37,662 nt of DNA from a virus (Duplodnaviria; Caudoviricetes). The DNA is taken from the IMG/VR virus record IMGVR_UViG_3300048861_000272, positions 1 to 37,662 of that record, one strand, 5' to 3'. Position numbers and translations under genes: made by a program. Below the pieces are notes generated by a model. It did no database searches and was not told the DNA's origin. It worked only from the letters and a program-made list of their open reading frames with translations. The stretch's first letter is position 1. Each line of letters starts with the position of its first letter. Of this stretch, positions 1-37,662 are shown piece after piece.

Positions 1-270
1 GGTCGCAGCCGCATGGCCCCTGTCCCCGGTCGCAGCCGCATGGCCACTGTCCCCGGTCGCAGCCGCATGGCCACTGTCCCCGGTCGCAGCCGCATGGCCC
101 CTGTACCCGGTCGCAGCCGCATGGCCCCTGTACCCGGTCGCAGCCGCATGGCCCCTGTACCCGGTCGCAGCCGCATGGCCCCTGTACCCGGTCGCAGCCG
201 CATGGCCCCTGTACCCGGTCGCAGCCGCATGGCCCCTGTCCCCGGTCGCAGCCGCATGGCCGCTGTTGCC
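1..270. repeat. 27-bp tandem repeat, 10 visible copies (GGTCGCAGCCGCATGGCCVCTGTHSCC), coding on the minus strand
   Basis: Units start at 1, 28, 55, 82, 109, 136, 163, 190, 217 and 244. Variation is almost confined to two positions. Confidence 0.97.
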
Positions 271-663
271 GGTTCCGACGTTCCCCTTCGCTGCACCGAC
301 GATCCATGCGACGCCGCGCTTGATGAACTCGGGGACGGTAAGCTCGGCCTCGATCAGCAGCGACGCCGAAGCAATCTTGCTGTCGTCGGCATGTCGGCCA
401 ATCGTGCCAGATGCCTTGACGACGCAAAAGCGGTTGCCCGCTGACATCGGGTAGTAGTTGAAAACGTCGAACGGCGTCTCGCAGCTATGGAAGCCGGACG
501 AGCAAGCCTCGACCCTGCCGATGTGGTCGAAACGCTTGCCGACCTCATACTGAAAGCCCCGGCACGCAAGGTTCTTGTCGAACCCCTTGAAGGCTGTGAT
601 CTCGGTAACGGGCGCCTGCTCCACGGTCTCGACCGGAGCGGTCGCCTTCTTCTTCGTCGCCAC
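1..663 (-). CDS. Phage protein with N-terminal 'FKGFDKNLACRGFQYEVGK' domain (recalled as DUF7666-type) and C-terminal 9-aa repeats G(D/Y/N)(R/S)GHAAAT; 3' end lies outside the window
   Basis: Manual translation from GTG at 663-661 (GGAG SD upstream): MATKKKATAP...TAFKGFDKNLACRGFQYEVGKRFDHIGRVEACSSGFHSCETPFDVFNYYP...GNSGHAAATGDRGHAAAT... The frame is open to position 1, which is why the ORF track lacks it. Confidence 0.85.
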   Translation of the reverse strand, partial: MATKKKATAPVETVEQAPVTEITAFKGFDKNLACRGFQYEVGKRFDHIGRVEACSSGFHSCETPFDVFNYYPMSAGNRFCVVKASGTIGRHADDSKIASASLLIEAELTVPEFIKRGVAWIVGAAKGNVGTGNSGHAAATGDRGHAAATGYRGHAAATGYRGHAAATGYRGHAAATGYRGHAAATGYRGHAAATGDSGHAAATGDSGHAAATGDRGHAAAT

Positions 664-698
664 TGTCTATCTCCCAGCCCGGTTCGGGTGTGTGGGAG

Positions 699-752
699 TG
701 TGTTACGCCCGGTGTAAGCCTCTCGTCAACAGCTAAATTGCATGGGGCGTAA
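699..752 (-). promoter_or_regulatory. PL-like promoter with two OL-like operators (TTAC-N7-GTAA type)
   Basis: Minus strand reads TTGACG-N6-TTACACCGGGCGTAA (729-703), the same layout as the promoter before cro. Second site TTGCATGGGGCGTAA at 738-752. Confidence 0.75.
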
Positions 753-823
753 GTTTTGCTCGCGCCACGCGAATCAGCTCTGTATGATGCCCGCATTCCC
801 TAGCTGTAGGAAAGCGGCATCCG

Positions 824-2005
824 ATGGAAGTTGCATGGCCCGACCCCGATTTCACCAGCCCCTACTTTTGTCATGGGCCGACACTGTTGAGTTTCAGCGG
901 CGGCGAGACATCCGCCTATATGCTTTACCAAGTGCTGTGCGCGCATGGCGGCGTGTTGCCTGACTACGTGATCGTAGCGTTCGCCAACACCGGCCGCGAG
1001 ATGGAGGAAACGCTACGGTTCGTCCATGAGTGCGCCACGCGCTGGGGCGTCAGAATTTATTGGGTCGAATGGCGACCGCCGACTAAACGGCTTCCCGCTG
1101 CGAAGTGCCCGCATAAGAAGAGAGGTCGCTGTGCCGACTGCAAGCGTGAAGCTATTATGCTTGCCGCATCTAAGCGATTTGAGCTGGTCGGCTTTAACTC
1201 GGCCGATCGAGAGGGCAGATGGTTCGCCGAGCTAATCCGCCGCAAACAATACCTACCCAATCAGGATAGGCGCTACTGCACCGAAAAGCTAAAAATAGAC
1301 ACGATGAAATGGTTAATGGTGTCTCTCGGCTATGAGCGTTGGTTCAACATGGTGGGACTGCGTGCCGACGAACGGCATCGCGTTATCAAGCAAGTTCTGC
1401 GAAATGCCAGCGGTGTTGAACGCTTTGTGTCAGGATGCCCGATGGCGGTCGCCGGGGCCACCAAGCGAGTAGTTGAGCGCTTCTGGCATGGAGCTCGCGG
1501 GCGCTGGTCGATGGTTACGCTGTTGCGCCAGAGGGGACTGGCAGCGATCCAACCCCTTATGCCGCAGGGGTTCATTCTCGGCCTGTACCCCTTTGAGGGC
1601 AATTGCGATCTCTGCTTTTTAAAGGGGCGCTTCAAGAAAATGGCGGTGATCCGTTCTCGCCCTGCCACTCCAAAATGGTGGTCGGAGCAAGAGCATGTCG
1701 CGACCAAGCTAACCAAAGTCCGCACGTCCTACATGAAGCGGTTCGATAAGGACGAGAGCGTAGATGATCTTGTGAAGGCGACAGAAGCCTCGCCCATGAT
1801 GCGGATCGAGGACGACGACGAGAACGACGCCGAATGTGGTGTCACGTGCATCGCCAACGACACTGACGAGCCGGTTGACGACGAGACTTGGGCTTGGGTA
1901 GTCGAGCAACTGAATAAGGCAATAGCCAACCCAATCGCTTTGCCAAAAGTACGCAAGGCTACCCCGGCCGCAGTCGGCGACCTATTCGCGGAGAAAGCAG
2001 CATGA
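824..2005 (+). CDS. PAPS-reductase-like PP-loop protein, lambda NinC-like
   Basis: SFSGGETSAYML PP-loop, FANTGRE, RYCTEKLKI, VGLRADE, GNCDLCFLKG and ECGVTC match the NinC/PAPS-reductase-like pattern. There is an extra CPH...CADC insert. Confidence 0.85.
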   Translation: MEVAWPDPDFTSPYFCHGPTLLSFSGGETSAYMLYQVLCAHGGVLPDYVIVAFANTGREMEETLRFVHECATRWGVRIYWVEWRPPTKRLPAAKCPHKKRGRCADCKREAIMLAASKRFELVGFNSADREGRWFAELIRRKQYLPNQDRRYCTEKLKIDTMKWLMVSLGYERWFNMVGLRADERHRVIKQVLRNASGVERFVSGCPMAVAGATKRVVERFWHGARGRWSMVTLLRQRGLAAIQPLMPQGFILGLYPFEGNCDLCFLKGRFKKMAVIRSRPATPKWWSEQEHVATKLTKVRTSYMKRFDKDESVDDLVKATEASPMMRIEDDDENDAECGVTCIANDTDEPVDDETWAWVVEQLNKAIANPIALPKVRKATPAAVGDLFAEKAA

Positions 2006-2163
2006 CGCCTGATATCTATAATGCTCTGCTACGCATCGCGCAGCGGCAGCATGGCATCGCCTTCCCGCCGAGTAAGGAGTACGTTACTTACCTCGAGGAG
2101 GTTATCGAACGATATCAAGAGATCGCGACCGAAGCTCTCAAGGCGGAGGGTTGGGAAGCATGA
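2002..2163 (+). CDS. 53-aa hypothetical protein (MTPDIYNALLRIAQRQ...KAEGWEA)
   Basis: Manually found. ATGA overlaps at both ends couple it to the flanking genes, and a GGAG SD lies upstream. Confidence 0.7.
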   Translation: MTPDIYNALLRIAQRQHGIAFPPSKEYVTYLEEVIERYQEIATEALKAEGWEA

Positions 2164-2492
2164 AGCGCGTCGAAATCGCCAGCTATCCGGTGTCTATTTT
2201 CATCGCCGGCCGAGCATCCGACATTGAAGAGCAATGTCGTACCTACTGCGACGAAGTCGGCCTATGCGTTACCTGCACCCCAACGACGTTCATCTACACG
2301 GGCGGCGAGGAAGATGGTTATATCGTTGGCCTTATCAACTACCCGCGTTTCCCGTCTGCCCCAAAAGCGATCTGGGAGCACGCCGAAACGCTCGCGGCTC
2401 GGCTTCGCATCGAGGCTGATCAGCAATCCTACACCATCCAGGCACCGGACAAGACGGTCTGGTTTAGCCATTGCGATCAGGACGGAGGCTAG
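2160..2492 (+). CDS. Phage hypothetical protein (GLCVTCTPTTFIYTGGEEDG...NYPRFP motif)
   Basis: ATG at 2160 is coupled to the upstream stop, with a GGAGG SD. The motif is recalled from other phage proteins of unknown function. Confidence 0.8.
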   Translation: MKRVEIASYPVSIFIAGRASDIEEQCRTYCDEVGLCVTCTPTTFIYTGGEEDGYIVGLINYPRFPSAPKAIWEHAETLAARLRIEADQQSYTIQAPDKTVWFSHCDQDGG

Positions 2493-2869
2493 CCGCTCGA
2501 CGCTGCCTGCGGAAACATCTCGCCTGCAATCCTTCGAAGACGCTCTACCTCGTCATTGGTGAGCCGCTGTGGCAACGATATGACGGTGCTGTCCTTGGTC
2601 GGATCATCGCCGAGAAGCTGCCAGCTCTCGATGTCCAGAACCGCCGCGAACGCCTCAAGCGATTGCTGGCTGTATGGTTGGTCGCCGCTTTCGATCCGGC
2701 TTAGGCTGGCCGTCGTTTTCGGCACCTTCCGCTCTTCCGGCGGCACGCCTTCTAGCAGCACGTCGAGGCGGCCGATGAACTCGGCTTGCGTGAAACCCTT
2801 CTTCCGGCGCCACGCCTTCAGATAAGTGGGCTTGAGCCTGCCCGGCTTCGGTTCTGCCTTACGCGCCAT
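2489..2869 (-). CDS. XRE-family HTH repressor (CI-like) without a C-terminal S24 peptidase
   Basis: YLKAWRRKKGFTQAEF...TASLSRIESG HTH, divergent from cro. Start placed at ATG 2869 because the longer ORF runs through the operators and PR. Confidence 0.85.
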   Translation of the reverse strand: MARKAEPKPGRLKPTYLKAWRRKKGFTQAEFIGRLDVLLEGVPPEERKVPKTTASLSRIESGDQPYSQQSLEAFAAVLDIESWQLLGDDPTKDSTVISLPQRLTNDEVERLRRIAGEMFPQAASSG

Positions 2870-2957
2870 GTAAGGCAATATCCAACAGCCGCCATCCCGT
2901 TGGAATGCCATCGGGCGTAAGTCGGGCTTGACGTGCGTATTACATCGGGCGTAAGTC
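2859..2957. promoter_or_regulatory. OR-like region: three operators plus PR (rightward) and PRM-like (leftward) promoters
   Basis: Sites: TTACGCGCCATGTAA 2859-2873 (overlaps the repressor ATG), TGCCATCGGGCGTAA 2906-2920, TTACATCGGGCGTAA 2940-2954. The -35 TTGACG is at 2928-2933. Confidence 0.8.
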
Positions 2958-2964
2958 ATAGGCT

Positions 2965-3168
2965 ATGACGCTCGATCAATATCTCAACGCCGAAAGTCTG
3001 ACCGCCGCCGCGTTCGGGGAGCGGGTCGATCTAAGCGAGGCTTCAGTATCGCGCATACGGCGTGGTGAGCAGAATATCACCCGCGACGTGATGCTTCGGA
3101 TCATCGCTGCCTCCGGAGGGCTGATCACGGCCGATGGCCTCGTGCGTCCCTCGCAGGCGGCAGCATGA
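2965..3168 (+). CDS. Cro-like HTH protein
   Basis: 67-aa HTH (LTAAAFGERVDLSEASVSRIRRG), divergent from the repressor and apparently leaderless. Confidence 0.9.
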   Translation: MTLDQYLNAESLTAAAFGERVDLSEASVSRIRRGEQNITRDVMLRIIAASGGLITADGLVRPSQAAA

Positions 3169-3272
3169 CCGCCCTCCGCAAGGTCGCCGGCACCCCGGTC
3201 GAGCTGCTGCGCGTGGTGCGTGTCGAGCGCCGCCTCGGGGATGCGCCGGTTCTGTTTGAGGGAGGGCGGTAA
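3165..3272 (+). CDS. 35-aa hypothetical protein
   Basis: ATGA overlap with cro; MTALRKVAGTPVELLRVVRVERRLGDAPVLFEGGR. Confidence 0.5.
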   Translation: MTALRKVAGTPVELLRVVRVERRLGDAPVLFEGGR

Positions 3273-3275
3273 CCC

Positions 3276-3413
3276 ATGCTCGCCACCCTCTACCTCGCCC
3301 TCAGCCTCTTCACAGCCGCCTGCCTCATGCATCCGCGCGATCCGATCGAGGATGCGCGCGATGATGGTGGAGAGGGGTTGGGCGGCGTCTTTCATTTCGG
3401 AGGCATTCTTTAA
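3276..3413 (+). CDS. 45-aa hypothetical protein with hydrophobic N-terminus
   Basis: GGAGG SD; MLATLYLALSLFTAACLMHP...; TAATG overlap with the next gene. Confidence 0.5.
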   Translation: MLATLYLALSLFTAACLMHPRDPIEDARDDGGEGLGGVFHFGGIL

Positions 3414-3892
3414 TGACGCAGCGCAGCGATGTACGCCCGCCCTTGAAGCGCCTCACGGACGCCGACGCCCGCCATTACCTCGCGGCCGGGCTTCTCAAGG
3501 TCTGCCATGAACATGGCCCCAGCCGCGTCGGGCTAGAGATCGGGTGCGACGAGAAGACCGTCCGTCGTGCGCGTGACGAGGGCAGCACGCTTGGTCTGGC
3601 CTGCGCCTTCAACCTGCTCGACGTGGACGAACGCGCCTTGGATGCGCTCGCTGCCGCCAAGGGGTTTCGTTTCGTGCGGAGCGAGGTCGCCGAGACGGTA
3701 GATGCGATCGTCGCGCAGTCGGCGACCATCCACAAGCTGTCCATGGCGCGGGACCCGTCCGGCCCCGGCGGCGTGATCGAGACCGATGACGAGCTGATCG
3801 ACATGGAAGCGGAGGTGATCGAGGCCATTCGCTCGCTCCAGAACCTCCGCAGCCGTATCGTCGGCGCCAAGGCTCGGAGGGCGGCGGCATGA
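3413..3892 (+). CDS. CII-like regulatory protein
   Basis: Position after cro, HTH-like segment (SRVGLEIGCDEKTVRRAR) and helical C-terminus. Confidence 0.6.
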   Translation: MTQRSDVRPPLKRLTDADARHYLAAGLLKVCHEHGPSRVGLEIGCDEKTVRRARDEGSTLGLACAFNLLDVDERALDALAAAKGFRFVRSEVAETVDAIVAQSATIHKLSMARDPSGPGGVIETDDELIDMEAEVIEAIRSLQNLRSRIVGAKARRAAA

Positions 3893-4347
3893 CGATCGCT
3901 GTCCCCGAGCGCGTGAAGATCACGCTCGCCATGCTCACCCGCGCTGCGAACGATGGCGCGCCGTGCCCGAGCAATGATGAGATAGCCGAGCGCATCGGCG
4001 CGGAGAGTTCGGCCACGGCGGTTCGCACTATCGCGCTCCTCGAAGTGATGGGCTGCATCACCGTGCAGCGCGGCAATGACCGTCGTGTCGTCACCATCGT
4101 TGCTACTGGCAAGTGCACGGCGGGGACGATCCGTAACCCGATCAAGCCCCGGCCCCGTGTCGGACGGCGGAAGGTATATCGGCGCCGCGAGAACGCGTGG
4201 ACTGCTGCCGACGATGGGTTCCTGATGGACCGTATCGCCGAGGGCGACGACTTCGAGCAGGCCGCGTTCGTGATCGGCAAGACGGCCGATGTCTGCGAGG
4301 CGCGGTTCGGGATGCTGGCGGCGCAGATGGGGGCGCAGGCGGTATGA
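3889..4347 (+). CDS. Two-domain DNA-binding protein (N-terminal winged HTH, C-terminal Myb/GcrA-like HTH)
   Basis: CPSNDEIAERIG...TAVRTIALLEVMGCITV, and AWTAADDGFLMDRIAEG...IGKTADVCEARF. Confidence 0.65.
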   Translation: MTIAVPERVKITLAMLTRAANDGAPCPSNDEIAERIGAESSATAVRTIALLEVMGCITVQRGNDRRVVTIVATGKCTAGTIRNPIKPRPRVGRRKVYRRRENAWTAADDGFLMDRIAEGDDFEQAAFVIGKTADVCEARFGMLAAQMGAQAV

Positions 4348-4529
4348 GCCGCGCCTTTGGCTCCCAGCGCCCGAGCAAGGCCCACGATCGCGCCGCCGCT
4401 GTCCAGCTTGCCTGCAACGCGCGTGAGATGCCGAGCACGGAATTGCTGATGCAGCGCTACCGGCTGACGCGGCAGGAAGCGCAGGAAATCATCTATTCGG
4501 CTCGGAGGGCGCGTGGCGAGCTTGCCTGA
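4344..4529 (+). CDS. Hypothetical protein, 61 aa
   Basis: ATGA coupling at 4344; MSRAFGSQRPSK... Confidence 0.6.
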   Translation: MSRAFGSQRPSKAHDRAAAVQLACNAREMPSTELLMQRYRLTRQEAQEIIYSARRARGELA

Positions 4530-4959
4530 CTTCTCTGCGCTGGAAAGCCCGCTCTACGCGGCGCTCGATGCCGGCATCTATGTCGAGCCGAAGGACCGCG
4601 ACCCGGCGAGCGAGGATAAGCGCCAGGCGGCGTTCGTGCGGCTGATGCGAACCACCGCGCGTGGCTGCCGTGTCGCAGCGGTACCGAACGGGACGAACAT
4701 CACCACACGCTATGGGCGCGCCAAGGTCCAGCGCGAGGGCATGGCCGGCGGGGAGCCGGATCTTCAAATCTCATGGGCGGGCGGCTTCACGGCGCGGATA
4801 GAGTTCAAGTCAGGCTCGGGCAAGCCGGACGATCGGCAGGTCGAGGTGCTGAACTGGTATCACGTGCGCGGCCATCCCGTCGCGGTTTGCCGGACTGCGG
4901 AAGGAGCGTTGCGGTGGCTGAGGTTCATCGGTGCGCCTGTTCCGGAGGTGAAATCATGA
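4513..4959 (+). CDS. VRR-NUC / PD-(D/E)XK nuclease
   Basis: AVPNG...KVQREGMAGGEPDL...IEFKSGSGKPDDRQ motif. Confidence 0.85.
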   Translation: MASLPDFSALESPLYAALDAGIYVEPKDRDPASEDKRQAAFVRLMRTTARGCRVAAVPNGTNITTRYGRAKVQREGMAGGEPDLQISWAGGFTARIEFKSGSGKPDDRQVEVLNWYHVRGHPVAVCRTAEGALRWLRFIGAPVPEVKS

Positions 4960-5579
4960 GCACGGCACCGGATGAAGTAGCCTCGCCGGTCAAGCTTGCT
5001 TGGGTCGATCAGCGCAGTCTCCCGGAATGGGGGCAGGCAAAGGATGGTCGGCATGTAAAACTTGAGCCTGATGACGTACTGGTCGCAGCCTATTCGGAAT
5101 GGCAGGCGGGCGCGTGTCGTCACGAGCGGTTCATCATCCACAAGCGTCAAGATTCTCTTGGCCGCGACATCTTCTTTCGCATGTGCAAACATTGCGCGGC
5201 GCAGGTTTCTAGCGCCATCGCGCATAAGGACGTGGCGCATATCGCGGTCAATATCGACCCGATCGAGAAGTTCGACAATCGCCACAAGCGTTATGAGAGC
5301 GCGCGTCGCGAGGCTCTGGAGGCTATCGAGCAGGCGGCGGCAGAACGTCAGCAGCCCAGTCGTCGGGCTGAGTACGGCCAACATCTTGCATCCGATACCT
5401 GGAAGGACATGCGCGCCAAGGTTTTGAAGCGCGACCGTGGCATCTGCCAGGGTTGCCTCGATGCGCGCGCTGACGAAGTGCATCACACGACCTACGCGCA
5501 CATCCGGTCCGAGTTCGCTTTCGAGCTTGTGTCGCTGTGTTCGGATTGCCACGCCCGTCTCCACGACAGGGCTGTATGA
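4956..5579 (+). CDS. HNH endonuclease-domain protein
   Basis: C-terminal RDRGICQGC...EVHHTTY...LVSLCSDCHARLH; ATGA coupling at both ends. Confidence 0.85.
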   Translation: MSTAPDEVASPVKLAWVDQRSLPEWGQAKDGRHVKLEPDDVLVAAYSEWQAGACRHERFIIHKRQDSLGRDIFFRMCKHCAAQVSSAIAHKDVAHIAVNIDPIEKFDNRHKRYESARREALEAIEQAAAERQQPSRRAEYGQHLASDTWKDMRAKVLKRDRGICQGCLDARADEVHHTTYAHIRSEFAFELVSLCSDCHARLHDRAV

Positions 5580-7927
5580 GCAGTCGCCCCGCGCCTCTGT
5601 GCGCGCCCGCATGGAATGATTTTCCGGTCGCGACCTTCGCGGGTCAGCACGACACGCATATCGATACCGGCGAGGATTATGCGACGCTCACGTTGGCGGA
5701 GCTATTCGCGGTCAAGCCGCAGTCCAAGTCGAAGATGTCCGGCAATGCGTTTCTGCCGAGCAGCTACTATGATTATGACGCGCGCTCCCACGAGGCGCAG
5801 CGGGAGCGTGGTTCATTCGTCGCGCTGGTCGGAGACATCGACAGCGGCGACCTGTCTCTGGACGCCGTGCGGGCCGCTACGCAGCGCTTCGCGGATGGCG
5901 CGGCATGGCTGATCTATTCCAGCGCTCATTCGCGTGACGGGGACCGCCGCTGGCGCGTCGTCATCCCGCTTGATGCTCCGATCGGGTTCGCTGACTGGTT
6001 CGACGCGCAGACCGCGTTCTTCACCTTCATGGAGGGTCTTGGCCTTCCCATGGACCGGGCGCTGTCCCGTGCCGGCCAGCCCGTCTATCTGCCTAACGTA
6101 CCTTTTGCCTACAAGGACGGCACGCCCCTGCGCGATGAGCGTGGCGAGCCGATCTATTATCAGTCGGCAGCGACTGACACCGACGCACCAGGTCTTGATA
6201 TTGACCGCGGTATCGTCGCGGGCGGCATCGCCTCGATCCGCCAGCAGCGTGCGGCGGATGACCGGGAGCGCGAGGTCCTCCGCAAGGCAGCGGCTGAGCG
6301 CTTCGCCAGCCGCCCCCGTAGCGATGGTGGCAGCATCATCGAGAATTTCAACACGTCCACCGGCGTCGCCACGATGCTGGAGATGTGCGGCTACGAACAA
6401 AGCCCTCGATCGTCGGACGATTGGAAGTCGCCGCAGCAGACTGGCGAGACATATGCCACCCGCATAATCGAGGGTAAATGGGTCAGCCTTTCGGCGAGCG
6501 ACGCTGCGTCGGGCCTTGGCTCGAAATGCAAGAGCGGATGCTTCGGCGACGCTTACGACCTTTATGTGCATTACAAGCACGGCGGCGACCACAAGAACGC
6601 CTATCGCGAGCTTGGCCGCGAACAGCGCGGTCACAATGTCGTGCAGGGCCATTTTCGCGGTGAGGACCCAGGCTGGGAGAAAGTCCCAGATTGGATCTAT
6701 GAAGCCGACGATAGCGAGCCTGATACCGATCCCCCGGCGGACTTCGCTGGCGACGCGGCACCCCCCGAACCCAACACGCTCGGCTTCAACATCCTGGATT
6801 GGTCCACGGATCGATTCATGGGCAAAGCGCCGCCGATCGAGTGGCTGTGCGAGGGGACGATTCCTCAGGGTGTTCCCGCGCTTCTCGCGGCCATGGGCGG
6901 CGTCGGCAAGAGCTTCATCGCACTCGACCTCGCCTTGGAGATTGCCACGGCGGTAGCTTACGGCCAGGAGCGCAAGGTTCTCGGCGGCAGGGTTATCGCA
7001 CGCGGCAGTGTCGTGGTGCTGAACGCCGAAGACAGCAAGGATAGCGTCCACCGCCGGCTTGAGGCAATCGACACAGGCGGCCGACGCGAGGGTGCGAACG
7101 GCCGGGTCTTCATTGTTCCGCTGCCCGAAGTCGGCGGCCCCATGCCTCTTGTTGCAGGTGGCGGAGGCCAGTTCCTCAAGACCGAAAAGTTCGAGGCGCT
7201 GCTAGGTCAGCTCGGACAGATACCCGACCTCAAGCTGGTTATCATTGATCCGCTCCAAGCGTTCGTGACCGCCGACATTTCAAAAGACCCGGCCGCCGGC
7301 CAGTTCATGTGGTCAGCCTTTGCGCAGATTTGCGCGCGGACGGGCGCCACCGTCTTGGCGGCGCACCACATGCGCAAGGACGGGGCTGCGAAGATCGCAA
7401 CGGCTGACGATGCCCGCGAGACGATCAGAGGCTCAACAGCCCTCGTGGACGGCGCCAGGGCCACCTACGCGCTCTGGACGGCCTCTGAGGAGGATACGCT
7501 GCGTATCTGTAATGAGGCGGGTGTGCAGCCCCAGCGCAAGCGTGTCGTGCATGGCGCGGTGGTCAAGGCCAACGATCAGCACGACCTGGAAATCCATACC
7601 TATGTGCGGGCCGATAACGGCCTGCTCATGGACGCGACGGACGCGGGCCGCCGGGTGGCGACATCGCCGGGTGGCATGACCACCTCGCAATGCATTTCAG
7701 CGCTGCGTGAGGTTGAGCGCCGATGGGTGCTTGGCCGCCCGTTCAGCGCCGCGTCCAACTCCCCCGATCGCTACTTCGGTGGGTGGCTCCAGCGCGAATT
7801 CAAGGTCTCCAAAGAGACCGCCAAGCGGCAGATGGACGATTGGTTTCACAACGAAATGATCGCCTCCGAGATGTTTGATCGGAAGGCAAAATCAGTCGGA
7901 ATCCGGGTGCTGAAGTGGCCCGGCTAG
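5576..7927 (+). CDS. Bifunctional primase (AEP-like)-helicase (RepA/AAA_25-like)
   Basis: N-terminal GDID and YSSAHS...RWRVVIPL motifs. C-terminal Walker A GGVGKS, Walker B VIIDP, HHMRK and RGSTAL. Confidence 0.88.
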   Translation: MSSRPAPLCAPAWNDFPVATFAGQHDTHIDTGEDYATLTLAELFAVKPQSKSKMSGNAFLPSSYYDYDARSHEAQRERGSFVALVGDIDSGDLSLDAVRAATQRFADGAAWLIYSSAHSRDGDRRWRVVIPLDAPIGFADWFDAQTAFFTFMEGLGLPMDRALSRAGQPVYLPNVPFAYKDGTPLRDERGEPIYYQSAATDTDAPGLDIDRGIVAGGIASIRQQRAADDREREVLRKAAAERFASRPRSDGGSIIENFNTSTGVATMLEMCGYEQSPRSSDDWKSPQQTGETYATRIIEGKWVSLSASDAASGLGSKCKSGCFGDAYDLYVHYKHGGDHKNAYRELGREQRGHNVVQGHFRGEDPGWEKVPDWIYEADDSEPDTDPPADFAGDAAPPEPNTLGFNILDWSTDRFMGKAPPIEWLCEGTIPQGVPALLAAMGGVGKSFIALDLALEIATAVAYGQERKVLGGRVIARGSVVVLNAEDSKDSVHRRLEAIDTGGRREGANGRVFIVPLPEVGGPMPLVAGGGGQFLKTEKFEALLGQLGQIPDLKLVIIDPLQAFVTADISKDPAAGQFMWSAFAQICARTGATVLAAHHMRKDGAAKIATADDARETIRGSTALVDGARATYALWTASEEDTLRICNEAGVQPQRKRVVHGAVVKANDQHDLEIHTYVRADNGLLMDATDAGRRVATSPGGMTTSQCISALREVERRWVLGRPFSAASNSPDRYFGGWLQREFKVSKETAKRQMDDWFHNEMIASEMFDRKAKSVGIRVLKWPG

Positions 7928-7929
7928 GT

Positions 7930-8085
7930 GGCGGAAGTGGGCGGAAGTGGCATAGCTAAGTCATTGAAATCATTGGGCGGAAGTGTTGGCGGAAGTGGCG
8001 GAAGTAAAATCCTAAGTATCTGTAATCATTGGCGGAAGTAGGCGGGGCGGAAGCCCCTATGTATTACATACATATCCGCTTCCGC
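7930..8085. repeat. Iteron cluster, probable replication origin
   Basis: GGCGGAAGT at 7930, 7940, 7976, 7988, 7997 and 8031; GGCGGAAGC at 8046; an inverted copy at 8078-8085. Two CTAAGT...AATCATT AT-rich spacers and a TATGTATTACATA palindrome at 8058-8070. Confidence 0.75.
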
Positions 8086-8117
8086 TTGGCGGCGGAGCGG
8101 ATCAGGAGATTTGAAAA

Positions 8118-8585
8118 ATGGCAGGCCTGAACAAAGTCACCCTCATCGGCCGCCTTGGCGCGGACCCGGAGAGCAAGTCGTTCCAGAACGGCGGTAAGGT
8201 CGTGAACCTGCGCCTCGCCACGAGCGAGGCGTGGAAGGACAAGACCAGCGGCGAGCGCAAGGAACGCACCGAATGGCACCAGATCGCGATCTTCAACGAA
8301 GGGCTGGCGGGCATTGCCGAGCGGTTCCTGCGCAAGGGATCGCAATGCTACGTTGAGGGTCAGCTCGAAACGCGCAAGTGGCAGGATCAGTCGGGCAACG
8401 ATCGCTACAGCACCGAAGTTGTGCTGCGTCCGTTCAACGGTGCGATCGTGCTGCTCGACAAGGCGGAGGCCGGTGCATCGCAGGGCCGTGAGGATCGCAC
8501 CTATGGGCAGGATCGGCGTACCGCGCAGCAGGCGATGGGCGAGATGCGCAGCGTGGCCGATCTTGACGACGACGTGCCGTTTTGA
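8118..8585 (+). CDS. ssb: Single-stranded DNA-binding protein
   Basis: NKVTLIGRLGADPE...TEWHQI...YVEGQLETRKW and the C-terminal DDDVPF tail. Confidence 0.97.
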   Translation: MAGLNKVTLIGRLGADPESKSFQNGGKVVNLRLATSEAWKDKTSGERKERTEWHQIAIFNEGLAGIAERFLRKGSQCYVEGQLETRKWQDQSGNDRYSTEVVLRPFNGAIVLLDKAEAGASQGREDRTYGQDRRTAQQAMGEMRSVADLDDDVPF

Positions 8586-8596
8586 GGAGCACCAGC

Positions 8597-8809
8597 ATGA
8601 CCACCATCGCCACCAGCAAGCGGGGGAGGCCTGCGCGTACGTGGGACGACATCGCGACGATCCCCGACGATCACCGGGACGGACGCGACGTGCTGCTGTG
8701 GGCGGGCTATCTGGTCATCGCATCCTGGTGCGACGGCTGGCGCGATACGGTCGGCCGCGAGATTGCCGGCGTCTCCGCGTGGGCCGATGTGGAAGGGCCT
8801 GGCACATGA
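8597..8809 (+). CDS. Hypothetical protein, 70 aa (W...P..HRDGRDVLLW type)
   Basis: GAGGAG SD before ATG 8597; coupled to the next gene. Confidence 0.65.
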   Translation: MTTIATSKRGRPARTWDDIATIPDDHRDGRDVLLWAGYLVIASWCDGWRDTVGREIAGVSAWADVEGPGT

Positions 8810-9033
8810 CCGACATCAGCGACCATGCGGTCCTGCGGTATCTGGAGCGCGTGAAGGGCGTGGACATCGCCGCTGTCCGTGCCGAGATGGTGACGCCCGC
8901 TCTTGCTACTGCTGACGAGTTCGGTGCGCCTGTCCTGATCGGCCGTCATGGCGAGCGGATGATCATCCGGGAGGGGATTGTCGTCACGGTGTTGGCGAAG
9001 GCCCGGTATGCGGGCGTGAGGGTGAACAAGTGA
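8806..9033 (+). CDS. Hypothetical protein with SDHAVLRYLER motif (RelE-like-fold small phage proteins)
   Basis: ATGA coupling; MTDISDHAVLRYLERVKG...IIREGIVVTVL. Confidence 0.7.
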   Translation: MTDISDHAVLRYLERVKGVDIAAVRAEMVTPALATADEFGAPVLIGRHGERMIIREGIVVTVLAKARYAGVRVNK

Positions 9034-9641
9034 GGCCGCAACCGCCCGAGGATCTTCTGTCATCCGCTGGCGACCGCTTCATGGTTGCCGGGGATCTTCG
9101 CGACTGGATTGTTGGCACCTTCGTCGATGACGACGGGGAGCTGACCAACCCCGATCATGCTCATCTTGCAGAGGCAGATATCGGCGTGCTGTGGACCAAC
9201 TGCGCCAACGCCAAGAACATGCGCGCCGTCATCGGGCTGGCCGAGCTTATGCCGCCTATGGCGATGGGGAAGTGGCAAAGGGCCCGAGCTCTACAGCAGA
9301 TCGAGGAATGGTTCGGTGAGGTGCCTGACTTCCTGATCACCATCTCGGCACCGGATGCCGCTGCAATGGACGACGCCAGCTTCTGCGCTCTGATCGAGCA
9401 CGAGCTATACCACTGCGCGCATGCCCGGGACATGTACGGGATGCCGAAGTTCACCAAGGAAGGCCGGCCGGTATTCGCGATGCGTGGGCATGACGTTGAA
9501 GAGTTCGTCGGTGTCGTCGCTCGCTACGGCGTGACCGATCATCAGGTGCAGGCGATGGTGGACGCGGCGAACCGGCGCCCGACCGTAGCGCTGGCAGACA
9601 TTCGTGGTGCGTGCGGCACCTGTGCATTGAAGGCGGCTTGA
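9030..9641 (+). CDS. Putative phage metallopeptidase
   Basis: ALIEHELYHC HExxH motif and RGHDVEEFVGVVARYG; usual position before the terminase genes. Confidence 0.85.
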   Translation: MRPQPPEDLLSSAGDRFMVAGDLRDWIVGTFVDDDGELTNPDHAHLAEADIGVLWTNCANAKNMRAVIGLAELMPPMAMGKWQRARALQQIEEWFGEVPDFLITISAPDAAAMDDASFCALIEHELYHCAHARDMYGMPKFTKEGRPVFAMRGHDVEEFVGVVARYGVTDHQVQAMVDAANRRPTVALADIRGACGTCALKAA

Positions 9642-9643
9642 CT

Positions 9644-10114
9644 ATGGCGGCGAATCTCCCCGAGATGACGGACGAGGTGAAAGCCTTTGTAATACAGAGT
9701 CTTGCGTCGTTCGACACGCCCACGCAGGTGGTCGAGTCCGTCAAGGCTGAGTACGGGATTACCCTGACCGCGCAGAACGTCCAGAACTACGACCCGACCA
9801 AGTATTCCGGACGCAAGCTCGCCGAGAAGTGGCGACTGATGTTCGAGAAGGCGCGCAAGGCGTTCGTCGAGGACTCGTCCAGCATCCCGATCGCACATCG
9901 CTCTACCCGGCTGCGCGCGCTTCAGCGCATGGCGGCCAAGGCCGAAAGCATGAAGAACTTCCCACTCGCCGCGCAGCTTCACAAGCAGGCGGCGGAGGAG
10001 ATGGGCAACGCCTATACCAACCGGCGCGAGCTGACCGGCAAGGATGGCAAGGATCTGCCCGCCGCCGCCCCTGCGGTTGCTGTGTTCGCCCTGCCCGATA
10101 ACGGCCGGGGATGA
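9644..10114 (+). CDS. Terminase small subunit (DUF2280-like)
   Basis: VKAFVIQSLASFDTPTQVVESVK...YDPTK...YTNRRELTGKDG; directly upstream of the large subunit. Confidence 0.85.
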   Translation: MAANLPEMTDEVKAFVIQSLASFDTPTQVVESVKAEYGITLTAQNVQNYDPTKYSGRKLAEKWRLMFEKARKAFVEDSSSIPIAHRSTRLRALQRMAAKAESMKNFPLAAQLHKQAAEEMGNAYTNRRELTGKDGKDLPAAAPAVAVFALPDNGRG

Positions 10115-11520
10115 ACGCCCACGCTGCGATCCTGCCGGCTATCGTGCCCGGTAGGACGATCGTCCCGCAGGAAGGTCCGCAATCCACCTTTCTGGCATCA
10201 CCAGCCGATATCGCGATCTATGGGGGTGCGGCAGGCGGCGGCAAGACGTGGGCGTTGCTCATGGAGCCCCTGCGCCATGTCCATGTGCCCGGCTTTGGCG
10301 CCGTCACGTTCCGCCGCTCGACGGTCCAGATCCGCAATGAGGGCGGACTGTGGGACGAGAGCGCAGTGCTCTACCCGCAGATGGGCGCCGAACCGAAAGA
10401 ACATGTCCTAACGTGGTCGTTTCCATCTGGCGCCTCGTGCAGCTTCGCTCATCTCGAGCACGACAAGACACGATTCAACTGGCAGGGCTCGCAGATCCCA
10501 CTCATCAACTTCGACGAGCTGACGCACTTCACCCCGGTGCAGTTCTGGTACATGGTCAGCCGCAACCGCTCGATGTGTGGCGTTCGTCCATACATCCGGG
10601 CGACCTGCAACCCCGACGCGGATAGCTGGGTCGCCGACCTTATCGCATGGTGGATTGATCAGGACACCGGGCAAGCGATTGCCGAACGGGCCGGCAAGCT
10701 GCGCTGGTTCGTCCGCGTCGGCGAGGATCTGAAATGGGCCGACGATCCGGCTGACCTCGCCTGTTATACGATGCTGAGTGAGACCGGCGAGCAGGTGCCC
10801 ATCCCCGCCAAGTCGCTGACCTTCGTGCCGGCCAAGTTGACGGACAACAAGGCGCTGATGGCGGCTGATCCTGGCTACATGGCGTCGCTGCTCGCTCTGC
10901 CGCTGGTGGAGCGCGAACGCCTACTCGGCGGCAACTGGAAGATTAGGCCAGCGGCGGGGCTGTATTTCCAGCGGGCATGGTGTCGCGTCGTCGATGCCGT
11001 TCCGGCTGGGACGGTGTGGGGGCGCGGCTATGATCTTGCCGCCACGCCGCCGACGCCCGACAATCCGGATCCAGACGCAACGGCCTCGGTGCGGGTCGGC
11101 CGCACCCCTGACGGCCGCTACATCGTGGGCGATTGTCGGACCGTGCAGACGACCCCGGCTGGTGTCGAGCGCTTCATTCTCAACACCGCCTCGGATGACG
11201 GATATCAGGTCGAGATATCGTTGCCTCAGGATCCCGGCCAAGCCGGCAAGAGCCAGGTGGCGCAGCTCGTGAAGATGCTCAGCGGCTACATCGTGCGATC
11301 GTCCACAGAGACGGGCGACAAGGTGACGCGGTTCGGGCCGTTCTCCGCACAAGCGGAAGCGGGCAACGTCGATGTGCTGCGCGGCCCGTGGAACGAGAGC
11401 TGGTTCACCGCGCTAGAGGGTTTCCCGGTGGCGAAGCACGACGACGAAGCTGACGCGACATCGCGGGCGTTCGAAGTTGTCTCGCTGCAACAGGCCGGCG
11501 GCTGGATCATGACCCGTTAG
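10111..11520 (+). CDS. terL: Terminase large subunit
   Basis: Walker A GGAAGGGKT, Walker B FDELT, ATCNP, and nuclease motifs GYDLA and HDDEADA. Confidence 0.95.
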   Translation: MNAHAAILPAIVPGRTIVPQEGPQSTFLASPADIAIYGGAAGGGKTWALLMEPLRHVHVPGFGAVTFRRSTVQIRNEGGLWDESAVLYPQMGAEPKEHVLTWSFPSGASCSFAHLEHDKTRFNWQGSQIPLINFDELTHFTPVQFWYMVSRNRSMCGVRPYIRATCNPDADSWVADLIAWWIDQDTGQAIAERAGKLRWFVRVGEDLKWADDPADLACYTMLSETGEQVPIPAKSLTFVPAKLTDNKALMAADPGYMASLLALPLVERERLLGGNWKIRPAAGLYFQRAWCRVVDAVPAGTVWGRGYDLAATPPTPDNPDPDATASVRVGRTPDGRYIVGDCRTVQTTPAGVERFILNTASDDGYQVEISLPQDPGQAGKSQVAQLVKMLSGYIVRSSTETGDKVTRFGPFSAQAEAGNVDVLRGPWNESWFTALEGFPVAKHDDEADATSRAFEVVSLQQAGGWIMTR

Positions 11521-11561
11521 CACGCAAGATTATTGCCGAACGGCGCAACATGACGTAACTA
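11521..11561 (+). promoter_or_regulatory. Late-promoter motif copy 1 (upstream of portal, apparently leaderless)
   Basis: GCAAGATTATTGC at 11524-11536, with GTAA starting 31 nt after its first G. Same geometry at 20365 and 26458. Confidence 0.65.
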
Positions 11562-11567
11562 TGCGAT

Positions 11568-12959
11568 ATGGGCGCTCAGCAATCCCTCGTCGCAAATATG
11601 GCTGGTGCCGTACGTGCTCGCTTGGCCCGCGTGTTTCCCTCCGCTTATGGTCTCAACGCCAAGCACGACTACAGCAAGGATTACGGCTGGCCCGAGGATC
11701 TGACGTTCGATCACTTTTACAAGATGTACACGCGGTCGAGCATCGCAGCGGCCGGCGTGGACAAGACGATCGGCAAGACGTGGCAGACCATGCCGGCGCT
11801 TTGGGAAAGTGAGACGCCGAGTCAAAGTCCTGCCGAGACGGCTATCGCCAAGCACTTCGCCAAGCGAAACCTGTGGCGCGCCCTGATGGACGCCGACCGT
11901 CGGTCTATGGTCGGTAACTACGCGGGCGCCATCCTCGTCCTGCGTGACGGGCAGAGGCTGGACCAGCCGGTGGCCCGCGTCCCCGCCGGCATCGAGAACG
12001 TCGTCTCCATCATCCCAGCATGGGAAGGTCAGCTTACCGTTGCCGATTGGGATCAAGATCAGACCAGCGACACCTACGGCGAGCCGACCTATTTCCAGTT
12101 CGATGAGCAGGCGGTCGGTTGCACGACCAATAAGGGCAAGAGCCAAGTCCGCATTCACCGCGACCGCATCCTGATCTGGTCCGACGACGGCACGCTGAAC
12201 TGCCGATCGGCGCTGGAGCCGGGCTACAACGACGTGTCGGATGCCGAGAAGATCAAGGGCGCCGGCGGCGAAGGTTTCTGGAAGTCGTCGCGCGGCGCCC
12301 CGATCATCGAAGCGCCGAAAGGTCTGTCGCCGCAGGACGTACAGCGCGGCATGGGGCTCGCTACACCCGGCGATGTCATCGACAAGCTGAACGAGCAGGT
12401 GGACGATTTCCAGTCTGGCTTCGACAAGGCGTTGATGCTCGGCGGGTTCAGCGTCTCGCCGCTGACGATCACCCTGCCCCAGCCCAAGGAGTTCTGGGAG
12501 CCGTGCGTGCAGTCGTTCGCGGCCTCGCTGTCGATTCCCTACAAGGAACTGGTAGGCAACATCACGGGCGAGCGCGCTAGCACGGAGGATGCCGAGGGCT
12601 GGTCTCGCACCAACATGTCCCGCCGCGCCAACCGCGTGCTGCCCATCCTGAACGAGATGATCGATCGCTTCGTGCGGTGGGGCATCCTTGAGGCCAAGCC
12701 GTGGGTGATCGGCTGGGACGACCTGCTCGACGCCTCGCCGGACCAGAAAATCGCGCGCGCTGTCCAGATGGCAACCATCAATCAGCAGCTCGGCGCCGAG
12801 CCCGCGTTCCTTCCCGACGAAATCCGAGAGGCGGCGGGGTTCAAGCCGTCTGACGAGGTGGGGGGCTTCGACGAGTTCATGGCCGAGCGTGCCGCACGAC
12901 AGCAACAGACGGCTGAAGATGGGCCGACCGAGGCGATTCCGAATGAGGACCAGCAATGA
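11568..12959 (+). CDS. Portal protein (DUF1073-like)
   Basis: Position and size; DYGWPE, GEPTYFQF, RIHRDR and GERASTED motifs. Confidence 0.88.
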   Translation: MGAQQSLVANMAGAVRARLARVFPSAYGLNAKHDYSKDYGWPEDLTFDHFYKMYTRSSIAAAGVDKTIGKTWQTMPALWESETPSQSPAETAIAKHFAKRNLWRALMDADRRSMVGNYAGAILVLRDGQRLDQPVARVPAGIENVVSIIPAWEGQLTVADWDQDQTSDTYGEPTYFQFDEQAVGCTTNKGKSQVRIHRDRILIWSDDGTLNCRSALEPGYNDVSDAEKIKGAGGEGFWKSSRGAPIIEAPKGLSPQDVQRGMGLATPGDVIDKLNEQVDDFQSGFDKALMLGGFSVSPLTITLPQPKEFWEPCVQSFAASLSIPYKELVGNITGERASTEDAEGWSRTNMSRRANRVLPILNEMIDRFVRWGILEAKPWVIGWDDLLDASPDQKIARAVQMATINQQLGAEPAFLPDEIREAAGFKPSDEVGGFDEFMAERAARQQQTAEDGPTEAIPNEDQQ

Positions 12960-14101
12960 CCAAGACCGTCCGCGTCAACGTTCGCCACGCTATCAACAGC
13001 GCCGACATCCGCCGCGAACGCCGTGATGGCAGGGACTACCTTGTGGTGCCGAGCGCCACCATGCCCGATGGCATCGTCATGAACCGGGTGCGCTACCCGG
13101 CTGACGAAATCGCCAAGTCATACAGCTCGCTGGAGAACACCCCGGCACCGCTCGGCCACCCGACGATCGAGGGCGCCTTCGTGTCCGCCAAGGATCCGGA
13201 AGGACTAGCTCGTGGCTGGGTAGGCGCGTGGAACCGCAACGTTCGCCGCGAGAATGGCCGCGTGAAGCTGGACAAGGTGATCGACGTTGCGACCGCCAAT
13301 CAACTCGACGGCGGCAAGACCGTGCTGGCCGCGATCGACAAGGGCAACCCGATCCACAGCAGCACTGGCCTCTACGCCATCATGACGGCGGTCCAGAACG
13401 ATCCTGACGTGGATTGGGAGGCGTCGGACATCGTGTTCGACCACGATGCCATCCTGGTCGGCGAGGATGGCGCGGCGACGCCAGCGCAGGGTGTCGGGCT
13501 TATGGTGAACGCGGCGGCGGGCCCTACGGGTGACAAGATCGACGTGATCAACTGCTCGATCGAGGACGACATCGATCGCGATCTTGCATGGTCGGCGGAA
13601 AGCATGTTGCGCGCTGTTGAAAGAAAAGAACGTTTACCGTTGCTAGAGCGCATCATTCAGCTTATGATGGGCATCGGCAAGGGCGACCCGACGCCTGCGG
13701 ATCCAGAGGGCGATGCCCCAAGCGACGAAGAGGTCACGATGGACAAGGCGCAGTTCGACGCACTCTCGGGGGAGGTCAAGGCGCTGTCCGATGGCCTCGC
13801 GGGTCTGGGCGAGAAGATCGCAACGGCGGTCGGCAACGCCCTCAAGCCGGTCATCGACGCGCAGGCCGCGCGCGACAAGGCCGACAAGGACAGGGCCGAC
13901 GCCGAACATGCCGTGCTGGTCAACAAAGTCGTCGAAGCTGAGCTTCTGACCGAGGATCTGGCCAAGGCCTCGCCCGCCCCGGTGCTGAACGCCCTGCTCG
14001 AAAAGGGCAAGACGCCAACCGCCGCTTTCCGCGTCAACGGAGCCTTCAAGCCGCAGGCCAGCAAGACTGACCGCGCCGCACTGGCGCCCAAGGGGGAGTA
14101 A
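12956..14101 (+). CDS. Prohead protease/scaffold (DUF2213-like)
   Basis: PAPLGHP, SSTGL and FDHDAIL...GAATP motifs followed by a helical scaffold-like C-terminus. Confidence 0.8.
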   Translation: MTKTVRVNVRHAINSADIRRERRDGRDYLVVPSATMPDGIVMNRVRYPADEIAKSYSSLENTPAPLGHPTIEGAFVSAKDPEGLARGWVGAWNRNVRRENGRVKLDKVIDVATANQLDGGKTVLAAIDKGNPIHSSTGLYAIMTAVQNDPDVDWEASDIVFDHDAILVGEDGAATPAQGVGLMVNAAAGPTGDKIDVINCSIEDDIDRDLAWSAESMLRAVERKERLPLLERIIQLMMGIGKGDPTPADPEGDAPSDEEVTMDKAQFDALSGEVKALSDGLAGLGEKIATAVGNALKPVIDAQAARDKADKDRADAEHAVLVNKVVEAELLTEDLAKASPAPVLNALLEKGKTPTAAFRVNGAFKPQASKTDRAALAPKGE

Positions 14102-14107
14102 CCGGCT

Positions 14108-14557
14108 ATGGCTCGCTACAACAAGATTCTTCGCGGCCCGGTGGACAAGAACAAGCCGCAGGTGCGCGAATTGGTGTGCGCCGCTGCGGTCCTCCCCGGA
14201 ACGGCGGTCGTGATCAACGCGGGTGCGTTCGTCCAGGCTGGCGCCAACGCAACTGGCCAGGTCTATCTGGTGCAGGACAACTACCTCGCCATGAAGGGCG
14301 TCGATGACGCATGGCCGGCGGGTGATCGCATCATCGGCATCCATGTCGAGGATGACGAGTTGGTGGCGGTTCGCATCCCCACCGGCACCAGCATCGTGGC
14401 AGGCGACCCGCTCACCACCAACGCGGCGGGCAAGTTCGTCAAGGCCACGACTGGCCAGCGCACGCTCTATTGGGCGCTGGAGACCTACAACAACACGTCT
14501 GGCGTCGATCAGGTCATCTCCGCGCGGTTGGCCATCACCAACCTGCCTGCGGCGTAA
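14108..14557 (+). CDS. Head decoration/cement protein
   Basis: 149-aa beta-rich protein (GDPLTTNAAGKFVKA) between the protease and the major capsid gene. Confidence 0.75.
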   Translation: MARYNKILRGPVDKNKPQVRELVCAAAVLPGTAVVINAGAFVQAGANATGQVYLVQDNYLAMKGVDDAWPAGDRIIGIHVEDDELVAVRIPTGTSIVAGDPLTTNAAGKFVKATTGQRTLYWALETYNNTSGVDQVISARLAITNLPAA

Positions 14558-14571
14558 GGGGGACTACGGAA

Positions 14572-15606
14572 ATGCGTTATTTCGACGGCACCCTGATCGC
14601 AAATTCCCGGCCGCACGCCGCGTGGTGGAACGAGGTCAACGATGACCGCGACTATTTCCACGCGACTGAGGACAACCTCAGCGCCGTGTCCAACGCCGCG
14701 TCCGTGCTGCCGCGCGATGCGTGGCTGGAGCTCGACGACATTACCCGCCGCGTGATGCGTGGTGACGAAGGCTCGGTCTGGATGAACGACCTGATGCCGC
14801 TGGCCAAGCCGGTGAACATCGGCAAGCTCGTCCACCTGAACCGCGTGTCGTCCGACGCCGGCACGGTGATCCGCAGCATGTCCGGCCAGGTTCCGGTTCC
14901 CATGGACAAGGTGGTCTACGATTACCGGGGCACCGTCATCCCGCTCTTCCACACCGCCTATGGGCGCGAGTGGCGCGAGTGGAACACGCAGCAGTCGGAG
15001 AATTTCGACGCGCTGTCGGACGATCAGGAGGCGCATACCGCCAAGATCAAGCGCGACATGGCGTTGTACGTCCTGAACGGTGACGCCTCGATCGTTTTTC
15101 AGGGGTATACCGGCTGGGGCATCCGCAACCACCCGCTTTCCAAGTCGATCAACGTCGGCGCCTCGGGCAACAACATCAACCTGACCACCGCGACGCCGGA
15201 TGCGCTCGACGCGTTCTTCACCGGCCCGTTCGGCGCGCTGCTCGACGCCAGCTTCATCGCGGGCGGGGTCAACCTCTACATCTCGCCGGAAATCGCGCGG
15301 GCCTGGGACAAGACCTATTCGGGCTCGGCGGGCTTCAAGGACGGCACCACGCTGGACTTCCTGCTCAAGAACCGCCGCATCAACAAGATCGCGGTTTCGT
15401 TCGAGCTGTCGGGCAACGAGTTCTTCTGGTTCGTGCCCAACGCCGACTACATCCGTCCGCTGATCGGCATGGCCGTGGCGACGACCGCGATCCCGCGCGA
15501 TCGGCCGCGCGCCAACTACAACTTCGATGTCTGCGGCGCGATGGGTCTCGAAATCCGGGCGGATTACAGCAACCGCACGGGCGTCGGCTATTCGGTCAGC
15601 GTCTGA
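14572..15606 (+). CDS. Major capsid protein
   Basis: 344 aa from ATG 14572; GREWRE, GIRNHP and GAMGLEIRAD motifs; position. Confidence 0.88.
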   Translation: MRYFDGTLIANSRPHAAWWNEVNDDRDYFHATEDNLSAVSNAASVLPRDAWLELDDITRRVMRGDEGSVWMNDLMPLAKPVNIGKLVHLNRVSSDAGTVIRSMSGQVPVPMDKVVYDYRGTVIPLFHTAYGREWREWNTQQSENFDALSDDQEAHTAKIKRDMALYVLNGDASIVFQGYTGWGIRNHPLSKSINVGASGNNINLTTATPDALDAFFTGPFGALLDASFIAGGVNLYISPEIARAWDKTYSGSAGFKDGTTLDFLLKNRRINKIAVSFELSGNEFFWFVPNADYIRPLIGMAVATTAIPRDRPRANYNFDVCGAMGLEIRADYSNRTGVGYSVSV

Positions 15607-15623
15607 GCGGAAGGAGGAACGAC

Positions 15624-15830
15624 ATGAGCATCCGCATCCGCATTACCGGCGCTGGGATCCACGGCAAGCCAACCGACGAGAACCCGACCGGCGAATACCC
15701 GATCGGCTACGAGTTCGACACCGACGCCGAGTTCCCCGAGGGGTGGGCCGGCCGCGCCGAAATCGTCCAAGGCCAGCCGAAGGCCGGTTCCAAGCCCGTC
15801 ACGAACGAGGGTGACAAGGCCAAGGCCTGA
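15624..15830 (+). CDS. Small head-region protein
   Basis: AGGAGG SD, 68 aa, immediately after the capsid gene. Confidence 0.75.
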   Translation: MSIRIRITGAGIHGKPTDENPTGEYPIGYEFDTDAEFPEGWAGRAEIVQGQPKAGSKPVTNEGDKAKA

Positions 15831-15853
15831 CCCGCCTCAATAGGAGCAAGGCC

Positions 15854-16231
15854 GTGGCCCTTCGACGTTTCCTTCTGGCCGTCGCGGGTGCTGCGGCCTT
15901 CTCTTTTGCCGCACATGCGCAGGTCGCAGGCCTGGCGAACCGCGTCATCACCAAGACCAGCTTGGCGGCCAACACATTGGCGACGATTTGCCCGGCGCCG
16001 ACCGTCGAGCCGATCAAGACCGAGATATTCTTCACCGTCTCGGGCGTCGGCATCAGCTTCAACGGGGGCACGCTGACGACGGCGACGGTCGGCACGGCGG
16101 CAAACACCACGCCCGATTGGGCAACGACTGCGGCTGGAGCCTATTACCTGTTCCCGGTCGTGCCAGCGAACGCCATCACCGCCTATGGCGCGGCCGGCAT
16201 GATCGTCTGCGTCCAGACGCTGAGGCAGTGA
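15854..16231 (+). CDS. Signal-peptide-bearing small beta-rich protein
   Basis: AGGAG SD; MALRRFLLAVAGAAAFSFAAHA|Q fits a Sec signal with an A-x-A site; two Cys in the mature part. Confidence 0.75.
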   Translation: MALRRFLLAVAGAAAFSFAAHAQVAGLANRVITKTSLAANTLATICPAPTVEPIKTEIFFTVSGVGISFNGGTLTTATVGTAANTTPDWATTAAGAYYLFPVVPANAITAYGAAGMIVCVQTLRQ

Positions 16232-16776
16232 TGAGGCGGCTTGCTCTCATCTCCGCTCTGCTGGCGGCTCCCGCTCCCGCTCAGGTCGTCTATCCGCCTG
16301 CCACGCTCGATACCTCTCAGGTCGCGAGCAAGGCTGATGTTCAGGCTGCGGCTGACAAGGCGGCTGCGGCTCAAGCAGCAGCAGCAGCGGCCTGTGTCGC
16401 CACGCCCAGTATCCCACCAACGGAGATGCCAGGCGGCGCAGCCGGCACGAACACTGGTCAATGCCGGCCGGTGAACGCGGTGCAACCGCGCATTACCCGC
16501 GTGCGCCCGTTCAACACCGTCACTGGCGGCACTTCGCCGATAACCTATCAGGACATCGGTACGACCGATCTTGGCGTGATCGTGACGGTCAACATACCGA
16601 CGAATCCACTCACCCCGATCCCGACCTGCGGACCTCTGGCTGGCTCCATCACAGCCACGGGCCTCACGGTCAAATGCACGGTTCCCATCGTCAATCTCGG
16701 CATCATTGGGATTTCGGCCGCTCCGGCAGGTACGACCGGCTCAGTTACGGTCCTGCCCAACACGCCTGCAAGCTGA
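16231..16776 (+). CDS. Signal-peptide-bearing fibre/lectin-like protein
   Basis: TGATG coupling at both ends; MRRLALISALLAAPAPA|Q signal, Ala-rich helix, Thr/Pro-rich beta C-terminus, four Cys. Confidence 0.75.
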   Translation: MRRLALISALLAAPAPAQVVYPPATLDTSQVASKADVQAAADKAAAAQAAAAAACVATPSIPPTEMPGGAAGTNTGQCRPVNAVQPRITRVRPFNTVTGGTSPITYQDIGTTDLGVIVTVNIPTNPLTPIPTCGPLAGSITATGLTVKCTVPIVNLGIIGISAAPAGTTGSVTVLPNTPAS

Positions 16777-17276
16777 TGGCCTCCTACGGCACCGACGATG
16801 GCTTCGCCGCATGGCTCGCCGAGCAGGGCTACGACTTGCCGGACAACGCGCCCGCGCCTGCTGTCCTGCGCGCGCGGGGCAGCGCCTATGTCGATGGGTA
16901 TGAGGCCTATTGGACCGGGCAGCGCACGGGCGGCGTGATGCAGGAGCTCGGCTGGCCTCGCGTCGGTGCCGTGTTGAACTGCATCGCCGCGATTCCCGAT
17001 GATGCCATTCCGCCGGTCGTCGTGAACGCGGCGTATCGTGCGGCATGGCTGGAGGCGTCGGCGCCGGGCACGCTGGCGGGGCCGGCGGTCACGACCGGCG
17101 CGCGCGTCCAGAGCGAACGCGTCGAAGGGGCTGTCGAAATCTCCTATTTCAACGATGGCAAGGCCGCAATCGGCGCCGGTCCATCGTTCGTGGACAGCCT
17201 GATCGATGGCTGGCTATCGGCGTTCATCTGCAACGACCAGAAGAACGCCGCCTTCCTGTGGACGTTGGGAAGCTGA
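16776..17276 (+). CDS. Head-tail adaptor
   Basis: RGSAYVDG..YWTGQRTGGVMQELGWPR...VQSERVEGAVEISY, typical of adaptors often labelled 'DnaT-like'. Confidence 0.8.
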   Translation: MASYGTDDGFAAWLAEQGYDLPDNAPAPAVLRARGSAYVDGYEAYWTGQRTGGVMQELGWPRVGAVLNCIAAIPDDAIPPVVVNAAYRAAWLEASAPGTLAGPAVTTGARVQSERVEGAVEISYFNDGKAAIGAGPSFVDSLIDGWLSAFICNDQKNAAFLWTLGS

Positions 17277-17277
17277 G

Positions 17278-17673
17278 GTGGCTGACTTCTACGACAGGAT
17301 GGCAGGCGTCGCGACGCGGCTCCTCGCGCCGACCAGCCAAGGCGGATTGGGCCAAGGATCGATCGAGCTCGTGCGCTACGTCGATGGCCCGCCTCCCGTT
17401 CATGAATGGGACCCGCCTTCCCCATCGTCTCGGCAGGTCGCGGTCCTGAACGGCGTGGCGCGAGGCGTCGGCAAGGAATTGATCGGGACGCCGGTTCAGA
17501 CCGGCGGGCAGATAGTGGCGACGGACCTGCAAGCGATCGTCGCGCCTTGGGGCGGCTCCTACGATCCTGCGGACGTGCTGGAGATAGACGGCTCGCCCGT
17601 CACCATCCTCAAGGTGGAGAACGTCCCCGCCGCCGGCACCGTCTGCGCGGTCAAGTTCGTGGTGCGCCGGTGA
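17278..17673 (+). CDS. Head closure protein
   Basis: GTG start at 17278; ADFYDRMAGVATRLL...VPAAGTVCAVKFVVR; position. Confidence 0.75.
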   Translation: MADFYDRMAGVATRLLAPTSQGGLGQGSIELVRYVDGPPPVHEWDPPSPSSRQVAVLNGVARGVGKELIGTPVQTGGQIVATDLQAIVAPWGGSYDPADVLEIDGSPVTILKVENVPAAGTVCAVKFVVRR

Positions 17674-18911
17674 CGGACGACCTGCGTAACCTGATCGACG
17701 GTCTTGCTCCCGCACTCGCGGCTGTCTTTCTGGCGGCCATCGCGCTGCTCAGGAAGGGCGTGAACTACAAGCTGCTGATCGTTGCGCTCCAGAACGGCGA
17801 CATGGATGCAGCCATAGCCGCGCTCAACCTCGACGCCGGTGCATTCTCGCACTACGTGCTGGAGCGGCAGGCGGCTTATCTTCGCGCTGGCACGAAGGTG
17901 TCCGAATTGCTGACCGACGATCGGGCTGGCGCGCTGAAAAAGGTCGGCGAGCCGACCGCACGGGCTCCGGGTGGAACGGCAAACCCGCGCGACATGCTTG
18001 CGCCTCCGGGCCCCTCTGGCTTGCCGTCACCCGCCGCGCCCGGTTCTGGGTCGCCACCTCCACCACCCGGCGACATCACCCTGACCGCGCCCGGTGGTGG
18101 CGAAATCACCTTTCGGTTCGACATGACGAACCCGCGCGCCGAGCAGATCATTCGCACGCAAGCCGCGTCTCGCGTCGTCGGCTACGTCGATGAGCAGATC
18201 GAGGCGGCCCGCAAGATCATCGCGGACGGTTTCGAGCGCGGCGAAGGGCCGCAGTCGATCGCTACGGACATCGCTGGTCGCGTCAACCCGATCAGCGGCA
18301 AGCGCGAGGGTGGCATCATCGGCCTGTCCGATCCCCAGGTCAGCTACGTCCAAAGCATGAAGGCTCGGCTCTTGTCCGGTGACGCGGACGAGATGGTGAA
18401 GGTGCTGGGCGGCTTTGACAAGGACGGCAAATGGGTTCCCGGCACCGGCATGACGCTGCGTGACCGCCGCTATGACGCGAAGATCAAGGCGGCGATCAAG
18501 GCTGTTGCAGCGGGCAAGCCGAACCCGTTGAGCGACGACACTGTTACCGAGATGACGGCCAAGTATAGCGATCGGCTGCTGAAGCGTCGGGCCGAGGACA
18601 TCAGCCGGACGGAAACGGCGCAGGGCGTCATGCTGGCGCGCTCCGAGGCGACCAAGCAGGCGCTCAACAAGAGCGGCCTTCCCGACAACGCGGTGGAGAA
18701 GTTCTGGCGCCACAACGGCGGCGTTCATCATGCTCGGAACTGGCACCTCGCCATGAACAACAAGAGCGTCGTCGGCATCGACATGCCATTCCACCTGCCG
18801 GACGGGTCCACCATGCTCCACAGCCACGATCCTGCGGGCGGGGTTCGCAACAACGTGTCCTGCCGCTGCTCCACCGATTTCGATGTTGATTGGGCCCACG
18901 GGCTCATTTGA
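17670..18911 (+). CDS. Minor head / head morphogenesis protein (Mu gpF / SPP1 gp7-like)
   Basis: RAEDISRTET, KFWRH, RNWHLAMN and VSCRCS motifs; GTGA coupling at 17670. Confidence 0.85.
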   Translation: MTDDLRNLIDGLAPALAAVFLAAIALLRKGVNYKLLIVALQNGDMDAAIAALNLDAGAFSHYVLERQAAYLRAGTKVSELLTDDRAGALKKVGEPTARAPGGTANPRDMLAPPGPSGLPSPAAPGSGSPPPPPGDITLTAPGGGEITFRFDMTNPRAEQIIRTQAASRVVGYVDEQIEAARKIIADGFERGEGPQSIATDIAGRVNPISGKREGGIIGLSDPQVSYVQSMKARLLSGDADEMVKVLGGFDKDGKWVPGTGMTLRDRRYDAKIKAAIKAVAAGKPNPLSDDTVTEMTAKYSDRLLKRRAEDISRTETAQGVMLARSEATKQALNKSGLPDNAVEKFWRHNGGVHHARNWHLAMNNKSVVGIDMPFHLPDGSTMLHSHDPAGGVRNNVSCRCSTDFDVDWAHGLI

Positions 18912-18922
18912 GGAGACGAACG

Positions 18923-19186
18923 ATGCCCTGTGTTCATTGCGCAAAGATCCGCACTGCCCTTATTCACGGCAAGATGGCCGAAGCGGCCGGCCTGTCCGTC
19001 GATGCGCTGCGCGAGAAGATCGGTTGGAAGGCGCCTGGCACCGTTCCCGCTGATCCGCCCGCGCTCGACGGCAAGAAGAAGGATGAGCTGCTCGACGTGG
19101 CGGCATCCGAGGGCGCTGATGTCGATGCGAGCGCCACCAAGCCGCAGATCGTCGAAGCCATCGAAGCGAACCGGCTGGATGCCTGA
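18923..19186 (+). CDS. Small protein with N-terminal CxxC and C-terminal HeH/Rho-N-like motif
   Basis: GAGGAG SD; MPCVHC...; LDGKKKDELLDVAASEGADVDASATKPQIVEAI. Confidence 0.7.
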   Translation: MPCVHCAKIRTALIHGKMAEAAGLSVDALREKIGWKAPGTVPADPPALDGKKKDELLDVAASEGADVDASATKPQIVEAIEANRLDA

Positions 19187-19626
19187 TGGCGACGGGCTGG
19201 TCAGGCGTGAACCCATCCGCATGGGCGGGGCAGAAGGATAAGCTCCTGACAGCCCTGTTGCGCAACAGCGTGCAGGAACTGGCGAACGAGGCCGGGCGGA
19301 CGGTTGCCAATGGTGGCCGCGTACCTGTCAGGACGGGCAACCTCGCGCGCTCCGTCATCGTGGACAACAAGGCGCCACAGCGAGGGCCCGCCGACAAGCA
19401 ATATACGGCGGCCGATGTCGCGCTCGGCGTGTCGAAGATCGTGCCTGGCGAGATGATCTGGATCGGCTGGCAGGCCGTCTACTCGGCGCGCGTGAACTTC
19501 GGCTTCGTTGGTGCCGACAGCCTTGGGCGGGTCTATAATCAGGCGGGACGGGGCTTCGCCGAGGCGACGGCGGCGAAGTGGCCGCAGATCGTGGCCGCGC
19601 AGGCGGCGAAACTGGGGGGCAGATAA
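19186..19626 (+). CDS. Tail completion protein (HK97 gp10-like)
   Basis: VPVRTGNLARS motif; position. Confidence 0.82.
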   Translation: MATGWSGVNPSAWAGQKDKLLTALLRNSVQELANEAGRTVANGGRVPVRTGNLARSVIVDNKAPQRGPADKQYTAADVALGVSKIVPGEMIWIGWQAVYSARVNFGFVGADSLGRVYNQAGRGFAEATAAKWPQIVAAQAAKLGGR

Positions 19627-20063
19627 TGCCGTCGATCGAGACTACGGATTGGCTGGCGCTCAAGAGCCGGATCGACACTCTGGTGACGGATATGTCGGTG
19701 TTCGAGCCCGGCGCGCTGGTCACGCCGCCTAGCGACGCGGCTGGTCCTCTGCCCTATATCCTCTTGTCCGATACGACGAACGACAAGGTGCGGGTCGGCC
19801 TGTCCGCCCGGCCCAATGTTGGCGTCGATCATATTCGATCCGGCACCCTGATGCTCACCATCATGTGGCCGCTGGCACGCGCGGTGTCGCATGTGCAGCT
19901 TCGCGAGGTGGCAGGCCAGATTGCCGAGCATTTCCCGGCCGACCTGTGCATGACGTTCGGGCCGTCGCGGCTGCGGACGACGCAGGACGCTGACGCGCTG
20001 CCGGCCTATGTGGACGGCGCCTATCGGGTATCTGTGGTGCGGGTGTTCTGGAACTCGATGTGA
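19626..20063 (+). CDS. Tail terminator protein
   Basis: TAATG coupling; AGQIAEHFPAD motif; position before the major tail gene. Confidence 0.78.
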   Translation: MPSIETTDWLALKSRIDTLVTDMSVFEPGALVTPPSDAAGPLPYILLSDTTNDKVRVGLSARPNVGVDHIRSGTLMLTIMWPLARAVSHVQLREVAGQIAEHFPADLCMTFGPSRLRTTQDADALPAYVDGAYRVSVVRVFWNSM

Positions 20064-20099
20064 TGCTACGCTGCCGCAATCAGAGCGGGAGAGACGCGA

Positions 20100-20333
20100 A
20101 TGGAAGGCCATAACTCCGGATTGCTGCCGGAACTCGAAGAGCCTTGCACCGCATGCGGCGGCACGGGGGATGCTCCACCAGCCAAGCCGGGCATGATGCG
20201 CGAGAGCTTCAACTGCCCAATCTGCAAGGGACACAAGGTCGCGCCGACTGCGGCTGGTCGTCAAATCTTGGATTTCCTGAAGCGGCGGCTTGACGTCAGC
20301 GAGCAGGAAGTCCGCCGCTCTATGTTTGGCTAA
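20100..20333 (+). CDS. Anti-TRAP-like DnaJ-type zinc-finger protein (moron)
   Basis: LEEPCTACGGTG...CPICKGHKVAPTAAGRQILDFLKRRL parallels B. subtilis anti-TRAP as recalled (LEVACPKC...CPACSGKGVILTAQGYTLLDFIQKHL). GGAG SD; TGC-TACGCT extended -10 at 20064-20072. Confidence 0.75.
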   Translation: MEGHNSGLLPELEEPCTACGGTGDAPPAKPGMMRESFNCPICKGHKVAPTAAGRQILDFLKRRLDVSEQEVRRSMFG

Positions 20334-20361
20334 CCCACAGCCTGAACTATTAGAACACCTA

Positions 20362-20402
20362 CGCGCATGATTGTTGCGCTATGCCTCGTCACGCTGTAAT
20401 GT
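20362..20402 (+). promoter_or_regulatory. Late-promoter motif copy 2 (upstream of major tail protein)
   Basis: GCATGATTGTTGC at 20365-20377 and GTAA at 20396. Confidence 0.6.
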
Positions 20403-20450
20403 TCCGCCATTGTGGGACGGCCCTGCTATGGGCAACAGGAGCGGCGCGAC

Positions 20451-21176
20451 ATGGCTTTGCAGGCAGTCAACGGATCGAAGATCTACATCGGCACCCGCGT
20501 TGCCGCGAAAGGCACGGTCGCGCTCACCGACTTCACGCCGCAGGAAGTGGCCTGGACGGAAATCGGCGGCTGGACGCAGAGCGGATCGCTCGGCGACACG
20601 CAGGAGATGATTTCGCAGACCTTCATCAGTGAGGGTCGGACGCGCAACATCAAGGGCACGCGCAACGGCGCTTCGATGGAGAACACCTTTGCGCCGCTGC
20701 CCACCGATCCTGGCCAGATCAAGTTCAAGGCTGCGATCGAGTCCTGCTCGCCCTACGCCTTCAAGGTCGAATGGGGCGCCGGCTGCGCGTCCGAAGATGT
20801 AGTCACGATCAGCGTCGCCACCCCCGCCGTCGTCACCTGGGCCAACGGCCACGGCCTTGAGGCCGGTTCCCCGGTGATCTTCGATGCGACCGGCGGCACG
20901 CTGCCGACCGGGCTTGTCGAGGGCACCGTCTATTATGTCCTAGCGGCCGGCCTGACGCCAACCAGCTTCAGCGTCTCCGCAACGCCGGGTGGCGCCGCTA
21001 TCGCGACGACGGCGGCCGGCACCGCCACCTCGATCACCGCCAGCGCCCAGCCTGCCGGCTCGACGGACCTGTTCTACGGCCTCGCGATGCCCGGCTCCAA
21101 GAGCGGCGGCGCGGCGAATACAGCGCTGCTGCGCACATGGTCGATCATGCCCGACAGCAACATCCTCGAAATCTGA
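20451..21176 (+). CDS. Major tail (tube) protein with inserted beta domain
   Basis: AGGAG SD; NGSKIYIG, WTEIGG..GSLGD and KGTRNGASM motifs; insert VTISVATPAVVTWANGHGL...FSVSATPGG. Confidence 0.85.
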   Translation: MALQAVNGSKIYIGTRVAAKGTVALTDFTPQEVAWTEIGGWTQSGSLGDTQEMISQTFISEGRTRNIKGTRNGASMENTFAPLPTDPGQIKFKAAIESCSPYAFKVEWGAGCASEDVVTISVATPAVVTWANGHGLEAGSPVIFDATGGTLPTGLVEGTVYYVLAAGLTPTSFSVSATPGGAAIATTAAGTATSITASAQPAGSTDLFYGLAMPGSKSGGAANTALLRTWSIMPDSNILEI

Positions 21177-21180
21177 CCAG

Positions 21181-21219
21181 CTAGGGGCGGCGGCTGATCG
21201 GGTCGGCCGTCGTCCTTAG
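21181..21219 (+). other. 17-bp RNA hairpin with several G:U pairs between the major tail and chaperone genes
   Basis: CTAGGGGCGGCGGCTGA / TCGGCCGTCGTCCTTAG pair fully if G:U is allowed; 5-nt loop; no U tract. Confidence 0.65.
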
Positions 21220-21247
21220 ACCCGAGCAGGCCCGAGGAAGAACAAGC

Positions 21248-21661
21248 ATGGATATCGGCAATCTCGGCAAGAAGGCCAACCTCAACGACGGCGAATGGGT
21301 CGATGACATCCCCAACATGGAGGGTGTCCGCTTCAAGGTCCGCAGCACCAACTACAAGCCGTTCCGCGTGGCTACCGCCGGTTTCGCGCGTCGCAGCGGC
21401 AAGAAGCTGCGCACCGATGAAGGCGTGGTCAACTTCTCGATCGGCGCCGGCAAGGCGCTGGCGGAACATATCCTGCTCGATTGGGATGGCGTGACGAGCG
21501 GCGGCAAACCGCTGAAGTACGACCCCAAGAAGGCCATGGAAATTCTGACGGCCGACGACGACTTCGGTATCGGCAACGCCTACCGGACCGCCGTCGAGTG
21601 GGCCGGTGACAACATCGCCGATCGCATCGCGGAGACGGCGAAGGAGGCGGCGGGAAACTGA
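21248..21661 (+). CDS. Tail assembly chaperone (gpG-like)
   Basis: Position; LAEHILLDWDGV motif; ends ...AAGN over a slippery site. Confidence 0.85.
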   Translation: MDIGNLGKKANLNDGEWVDDIPNMEGVRFKVRSTNYKPFRVATAGFARRSGKKLRTDEGVVNFSIGAGKALAEHILLDWDGVTSGGKPLKYDPKKAMEILTADDDFGIGNAYRTAVEWAGDNIADRIAETAKEAAGN

Positions 21662-22032
21662 CGGCGGCGCTTCTCTGGTCGCTTGATCACCACGACGAGT
21701 GGAAGGCGGCAAAAGAGAAGGCGGACGCGGAGGGTTCCGAGCTACCCGAAGCGTTCGAGCCGCCTGAGATCACGGAAGGGTTCGGCGGCTGGTATGAGGA
21801 CTTCTGGACCCTCTCGACGGAACGCCAGATCGGCTTCGGTATCGGCCCCATTCCCGCCAGCGCGATTGCCCGGCATGTCGCCGGCTGGGACTATGAGGAT
21901 GCAGAGATGTTCGAGGTCTGCATCCGTGAAATGGACGGGGCGTATATGAGGCGGCAGAACAAGTCCGACGATGCGCCGCCCGTGAACCCGCGCGATGCCT
22001 TCCGCTCTGCCACGTCCGGTCGGCGGAGGTAG
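21652..22032 (+). CDS. Tail chaperone -1 frameshift extension (gpGT-like)
   Basis: Slippery G GGA AAC at 21652-21658. The -1 frame is open to TAG 22032 (...DFWTLSTERQIGFGIGPIPASAI...IREMDGAY...). Not in the ORF track. Confidence 0.85.
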   Translation, partial: GKLTAALLWSLDHHDEWKAAKEKADAEGSELPEAFEPPEITEGFGGWYEDFWTLSTERQIGFGIGPIPASAIARHVAGWDYEDAEMFEVCIREMDGAYMRRQNKSDDAPPVNPRDAFRSATSGRRR

Positions 22033-22035
22033 GGT

Positions 22036-24663
22036 ATGGATGTGGCCGCGCTTTCGATAAAAATCGACACGTCGGATCTGGCTAAGGCCAGCGACGCGCT
22101 CGGGAAGGTTTCGTCGGCGAGCGATCGTGCCGCAGCGTCGGTGTCGAGCAGCGCAGGCAAGATTTCGAGTGGCTTGTCGCGTTCGGGGCAGAGTGCTGTT
22201 TCTGCTGCGACATTTATGGACAAATACGCCGGATCGGGCGTGTCGAGCTTCGATAAGCTTACTCATGCCGCCAATAATAACACCGTGGCCATGCGGGAAA
22301 CTCTTGTGGTCGCACGCGAGTTGGCCAGCGGCAACCTCACGAGGCTTCCCGGATCGCTGTCGATCCTTGCTACGCAATTCGCGATATCGGGGAAGAGCGC
22401 AACTGGGTTCGCATCCCAGCTTCTGCAAGCGTTTGGCTTAATCAAGCAGGTTGGCAATGCCGGGTTGGACGGGGTCGCCGGGCAAGCAGCTGGCGTTGCG
22501 GGCGCCATAGAAGGTAACTTAAAAAATGCCCAGTCGGCCGCTGTCAACGCAGGTGCCGAGATCGAGCTCGCCGAAGCGCAGGCGCGAGCGGCAACCACCG
22601 CTAATGAACAGGCAGCAGCATCGGAACGGCTTGCCTTGGCTCAGAAGGCACAGATTGCGGCCGAGGCCGAAGCCGCAATAGCGGCTGATGCGCTGGCAAG
22701 CGCCAACGAAGCGGTTGCAGAAACGGCCGCTGAAGCAGCGGCGGCAGAGGCGACGGCTCTCGCTCCTCTCGCAATAGCCATCGGAGCCATTATCCTGGTG
22801 CTAGCCCCGTTTGTCGCCGGACTTGTTGCGCTCAACAAGCAGGCGAACGATGATAGCGGGCTCAAGAAATACACCACATCAATGGGCTATACCAAGGCCG
22901 AGGTGAAGCAGCTCAACGACATCACCGTGTCGTTCGGCGATACCTTCAAGGCCGTTTTTCAGGTCGGTTTTGAGCGGGTTGCATCGGCGTTTGGGCTGAC
23001 GACGGGCGACATCAAGAAGGCGTGGAACAGCGTCCTTGATTTCTTGATCACCGCCACTCGTGCAACAGTCGCCGGGGTCTATGCCGCGTTTACCGGCATG
23101 GCTTACGCGGTCGAGCGCGCCATCAGCAACATCAAGGCCGGCAAGGCAGAAAACCCGTTCACGACGCTCACCGAAGGCTACAAGACCGCTTACGGCGACG
23201 CGCAGAAGTTCATGGAGGACGTGGTCAAACAGGCCCGCACCAACGCGCAGAAGCGTCAAGCGGACATGGCAAAGGATTCCTACGACAAGCCCAAGGAGAA
23301 GAAGAACCCGCTCGACGGCATCCTTCAGGGCGCGCAGGACGACATCAACACCGAGAACGCCCGCGCCGCTGCGGTTGGTTTGTCGGCCCGCGCGGCCGAT
23401 GAGTTGGAGCAACGCACGAAGCTGCTCAACCAGATCCAGAAGGCCGGCATCCCGCTCACGGACGCCCTGCGAGGCAAGGTTGATGCGCTCTCCAAGGCCT
23501 ATGCGGATGCGAAGGTGGCGGCAGACTATGCCACGGCGGTTCAGGCCAGCCTCGACAGCCTCGACAAGCAGAACGATGCGATCAACGACCAGACAGCGAC
23601 GATCGGGCTGTACGGCGATGCGCTGAACAAGGCCAAGGCCGAGCTCGACGCGCTGACTGCGGCCCGCAACGCGCTGCCGAAGGGCGAGAGTCTGACCGGG
23701 GAGGATTCTGCGCGTATCATCTCCAAGGTGGACAAGAACGCCGCAGACCTGACGGTGCAGAACCGCCTTACGGATACCGAGAAAATCCGCAAGGATGCGG
23801 AAGACCAGATGTACGCGCTTGATCTTGAGCGCAAAGGCCTTGGCCTCACGGGCGCAGCGGCGGACGCATACGCCTATTCCACCGAACGCCTGAACGACGC
23901 GCAAAAGGCGGGCCGGCCCCTTAACAGTGATCAGGTCGATCAGCTCAATGCCGCTGCCGCCGCTTACGGCAAGACCCGCTATGCGATCGATCAGCAGGCT
24001 CAGGCCATCTCGGATGCACGCGACATCGAGAAGTCGTTCTTCACGGACTGGATCAGTGATATCGAGCAGGGCAAGAGCGCGTTCAAGGCGTTTGCCGATG
24101 CCGTCGTCAACGCGCTCAACAGCATCATCAGCAAGCTGCTCGACAAGACGCTTACCAATGCTCTCGGCGGCGGTTCGGGCGGTGGGGACTTCCTGAGCAA
24201 GCTGCTGGACAGCGCTGGCGGCGGCGGTTCGTGGTCGGCGTCAACCGCGCCGTTGGTGGGAAGCGCAACGCCGTTCGAAGTGTCCGCGAAGGGTAATATG
24301 TTCGGCGTCGCGCAGCGCTTCGCCAATGGCGGCACCTTCACGAACAGCATAGTCACCAGCCCGACGCTCTTCCGCTTCGCGAATGGTGCGAAGATGGGTG
24401 AGATGGGCGAAGCAGGTCCCGAGGCCGTCGTGCCACTCAAGCGCGGCGCCAACGGCTCGCTTGGCGTGCAGGTGCATGGCGGTGGAAAGCCGACCCTTCC
24501 TCCGATCTACATCCAGAACGACTATCATCTGACCGGCACGGTCAGCCAGAAAGACGTGCAGTCGATGGTCCAGCAGGGTGCCGAAGCCACGACCAGCACC
24601 GTCAAGCGCAGCCTGAACTCTTGGCTTCAGGACTGGCATCAGGATGGGGCGGTGGCGACGTGA
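22036..24663 (+). CDS. Tape measure protein
   Basis: 875-aa Ala-rich helical protein with C-terminal FANGG...MGEAGPEAVVPL motif. Confidence 0.93.
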   Translation: MDVAALSIKIDTSDLAKASDALGKVSSASDRAAASVSSSAGKISSGLSRSGQSAVSAATFMDKYAGSGVSSFDKLTHAANNNTVAMRETLVVARELASGNLTRLPGSLSILATQFAISGKSATGFASQLLQAFGLIKQVGNAGLDGVAGQAAGVAGAIEGNLKNAQSAAVNAGAEIELAEAQARAATTANEQAAASERLALAQKAQIAAEAEAAIAADALASANEAVAETAAEAAAAEATALAPLAIAIGAIILVLAPFVAGLVALNKQANDDSGLKKYTTSMGYTKAEVKQLNDITVSFGDTFKAVFQVGFERVASAFGLTTGDIKKAWNSVLDFLITATRATVAGVYAAFTGMAYAVERAISNIKAGKAENPFTTLTEGYKTAYGDAQKFMEDVVKQARTNAQKRQADMAKDSYDKPKEKKNPLDGILQGAQDDINTENARAAAVGLSARAADELEQRTKLLNQIQKAGIPLTDALRGKVDALSKAYADAKVAADYATAVQASLDSLDKQNDAINDQTATIGLYGDALNKAKAELDALTAARNALPKGESLTGEDSARIISKVDKNAADLTVQNRLTDTEKIRKDAEDQMYALDLERKGLGLTGAAADAYAYSTERLNDAQKAGRPLNSDQVDQLNAAAAAYGKTRYAIDQQAQAISDARDIEKSFFTDWISDIEQGKSAFKAFADAVVNALNSIISKLLDKTLTNALGGGSGGGDFLSKLLDSAGGGGSWSASTAPLVGSATPFEVSAKGNMFGVAQRFANGGTFTNSIVTSPTLFRFANGAKMGEMGEAGPEAVVPLKRGANGSLGVQVHGGGKPTLPPIYIQNDYHLTGTVSQKDVQSMVQQGAEATTSTVKRSLNSWLQDWHQDGAVAT

Positions 24664-25322
24664 CCAAGATCTACCAATTCCCCACGTTCCGCATCGCCAC
24701 GCAGCTCTTCCATGTGCCTGGCCAAGGCTATGACGGCGGCCTGACGACCGGCGGCGCGCAGTTCATCACGCCGGAGCCCGGCGGCTTCGGCACGCTGGAG
24801 ATCGAGCCGGCCATCATCGACACGGAATGGGATGCGCCGCTGGCGTCGTGGATCATGTCCAAGATCAATGGGCAGGCCTTCCGCTTCCGCCTCGCCCCCT
24901 CGCCTCAGATCGCTTTCAGCAAACAGCGCGGCATGACTGCCGTGCCGTGGAGCAACGGGCAGGCGTGGTCCAACCAAGAGGAATGGGATGGCGACTTCAC
25001 CGCCACTTATGCGGCGGACGGCCTCAAGGGATCGGTCGCTGTCACGATCGACCTCACTGGCGTAGGACCGATTGCTGGCGTCGGCCACGTCATCGGCCAC
25101 GACTATGAGACCTATCTGATCGACGAAATCAGCTACGTCGGCGATGTCGCGACCGCCATCGTCACCCCGCCCCTGCGGCGCGACATTGCGGCCGGCGATA
25201 ACTGCTACCTGCGGCCATGGTTCACCGGGCGGATCAGCAACGGCGCCGACATGCGTGCGGCATACAACAATCTCGGGCACGTCCAGCTTGGAAAGATCGT
25301 TCTGCAAGAGGCGCTGCTATGA
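24660..25322 (+). CDS. Distal tail / minor tail protein
   Basis: GTGA coupling to the tape measure gene; VTPPLRRDI motif. Confidence 0.75.
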   Translation: MTKIYQFPTFRIATQLFHVPGQGYDGGLTTGGAQFITPEPGGFGTLEIEPAIIDTEWDAPLASWIMSKINGQAFRFRLAPSPQIAFSKQRGMTAVPWSNGQAWSNQEEWDGDFTATYAADGLKGSVAVTIDLTGVGPIAGVGHVIGHDYETYLIDEISYVGDVATAIVTPPLRRDIAAGDNCYLRPWFTGRISNGADMRAAYNNLGHVQLGKIVLQEALL

Positions 25323-25361
25323 GGACTCGCCAAGCCGGATGCTGAGTGGCAGGTTCGTGGC

Positions 25362-25757
25362 ATGAAGCGTATCTCTCTGCTCCTCGCCCTGACCGCGGCC
25401 CCGGCGAGCGCCGGTTTTGGCAACAATTCCCCTCATCGGGATTGGGGCCATACCATCACGCTCGACATGACGTTGAATGATGCCGCCGCGTGCATTGCGC
25501 GGGAGATGAGCAGGCATGGGCGAGTGCTCATCCTTCCAGTGGAAGGCGGCAACGATATCGACTTTCACGCCAATGCCGGGTTCGCCACCTCGACCGAGGC
25601 GTGGGAGACGTTCAAGCTACGCGAGGAGGGCGGCAGCGTTACCCTGCGCGCACTTTATCGTCACCCGTTCACCAGCACGCGCGTCGATTCGGATGTCGCG
25701 CGGCTTGGAAATCGGTGTTTGATATCTGCTCAGATGGGGCATTCATCTGGCCAATGA
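25362..25757 (+). CDS. Exported protein (moron)
   Basis: MKRISLLLALTAAPASA|G signal peptide; two Cys; interrupts the tail operon. Confidence 0.7.
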   Translation: MKRISLLLALTAAPASAGFGNNSPHRDWGHTITLDMTLNDAAACIAREMSRHGRVLILPVEGGNDIDFHANAGFATSTEAWETFKLREEGGSVTLRALYRHPFTSTRVDSDVARLGNRCLISAQMGHSSGQ

Positions 25758-26446
25758 GCGCTATAGATAGCGCGGTGGCTGGCGATATCGCGGCGCTAGG
25801 TCTTAATGATTGGTGGTTTAGCGCGTTCTCAGAAGACGACCAAGAATGGATGGCAAACACGTATGCGCCTCTTGGAATGGGCGTATCGGGCATAAACAGC
25901 GATCCATCTGTAGGCGTAATGCGTCGGCCTCTTATAGATGGCACAGGATGCAATTCAAACACAAACAAGTTCAAGTATCTGTCGGCGGTCGCCGTATGGT
26001 TTAACAGGCCCGGTCGCGCACATTGCGCTATAGCCTTTATCAATAAATCAGTGGAATTCATTGATGATGATCTTGAGGTGCTTGACCGGCACTTCGCTCT
26101 CGCAAATCATTGCGCCGTTCTTTACCGATGGCGGGACCAAATCCCCGGCGCATTAGATGGCGCCATTGCCGCCTGCGAGATGTGCATCGCCATCCAGGAG
26201 GAGGCCGCATATGAAGCGAAGGCATTTTTCGGCTCAGTTCCAGCGCACGCATGCTTTCGCCAGCTTCGCATCATTGAGGAAAAGCGCGGCAACTACGTCC
26301 GCGCGATCGAACTTTGCCAGCAGGCTCAGGCGGGCGGATGGGCTGGCACTTGGGACAAAGACATTGCCAGACTATCGAGGAAGATAGCGGCGGATCGCTC
26401 GGATCCTTCATCCGTCTCGCTTAGGAGCCTTGGAAAGAACGATTAG
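25754..26446 (+). CDS. Helical-repeat (TPR-like) protein (moron)
   Basis: ATGA coupling at 25754; more A/T-rich codons; HACFRQLRIIEEKRGNYVRAIELCQQA TPR-like segment. Confidence 0.72.
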   Translation: MSAIDSAVAGDIAALGLNDWWFSAFSEDDQEWMANTYAPLGMGVSGINSDPSVGVMRRPLIDGTGCNSNTNKFKYLSAVAVWFNRPGRAHCAIAFINKSVEFIDDDLEVLDRHFALANHCAVLYRWRDQIPGALDGAIAACEMCIAIQEEAAYEAKAFFGSVPAHACFRQLRIIEEKRGNYVRAIELCQQAQAGGWAGTWDKDIARLSRKIAADRSDPSSVSLRSLGKND

Positions 26447-26454
26447 GCCTTCGA

Positions 26455-26495
26455 CACGCAATAATATTGCTTCCGAGGCAGCCATGACGTAATCT
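26455..26495 (+). promoter_or_regulatory. Late-promoter motif copy 3 (upstream of tail-tip genes)
   Basis: CACGCAATAATATTGC...CATGACGTAA shares CACGCAA, TATTGC and CATGACGTAA with copy 1 at identical spacing. Confidence 0.68.
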
Positions 26496-26519
26496 GCAAA
26501 AAACCAGCGAGCGGGTCCA

Positions 26520-27179
26520 TTGAGCGCCTTCTACGACTACATCGACGAGATACTAGGGGCGGCTGACGACGTGACGGACATCGTCTGCACGGCGCGGAAA
26601 TGCTGGTTCTACGACTTCAAGGATGAGCCTGTCCGCCTCTGGGACGGGCAGGGCAATTTCACGGACAGCGACGGCAACGAGTGGCTTGGCACCATGAACG
26701 CCGAGGGCGGCACGATGCACAAGACGCCTTCGTTGCAGGACGGCCGGGACGGTACCAGCGCCACCTACACCTTCTCGTTCAATATCCCCCAAGTGCCGGG
26801 AGAGGATATCCTTGCGCTCTACGAAGGCCTGAAGTCCGAACAAGACAAGGTCTATGGCCGCAAGCTCACCTGCTACATCGTCATCTTCAAAGAGGGCGAA
26901 GGCCTGCGCCCCGGCATACCGATCAGCTTCTACAAGGAGTTGATCATGTTCAGCCCGCTGTTTTCAGAGCAAGTCGCCCGCAACGCTGATGGCACCATCG
27001 TCAAGACCTATACCGCCTCGATCAAGGCGAAGGATAACAACAACGGCCGCAGCGAGACTCCGAACCGTACCTATGCCGACACGATGCAGAAGCGTCGTGC
27101 TACCGAGCTCGGCGTGACGCTCGATCGGGGCTGCGAATATCTCGCGCTGCTAGCCAACCGCACGTACACGGTGCCCTGA
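26520..27179 (+). CDS. Minor tail / tail-tip protein
   Basis: TTG start; VRLWDGQG...YADTMQKRR...DRGCEY; position. Confidence 0.75.
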   Translation: MSAFYDYIDEILGAADDVTDIVCTARKCWFYDFKDEPVRLWDGQGNFTDSDGNEWLGTMNAEGGTMHKTPSLQDGRDGTSATYTFSFNIPQVPGEDILALYEGLKSEQDKVYGRKLTCYIVIFKEGEGLRPGIPISFYKELIMFSPLFSEQVARNADGTIVKTYTASIKAKDNNNGRSETPNRTYADTMQKRRATELGVTLDRGCEYLALLANRTYTVP

Positions 27180-27577
27180 TGGACGCCGTGGACGAGACGC
27201 TGCGCGATTGGCGGCGGCATCCCCATCAGTATGGCGTCAACGACTGCGTCCTGTCTGCGGCTGCGTATTTCATCCGCGCAGGGTCAGCATCCGAAATGCC
27301 ATGGTTCATGGGCACCTATGGCGATGCCAGCGAAGCCGAGGCGCTTCTCACCGAGCTCGGCGGCATGGAAGCTGTCATGGAAATGGTCGGCGGCACTTTG
27401 GTTGATGAGCGACCGCAGCGCGGCGATATAATCGGGCTGCTCGCGGAGACGGATTACGTGATTCCAGTTCTCTGCACAGGGGATAGTGTCGCCGCGCGCT
27501 TGGAGCGTGGCGTCGCTGAGGTGCGTCTCGGTTTCGTCAAATGGCGGGGCGTATGGCGCGCCATGGAGGCGCGCTGA
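27179..27577 (+). CDS. NlpC/P60-like tail assembly protein (DUF6950-like)
   Basis: YGVNDCVLSAA and PQRGDI motifs; position before the tail-tip gene. Confidence 0.75.
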   Translation: MDAVDETLRDWRRHPHQYGVNDCVLSAAAYFIRAGSASEMPWFMGTYGDASEAEALLTELGGMEAVMEMVGGTLVDERPQRGDIIGLLAETDYVIPVLCTGDSVAARLERGVAEVRLGFVKWRGVWRAMEAR

Positions 27578-27578
27578 C

Positions 27579-29720
27579 GTGGGCTTTATCAAGAAAATCG
27601 TAGCGCTCGTAGCCATCGCGGCGCTGATTTATTTCACTTTCGGCGCTGGCGGGCTGGTTGCGAGCGGGGCGCTTGGTTCTGGCTTTCTGGCGACTCTGAT
27701 TGGCACTGTCATCGTTGCCACAGGCACGTTTCTGATTCAGGCGGTCCTTGGCATAGGTGCTAAAGCCCCATCCGTAGAGGACGCCAAGACCAACGTCCGC
27801 ATTCCCGACCCTCCCCGCTGGATCAACGCCGGTCGCGCCCGCTCGGGCGGCGGCGCGCTGTTCGGCGAGTTCGATAGTCAGGGTCGGTTCTGGTACATCA
27901 TCGTCCATGCCGACGAGATTTTGCAGCCCGGCTTCTCGCACTTTCTCGACGACGAAGCGGTCACGCTCGACGCGAACCACTACGTCATTCAGAAGGAGTT
28001 TCGGCTCAAGACCAACAAGGACAAGGACCCGGCCGAGTTCGATGGTGACGGCAGGGGCTACGTCCGTATCTGGACAACGACCTACAGCGAGACCGATCCG
28101 ACGCCGCCCCGCATCGCCGCGCTGGACAGCGAGTTCCCGTCCAAATGGACCAGTGATCATCGGCTGGTAGGCACGACCTTCTCCGTCATCTGCATGGACG
28201 CGCTCAAGGTCGAGAACCGCTACAAAATCTATCGCTGGCGCGGCCCGTTCGGCCTCGGCGAACCCGCCGTCAACGTGCTCGGCGATTGGGCCAACATGTA
28301 TGATCCGCGCGACACGTCGCAGGTTCTCGGCAACCGTTCGACCTACAAGCCGAGCCGCAACGCCGCGCTGGTGTGGGCGTGGTTCCGCACGCACAAGTTC
28401 GGGCGCCGCAAGCCCGAGAGCAGCATCAATTGGGATCGCATCGCCGAGCAGGCGGACATCTGTGATCAGACCGTCGTCGGCATCGAGAGCACGCAAAAGC
28501 GCTATGAGTGCGGCACGGCGATCGTGGACACGAAGATGCGCGCCGACGCCGAGCGCGAAATCCTCCTCTCGATGGATGGCGAGATCGTCTATGACGAGGA
28601 CGGCAAATCGTGGTGCCGCGCAGGCTACTGGTATGAGCCGACGCTGTCGTTCAGCCGCAACCGTGACATCATGGCCATGTCGTCCGTCGAGGCGCAGGAC
28701 GGCGAGAGCGTCACGCAGGGCGTGATCGTCAACTACATGGAGCCAGAGGCAAACTACACCTCGCAGCCGTCCGCTGCATGGCTCAACCCGATCTATTACG
28801 ACCCGACGCAGACGCCGCAGTTCCTGACGGTCGATATCCTGACCTGCCAGAGCCACAACCAGGCCATGCGACTGGCAAAAGGCATCGGCCTGCGCTCGCA
28901 GCCCCGCCACAAGATCGGCCCGACCGTGAATCTGCGCGGACTGCGCGCGCGGCAGGAGCGGATCGTCAAGATTAACTACGACAACACCTTCGCGGGCGAC
29001 TACGAGATAGCAGCCCCGGTCGAGATGGACGCAACCGGCATCATGACCGGCTTCGGGGCGGTTCCGATCACGTCGAGCCGCTGGACGCTCCTGCCCGGCG
29101 AAGAACAGCCGAAGCCCGTGGTGGACGGCAGTTCCACCGCAGTGACCTATCCCGCCATCGTCGGCGCTAACGCCTACTATCAGGATGGCACGCTGAAGGT
29201 CGATTTCCCCGATCCTGACCGCGACGATGCCACCTATGTGGCTGAGTATATCCTAACCTCCGCCATCACGGGCAGCGACAGCGATCCGTGGACGCCGATG
29301 GCGATCAACCTCAACACGGCGGTCAGCGGCGTCGTGCCGGCGGGTGTCAGCTATACGATCCGCTACCGCTACGTCGTCGGCTCAGGCAACGGGCCCGGCT
29401 GGCAATACGCCGTCGTCTCGCCAGTCGATGCGCTGCCGTCCAGTACGAACCTGACGGTCGCAGGCGGCACCGGACAAGCGGTGGTGACGTGGAAGAACCC
29501 CAATGATCTGCGGTTCTTCTCGTCCGACGTGTGGCGGGGGACGACCTCCGATTTTGGATCGGCGACGAAGATTGTTCCGAGCTACGGCGGCGGCGTCGGG
29601 CAGGTCCAGTCGATCACCGACACCGTGGCGGCGGGCTCCTATAACTATTGGGTCGTGGCGACCGATGGCGATGCGCTGGACGCGACGCCGACCGGGCCTG
29701 TCAGCGGGACCGTGACATGA
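27579..29720 (+). CDS. Central tail-tip / host-specificity protein (J-like) with FN3-like C-terminal domains
   Basis: GTG at 27579; YDPRD...SRNAAL and CQSHNQAMRLAK motifs; C-terminal VTWKNPND...YNYWV. Confidence 0.85.
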   Translation: MGFIKKIVALVAIAALIYFTFGAGGLVASGALGSGFLATLIGTVIVATGTFLIQAVLGIGAKAPSVEDAKTNVRIPDPPRWINAGRARSGGGALFGEFDSQGRFWYIIVHADEILQPGFSHFLDDEAVTLDANHYVIQKEFRLKTNKDKDPAEFDGDGRGYVRIWTTTYSETDPTPPRIAALDSEFPSKWTSDHRLVGTTFSVICMDALKVENRYKIYRWRGPFGLGEPAVNVLGDWANMYDPRDTSQVLGNRSTYKPSRNAALVWAWFRTHKFGRRKPESSINWDRIAEQADICDQTVVGIESTQKRYECGTAIVDTKMRADAEREILLSMDGEIVYDEDGKSWCRAGYWYEPTLSFSRNRDIMAMSSVEAQDGESVTQGVIVNYMEPEANYTSQPSAAWLNPIYYDPTQTPQFLTVDILTCQSHNQAMRLAKGIGLRSQPRHKIGPTVNLRGLRARQERIVKINYDNTFAGDYEIAAPVEMDATGIMTGFGAVPITSSRWTLLPGEEQPKPVVDGSSTAVTYPAIVGANAYYQDGTLKVDFPDPDRDDATYVAEYILTSAITGSDSDPWTPMAINLNTAVSGVVPAGVSYTIRYRYVVGSGNGPGWQYAVVSPVDALPSSTNLTVAGGTGQAVVTWKNPNDLRFFSSDVWRGTTSDFGSATKIVPSYGGGVGQVQSITDTVAAGSYNYWVVATDGDALDATPTGPVSGTVT

Positions 29721-29863
29721 CGGTCCAGGCTAACCCAGTGATCGGCGCGATGGTACGCAAGGACGGGAAGTTGCAGCCGGTGGAGGGCAGCGATCCATCG
29801 GCGCCGGGAACGTACCGCGAGGCGGCCGTGCCACCTAACCCACCACCACAAGGCACGCCCTAG
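29717..29863 (+). CDS. 48-aa hypothetical protein with Pro-rich C-terminus
   Basis: ATGA coupling; MTVQANPVIG...VPPNPPPQGTP. Confidence 0.55.
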   Translation: MTVQANPVIGAMVRKDGKLQPVEGSDPSAPGTYREAAVPPNPPPQGTP

Positions 29864-29887
29864 CACTTTCCGATTGTTTCAACACGC

Positions 29888-29931
29888 TTGTCTAAAATGT
29901 CGTGCACAGCTATGCTGACGGCACGATATTT
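29888..29931 (+). promoter_or_regulatory. Sigma70-like promoter overlapped by an 11-bp inverted repeat
   Basis: TTGTCT-N17-TATGCT at 29888-29916; AAATGTCGTGC (29895-29905) and GCACGATATTT (29921-29931) flank the -10. Confidence 0.55.
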
Positions 29932-29945
29932 CCGAAGGGTGCGGC

Positions 29946-32501
29946 GTGAGCGCAATCGACACACTCAGGGACGCGCTTTTCGGCTCCCCGCCCGATCCGA
30001 ATATGGAGCCCTCGCGAGAGGGACTGTTGGCGGCGTTCGCGGAGCTTGCTGGCGACGTGCAAGGCGTGCTCACTGGCGCCACCCCCTACGCAACCGCTTC
30101 CGCCCTCCCCGCCTCGACCGGTAGCAACAAGATCTACCTCGTCACCAGCGATCCGACCGTCGCTAATAATGGGTACTGGCAGGATCAGTCCGGCGGCAAC
30201 ACGATCCTGACGGCGCTGAATGCGGCTTTTAAGGGCACCCCTGGCACGATGGCCGGCGCGACGAAAACCGACATGCTTGCCGGCACGTCATCGGTGCTGG
30301 CTGTCACGCCCTCGTCCCTGTCCGCCGCCAGCCTATTCCAGAACGTCTGGCCCGACCCGTTCGGCGAGCAGCTTCCGCTCCGACCGATGCTCGGGAACCG
30401 CGTCAACGCGGCCTATGGCGGCACTGCCATCGCGGTAGATGCGGCAAGTCCCTGGGGAAAGGGCAGCGTCACGGCGACGGGCTCCAACGTCGCTCAGCGG
30501 ATCGTCACGATCGGCGACTTGAACGCCAAGGCCGGCGACATTCTCTCACTACGCGTCTCGGCGAACTTCAGCAGCACTGGCGGCTCGGTTTCGGCGTTCT
30601 TCCGCGATGCGTCGGGAGCAAGCCTGTCGCCGGGGCCGATTTCCGTCACCGGGCTCGCCTCGGGCTTGCTGGACGTGCCACTACCTTCGACCGTCATTCC
30701 CGCGAACACGGCGACGATCGAACTGCGCGCCACCCTCTCGGGCGGCACGAAGATTATCTTCGCCGTCGCGGCTGCAATCGGCGCGTATCAACCGGCCTTC
30801 ATCGCCGCTGCCAAGCCCGGCTCGCTCACGAATGTCGTCCAAACGCAGAAGAACCTATGGGAAGACCCGTTTCTTCGTCGCTACGTGGCCGGTGCCCGGT
30901 TCCGCTCTGGTGGCTGGGGCTTTTCCGAGTTGGCCGGCGTATCTATCCCGGCCATCGTCACTACGAATTCGACAAGCCCGTTTCCGACCAAGAACGTCAT
31001 TCGCCTGCCCACTGGCGCGGCTGCGGTAAATATCAACTTCGATCTGCGCACGATCGGGCTGAAGGCCGGGGACAAGGTCACTGTCGCCGCGATGGTCTAC
31101 TCGGCTCAGGCGGTCCCGCTCGATATCATCATGCGCGACGGCAGCAACGCGGTCATCGGCACGACGATGCGGCAGACGACGACGTTCATCGCGGCTGGCT
31201 GGCAGCAGATCACGATGACTTACACCATCACACAAACGATGGTGGACACTGGCGTCTACGGGCAGTTGCGCTGGTTCGCCACGGGTTCGGTTGGCGCCAC
31301 GCCGGTCGATATCACCGGCCTGTCGCTATTCGTCAACGACACGCAGCCGCTCATCTACGACGATTGCTACCTTGACGACATGGCCGCGATCGAGCGGCAC
31401 CGTGCGCCGGGCTTCGGCTACAACCGGATGCGCGAGACGCACAAGCGGATCATGGCGCTCAAGATGGGCGCGGCTGCGGTTCTGACGACGCAGCTGTCCA
31501 TCGCACTGATCGGCGACAGCTATACGCATTTGCCGCAGCGGGCCTCCGGTCCATACGTGGCCTATATGCAGGGCGCCTATGGCGATGCTGGCTATGGCTT
31601 CGTCGGTTTCGGCAACCCGGATGCCGGACAAGGCAACATCAACGGGACCAACTGGAAGGGGCTGACGGTCACGACGGTCGGCACTTGGACGACATCCTAC
31701 GCCACTGGCTACGGTCCCGACGCCTGCCAAGTCACGGCCTCTGGCGCGGCCAACATCTACAAGGTCAACAATATCGTCGCCGGCAATGGTCTGACGATCA
31801 ACATCCTCGCGCAGCCAGTCGCCAGCACCAGCTACGATTGGTCGATCGACGGCGGCACGACGTGGACGACCGTGGACGCTTCGACCGGCACGAACATCAA
31901 CAACACGACGCTGACAGGCCTGCCGACGACCGGCGCCTTCGCAGTCTGGATCAGGCCGAATGCCGGCTCGCCGGTTCTCTACGGTCTCGACTTGCGCAAC
32001 ACTGCCAAGGGCGTGCGCATCAACAAGCTCGGCGCGACAGGCTCGTCGGCAGCGCAGTGGGCGGCTCGCGTCGTAGATCCCAAGTGGCAGGCTTCTATCG
32101 CTGCGCTCAATCCCGATCAGGTCCGCATCATGCTCGGGCCGAACGACCAGACCAGCAGCACGCTACCCAATGTCTTTGCCGGCTATATCCAGACCATTGT
32201 AACCGCGGTGCAAACCGCCTGCCCGCGCGCCGACATCCTGATCATGGTGCCGGAGGAAAATCAGCGCACATCCAACCTTGTCGAGATGGCGGCATATGCA
32301 GCGGCGGTTCGCGCGGTGGCGATCACCAGCGGCACAGCCTTTCGCCATCTCCAACAGGACTATGGCGCCCAGGCAGCGGACTACTCCTCGACCAGCACCC
32401 GCCCTTGGCACGCGAGCGACAACATCCACCCCGACCCGGCGAACGATGGCGGATTCCCGATCGTGAATGCCGAGCGAGACATCGCGGAGCGCACAGCATG
32501 A
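29946..32501 (+). CDS. Receptor-binding tail fibre/spike with two carbohydrate-binding-like modules and a C-terminal SGNH/GDSL esterase
   Basis: Repeated NVWPDPF / NLWEDPF domain starts; SGNH blocks IGDSYT, LGATG, LGPND and DNIHP. Confidence 0.85.
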   Translation: MSAIDTLRDALFGSPPDPNMEPSREGLLAAFAELAGDVQGVLTGATPYATASALPASTGSNKIYLVTSDPTVANNGYWQDQSGGNTILTALNAAFKGTPGTMAGATKTDMLAGTSSVLAVTPSSLSAASLFQNVWPDPFGEQLPLRPMLGNRVNAAYGGTAIAVDAASPWGKGSVTATGSNVAQRIVTIGDLNAKAGDILSLRVSANFSSTGGSVSAFFRDASGASLSPGPISVTGLASGLLDVPLPSTVIPANTATIELRATLSGGTKIIFAVAAAIGAYQPAFIAAAKPGSLTNVVQTQKNLWEDPFLRRYVAGARFRSGGWGFSELAGVSIPAIVTTNSTSPFPTKNVIRLPTGAAAVNINFDLRTIGLKAGDKVTVAAMVYSAQAVPLDIIMRDGSNAVIGTTMRQTTTFIAAGWQQITMTYTITQTMVDTGVYGQLRWFATGSVGATPVDITGLSLFVNDTQPLIYDDCYLDDMAAIERHRAPGFGYNRMRETHKRIMALKMGAAAVLTTQLSIALIGDSYTHLPQRASGPYVAYMQGAYGDAGYGFVGFGNPDAGQGNINGTNWKGLTVTTVGTWTTSYATGYGPDACQVTASGAANIYKVNNIVAGNGLTINILAQPVASTSYDWSIDGGTTWTTVDASTGTNINNTTLTGLPTTGAFAVWIRPNAGSPVLYGLDLRNTAKGVRINKLGATGSSAAQWAARVVDPKWQASIAALNPDQVRIMLGPNDQTSSTLPNVFAGYIQTIVTAVQTACPRADILIMVPEENQRTSNLVEMAAYAAAVRAVAITSGTAFRHLQQDYGAQAADYSSTSTRPWHASDNIHPDPANDGGFPIVNAERDIAERTA

Positions 32502-32800
32502 GCAAGCAGCCACAGGCTGACGATCAGGTCGCCTATAAGTCGAGCATCACCGGCGTTGACGATGGGATATACCGCGTCGCTTTGGTGAAGGCCCAACCAC
32601 CTGTCGCGCTCACGGCGGAGATGGAAGAAGCCGGCCACGCGATCGAGGATCATCCTGACTACGGGTGGGTCGATCCCTCAGTCGGCGTCTACCTGATGCT
32701 GATCAGCAGCCACGGCGACCACTTCATACACGGGCCGGTGCCCGAGAGCGGGACAGCCATCGCCAATGCTACCGGCGGAAGCTGGTCGTGGCCCGCATGA
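32498..32800 (+). CDS. Hypothetical protein, 100 aa
   Basis: ATGA coupling to the fibre gene; MSKQPQADD...GGSWSWPA. Confidence 0.7.
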   Translation: MSKQPQADDQVAYKSSITGVDDGIYRVALVKAQPPVALTAEMEEAGHAIEDHPDYGWVDPSVGVYLMLISSHGDHFIHGPVPESGTAIANATGGSWSWPA

Positions 32801-32836
32801 CCCCGCACCGGGCGGACCCCCGGCAGGAGAATGAAG

Positions 32837-32926
32837 ATGGCAACGCAGCCTCCGGTGCCCGTACCGCCCGAGCCGGATTCGGGTGGTACGCCGATCAAGC
32901 CCCCGCCCAAGCCGCCGGGGACCTGA
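32837..32926 (+). CDS. Pro-rich micropeptide A, 29 aa (MATQPPVPVPPEPDSGGTPIKPPPKPPGT)
   Basis: AGGAG SD at 32825-32829, 7 nt before the ATG; shares PDSGGTPI with the next ORF. Not in the ORF track. Confidence 0.72.
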   Translation: MATQPPVPVPPEPDSGGTPIKPPPKPPGT

Positions 32927-32927
32927 C

Positions 32928-33038
32928 ATGTCCGTGATCATCGCCTTCCTGCTCGGCATCGCCGCACCTGATCCGGGTCCGCATCCGGACAGTGGCGGTA
33001 CGCCGATCTCGCAGCCCGTCCCGCCTGTGAGCGGCTGA
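32928..33038 (+). CDS. Pro-rich micropeptide B, 36 aa (MSVIIAFLLGIAAPDPGPHPDSGGTPISQPVPPVSG)
   Basis: Starts 1 nt after the peptide A stop; TGATG overlap with the downstream gene; hydrophobic leader plus PDSGGTPI core. Confidence 0.72.
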   Translation: MSVIIAFLLGIAAPDPGPHPDSGGTPISQPVPPVSG

Positions 33039-33481
33039 TGGACTTCGGCGACATCCTCCTGGTCTCGGTATTCGGTGCGATGGCTTTCGCCTCGCTGGCG
33101 TTTGCGTTGCGCTCGACCAGCCGTGATCGGGAGGATTGCGTCAAGCTGGCCTTGGTCCTGATCATCGCGTGGTCGTTCAGCAACATCGGCTGGCTCTTCA
33201 TGAACCCGCTACGGGTCAATTCAGCGGTGGACGTGCTGACGCTCGGCTTCTGCCTGTTCAATTTTCGCGCCCTGAGCGGCTGGCGCGCCGGTTTCGTGCT
33301 GGTCGTCGTCCTGCAAGTCGGGATCGATATCTACCGTGAGCTTGCGCCCACGGACTTCACCTTCTGGGCCTTGGTATTGAACGCCACCTTCGGCTTGCAG
33401 ACCGTCATCGTGGCGTTGGGGGCTAGCAATGGTTGGTATCGTCTGTCTCGCGTGCCTGGCGGTCGTCGTGATCCGGTGTGA
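33038..33481 (+). CDS. Integral membrane protein, about 5 TM helices
   Basis: Five hydrophobic stretches with intramembrane polar residues (WSFSN, VDV, LQVGID, LNATFGLQ). Confidence 0.8.
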   Translation: MDFGDILLVSVFGAMAFASLAFALRSTSRDREDCVKLALVLIIAWSFSNIGWLFMNPLRVNSAVDVLTLGFCLFNFRALSGWRAGFVLVVVLQVGIDIYRELAPTDFTFWALVLNATFGLQTVIVALGASNGWYRLSRVPGGRRDPV

Positions 33482-34002
33482 GCAGTGGAGGCGCGGACGC
33501 CGTGGATGATCTGGCCGGCATCTTCGGCAAGATCACGTGGGGTTCTGTCCCGACGTGGATTCAGGTTTGCATCCTGCTGCTCATTCTGTGGAAGGGTGTG
33601 CCGGCGTTTCTCGACGCCATCTCCAACCGTCAGAGCAAGGTCGAAGAGCGGATGGAGGCGCGTCTCAAGGATTCGGACGAACGCTATCTCAAGCAGATCG
33701 AGGCGGCCGACAGGCGCCACGAGGATTGCATGAAGGCGAACGAGACCCTTTCCGAGCGGATCGACGCGCTGGAGGAGCGGGACGCGAAGAAGTCCAAGAT
33801 CATCGCCGAGAATGGCGACCTGCTCGTCGTGGCGCAGCAGACGATCGTGAAGCAGTCGGAGGAGATAGCCGGCCTCAAGCGCCAGATCGTCCAGATGCAG
33901 GTCTCTACGCTGCGCGTCGCGCCTCACACAGCGGCAGACGGCGTGATGGACCACATGCTGACCCAGCTTGATCAGGTCGCCAGCAAGAGGGCTTCGTCGT
34001 GA
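33478..34002 (+). CDS. Single-TM coiled-coil protein (holin- or spanin-like candidate)
   Basis: WIQVCILLLILWKG TM followed by a long coiled coil; directly before the endolysin. Confidence 0.65.
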   Translation: MSSGGADAVDDLAGIFGKITWGSVPTWIQVCILLLILWKGVPAFLDAISNRQSKVEERMEARLKDSDERYLKQIEAADRRHEDCMKANETLSERIDALEERDAKKSKIIAENGDLLVVAQQTIVKQSEEIAGLKRQIVQMQVSTLRVAPHTAADGVMDHMLTQLDQVASKRASS

Positions 34003-34442
34003 CCCAGCCATCCTCCGAAATCGTCAAAGCCGCCCGCGCTGCACAGGCCAAGTACAAGGTGCCAGCCTCGATAAGCCTTGCGCAATGGGCGCTGGAGTCG
34101 GGCTGGGGCAATCACATGCCGGCCGGCTCGAACAACCCGTTCGGTATCAAGGCCCTCCCCGGTCAGCCTCATGTCACCGTACCGACGCGCGAGGTGGACA
34201 AGTACGGACGCTCGATCACGATCAACGCCGGGTTCCGCAAGTTCGAGAGCGTAGCGGAGGCGTTCGACCTCCATGCCCGGCTGCTCGCAACCGCGCCGAT
34301 CTACCAGCCGGCGCGCGATGCCCTGCCCGATCCCTTCGCTTTCGCGGACGAGCTGACCGGGCGCTACGCCACCGATCCGCACTACGGGAGCCTGCTCGGC
34401 TCGATCATGCGCGGGTCCAATCTGACGAGGTATGACGCATGA
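33999..34442 (+). CDS. Endolysin, GH73 glucosaminidase (FlgJ-like)
   Basis: LAQWALESGWG, NNPFGIKA, FRKF and YATDPHY motifs. Confidence 0.92.
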   Translation: MTQPSSEIVKAARAAQAKYKVPASISLAQWALESGWGNHMPAGSNNPFGIKALPGQPHVTVPTREVDKYGRSITINAGFRKFESVAEAFDLHARLLATAPIYQPARDALPDPFAFADELTGRYATDPHYGSLLGSIMRGSNLTRYDA

Positions 34443-34768
34443 CCGACAACCCCGATCGCTTCCAGTTCTATGCGTTCATCGCGACGCTGGTCGCCCTGGC
34501 CTTCGTGTTCGATAGCGCCTTGGTCGCAGCGTCGATCAACGGCGGCATCATGGGCAAGCTGGAGGTGTTCGGCCTCGGCACCATCACGGGCGGCCTGATC
34601 GGCGTCTTGAAGGCTCCCACGCGCTCGACCGGCGCCAGCGATGCCACGGTAAGCGCGGCGCTGAACAAGTTGCCCGACGCGCCACCCGTGCCGGCAATCA
34701 CCCCCGTCGTCATCCAGCAACCCGCAGACCAGCCGGTGCCTGTCGCGCCGGCCAATGAAGGAGCCTGA
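34439..34768 (+). CDS. Two-TM membrane protein, putative holin
   Basis: Two hydrophobic segments then a Pro-rich tail; coupled to the endolysin gene. Confidence 0.6.
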   Translation: MTDNPDRFQFYAFIATLVALAFVFDSALVAASINGGIMGKLEVFGLGTITGGLIGVLKAPTRSTGASDATVSAALNKLPDAPPVPAITPVVIQQPADQPVPVAPANEGA

Positions 34769-34771
34769 ACC

Positions 34772-35149
34772 ATGTCCCTACTCGGCATCCACCTCGCCCT
34801 GCTCAATGACGAGCAGCACGCCATCGTCAAAGCCGCGCTGAAGGACGCCGGCCACGATCTCGAAACCTTCGCCGGCTCCGAGGTGGATAAGCTGGTCGCG
34901 GCGACCAAGGTCAAGTTTCCGGATCTAGTGGCCGACATGCAGCGGATCATCGACAGCCTCAAGTCGTCCAGCATGTCGAGCAGCGACAAGCTGTTCGCGG
35001 TGGCGACTGAAGCGCTTGAAGCCGCGCCCGACGTGATCAAGGCCCTGCCCGATGCCAAGTCCTTCCTGATCCAGCTCGGGCAGTCGGTGTTCACCGATGG
35101 CTTGGCGGAGTTGAAGGCTGAGGCGGGTAAGGTGCTGGCGGCGTTGTGA
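34772..35149 (+). CDS. Hypothetical helical protein in the lysis region
   Basis: AAGGAG SD, host-like codon usage, 125 aa. Confidence 0.75.
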   Translation: MSLLGIHLALLNDEQHAIVKAALKDAGHDLETFAGSEVDKLVAATKVKFPDLVADMQRIIDSLKSSSMSSSDKLFAVATEALEAAPDVIKALPDAKSFLIQLGQSVFTDGLAELKAEAGKVLAAL

Positions 35150-35177
35150 TGGCGCAGGATAGCTGGGGCGGCCTTAC

Positions 35178-35402
35178 GTGGGCCTCCTAACTCGCCGCCA
35201 CCTCGCACCGGGCGAGCATGCCTATGTCGATGGCGCGGGCAACCTCCGCCAGTATTTCTGCGTCCGCGTGCGCACGGGGCCGGACCTGTCGCCCGACGAT
35301 CGAGAGGAAGGCCCGATCTTCCGCACCGATGGCAAGGCTCAAGAATACGCGGATATGCTGAATGGGGTTGGGCGGTTCGAGTATGGGATGGGAGCGGTGT
35401 AG
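35178..35402 (+). CDS. Hypothetical protein, 74 aa
   Basis: Open frame with high GC3 codon pattern; start uncertain. Confidence 0.5.
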   Translation: MGLLTRRHLAPGEHAYVDGAGNLRQYFCVRVRTGPDLSPDDREEGPIFRTDGKAQEYADMLNGVGRFEYGMGAV

Positions 35403-35404
35403 GC

Positions 35405-35503
35405 TGGCAGGGTGAGAGGCGGAATCAAACCGCCCTCTTGTCCGGTGTGGGTGATCAAATCCACTGCCGAGACAAAATGCATACACCAGCCATGCTCTCG
35501 CCC
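35405..35503 (-). ncRNA. tRNA-like structured element (not a canonical tRNA)
   Basis: Minus strand: GGGCGAGA / TCTCACCC closing stem, D-like arm GCAT-GGCTGGTGT-ATGC, long central arm, T-like arm GGCGG-TTTGATT-CCGCC, ending GCCA. Confidence 0.4.
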
Positions 35504-35586
35504 ATATGTAGCTGCTGGCCTCTCTCCGGCTATCTGCCACCGGGTACAGAGACGTTACCGCAGACTTGGCGCCGCAGCTCCGTCCC

Positions 35587-35898
35587 CTATACCCGATCAC
35601 GGGCGGGAGGGGAATCCCTGACAGCCTCCGCCAACTCCACCGGCCCCAGCAACGGCAGCTTCAAGACATGGGCGATGCCGCGTAAGGCAGCGGACGCGTT
35701 CTGCTGTGCCCCGATCAGCCGGTTCGGTTCGGCCTTCGCGTCGAATTGCAGATACTCCCACAGGTAGTCGAGCCGCCAGCGCTCCACACGGCCCCGCAGC
35801 GCGTTCAGGGCGTCACGGATCGGCTGCGCAGTTTGCGGAGCCTCTCGGATGCACTCGGCGGCTTTCTCTAGCGTGCGGAGGGCTTGCAGGGGCGTCAG
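35587..35898 (-). CDS. Hypothetical protein (possible CTG start coupled to the upstream stop)
   Basis: The 35587-35787 frame stays open with protein-like sequence up to CTG 35898 (LTPLQALRTLEKAAEC...). Start uncertain. Confidence 0.45.
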   Translation of the reverse strand: MTPLQALRTLEKAAECIREAPQTAQPIRDALNALRGRVERWRLDYLWEYLQFDAKAEPNRLIGAQQNASAALRGIAHVLKLPLLGPVELAEAVRDSPPARDRV

Positions 35899-36032
35899 AT
35901 GTCTATGTTCCTGCGCTCAAGCTCGGCAGCAAGCTCATCCGTGCGAGGCGCGCTGAAGTCGCACTCCTCGATGCAGTTCCACTCCTGCACCAGCTCTTTG
36001 TCGGTCATCTCGGAAGCGCGCTTCTGGTCCAT
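35895..36032 (-). CDS. 45-aa hypothetical protein (MDQKRASEMTDKELVQEW...LAAELERRNIDI)
   Basis: Manually found; preceded by a TTGACC -35-like element at 36067-36062. Confidence 0.6.
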   Translation of the reverse strand: MDQKRASEMTDKELVQEWNCIEECDFSAPRTDELAAELERRNIDI

Positions 36033-36101
36033 ATGCCGGTAACGCGCTTCGGGGCGAGTCGGGTCAAGCCCTCGCGCACGCCTCGATCAGTTGCTCGGAG
36101 G

Positions 36102-36347
36102 TCATGGCTGAGGCCTCGTAAAATCTGGTATTTCAATTTGCCTTGTGGCCTCGTCCTCTAAAACTTTGGCGATGATTTCGACGGCAAGCGCGTAACAGCC
36201 GCGTTGAGCCGGACCATAGGGAGTGTCCACCCAAGGCGGGCATTCCTTACACTCGTAATCGCCGCCATGCCGGTATGCGCAAATTTTTCGGATCAATCCG
36301 GGTCGCATAGTTGCTTGCTGATAAAAACGCTCCAAGGGTCGGCTCAT
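36102..36347 (-). CDS. Cys-containing hypothetical protein, 81 aa
   Basis: ATG 36347 with GAGGG SD; ICAY...CKEC...GCY. Confidence 0.6.
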   Translation of the reverse strand: MSRPLERFYQQATMRPGLIRKICAYRHGGDYECKECPPWVDTPYGPAQRGCYALAVEIIAKVLEDEATRQIEIPDFTRPQP

Positions 36348-36348
36348 C

Positions 36349-36567
36349 TCACCCCTCTCCCTTCTCATGCTCGGCGAGGTGTGCGCCGCATTCGATGGCG
36401 TCGCCAGCCCTGCGCAGAAACATGACGGCAAGTCCGGCTCCAAAAGACGACGACGGCCCCGGCGCTTCACGATCGGTCCTGTCCGCGACTTCCCGCATCC
36501 AGCGCACAATCGCCGGAACCCGCGAGTTCTCCCACGGGCCATCGTAGAAGGAGAATTGCTCTACCAT
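36349..36567 (-). CDS. Hypothetical protein, 72 aa
   Basis: Tightly packed in the minus-strand operon with a GGAGG SD. Confidence 0.65.
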   Translation of the reverse strand: MVEQFSFYDGPWENSRVPAIVRWMREVADRTDREAPGPSSSFGAGLAVMFLRRAGDAIECGAHLAEHEKGEG

Positions 36568-36570
36568 CGC

Positions 36571-36972
36571 CTATCGCCCCTCCTGGCTGGAGGGGGAAAG
36601 CGCGGAAGCAAGGGCTTCACGCGCTTCTTCGACCCAGATTGCCGGGACACCGCGTAGCTCGGTGCGGCGGATTTGCGCCTCTATCGTCATGCCGCCAGCA
36701 CCACGTTCGAAGCGGTTACAAGCATCTAGTTTGGCGATCAGGGTTTCGAGGGCTTCCCGATACTGATCGCGGCCGTTGTTAGCATTGGTTATATTCAGCC
36801 TCTCGATCTCGGCAATCACTGCATCCGCTGCGTCGAGATAGGTCGCATGGGCAAGCTCGCCCATCTCCTCCCATTCGCCGCAGTCGTACTGCGGCGCATC
36901 CTCGGGATAGTTGCCTGCGAATGCGTAGGTTTTGGACGCGATGGCCTTGGCGATGGTGAGGCGGTTGGTCAT
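36571..36972 (-). CDS. Hypothetical early-region protein, 133 aa
   Basis: ATGA coupling; IAKAIA...WEEM...YLDAADAVI motif typical of small early phage proteins. Confidence 0.72.
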   Translation of the reverse strand: MTNRLTIAKAIASKTYAFAGNYPEDAPQYDCGEWEEMGELAHATYLDAADAVIAEIERLNITNANNGRDQYREALETLIAKLDACNRFERGAGGMTIEAQIRRTELRGVPAIWVEEAREALASALSPSSQEGR

Positions 36973-37145
36973 GCCTCCATCTCCTTCACCGCCTCGATCA
37001 TCATCCCAGCGCTTTCAATGAAGTGCTTGCGCAGCTCGTCCTGCCCTTTGGTGGTCAGAGCCGTCGCCATCTGCATCTGGATCCTCGCCATGGCCCTCAG
37101 GCGGGTGCAGAGCAGCGAGCGCATGCTATCGCGGTAGTTAGTCAT
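36969..37145 (-). CDS. 58-aa hypothetical protein (MTNYRDSMRSLL...AVKEMEA)
   Basis: Manually found; AGGAGG SD; overlaps both neighbours. Confidence 0.65.
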   Translation of the reverse strand: MTNYRDSMRSLLCTRLRAMARIQMQMATALTTKGQDELRKHFIESAGMMIEAVKEMEA

Positions 37146-37662
37146 CCGACCCTCCTACGGTCTGGTGACGAGGGGTGGGAGCTGAGGCGTTCAGGCGCTC
37201 GATTTCGGCGAGGATGTCGTGGTGACGCTCGAACCATTCGCCATGAAGGCGATGCTCATCAAACTGGAAGTGATAGGCCGTTTCTCGGGCCTCCCCACCG
37301 GGGCATGTTGCTAGGATGTCGAGCGGGATCGGGGACGCAGAGCGAAGCGCCTGAAGGCGGGACTTCACGCTTACGGAAAAGCCGATCTTGATAGCTCCGA
37401 CATCGCCGCCAATGAAGTAGCAAAGCCCCTTGTGAGGTGGGCGCTTGTCCGCATCCGCGTGTAACCGCTCGACATGTTGCCGCCGTGCGATCGGCTCAGG
37501 CATTGGCGGCCCAAGAGGAGAAAGCGGTCGGCAGTTCATATCGAGGTAGCCACGCAGGTTCCAAGACCAGTCCCGAACCTCCAACACGTCACCGAAGGAG
37601 GCGATCTTCACCGGAGCAATTCTGGTTCCCGGCCCGATCTCGGGGTATAGGGATATCGTCAT
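37138..37662 (-). CDS. GIY-YIG nuclease-family protein (MUG113/T5orf172-like)
   Basis: CYFIG...IKIGFS..VKSRLQAL...E...H.QF..HRLHGEWF. The true start may lie beyond the window edge. Confidence 0.85.
   Translation of the reverse strand: MTISLYPEIGPGTRIAPVKIASFGDVLEVRDWSWNLRGYLDMNCRPLSPLGPPMPEPIARRQHVERLHADADKRPPHKGLCYFIGGDVGAIKIGFSVSVKSRLQALRSASPIPLDILATCPGGEARETAYHFQFDEHRLHGEWFERHHDILAEIERLNASAPTPRHQTVGGSDD

Follow-up and report, generated by a model that had tools for sequence, protein, structure and literature searches.

Two small open reading frames (ORFs A and B) encoding peptides with an identical core lie directly before the gene for a five-helix membrane protein (5-TM) at the head of the lysis genes in the window, the whole 37,662-base virus record analysed here, and such a pair of peptide precursor and 5-TM gene recurs in other phages and in bacterial chromosomes. 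The precursors are under coding selection, share a motif and are paired with 5-TM genes, whose window member is modelled with five helices, in neighbourhoods that include lysis cassettes; the pair is a conserved two-gene module without a named family, and stays one even if the signalling role considered for it should fail. In that role, A and B would be precursors of a conserved peptide that, once matured to begin with SGG, binds the 5-TM protein from outside and through a single-pass partner sets lysis timing, a reading to which we give about an even chance.

The tail genes of the window end at 32501 (phrog_38670) and are followed by a 100-aa ORF, A, B, the 147-aa 5-TM, a 174-aa single-TM protein, the endolysin and two further small genes. 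The features concerned are as follows.

32808..32823, + strand: possible 5-bp hairpin just 5' of the Shine-Dalgarno (SD) sequence of ORF A, weak, recognised by eye
32825..32829, + strand: SD sequence AGGAG of ORF A, 7 nt before the ATG at 32837 (sequence)
32837..32926, + strand: ORF A, leaderless Pro-rich peptide precursor of 29 aa (sequence)
32873-32896, + strand: core PDSGGTPI of ORF A (sequence)
32928..33038, + strand: ORF B, 36-aa precursor with a hydrophobic leader (sequence, hydropathy)
32985-33008, + strand: core PDSGGTPI of ORF B (sequence)
33038..33481, + strand: 5-TM protein, 147 aa, likely peptide sensor judging from the five-helix model and its family
33478..34002, + strand: single-TM coiled-coil protein, 174 aa, candidate 5-TM partner or holin component by position and coupling
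33999..34442, + strand: endolysin of the glucosaminidase family (PF01832, E 6e-27; phrog_3513 endolysin, E 5e-40)
34439..34768, + strand: membrane protein, 109 aa, holin candidate by position only, no family match

The 5-TM, single-TM, endolysin and next membrane gene overlap by 4 nt at each junction. The single-TM gene matched no holin family in PHROGs, and the 109-aa membrane protein matched nothing in Pfam or PHROGs; genes visibly similar to the single-TM gene follow the 5-TM gene in two other loci (L089 and L092). The closest endolysins come from Allosphingosinicella, Caulobacter and Sphingomonas assemblies, so that the host is likely alphaproteobacterial. The sequence of A, B and 5-TM is identical in a contig of a second study, and the stretch is present in two soil metagenomes, with no RNA sample among its listed holders. 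A 90.9-kb contig likewise carries the 5-TM protein, so the phage may also occur integrated. Two other parts of the window were noted in passing: the 100-aa ORF between the tail gene and ORF A (32498-32800) has no family match, and positions 1-260 hold a 27-nt tandem repeat that encodes a nine-residue Gly/His/Ala/Thr repeat in a minus-strand ORF (1-663) cut by the window end.

A preliminary description of this DNA had proposed two tandem small ORFs with an identical core, a well-spaced SD and no leader in A, a hydrophobic leader in B, a B stop codon overlapping the 5-TM start, and coupling of 5-TM to the single-TM and endolysin genes, all of which we recovered on re-reading the sequence. ORF B starts 1 nt past the ORF A stop, and its TGA overlaps the 5-TM ATG; its leader lacks a basic n-region. 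Of the 24 nt of the core, 5 are changed between A and B, each of them synonymously, including Ser TCG/AGT. In 3000 order-2 Markov shuffles of the 240-nt gap, a repeat of at least eight identical amino acids turned up twice, and among 240-nt windows of the + strand (n = 312, a grid in which no single window held both cores) only two exceeded an amino acid repeat of 6, both over the unrelated 27-nt tandem repeat with which the window begins. Codon adaptation of ORF A (0.67) and ORF B (0.72) was at the level of the neighbouring genes, against 0.51-0.60 in their other frames; an alternative frame at 32797-32937 was rejected as coding on codon use (0.58). In three pairs of precursors, synonymous changes also outnumbered non-synonymous ones (34/17, 25/10 and 6/3), and the proposal that selection acts on the peptide is upheld by this excess together with the synonymous-only divergence of the cores and the gene-like codon use. 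The tails of A and B differ after residue 8 of the putative mature peptide, which we count against the signalling reading.

That A and B are a functionless chance local duplication is hardly credible given these data. Such a view could draw on the fact that both ORFs are known from sequence alone and that a DNA pattern for the exact 8-aa core returned four viral loci, all chance matches (0/4 true relatives), but it is largely refuted by the family evidence, namely a family-wide motif and reciprocal retrieval, in addition to the synonymous-only divergence.

The start of ORF A is preceded by an in-frame ATG-AAG (Met-Lys-Met) 1 nt from the SD, and the product would be 31 aa if the ATG at 32831 were used; the Met-Lys-Met arrangement resembles the dual start of lambda S, but that short distance of the first ATG from the SD speaks against the parallel. 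An 18-nt ribosome-binding string with the Met-Lys-Met start and a short hairpin before it occurs in the window (32797-32840) and in L080:1260-1305, where the stem has a compensated pair (by eye, in two sequences only, with differing MFE folds). The string also precedes an unrelated gene in L082 and was therefore not counted as evidence.

The window 5-TM protein had no real match in Pfam, PHROGs, NCBIfam or PADLOC and no clear match in the PDB, and single-sequence searches returned only the protein itself. A full phmmer scan yielded 12 proteins, 10 of them genuine 5-TM homologues at 29-44% identity; one candidate, P0002, was dropped as a repeat artefact. A metagenome scan for the closest homologue, P0003, gave no match, and the locus counts below leave out the neighbourhoods of 14 metagenomic homologues (P0003-P0016). 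In two genome samples of the family around Sphingomonas vulcanisoli, 5-TM profiles built from these matched 1/401 and 6/401; they also matched 12/301 genomes in the Caulobacter family and 1/401 across the class, as well as phages phiCbK and CcrSC. Searching from the endolysin was abandoned as a route to relatives, the 5 viral and 50 genomic loci so obtained holding no 5-TM homologue. The 22 distinct loci found via 5-TM alone were split by inspection, post hoc, into 13 close (L060-L069, L071, L080, L083) and 9 distant ones (L070, L072, L073, L075-L079, L081).

An ORF with a strict [ST]GG motif in its last 30 aa, ending within 12 nt of the 5-TM start, was present in 10 of these 22 loci, and a relaxed motif in 13. 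The same [ST]GG occurs in 34 of 807 background C-termini (4.2%; p = 7e-9 against 10/22, for loci that are not independent and include three close pairs). All 13 close loci have a motif-tailed ORF ending -4 to +10 nt from the 5-TM start, strict in 10 and of SAG or SDPGG type in 3, the relaxed pattern having been defined after these three were seen; the suspicion that homologous 5-TM genes lack upstream peptides is thereby dispelled. The cores read PDSGG (L062, L064), PQSGG (L061, L080), PMSGG (L063) and PFSGG (L068, L071), usually followed by Lys and Pro, and the 9 distant loci lack the strict motif. Stronger than this count from the 5-TM side is the reverse test, in which a DNA pattern for the peptide alone retrieved 6 viral loci, two with a 5-TM gene directly downstream (E 8e-38 and 6e-19), and 19 metagenomic loci, again two with a 5-TM gene, one of them the contig of a viral match and the other kin of L061. 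The preliminary description had named as checks both recurring upstream ORFs with the core and covariation of peptide and receptor; the first is borne out, and the second amounts to a weak correlation of similarities (Mantel r 0.20-0.22, p 0.04-0.05), with shared descent and the way in which three of the loci were obtained as confounders.

The window has side by side two precursor forms that are found singly elsewhere: the precursor of L089 is a 30-aa leaderless peptide like ORF A, and those of L092, L061 and L099 have hydrophobic leaders like ORF B, in three lineages (leader hydropathy 3.0 in ORF B vs 2.8 in L092 and L061). The C-terminal 17 aa of ORF A agree with the L092 tail at 14 positions. 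Most other precursors are 60-105 aa long, with a helical N-terminal part and no clear export signal.

Gene context was read in 16 close loci, the 13 above plus L089, L092 and L099, with the window excluded. Seven of them show the order peptide, 5-TM, coupled small gene, endolysin (two endolysins identified by PHROGs, five by eye), and in 4 of these 7 the coupled gene encodes a TM helix according to a hydropathy scan. The other nine lie outside lysis cassettes: phiCbK, CcrSC, one locus before a virion gene and six chromosomal pairs without a coupled gene. The link to lysis put forward in the preliminary description accordingly holds for 7 of 16 close relatives and is not obligatory; since pairs occur outside lysis cassettes and some lack a coupled gene, precursor and 5-TM together make up the minimal unit, and the lysis cassette is its commonest, not its only, home. 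No tie of the unit to lysogeny or to a repressor region was seen. The gene after 5-TM varies between phages, with its TM helix near the N-terminus in some and the C-terminus in others, and none is a recognised holin, so that no fixed partner is evident. In the cultured lytic phages phiCbK (gp288/gp289, L060:3188-3959) and CcrSC (gp411/gp412, L083:2198-2926) the pair is far from the lysis genes; those of phiCbK are genes 104-107 according to PMC3556154, the main text of which mentions neither gp288 nor gp289.

These neighbourhoods bear on the idea that peptide and 5-TM form an antiholin or holin-activator pair timing lysis within the same cell, with no message between cells. The tight translational coupling to lysis genes in the window and seven relatives would fit it, and small membrane antiholins that tune lysis are known, such as ORF52 of Salmonella phage BSPM4, described as a 64-aa single-TM protein that binds holin and delays lysis (PMC11657625). 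We nevertheless judge it distinctly unlikely, as it leaves unexplained the pairs outside lysis cassettes, the hydrophobic leaders and the homologues linked to LuxR-type genes. The latter belong to the 9 distant loci, which are related to the close family by profile (HH probability 96.8, the selection being partly circular); in 6 of the 9, all chromosomal, the 5-TM homologue is preceded, in the same orientation, by a gene for a GerE/LuxR helix-turn-helix protein that has a TM helix at its C-terminus. In five loci this gene is followed by an ORF of 120-140 aa, helical, with a tail of Gly/Pro type and no strict motif. The LuxR-TM genes suggest an ancestral signal unit in which 5-TM acted on a single-pass partner, and serve as a template for 5-TM output through such a partner. 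As an observation in its own right, the sphingomonad and caulobacter-relative operon of L075-L079 and L081 (tethered GerE/LuxR regulator, helical ORF and 5-TM homologue, none with a family name) is a candidate bacterial peptide-signalling system. Another distant locus, L070, is a tandem array of several 5-TM paralogues with no peptide ORFs between them.

The AlphaFold2 model of the window 5-TM protein consists of five helices (pLDDT 90). Across 24 5-TM sequences, Lys plus Arg came to 2.1, 2.3 and 4.5 in loops 1 and 3 and the C-terminal tail, and to 0, 0.5 and 0.7 in the N-terminus and loops 2 and 4, a charge bias from which an N-out/C-in topology is predicted. Two residues, Asp65 and Trp82, never vary; position 97 holds His in 13 sequences and Asp in the other 11, and position 115 is Asn or Asp in all 24. 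Residues N49, D65, Q93, H/D97 and N/D115 are predicted in the outer half of the membrane, a placement deduced from the helix bounds. Foldseek against the PDB gave a best E of 0.37, and VIA a best Z of 10.4, to generic helical bundles. A viral structure library returned many uncharacterised phage proteins of 135-180 aa (top, an uncultured phage protein, TM 0.73; phiCbK, TM 0.69), and the ESM Atlas (score about 0.9) clusters of 727, 79 and 90 members that are largely viral and have no Pfam family. The ESM Atlas also held unnamed Bacteroidota membrane proteins of 237-258 aa (TM 0.63-0.66 over 132 residues) as possible larger relatives; longer fused forms of 5-TM were absent among 7998 candidates, a weak test.

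From these features the 5-TM protein could be either a sensor or, in an AgrB-like role, a processing or export protein that cleaves or transports the cytoplasmic precursor, the released peptide then acting on some other target in the host or in other cells. A processor or exporter would suit the single invariant Asp, the many precursors without an export signal, and the fact that precursor and 5-TM stand by themselves, with no partner, in six loci on chromosomes and in two lytic phages. We consider this role unlikely, because no catalytic set of Cys, His, Ser or Glu is conserved in the 24 sequences (Ser48 is present in 15), no AgrB or protease family was matched, the outer half is where the polar residues are predicted, and three lineages of precursor bring their own hydrophobic leader. 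Of the preliminary proposal of a peptide with a membrane receptor, processor or exporter, the conserved unit with 5-TM stands, and a receptor is favoured on the grounds of the predicted outward polar pocket and the LuxR-linked homologues.

A possible wider family came from gammaproteobacterial phages. phrog_15451 resembles the window 5-TM (Foldseek probability 0.96, TM 0.53, E 0.31; profile-profile E 0.04-0.06) and has the same gene layout and an Asp in TM3. The Foldseek match in Edwardsiella phage PEi21, taken as gp50 by protein length, is flanked by a 41-aa ORF, in which a repeat containing DAGG occurs three times, and by a gene that is holin-like by weak PHROG matches, divergent from the endolysin, and has relatives in 89 phage records. 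Nine of ten loci read have a short upstream ORF with AGG or GGG, the motif being repeated in four, with 2-3 copies in some, and following the initial Met directly in two candidate starts; the frame is ambiguous in PhiPLPE. Vibrio phage CP-T1 has a gamma-type 5-TM and no upstream peptide ORF. In Jedunavirus, PEi21, PEAT2, VP16C, PhiPLPE and others (L084:27644-28484, L085-L088, L114-L118), the mostly unannotated, basic AGG/GGG-repeat peptides precede 5-TM-like and holin-like genes, often divergent from the endolysin. We regard kinship of this family with that of the window as a lead; if true, it would support a mature peptide starting at S/A-G-G.

In the signalling reading we favour, the precursor would be cut before SGG to release a short peptide. 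We infer this cut site, as well as the exit route, binding, partner and lysis effect: S-G-G is the sole constant part of the precursors, some putative gamma counterparts begin Met-AGG or Met-GGG, and the preceding residues (V/I-x-P-x) resemble serine-protease substrates. B would get to the outer side of the inner membrane by export through its leader, and leaderless A by lysis of neighbours; the peptide would then bind the predicted outward polar pocket of 5-TM, which would act on the adjacent single-pass membrane protein and shift lysis timing. Two copies might provide a higher dose, or two messages, one from infected and one from burst neighbours. Counted against this reading are the 9 of 16 close relatives outside lysis cassettes, the many precursors without a clear export signal, the lack of a fixed partner gene, the weak Mantel correlation, the distant loci without strict motif and the array without peptide ORFs.

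Small peptide plus small membrane protein is also the layout of microcin-immunity pairs, and the unit is carried by mobile elements and as chromosomal orphans, as would be expected if the peptide harmed or marked competing cells or phages and 5-TM protected the carrier. Such a toxin-immunity or exclusion role is nonetheless quite improbable. PADLOC models of known anti-phage defence or exclusion systems matched none of nine proteins, the cores are short and non-amphipathic, rich in Pro and Gly, and an exporter gene is missing from the vicinity; signalling, moreover, accords better with the association with late lysis genes and with a tethered regulator. A broader form of the signalling proposal, which we find possible while leaning against it, would have SGG/AGG-start peptides widespread in Gram-negative bacteria and their phages, with a stand-alone 5-TM receptor working through any single-pass protein paired with it, which on chromosomes would be the tethered LuxR regulator and in phages a protein of lysis. 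In this way, phages that infect Alpha- and Gammaproteobacteria would count nearby infections or bursts and set their lysis time by them.

No description of the peptide plus 5-TM unit was found in the literature, subscription journals and supplements being outside the scope of the search, and the available text of review PMC13389391 contains none of the terms 'Gram-negative', 'holin' and 'membrane receptor'. The unit departs from known systems in their tested defining features, those of arbitrium/RRNPP, Agr and T4 lysis inhibition, and may still work like them. Among phages, those of Bacillus are established users of dedicated peptide signals, which cytoplasmic receptors read: in arbitrium (AimP-AimR-AimX) and other RRNPP systems a small propeptide gene adjoins a receptor gene and the peptide signals density. 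The small phage precursor gene beside a presumed receptor gene, and the presumed density signal, are alike here, whereas the arbitrium/RRNPP receptor of Bacillota phages is a cytoplasmic TPR protein and ours a five-helix membrane protein, with no TPR match, of phages with Gram-negative hosts; arbitrium, moreover, switches lysogeny, and the window unit sits in late lysis genes. Agr (AgrBDCA) and Com precursors join a helical or hydrophobic N-terminal part to a short core, for which the reader is a membrane protein of the multi-pass type. The precursors here share that build and have a multi-pass membrane partner, here a putative sensor, but the window unit, with its stand-alone 147-aa 5-TM, lacks a histidine kinase domain, a response regulator, AgrB and the thiolactone Cys: no AgrB-family peptidase match and no conserved Cys/His pair were found in the 24 5-TM sequences, and no histidine kinase or response regulator in the window or among the genes after 5-TM in 19 loci.

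In T4 lysis inhibition, which PMC13389391 names, RI antiholin and T holin delay lysis on an outside cue sensed at the inner membrane. Such a cue read at the inner membrane is known for T4 and predicted for the window unit. T4 is not known to encode a dedicated peptide precursor, and its RI is a SAR protein of the periplasm; no homology was found, and no RI-like antiholin or T-like holin matched the window cassette in PHROGs or Pfam. BSPM4 ORF52 is likewise a small phage membrane protein acting on lysis, and differs, as described in that report, in having a single TM helix and no peptide partner; no link between it and the 5-TM family was seen. PHROGs 13051 and 13785, both unannotated, are those to which phiCbK gp288 and gp289 belong: gp289 matches the family profile (E 5e-18) and the fold (TM 0.69), and gp288 has a Pro-rich tail containing TGG but is an 86-aa helical precursor, single-copy and outside the lysis cassette. 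Because this Caulobacter model phage carries the pair, the signalling reading is directly testable. If it holds, phage signalling would gain a new kind, in which a peptide sensed at the membrane of Gram-negative hosts sets lysis timing through a new receptor fold. Several hundred phage membrane proteins in the ESM Atlas that lack annotation, and the unannotated short ORFs before them, would then have a function.
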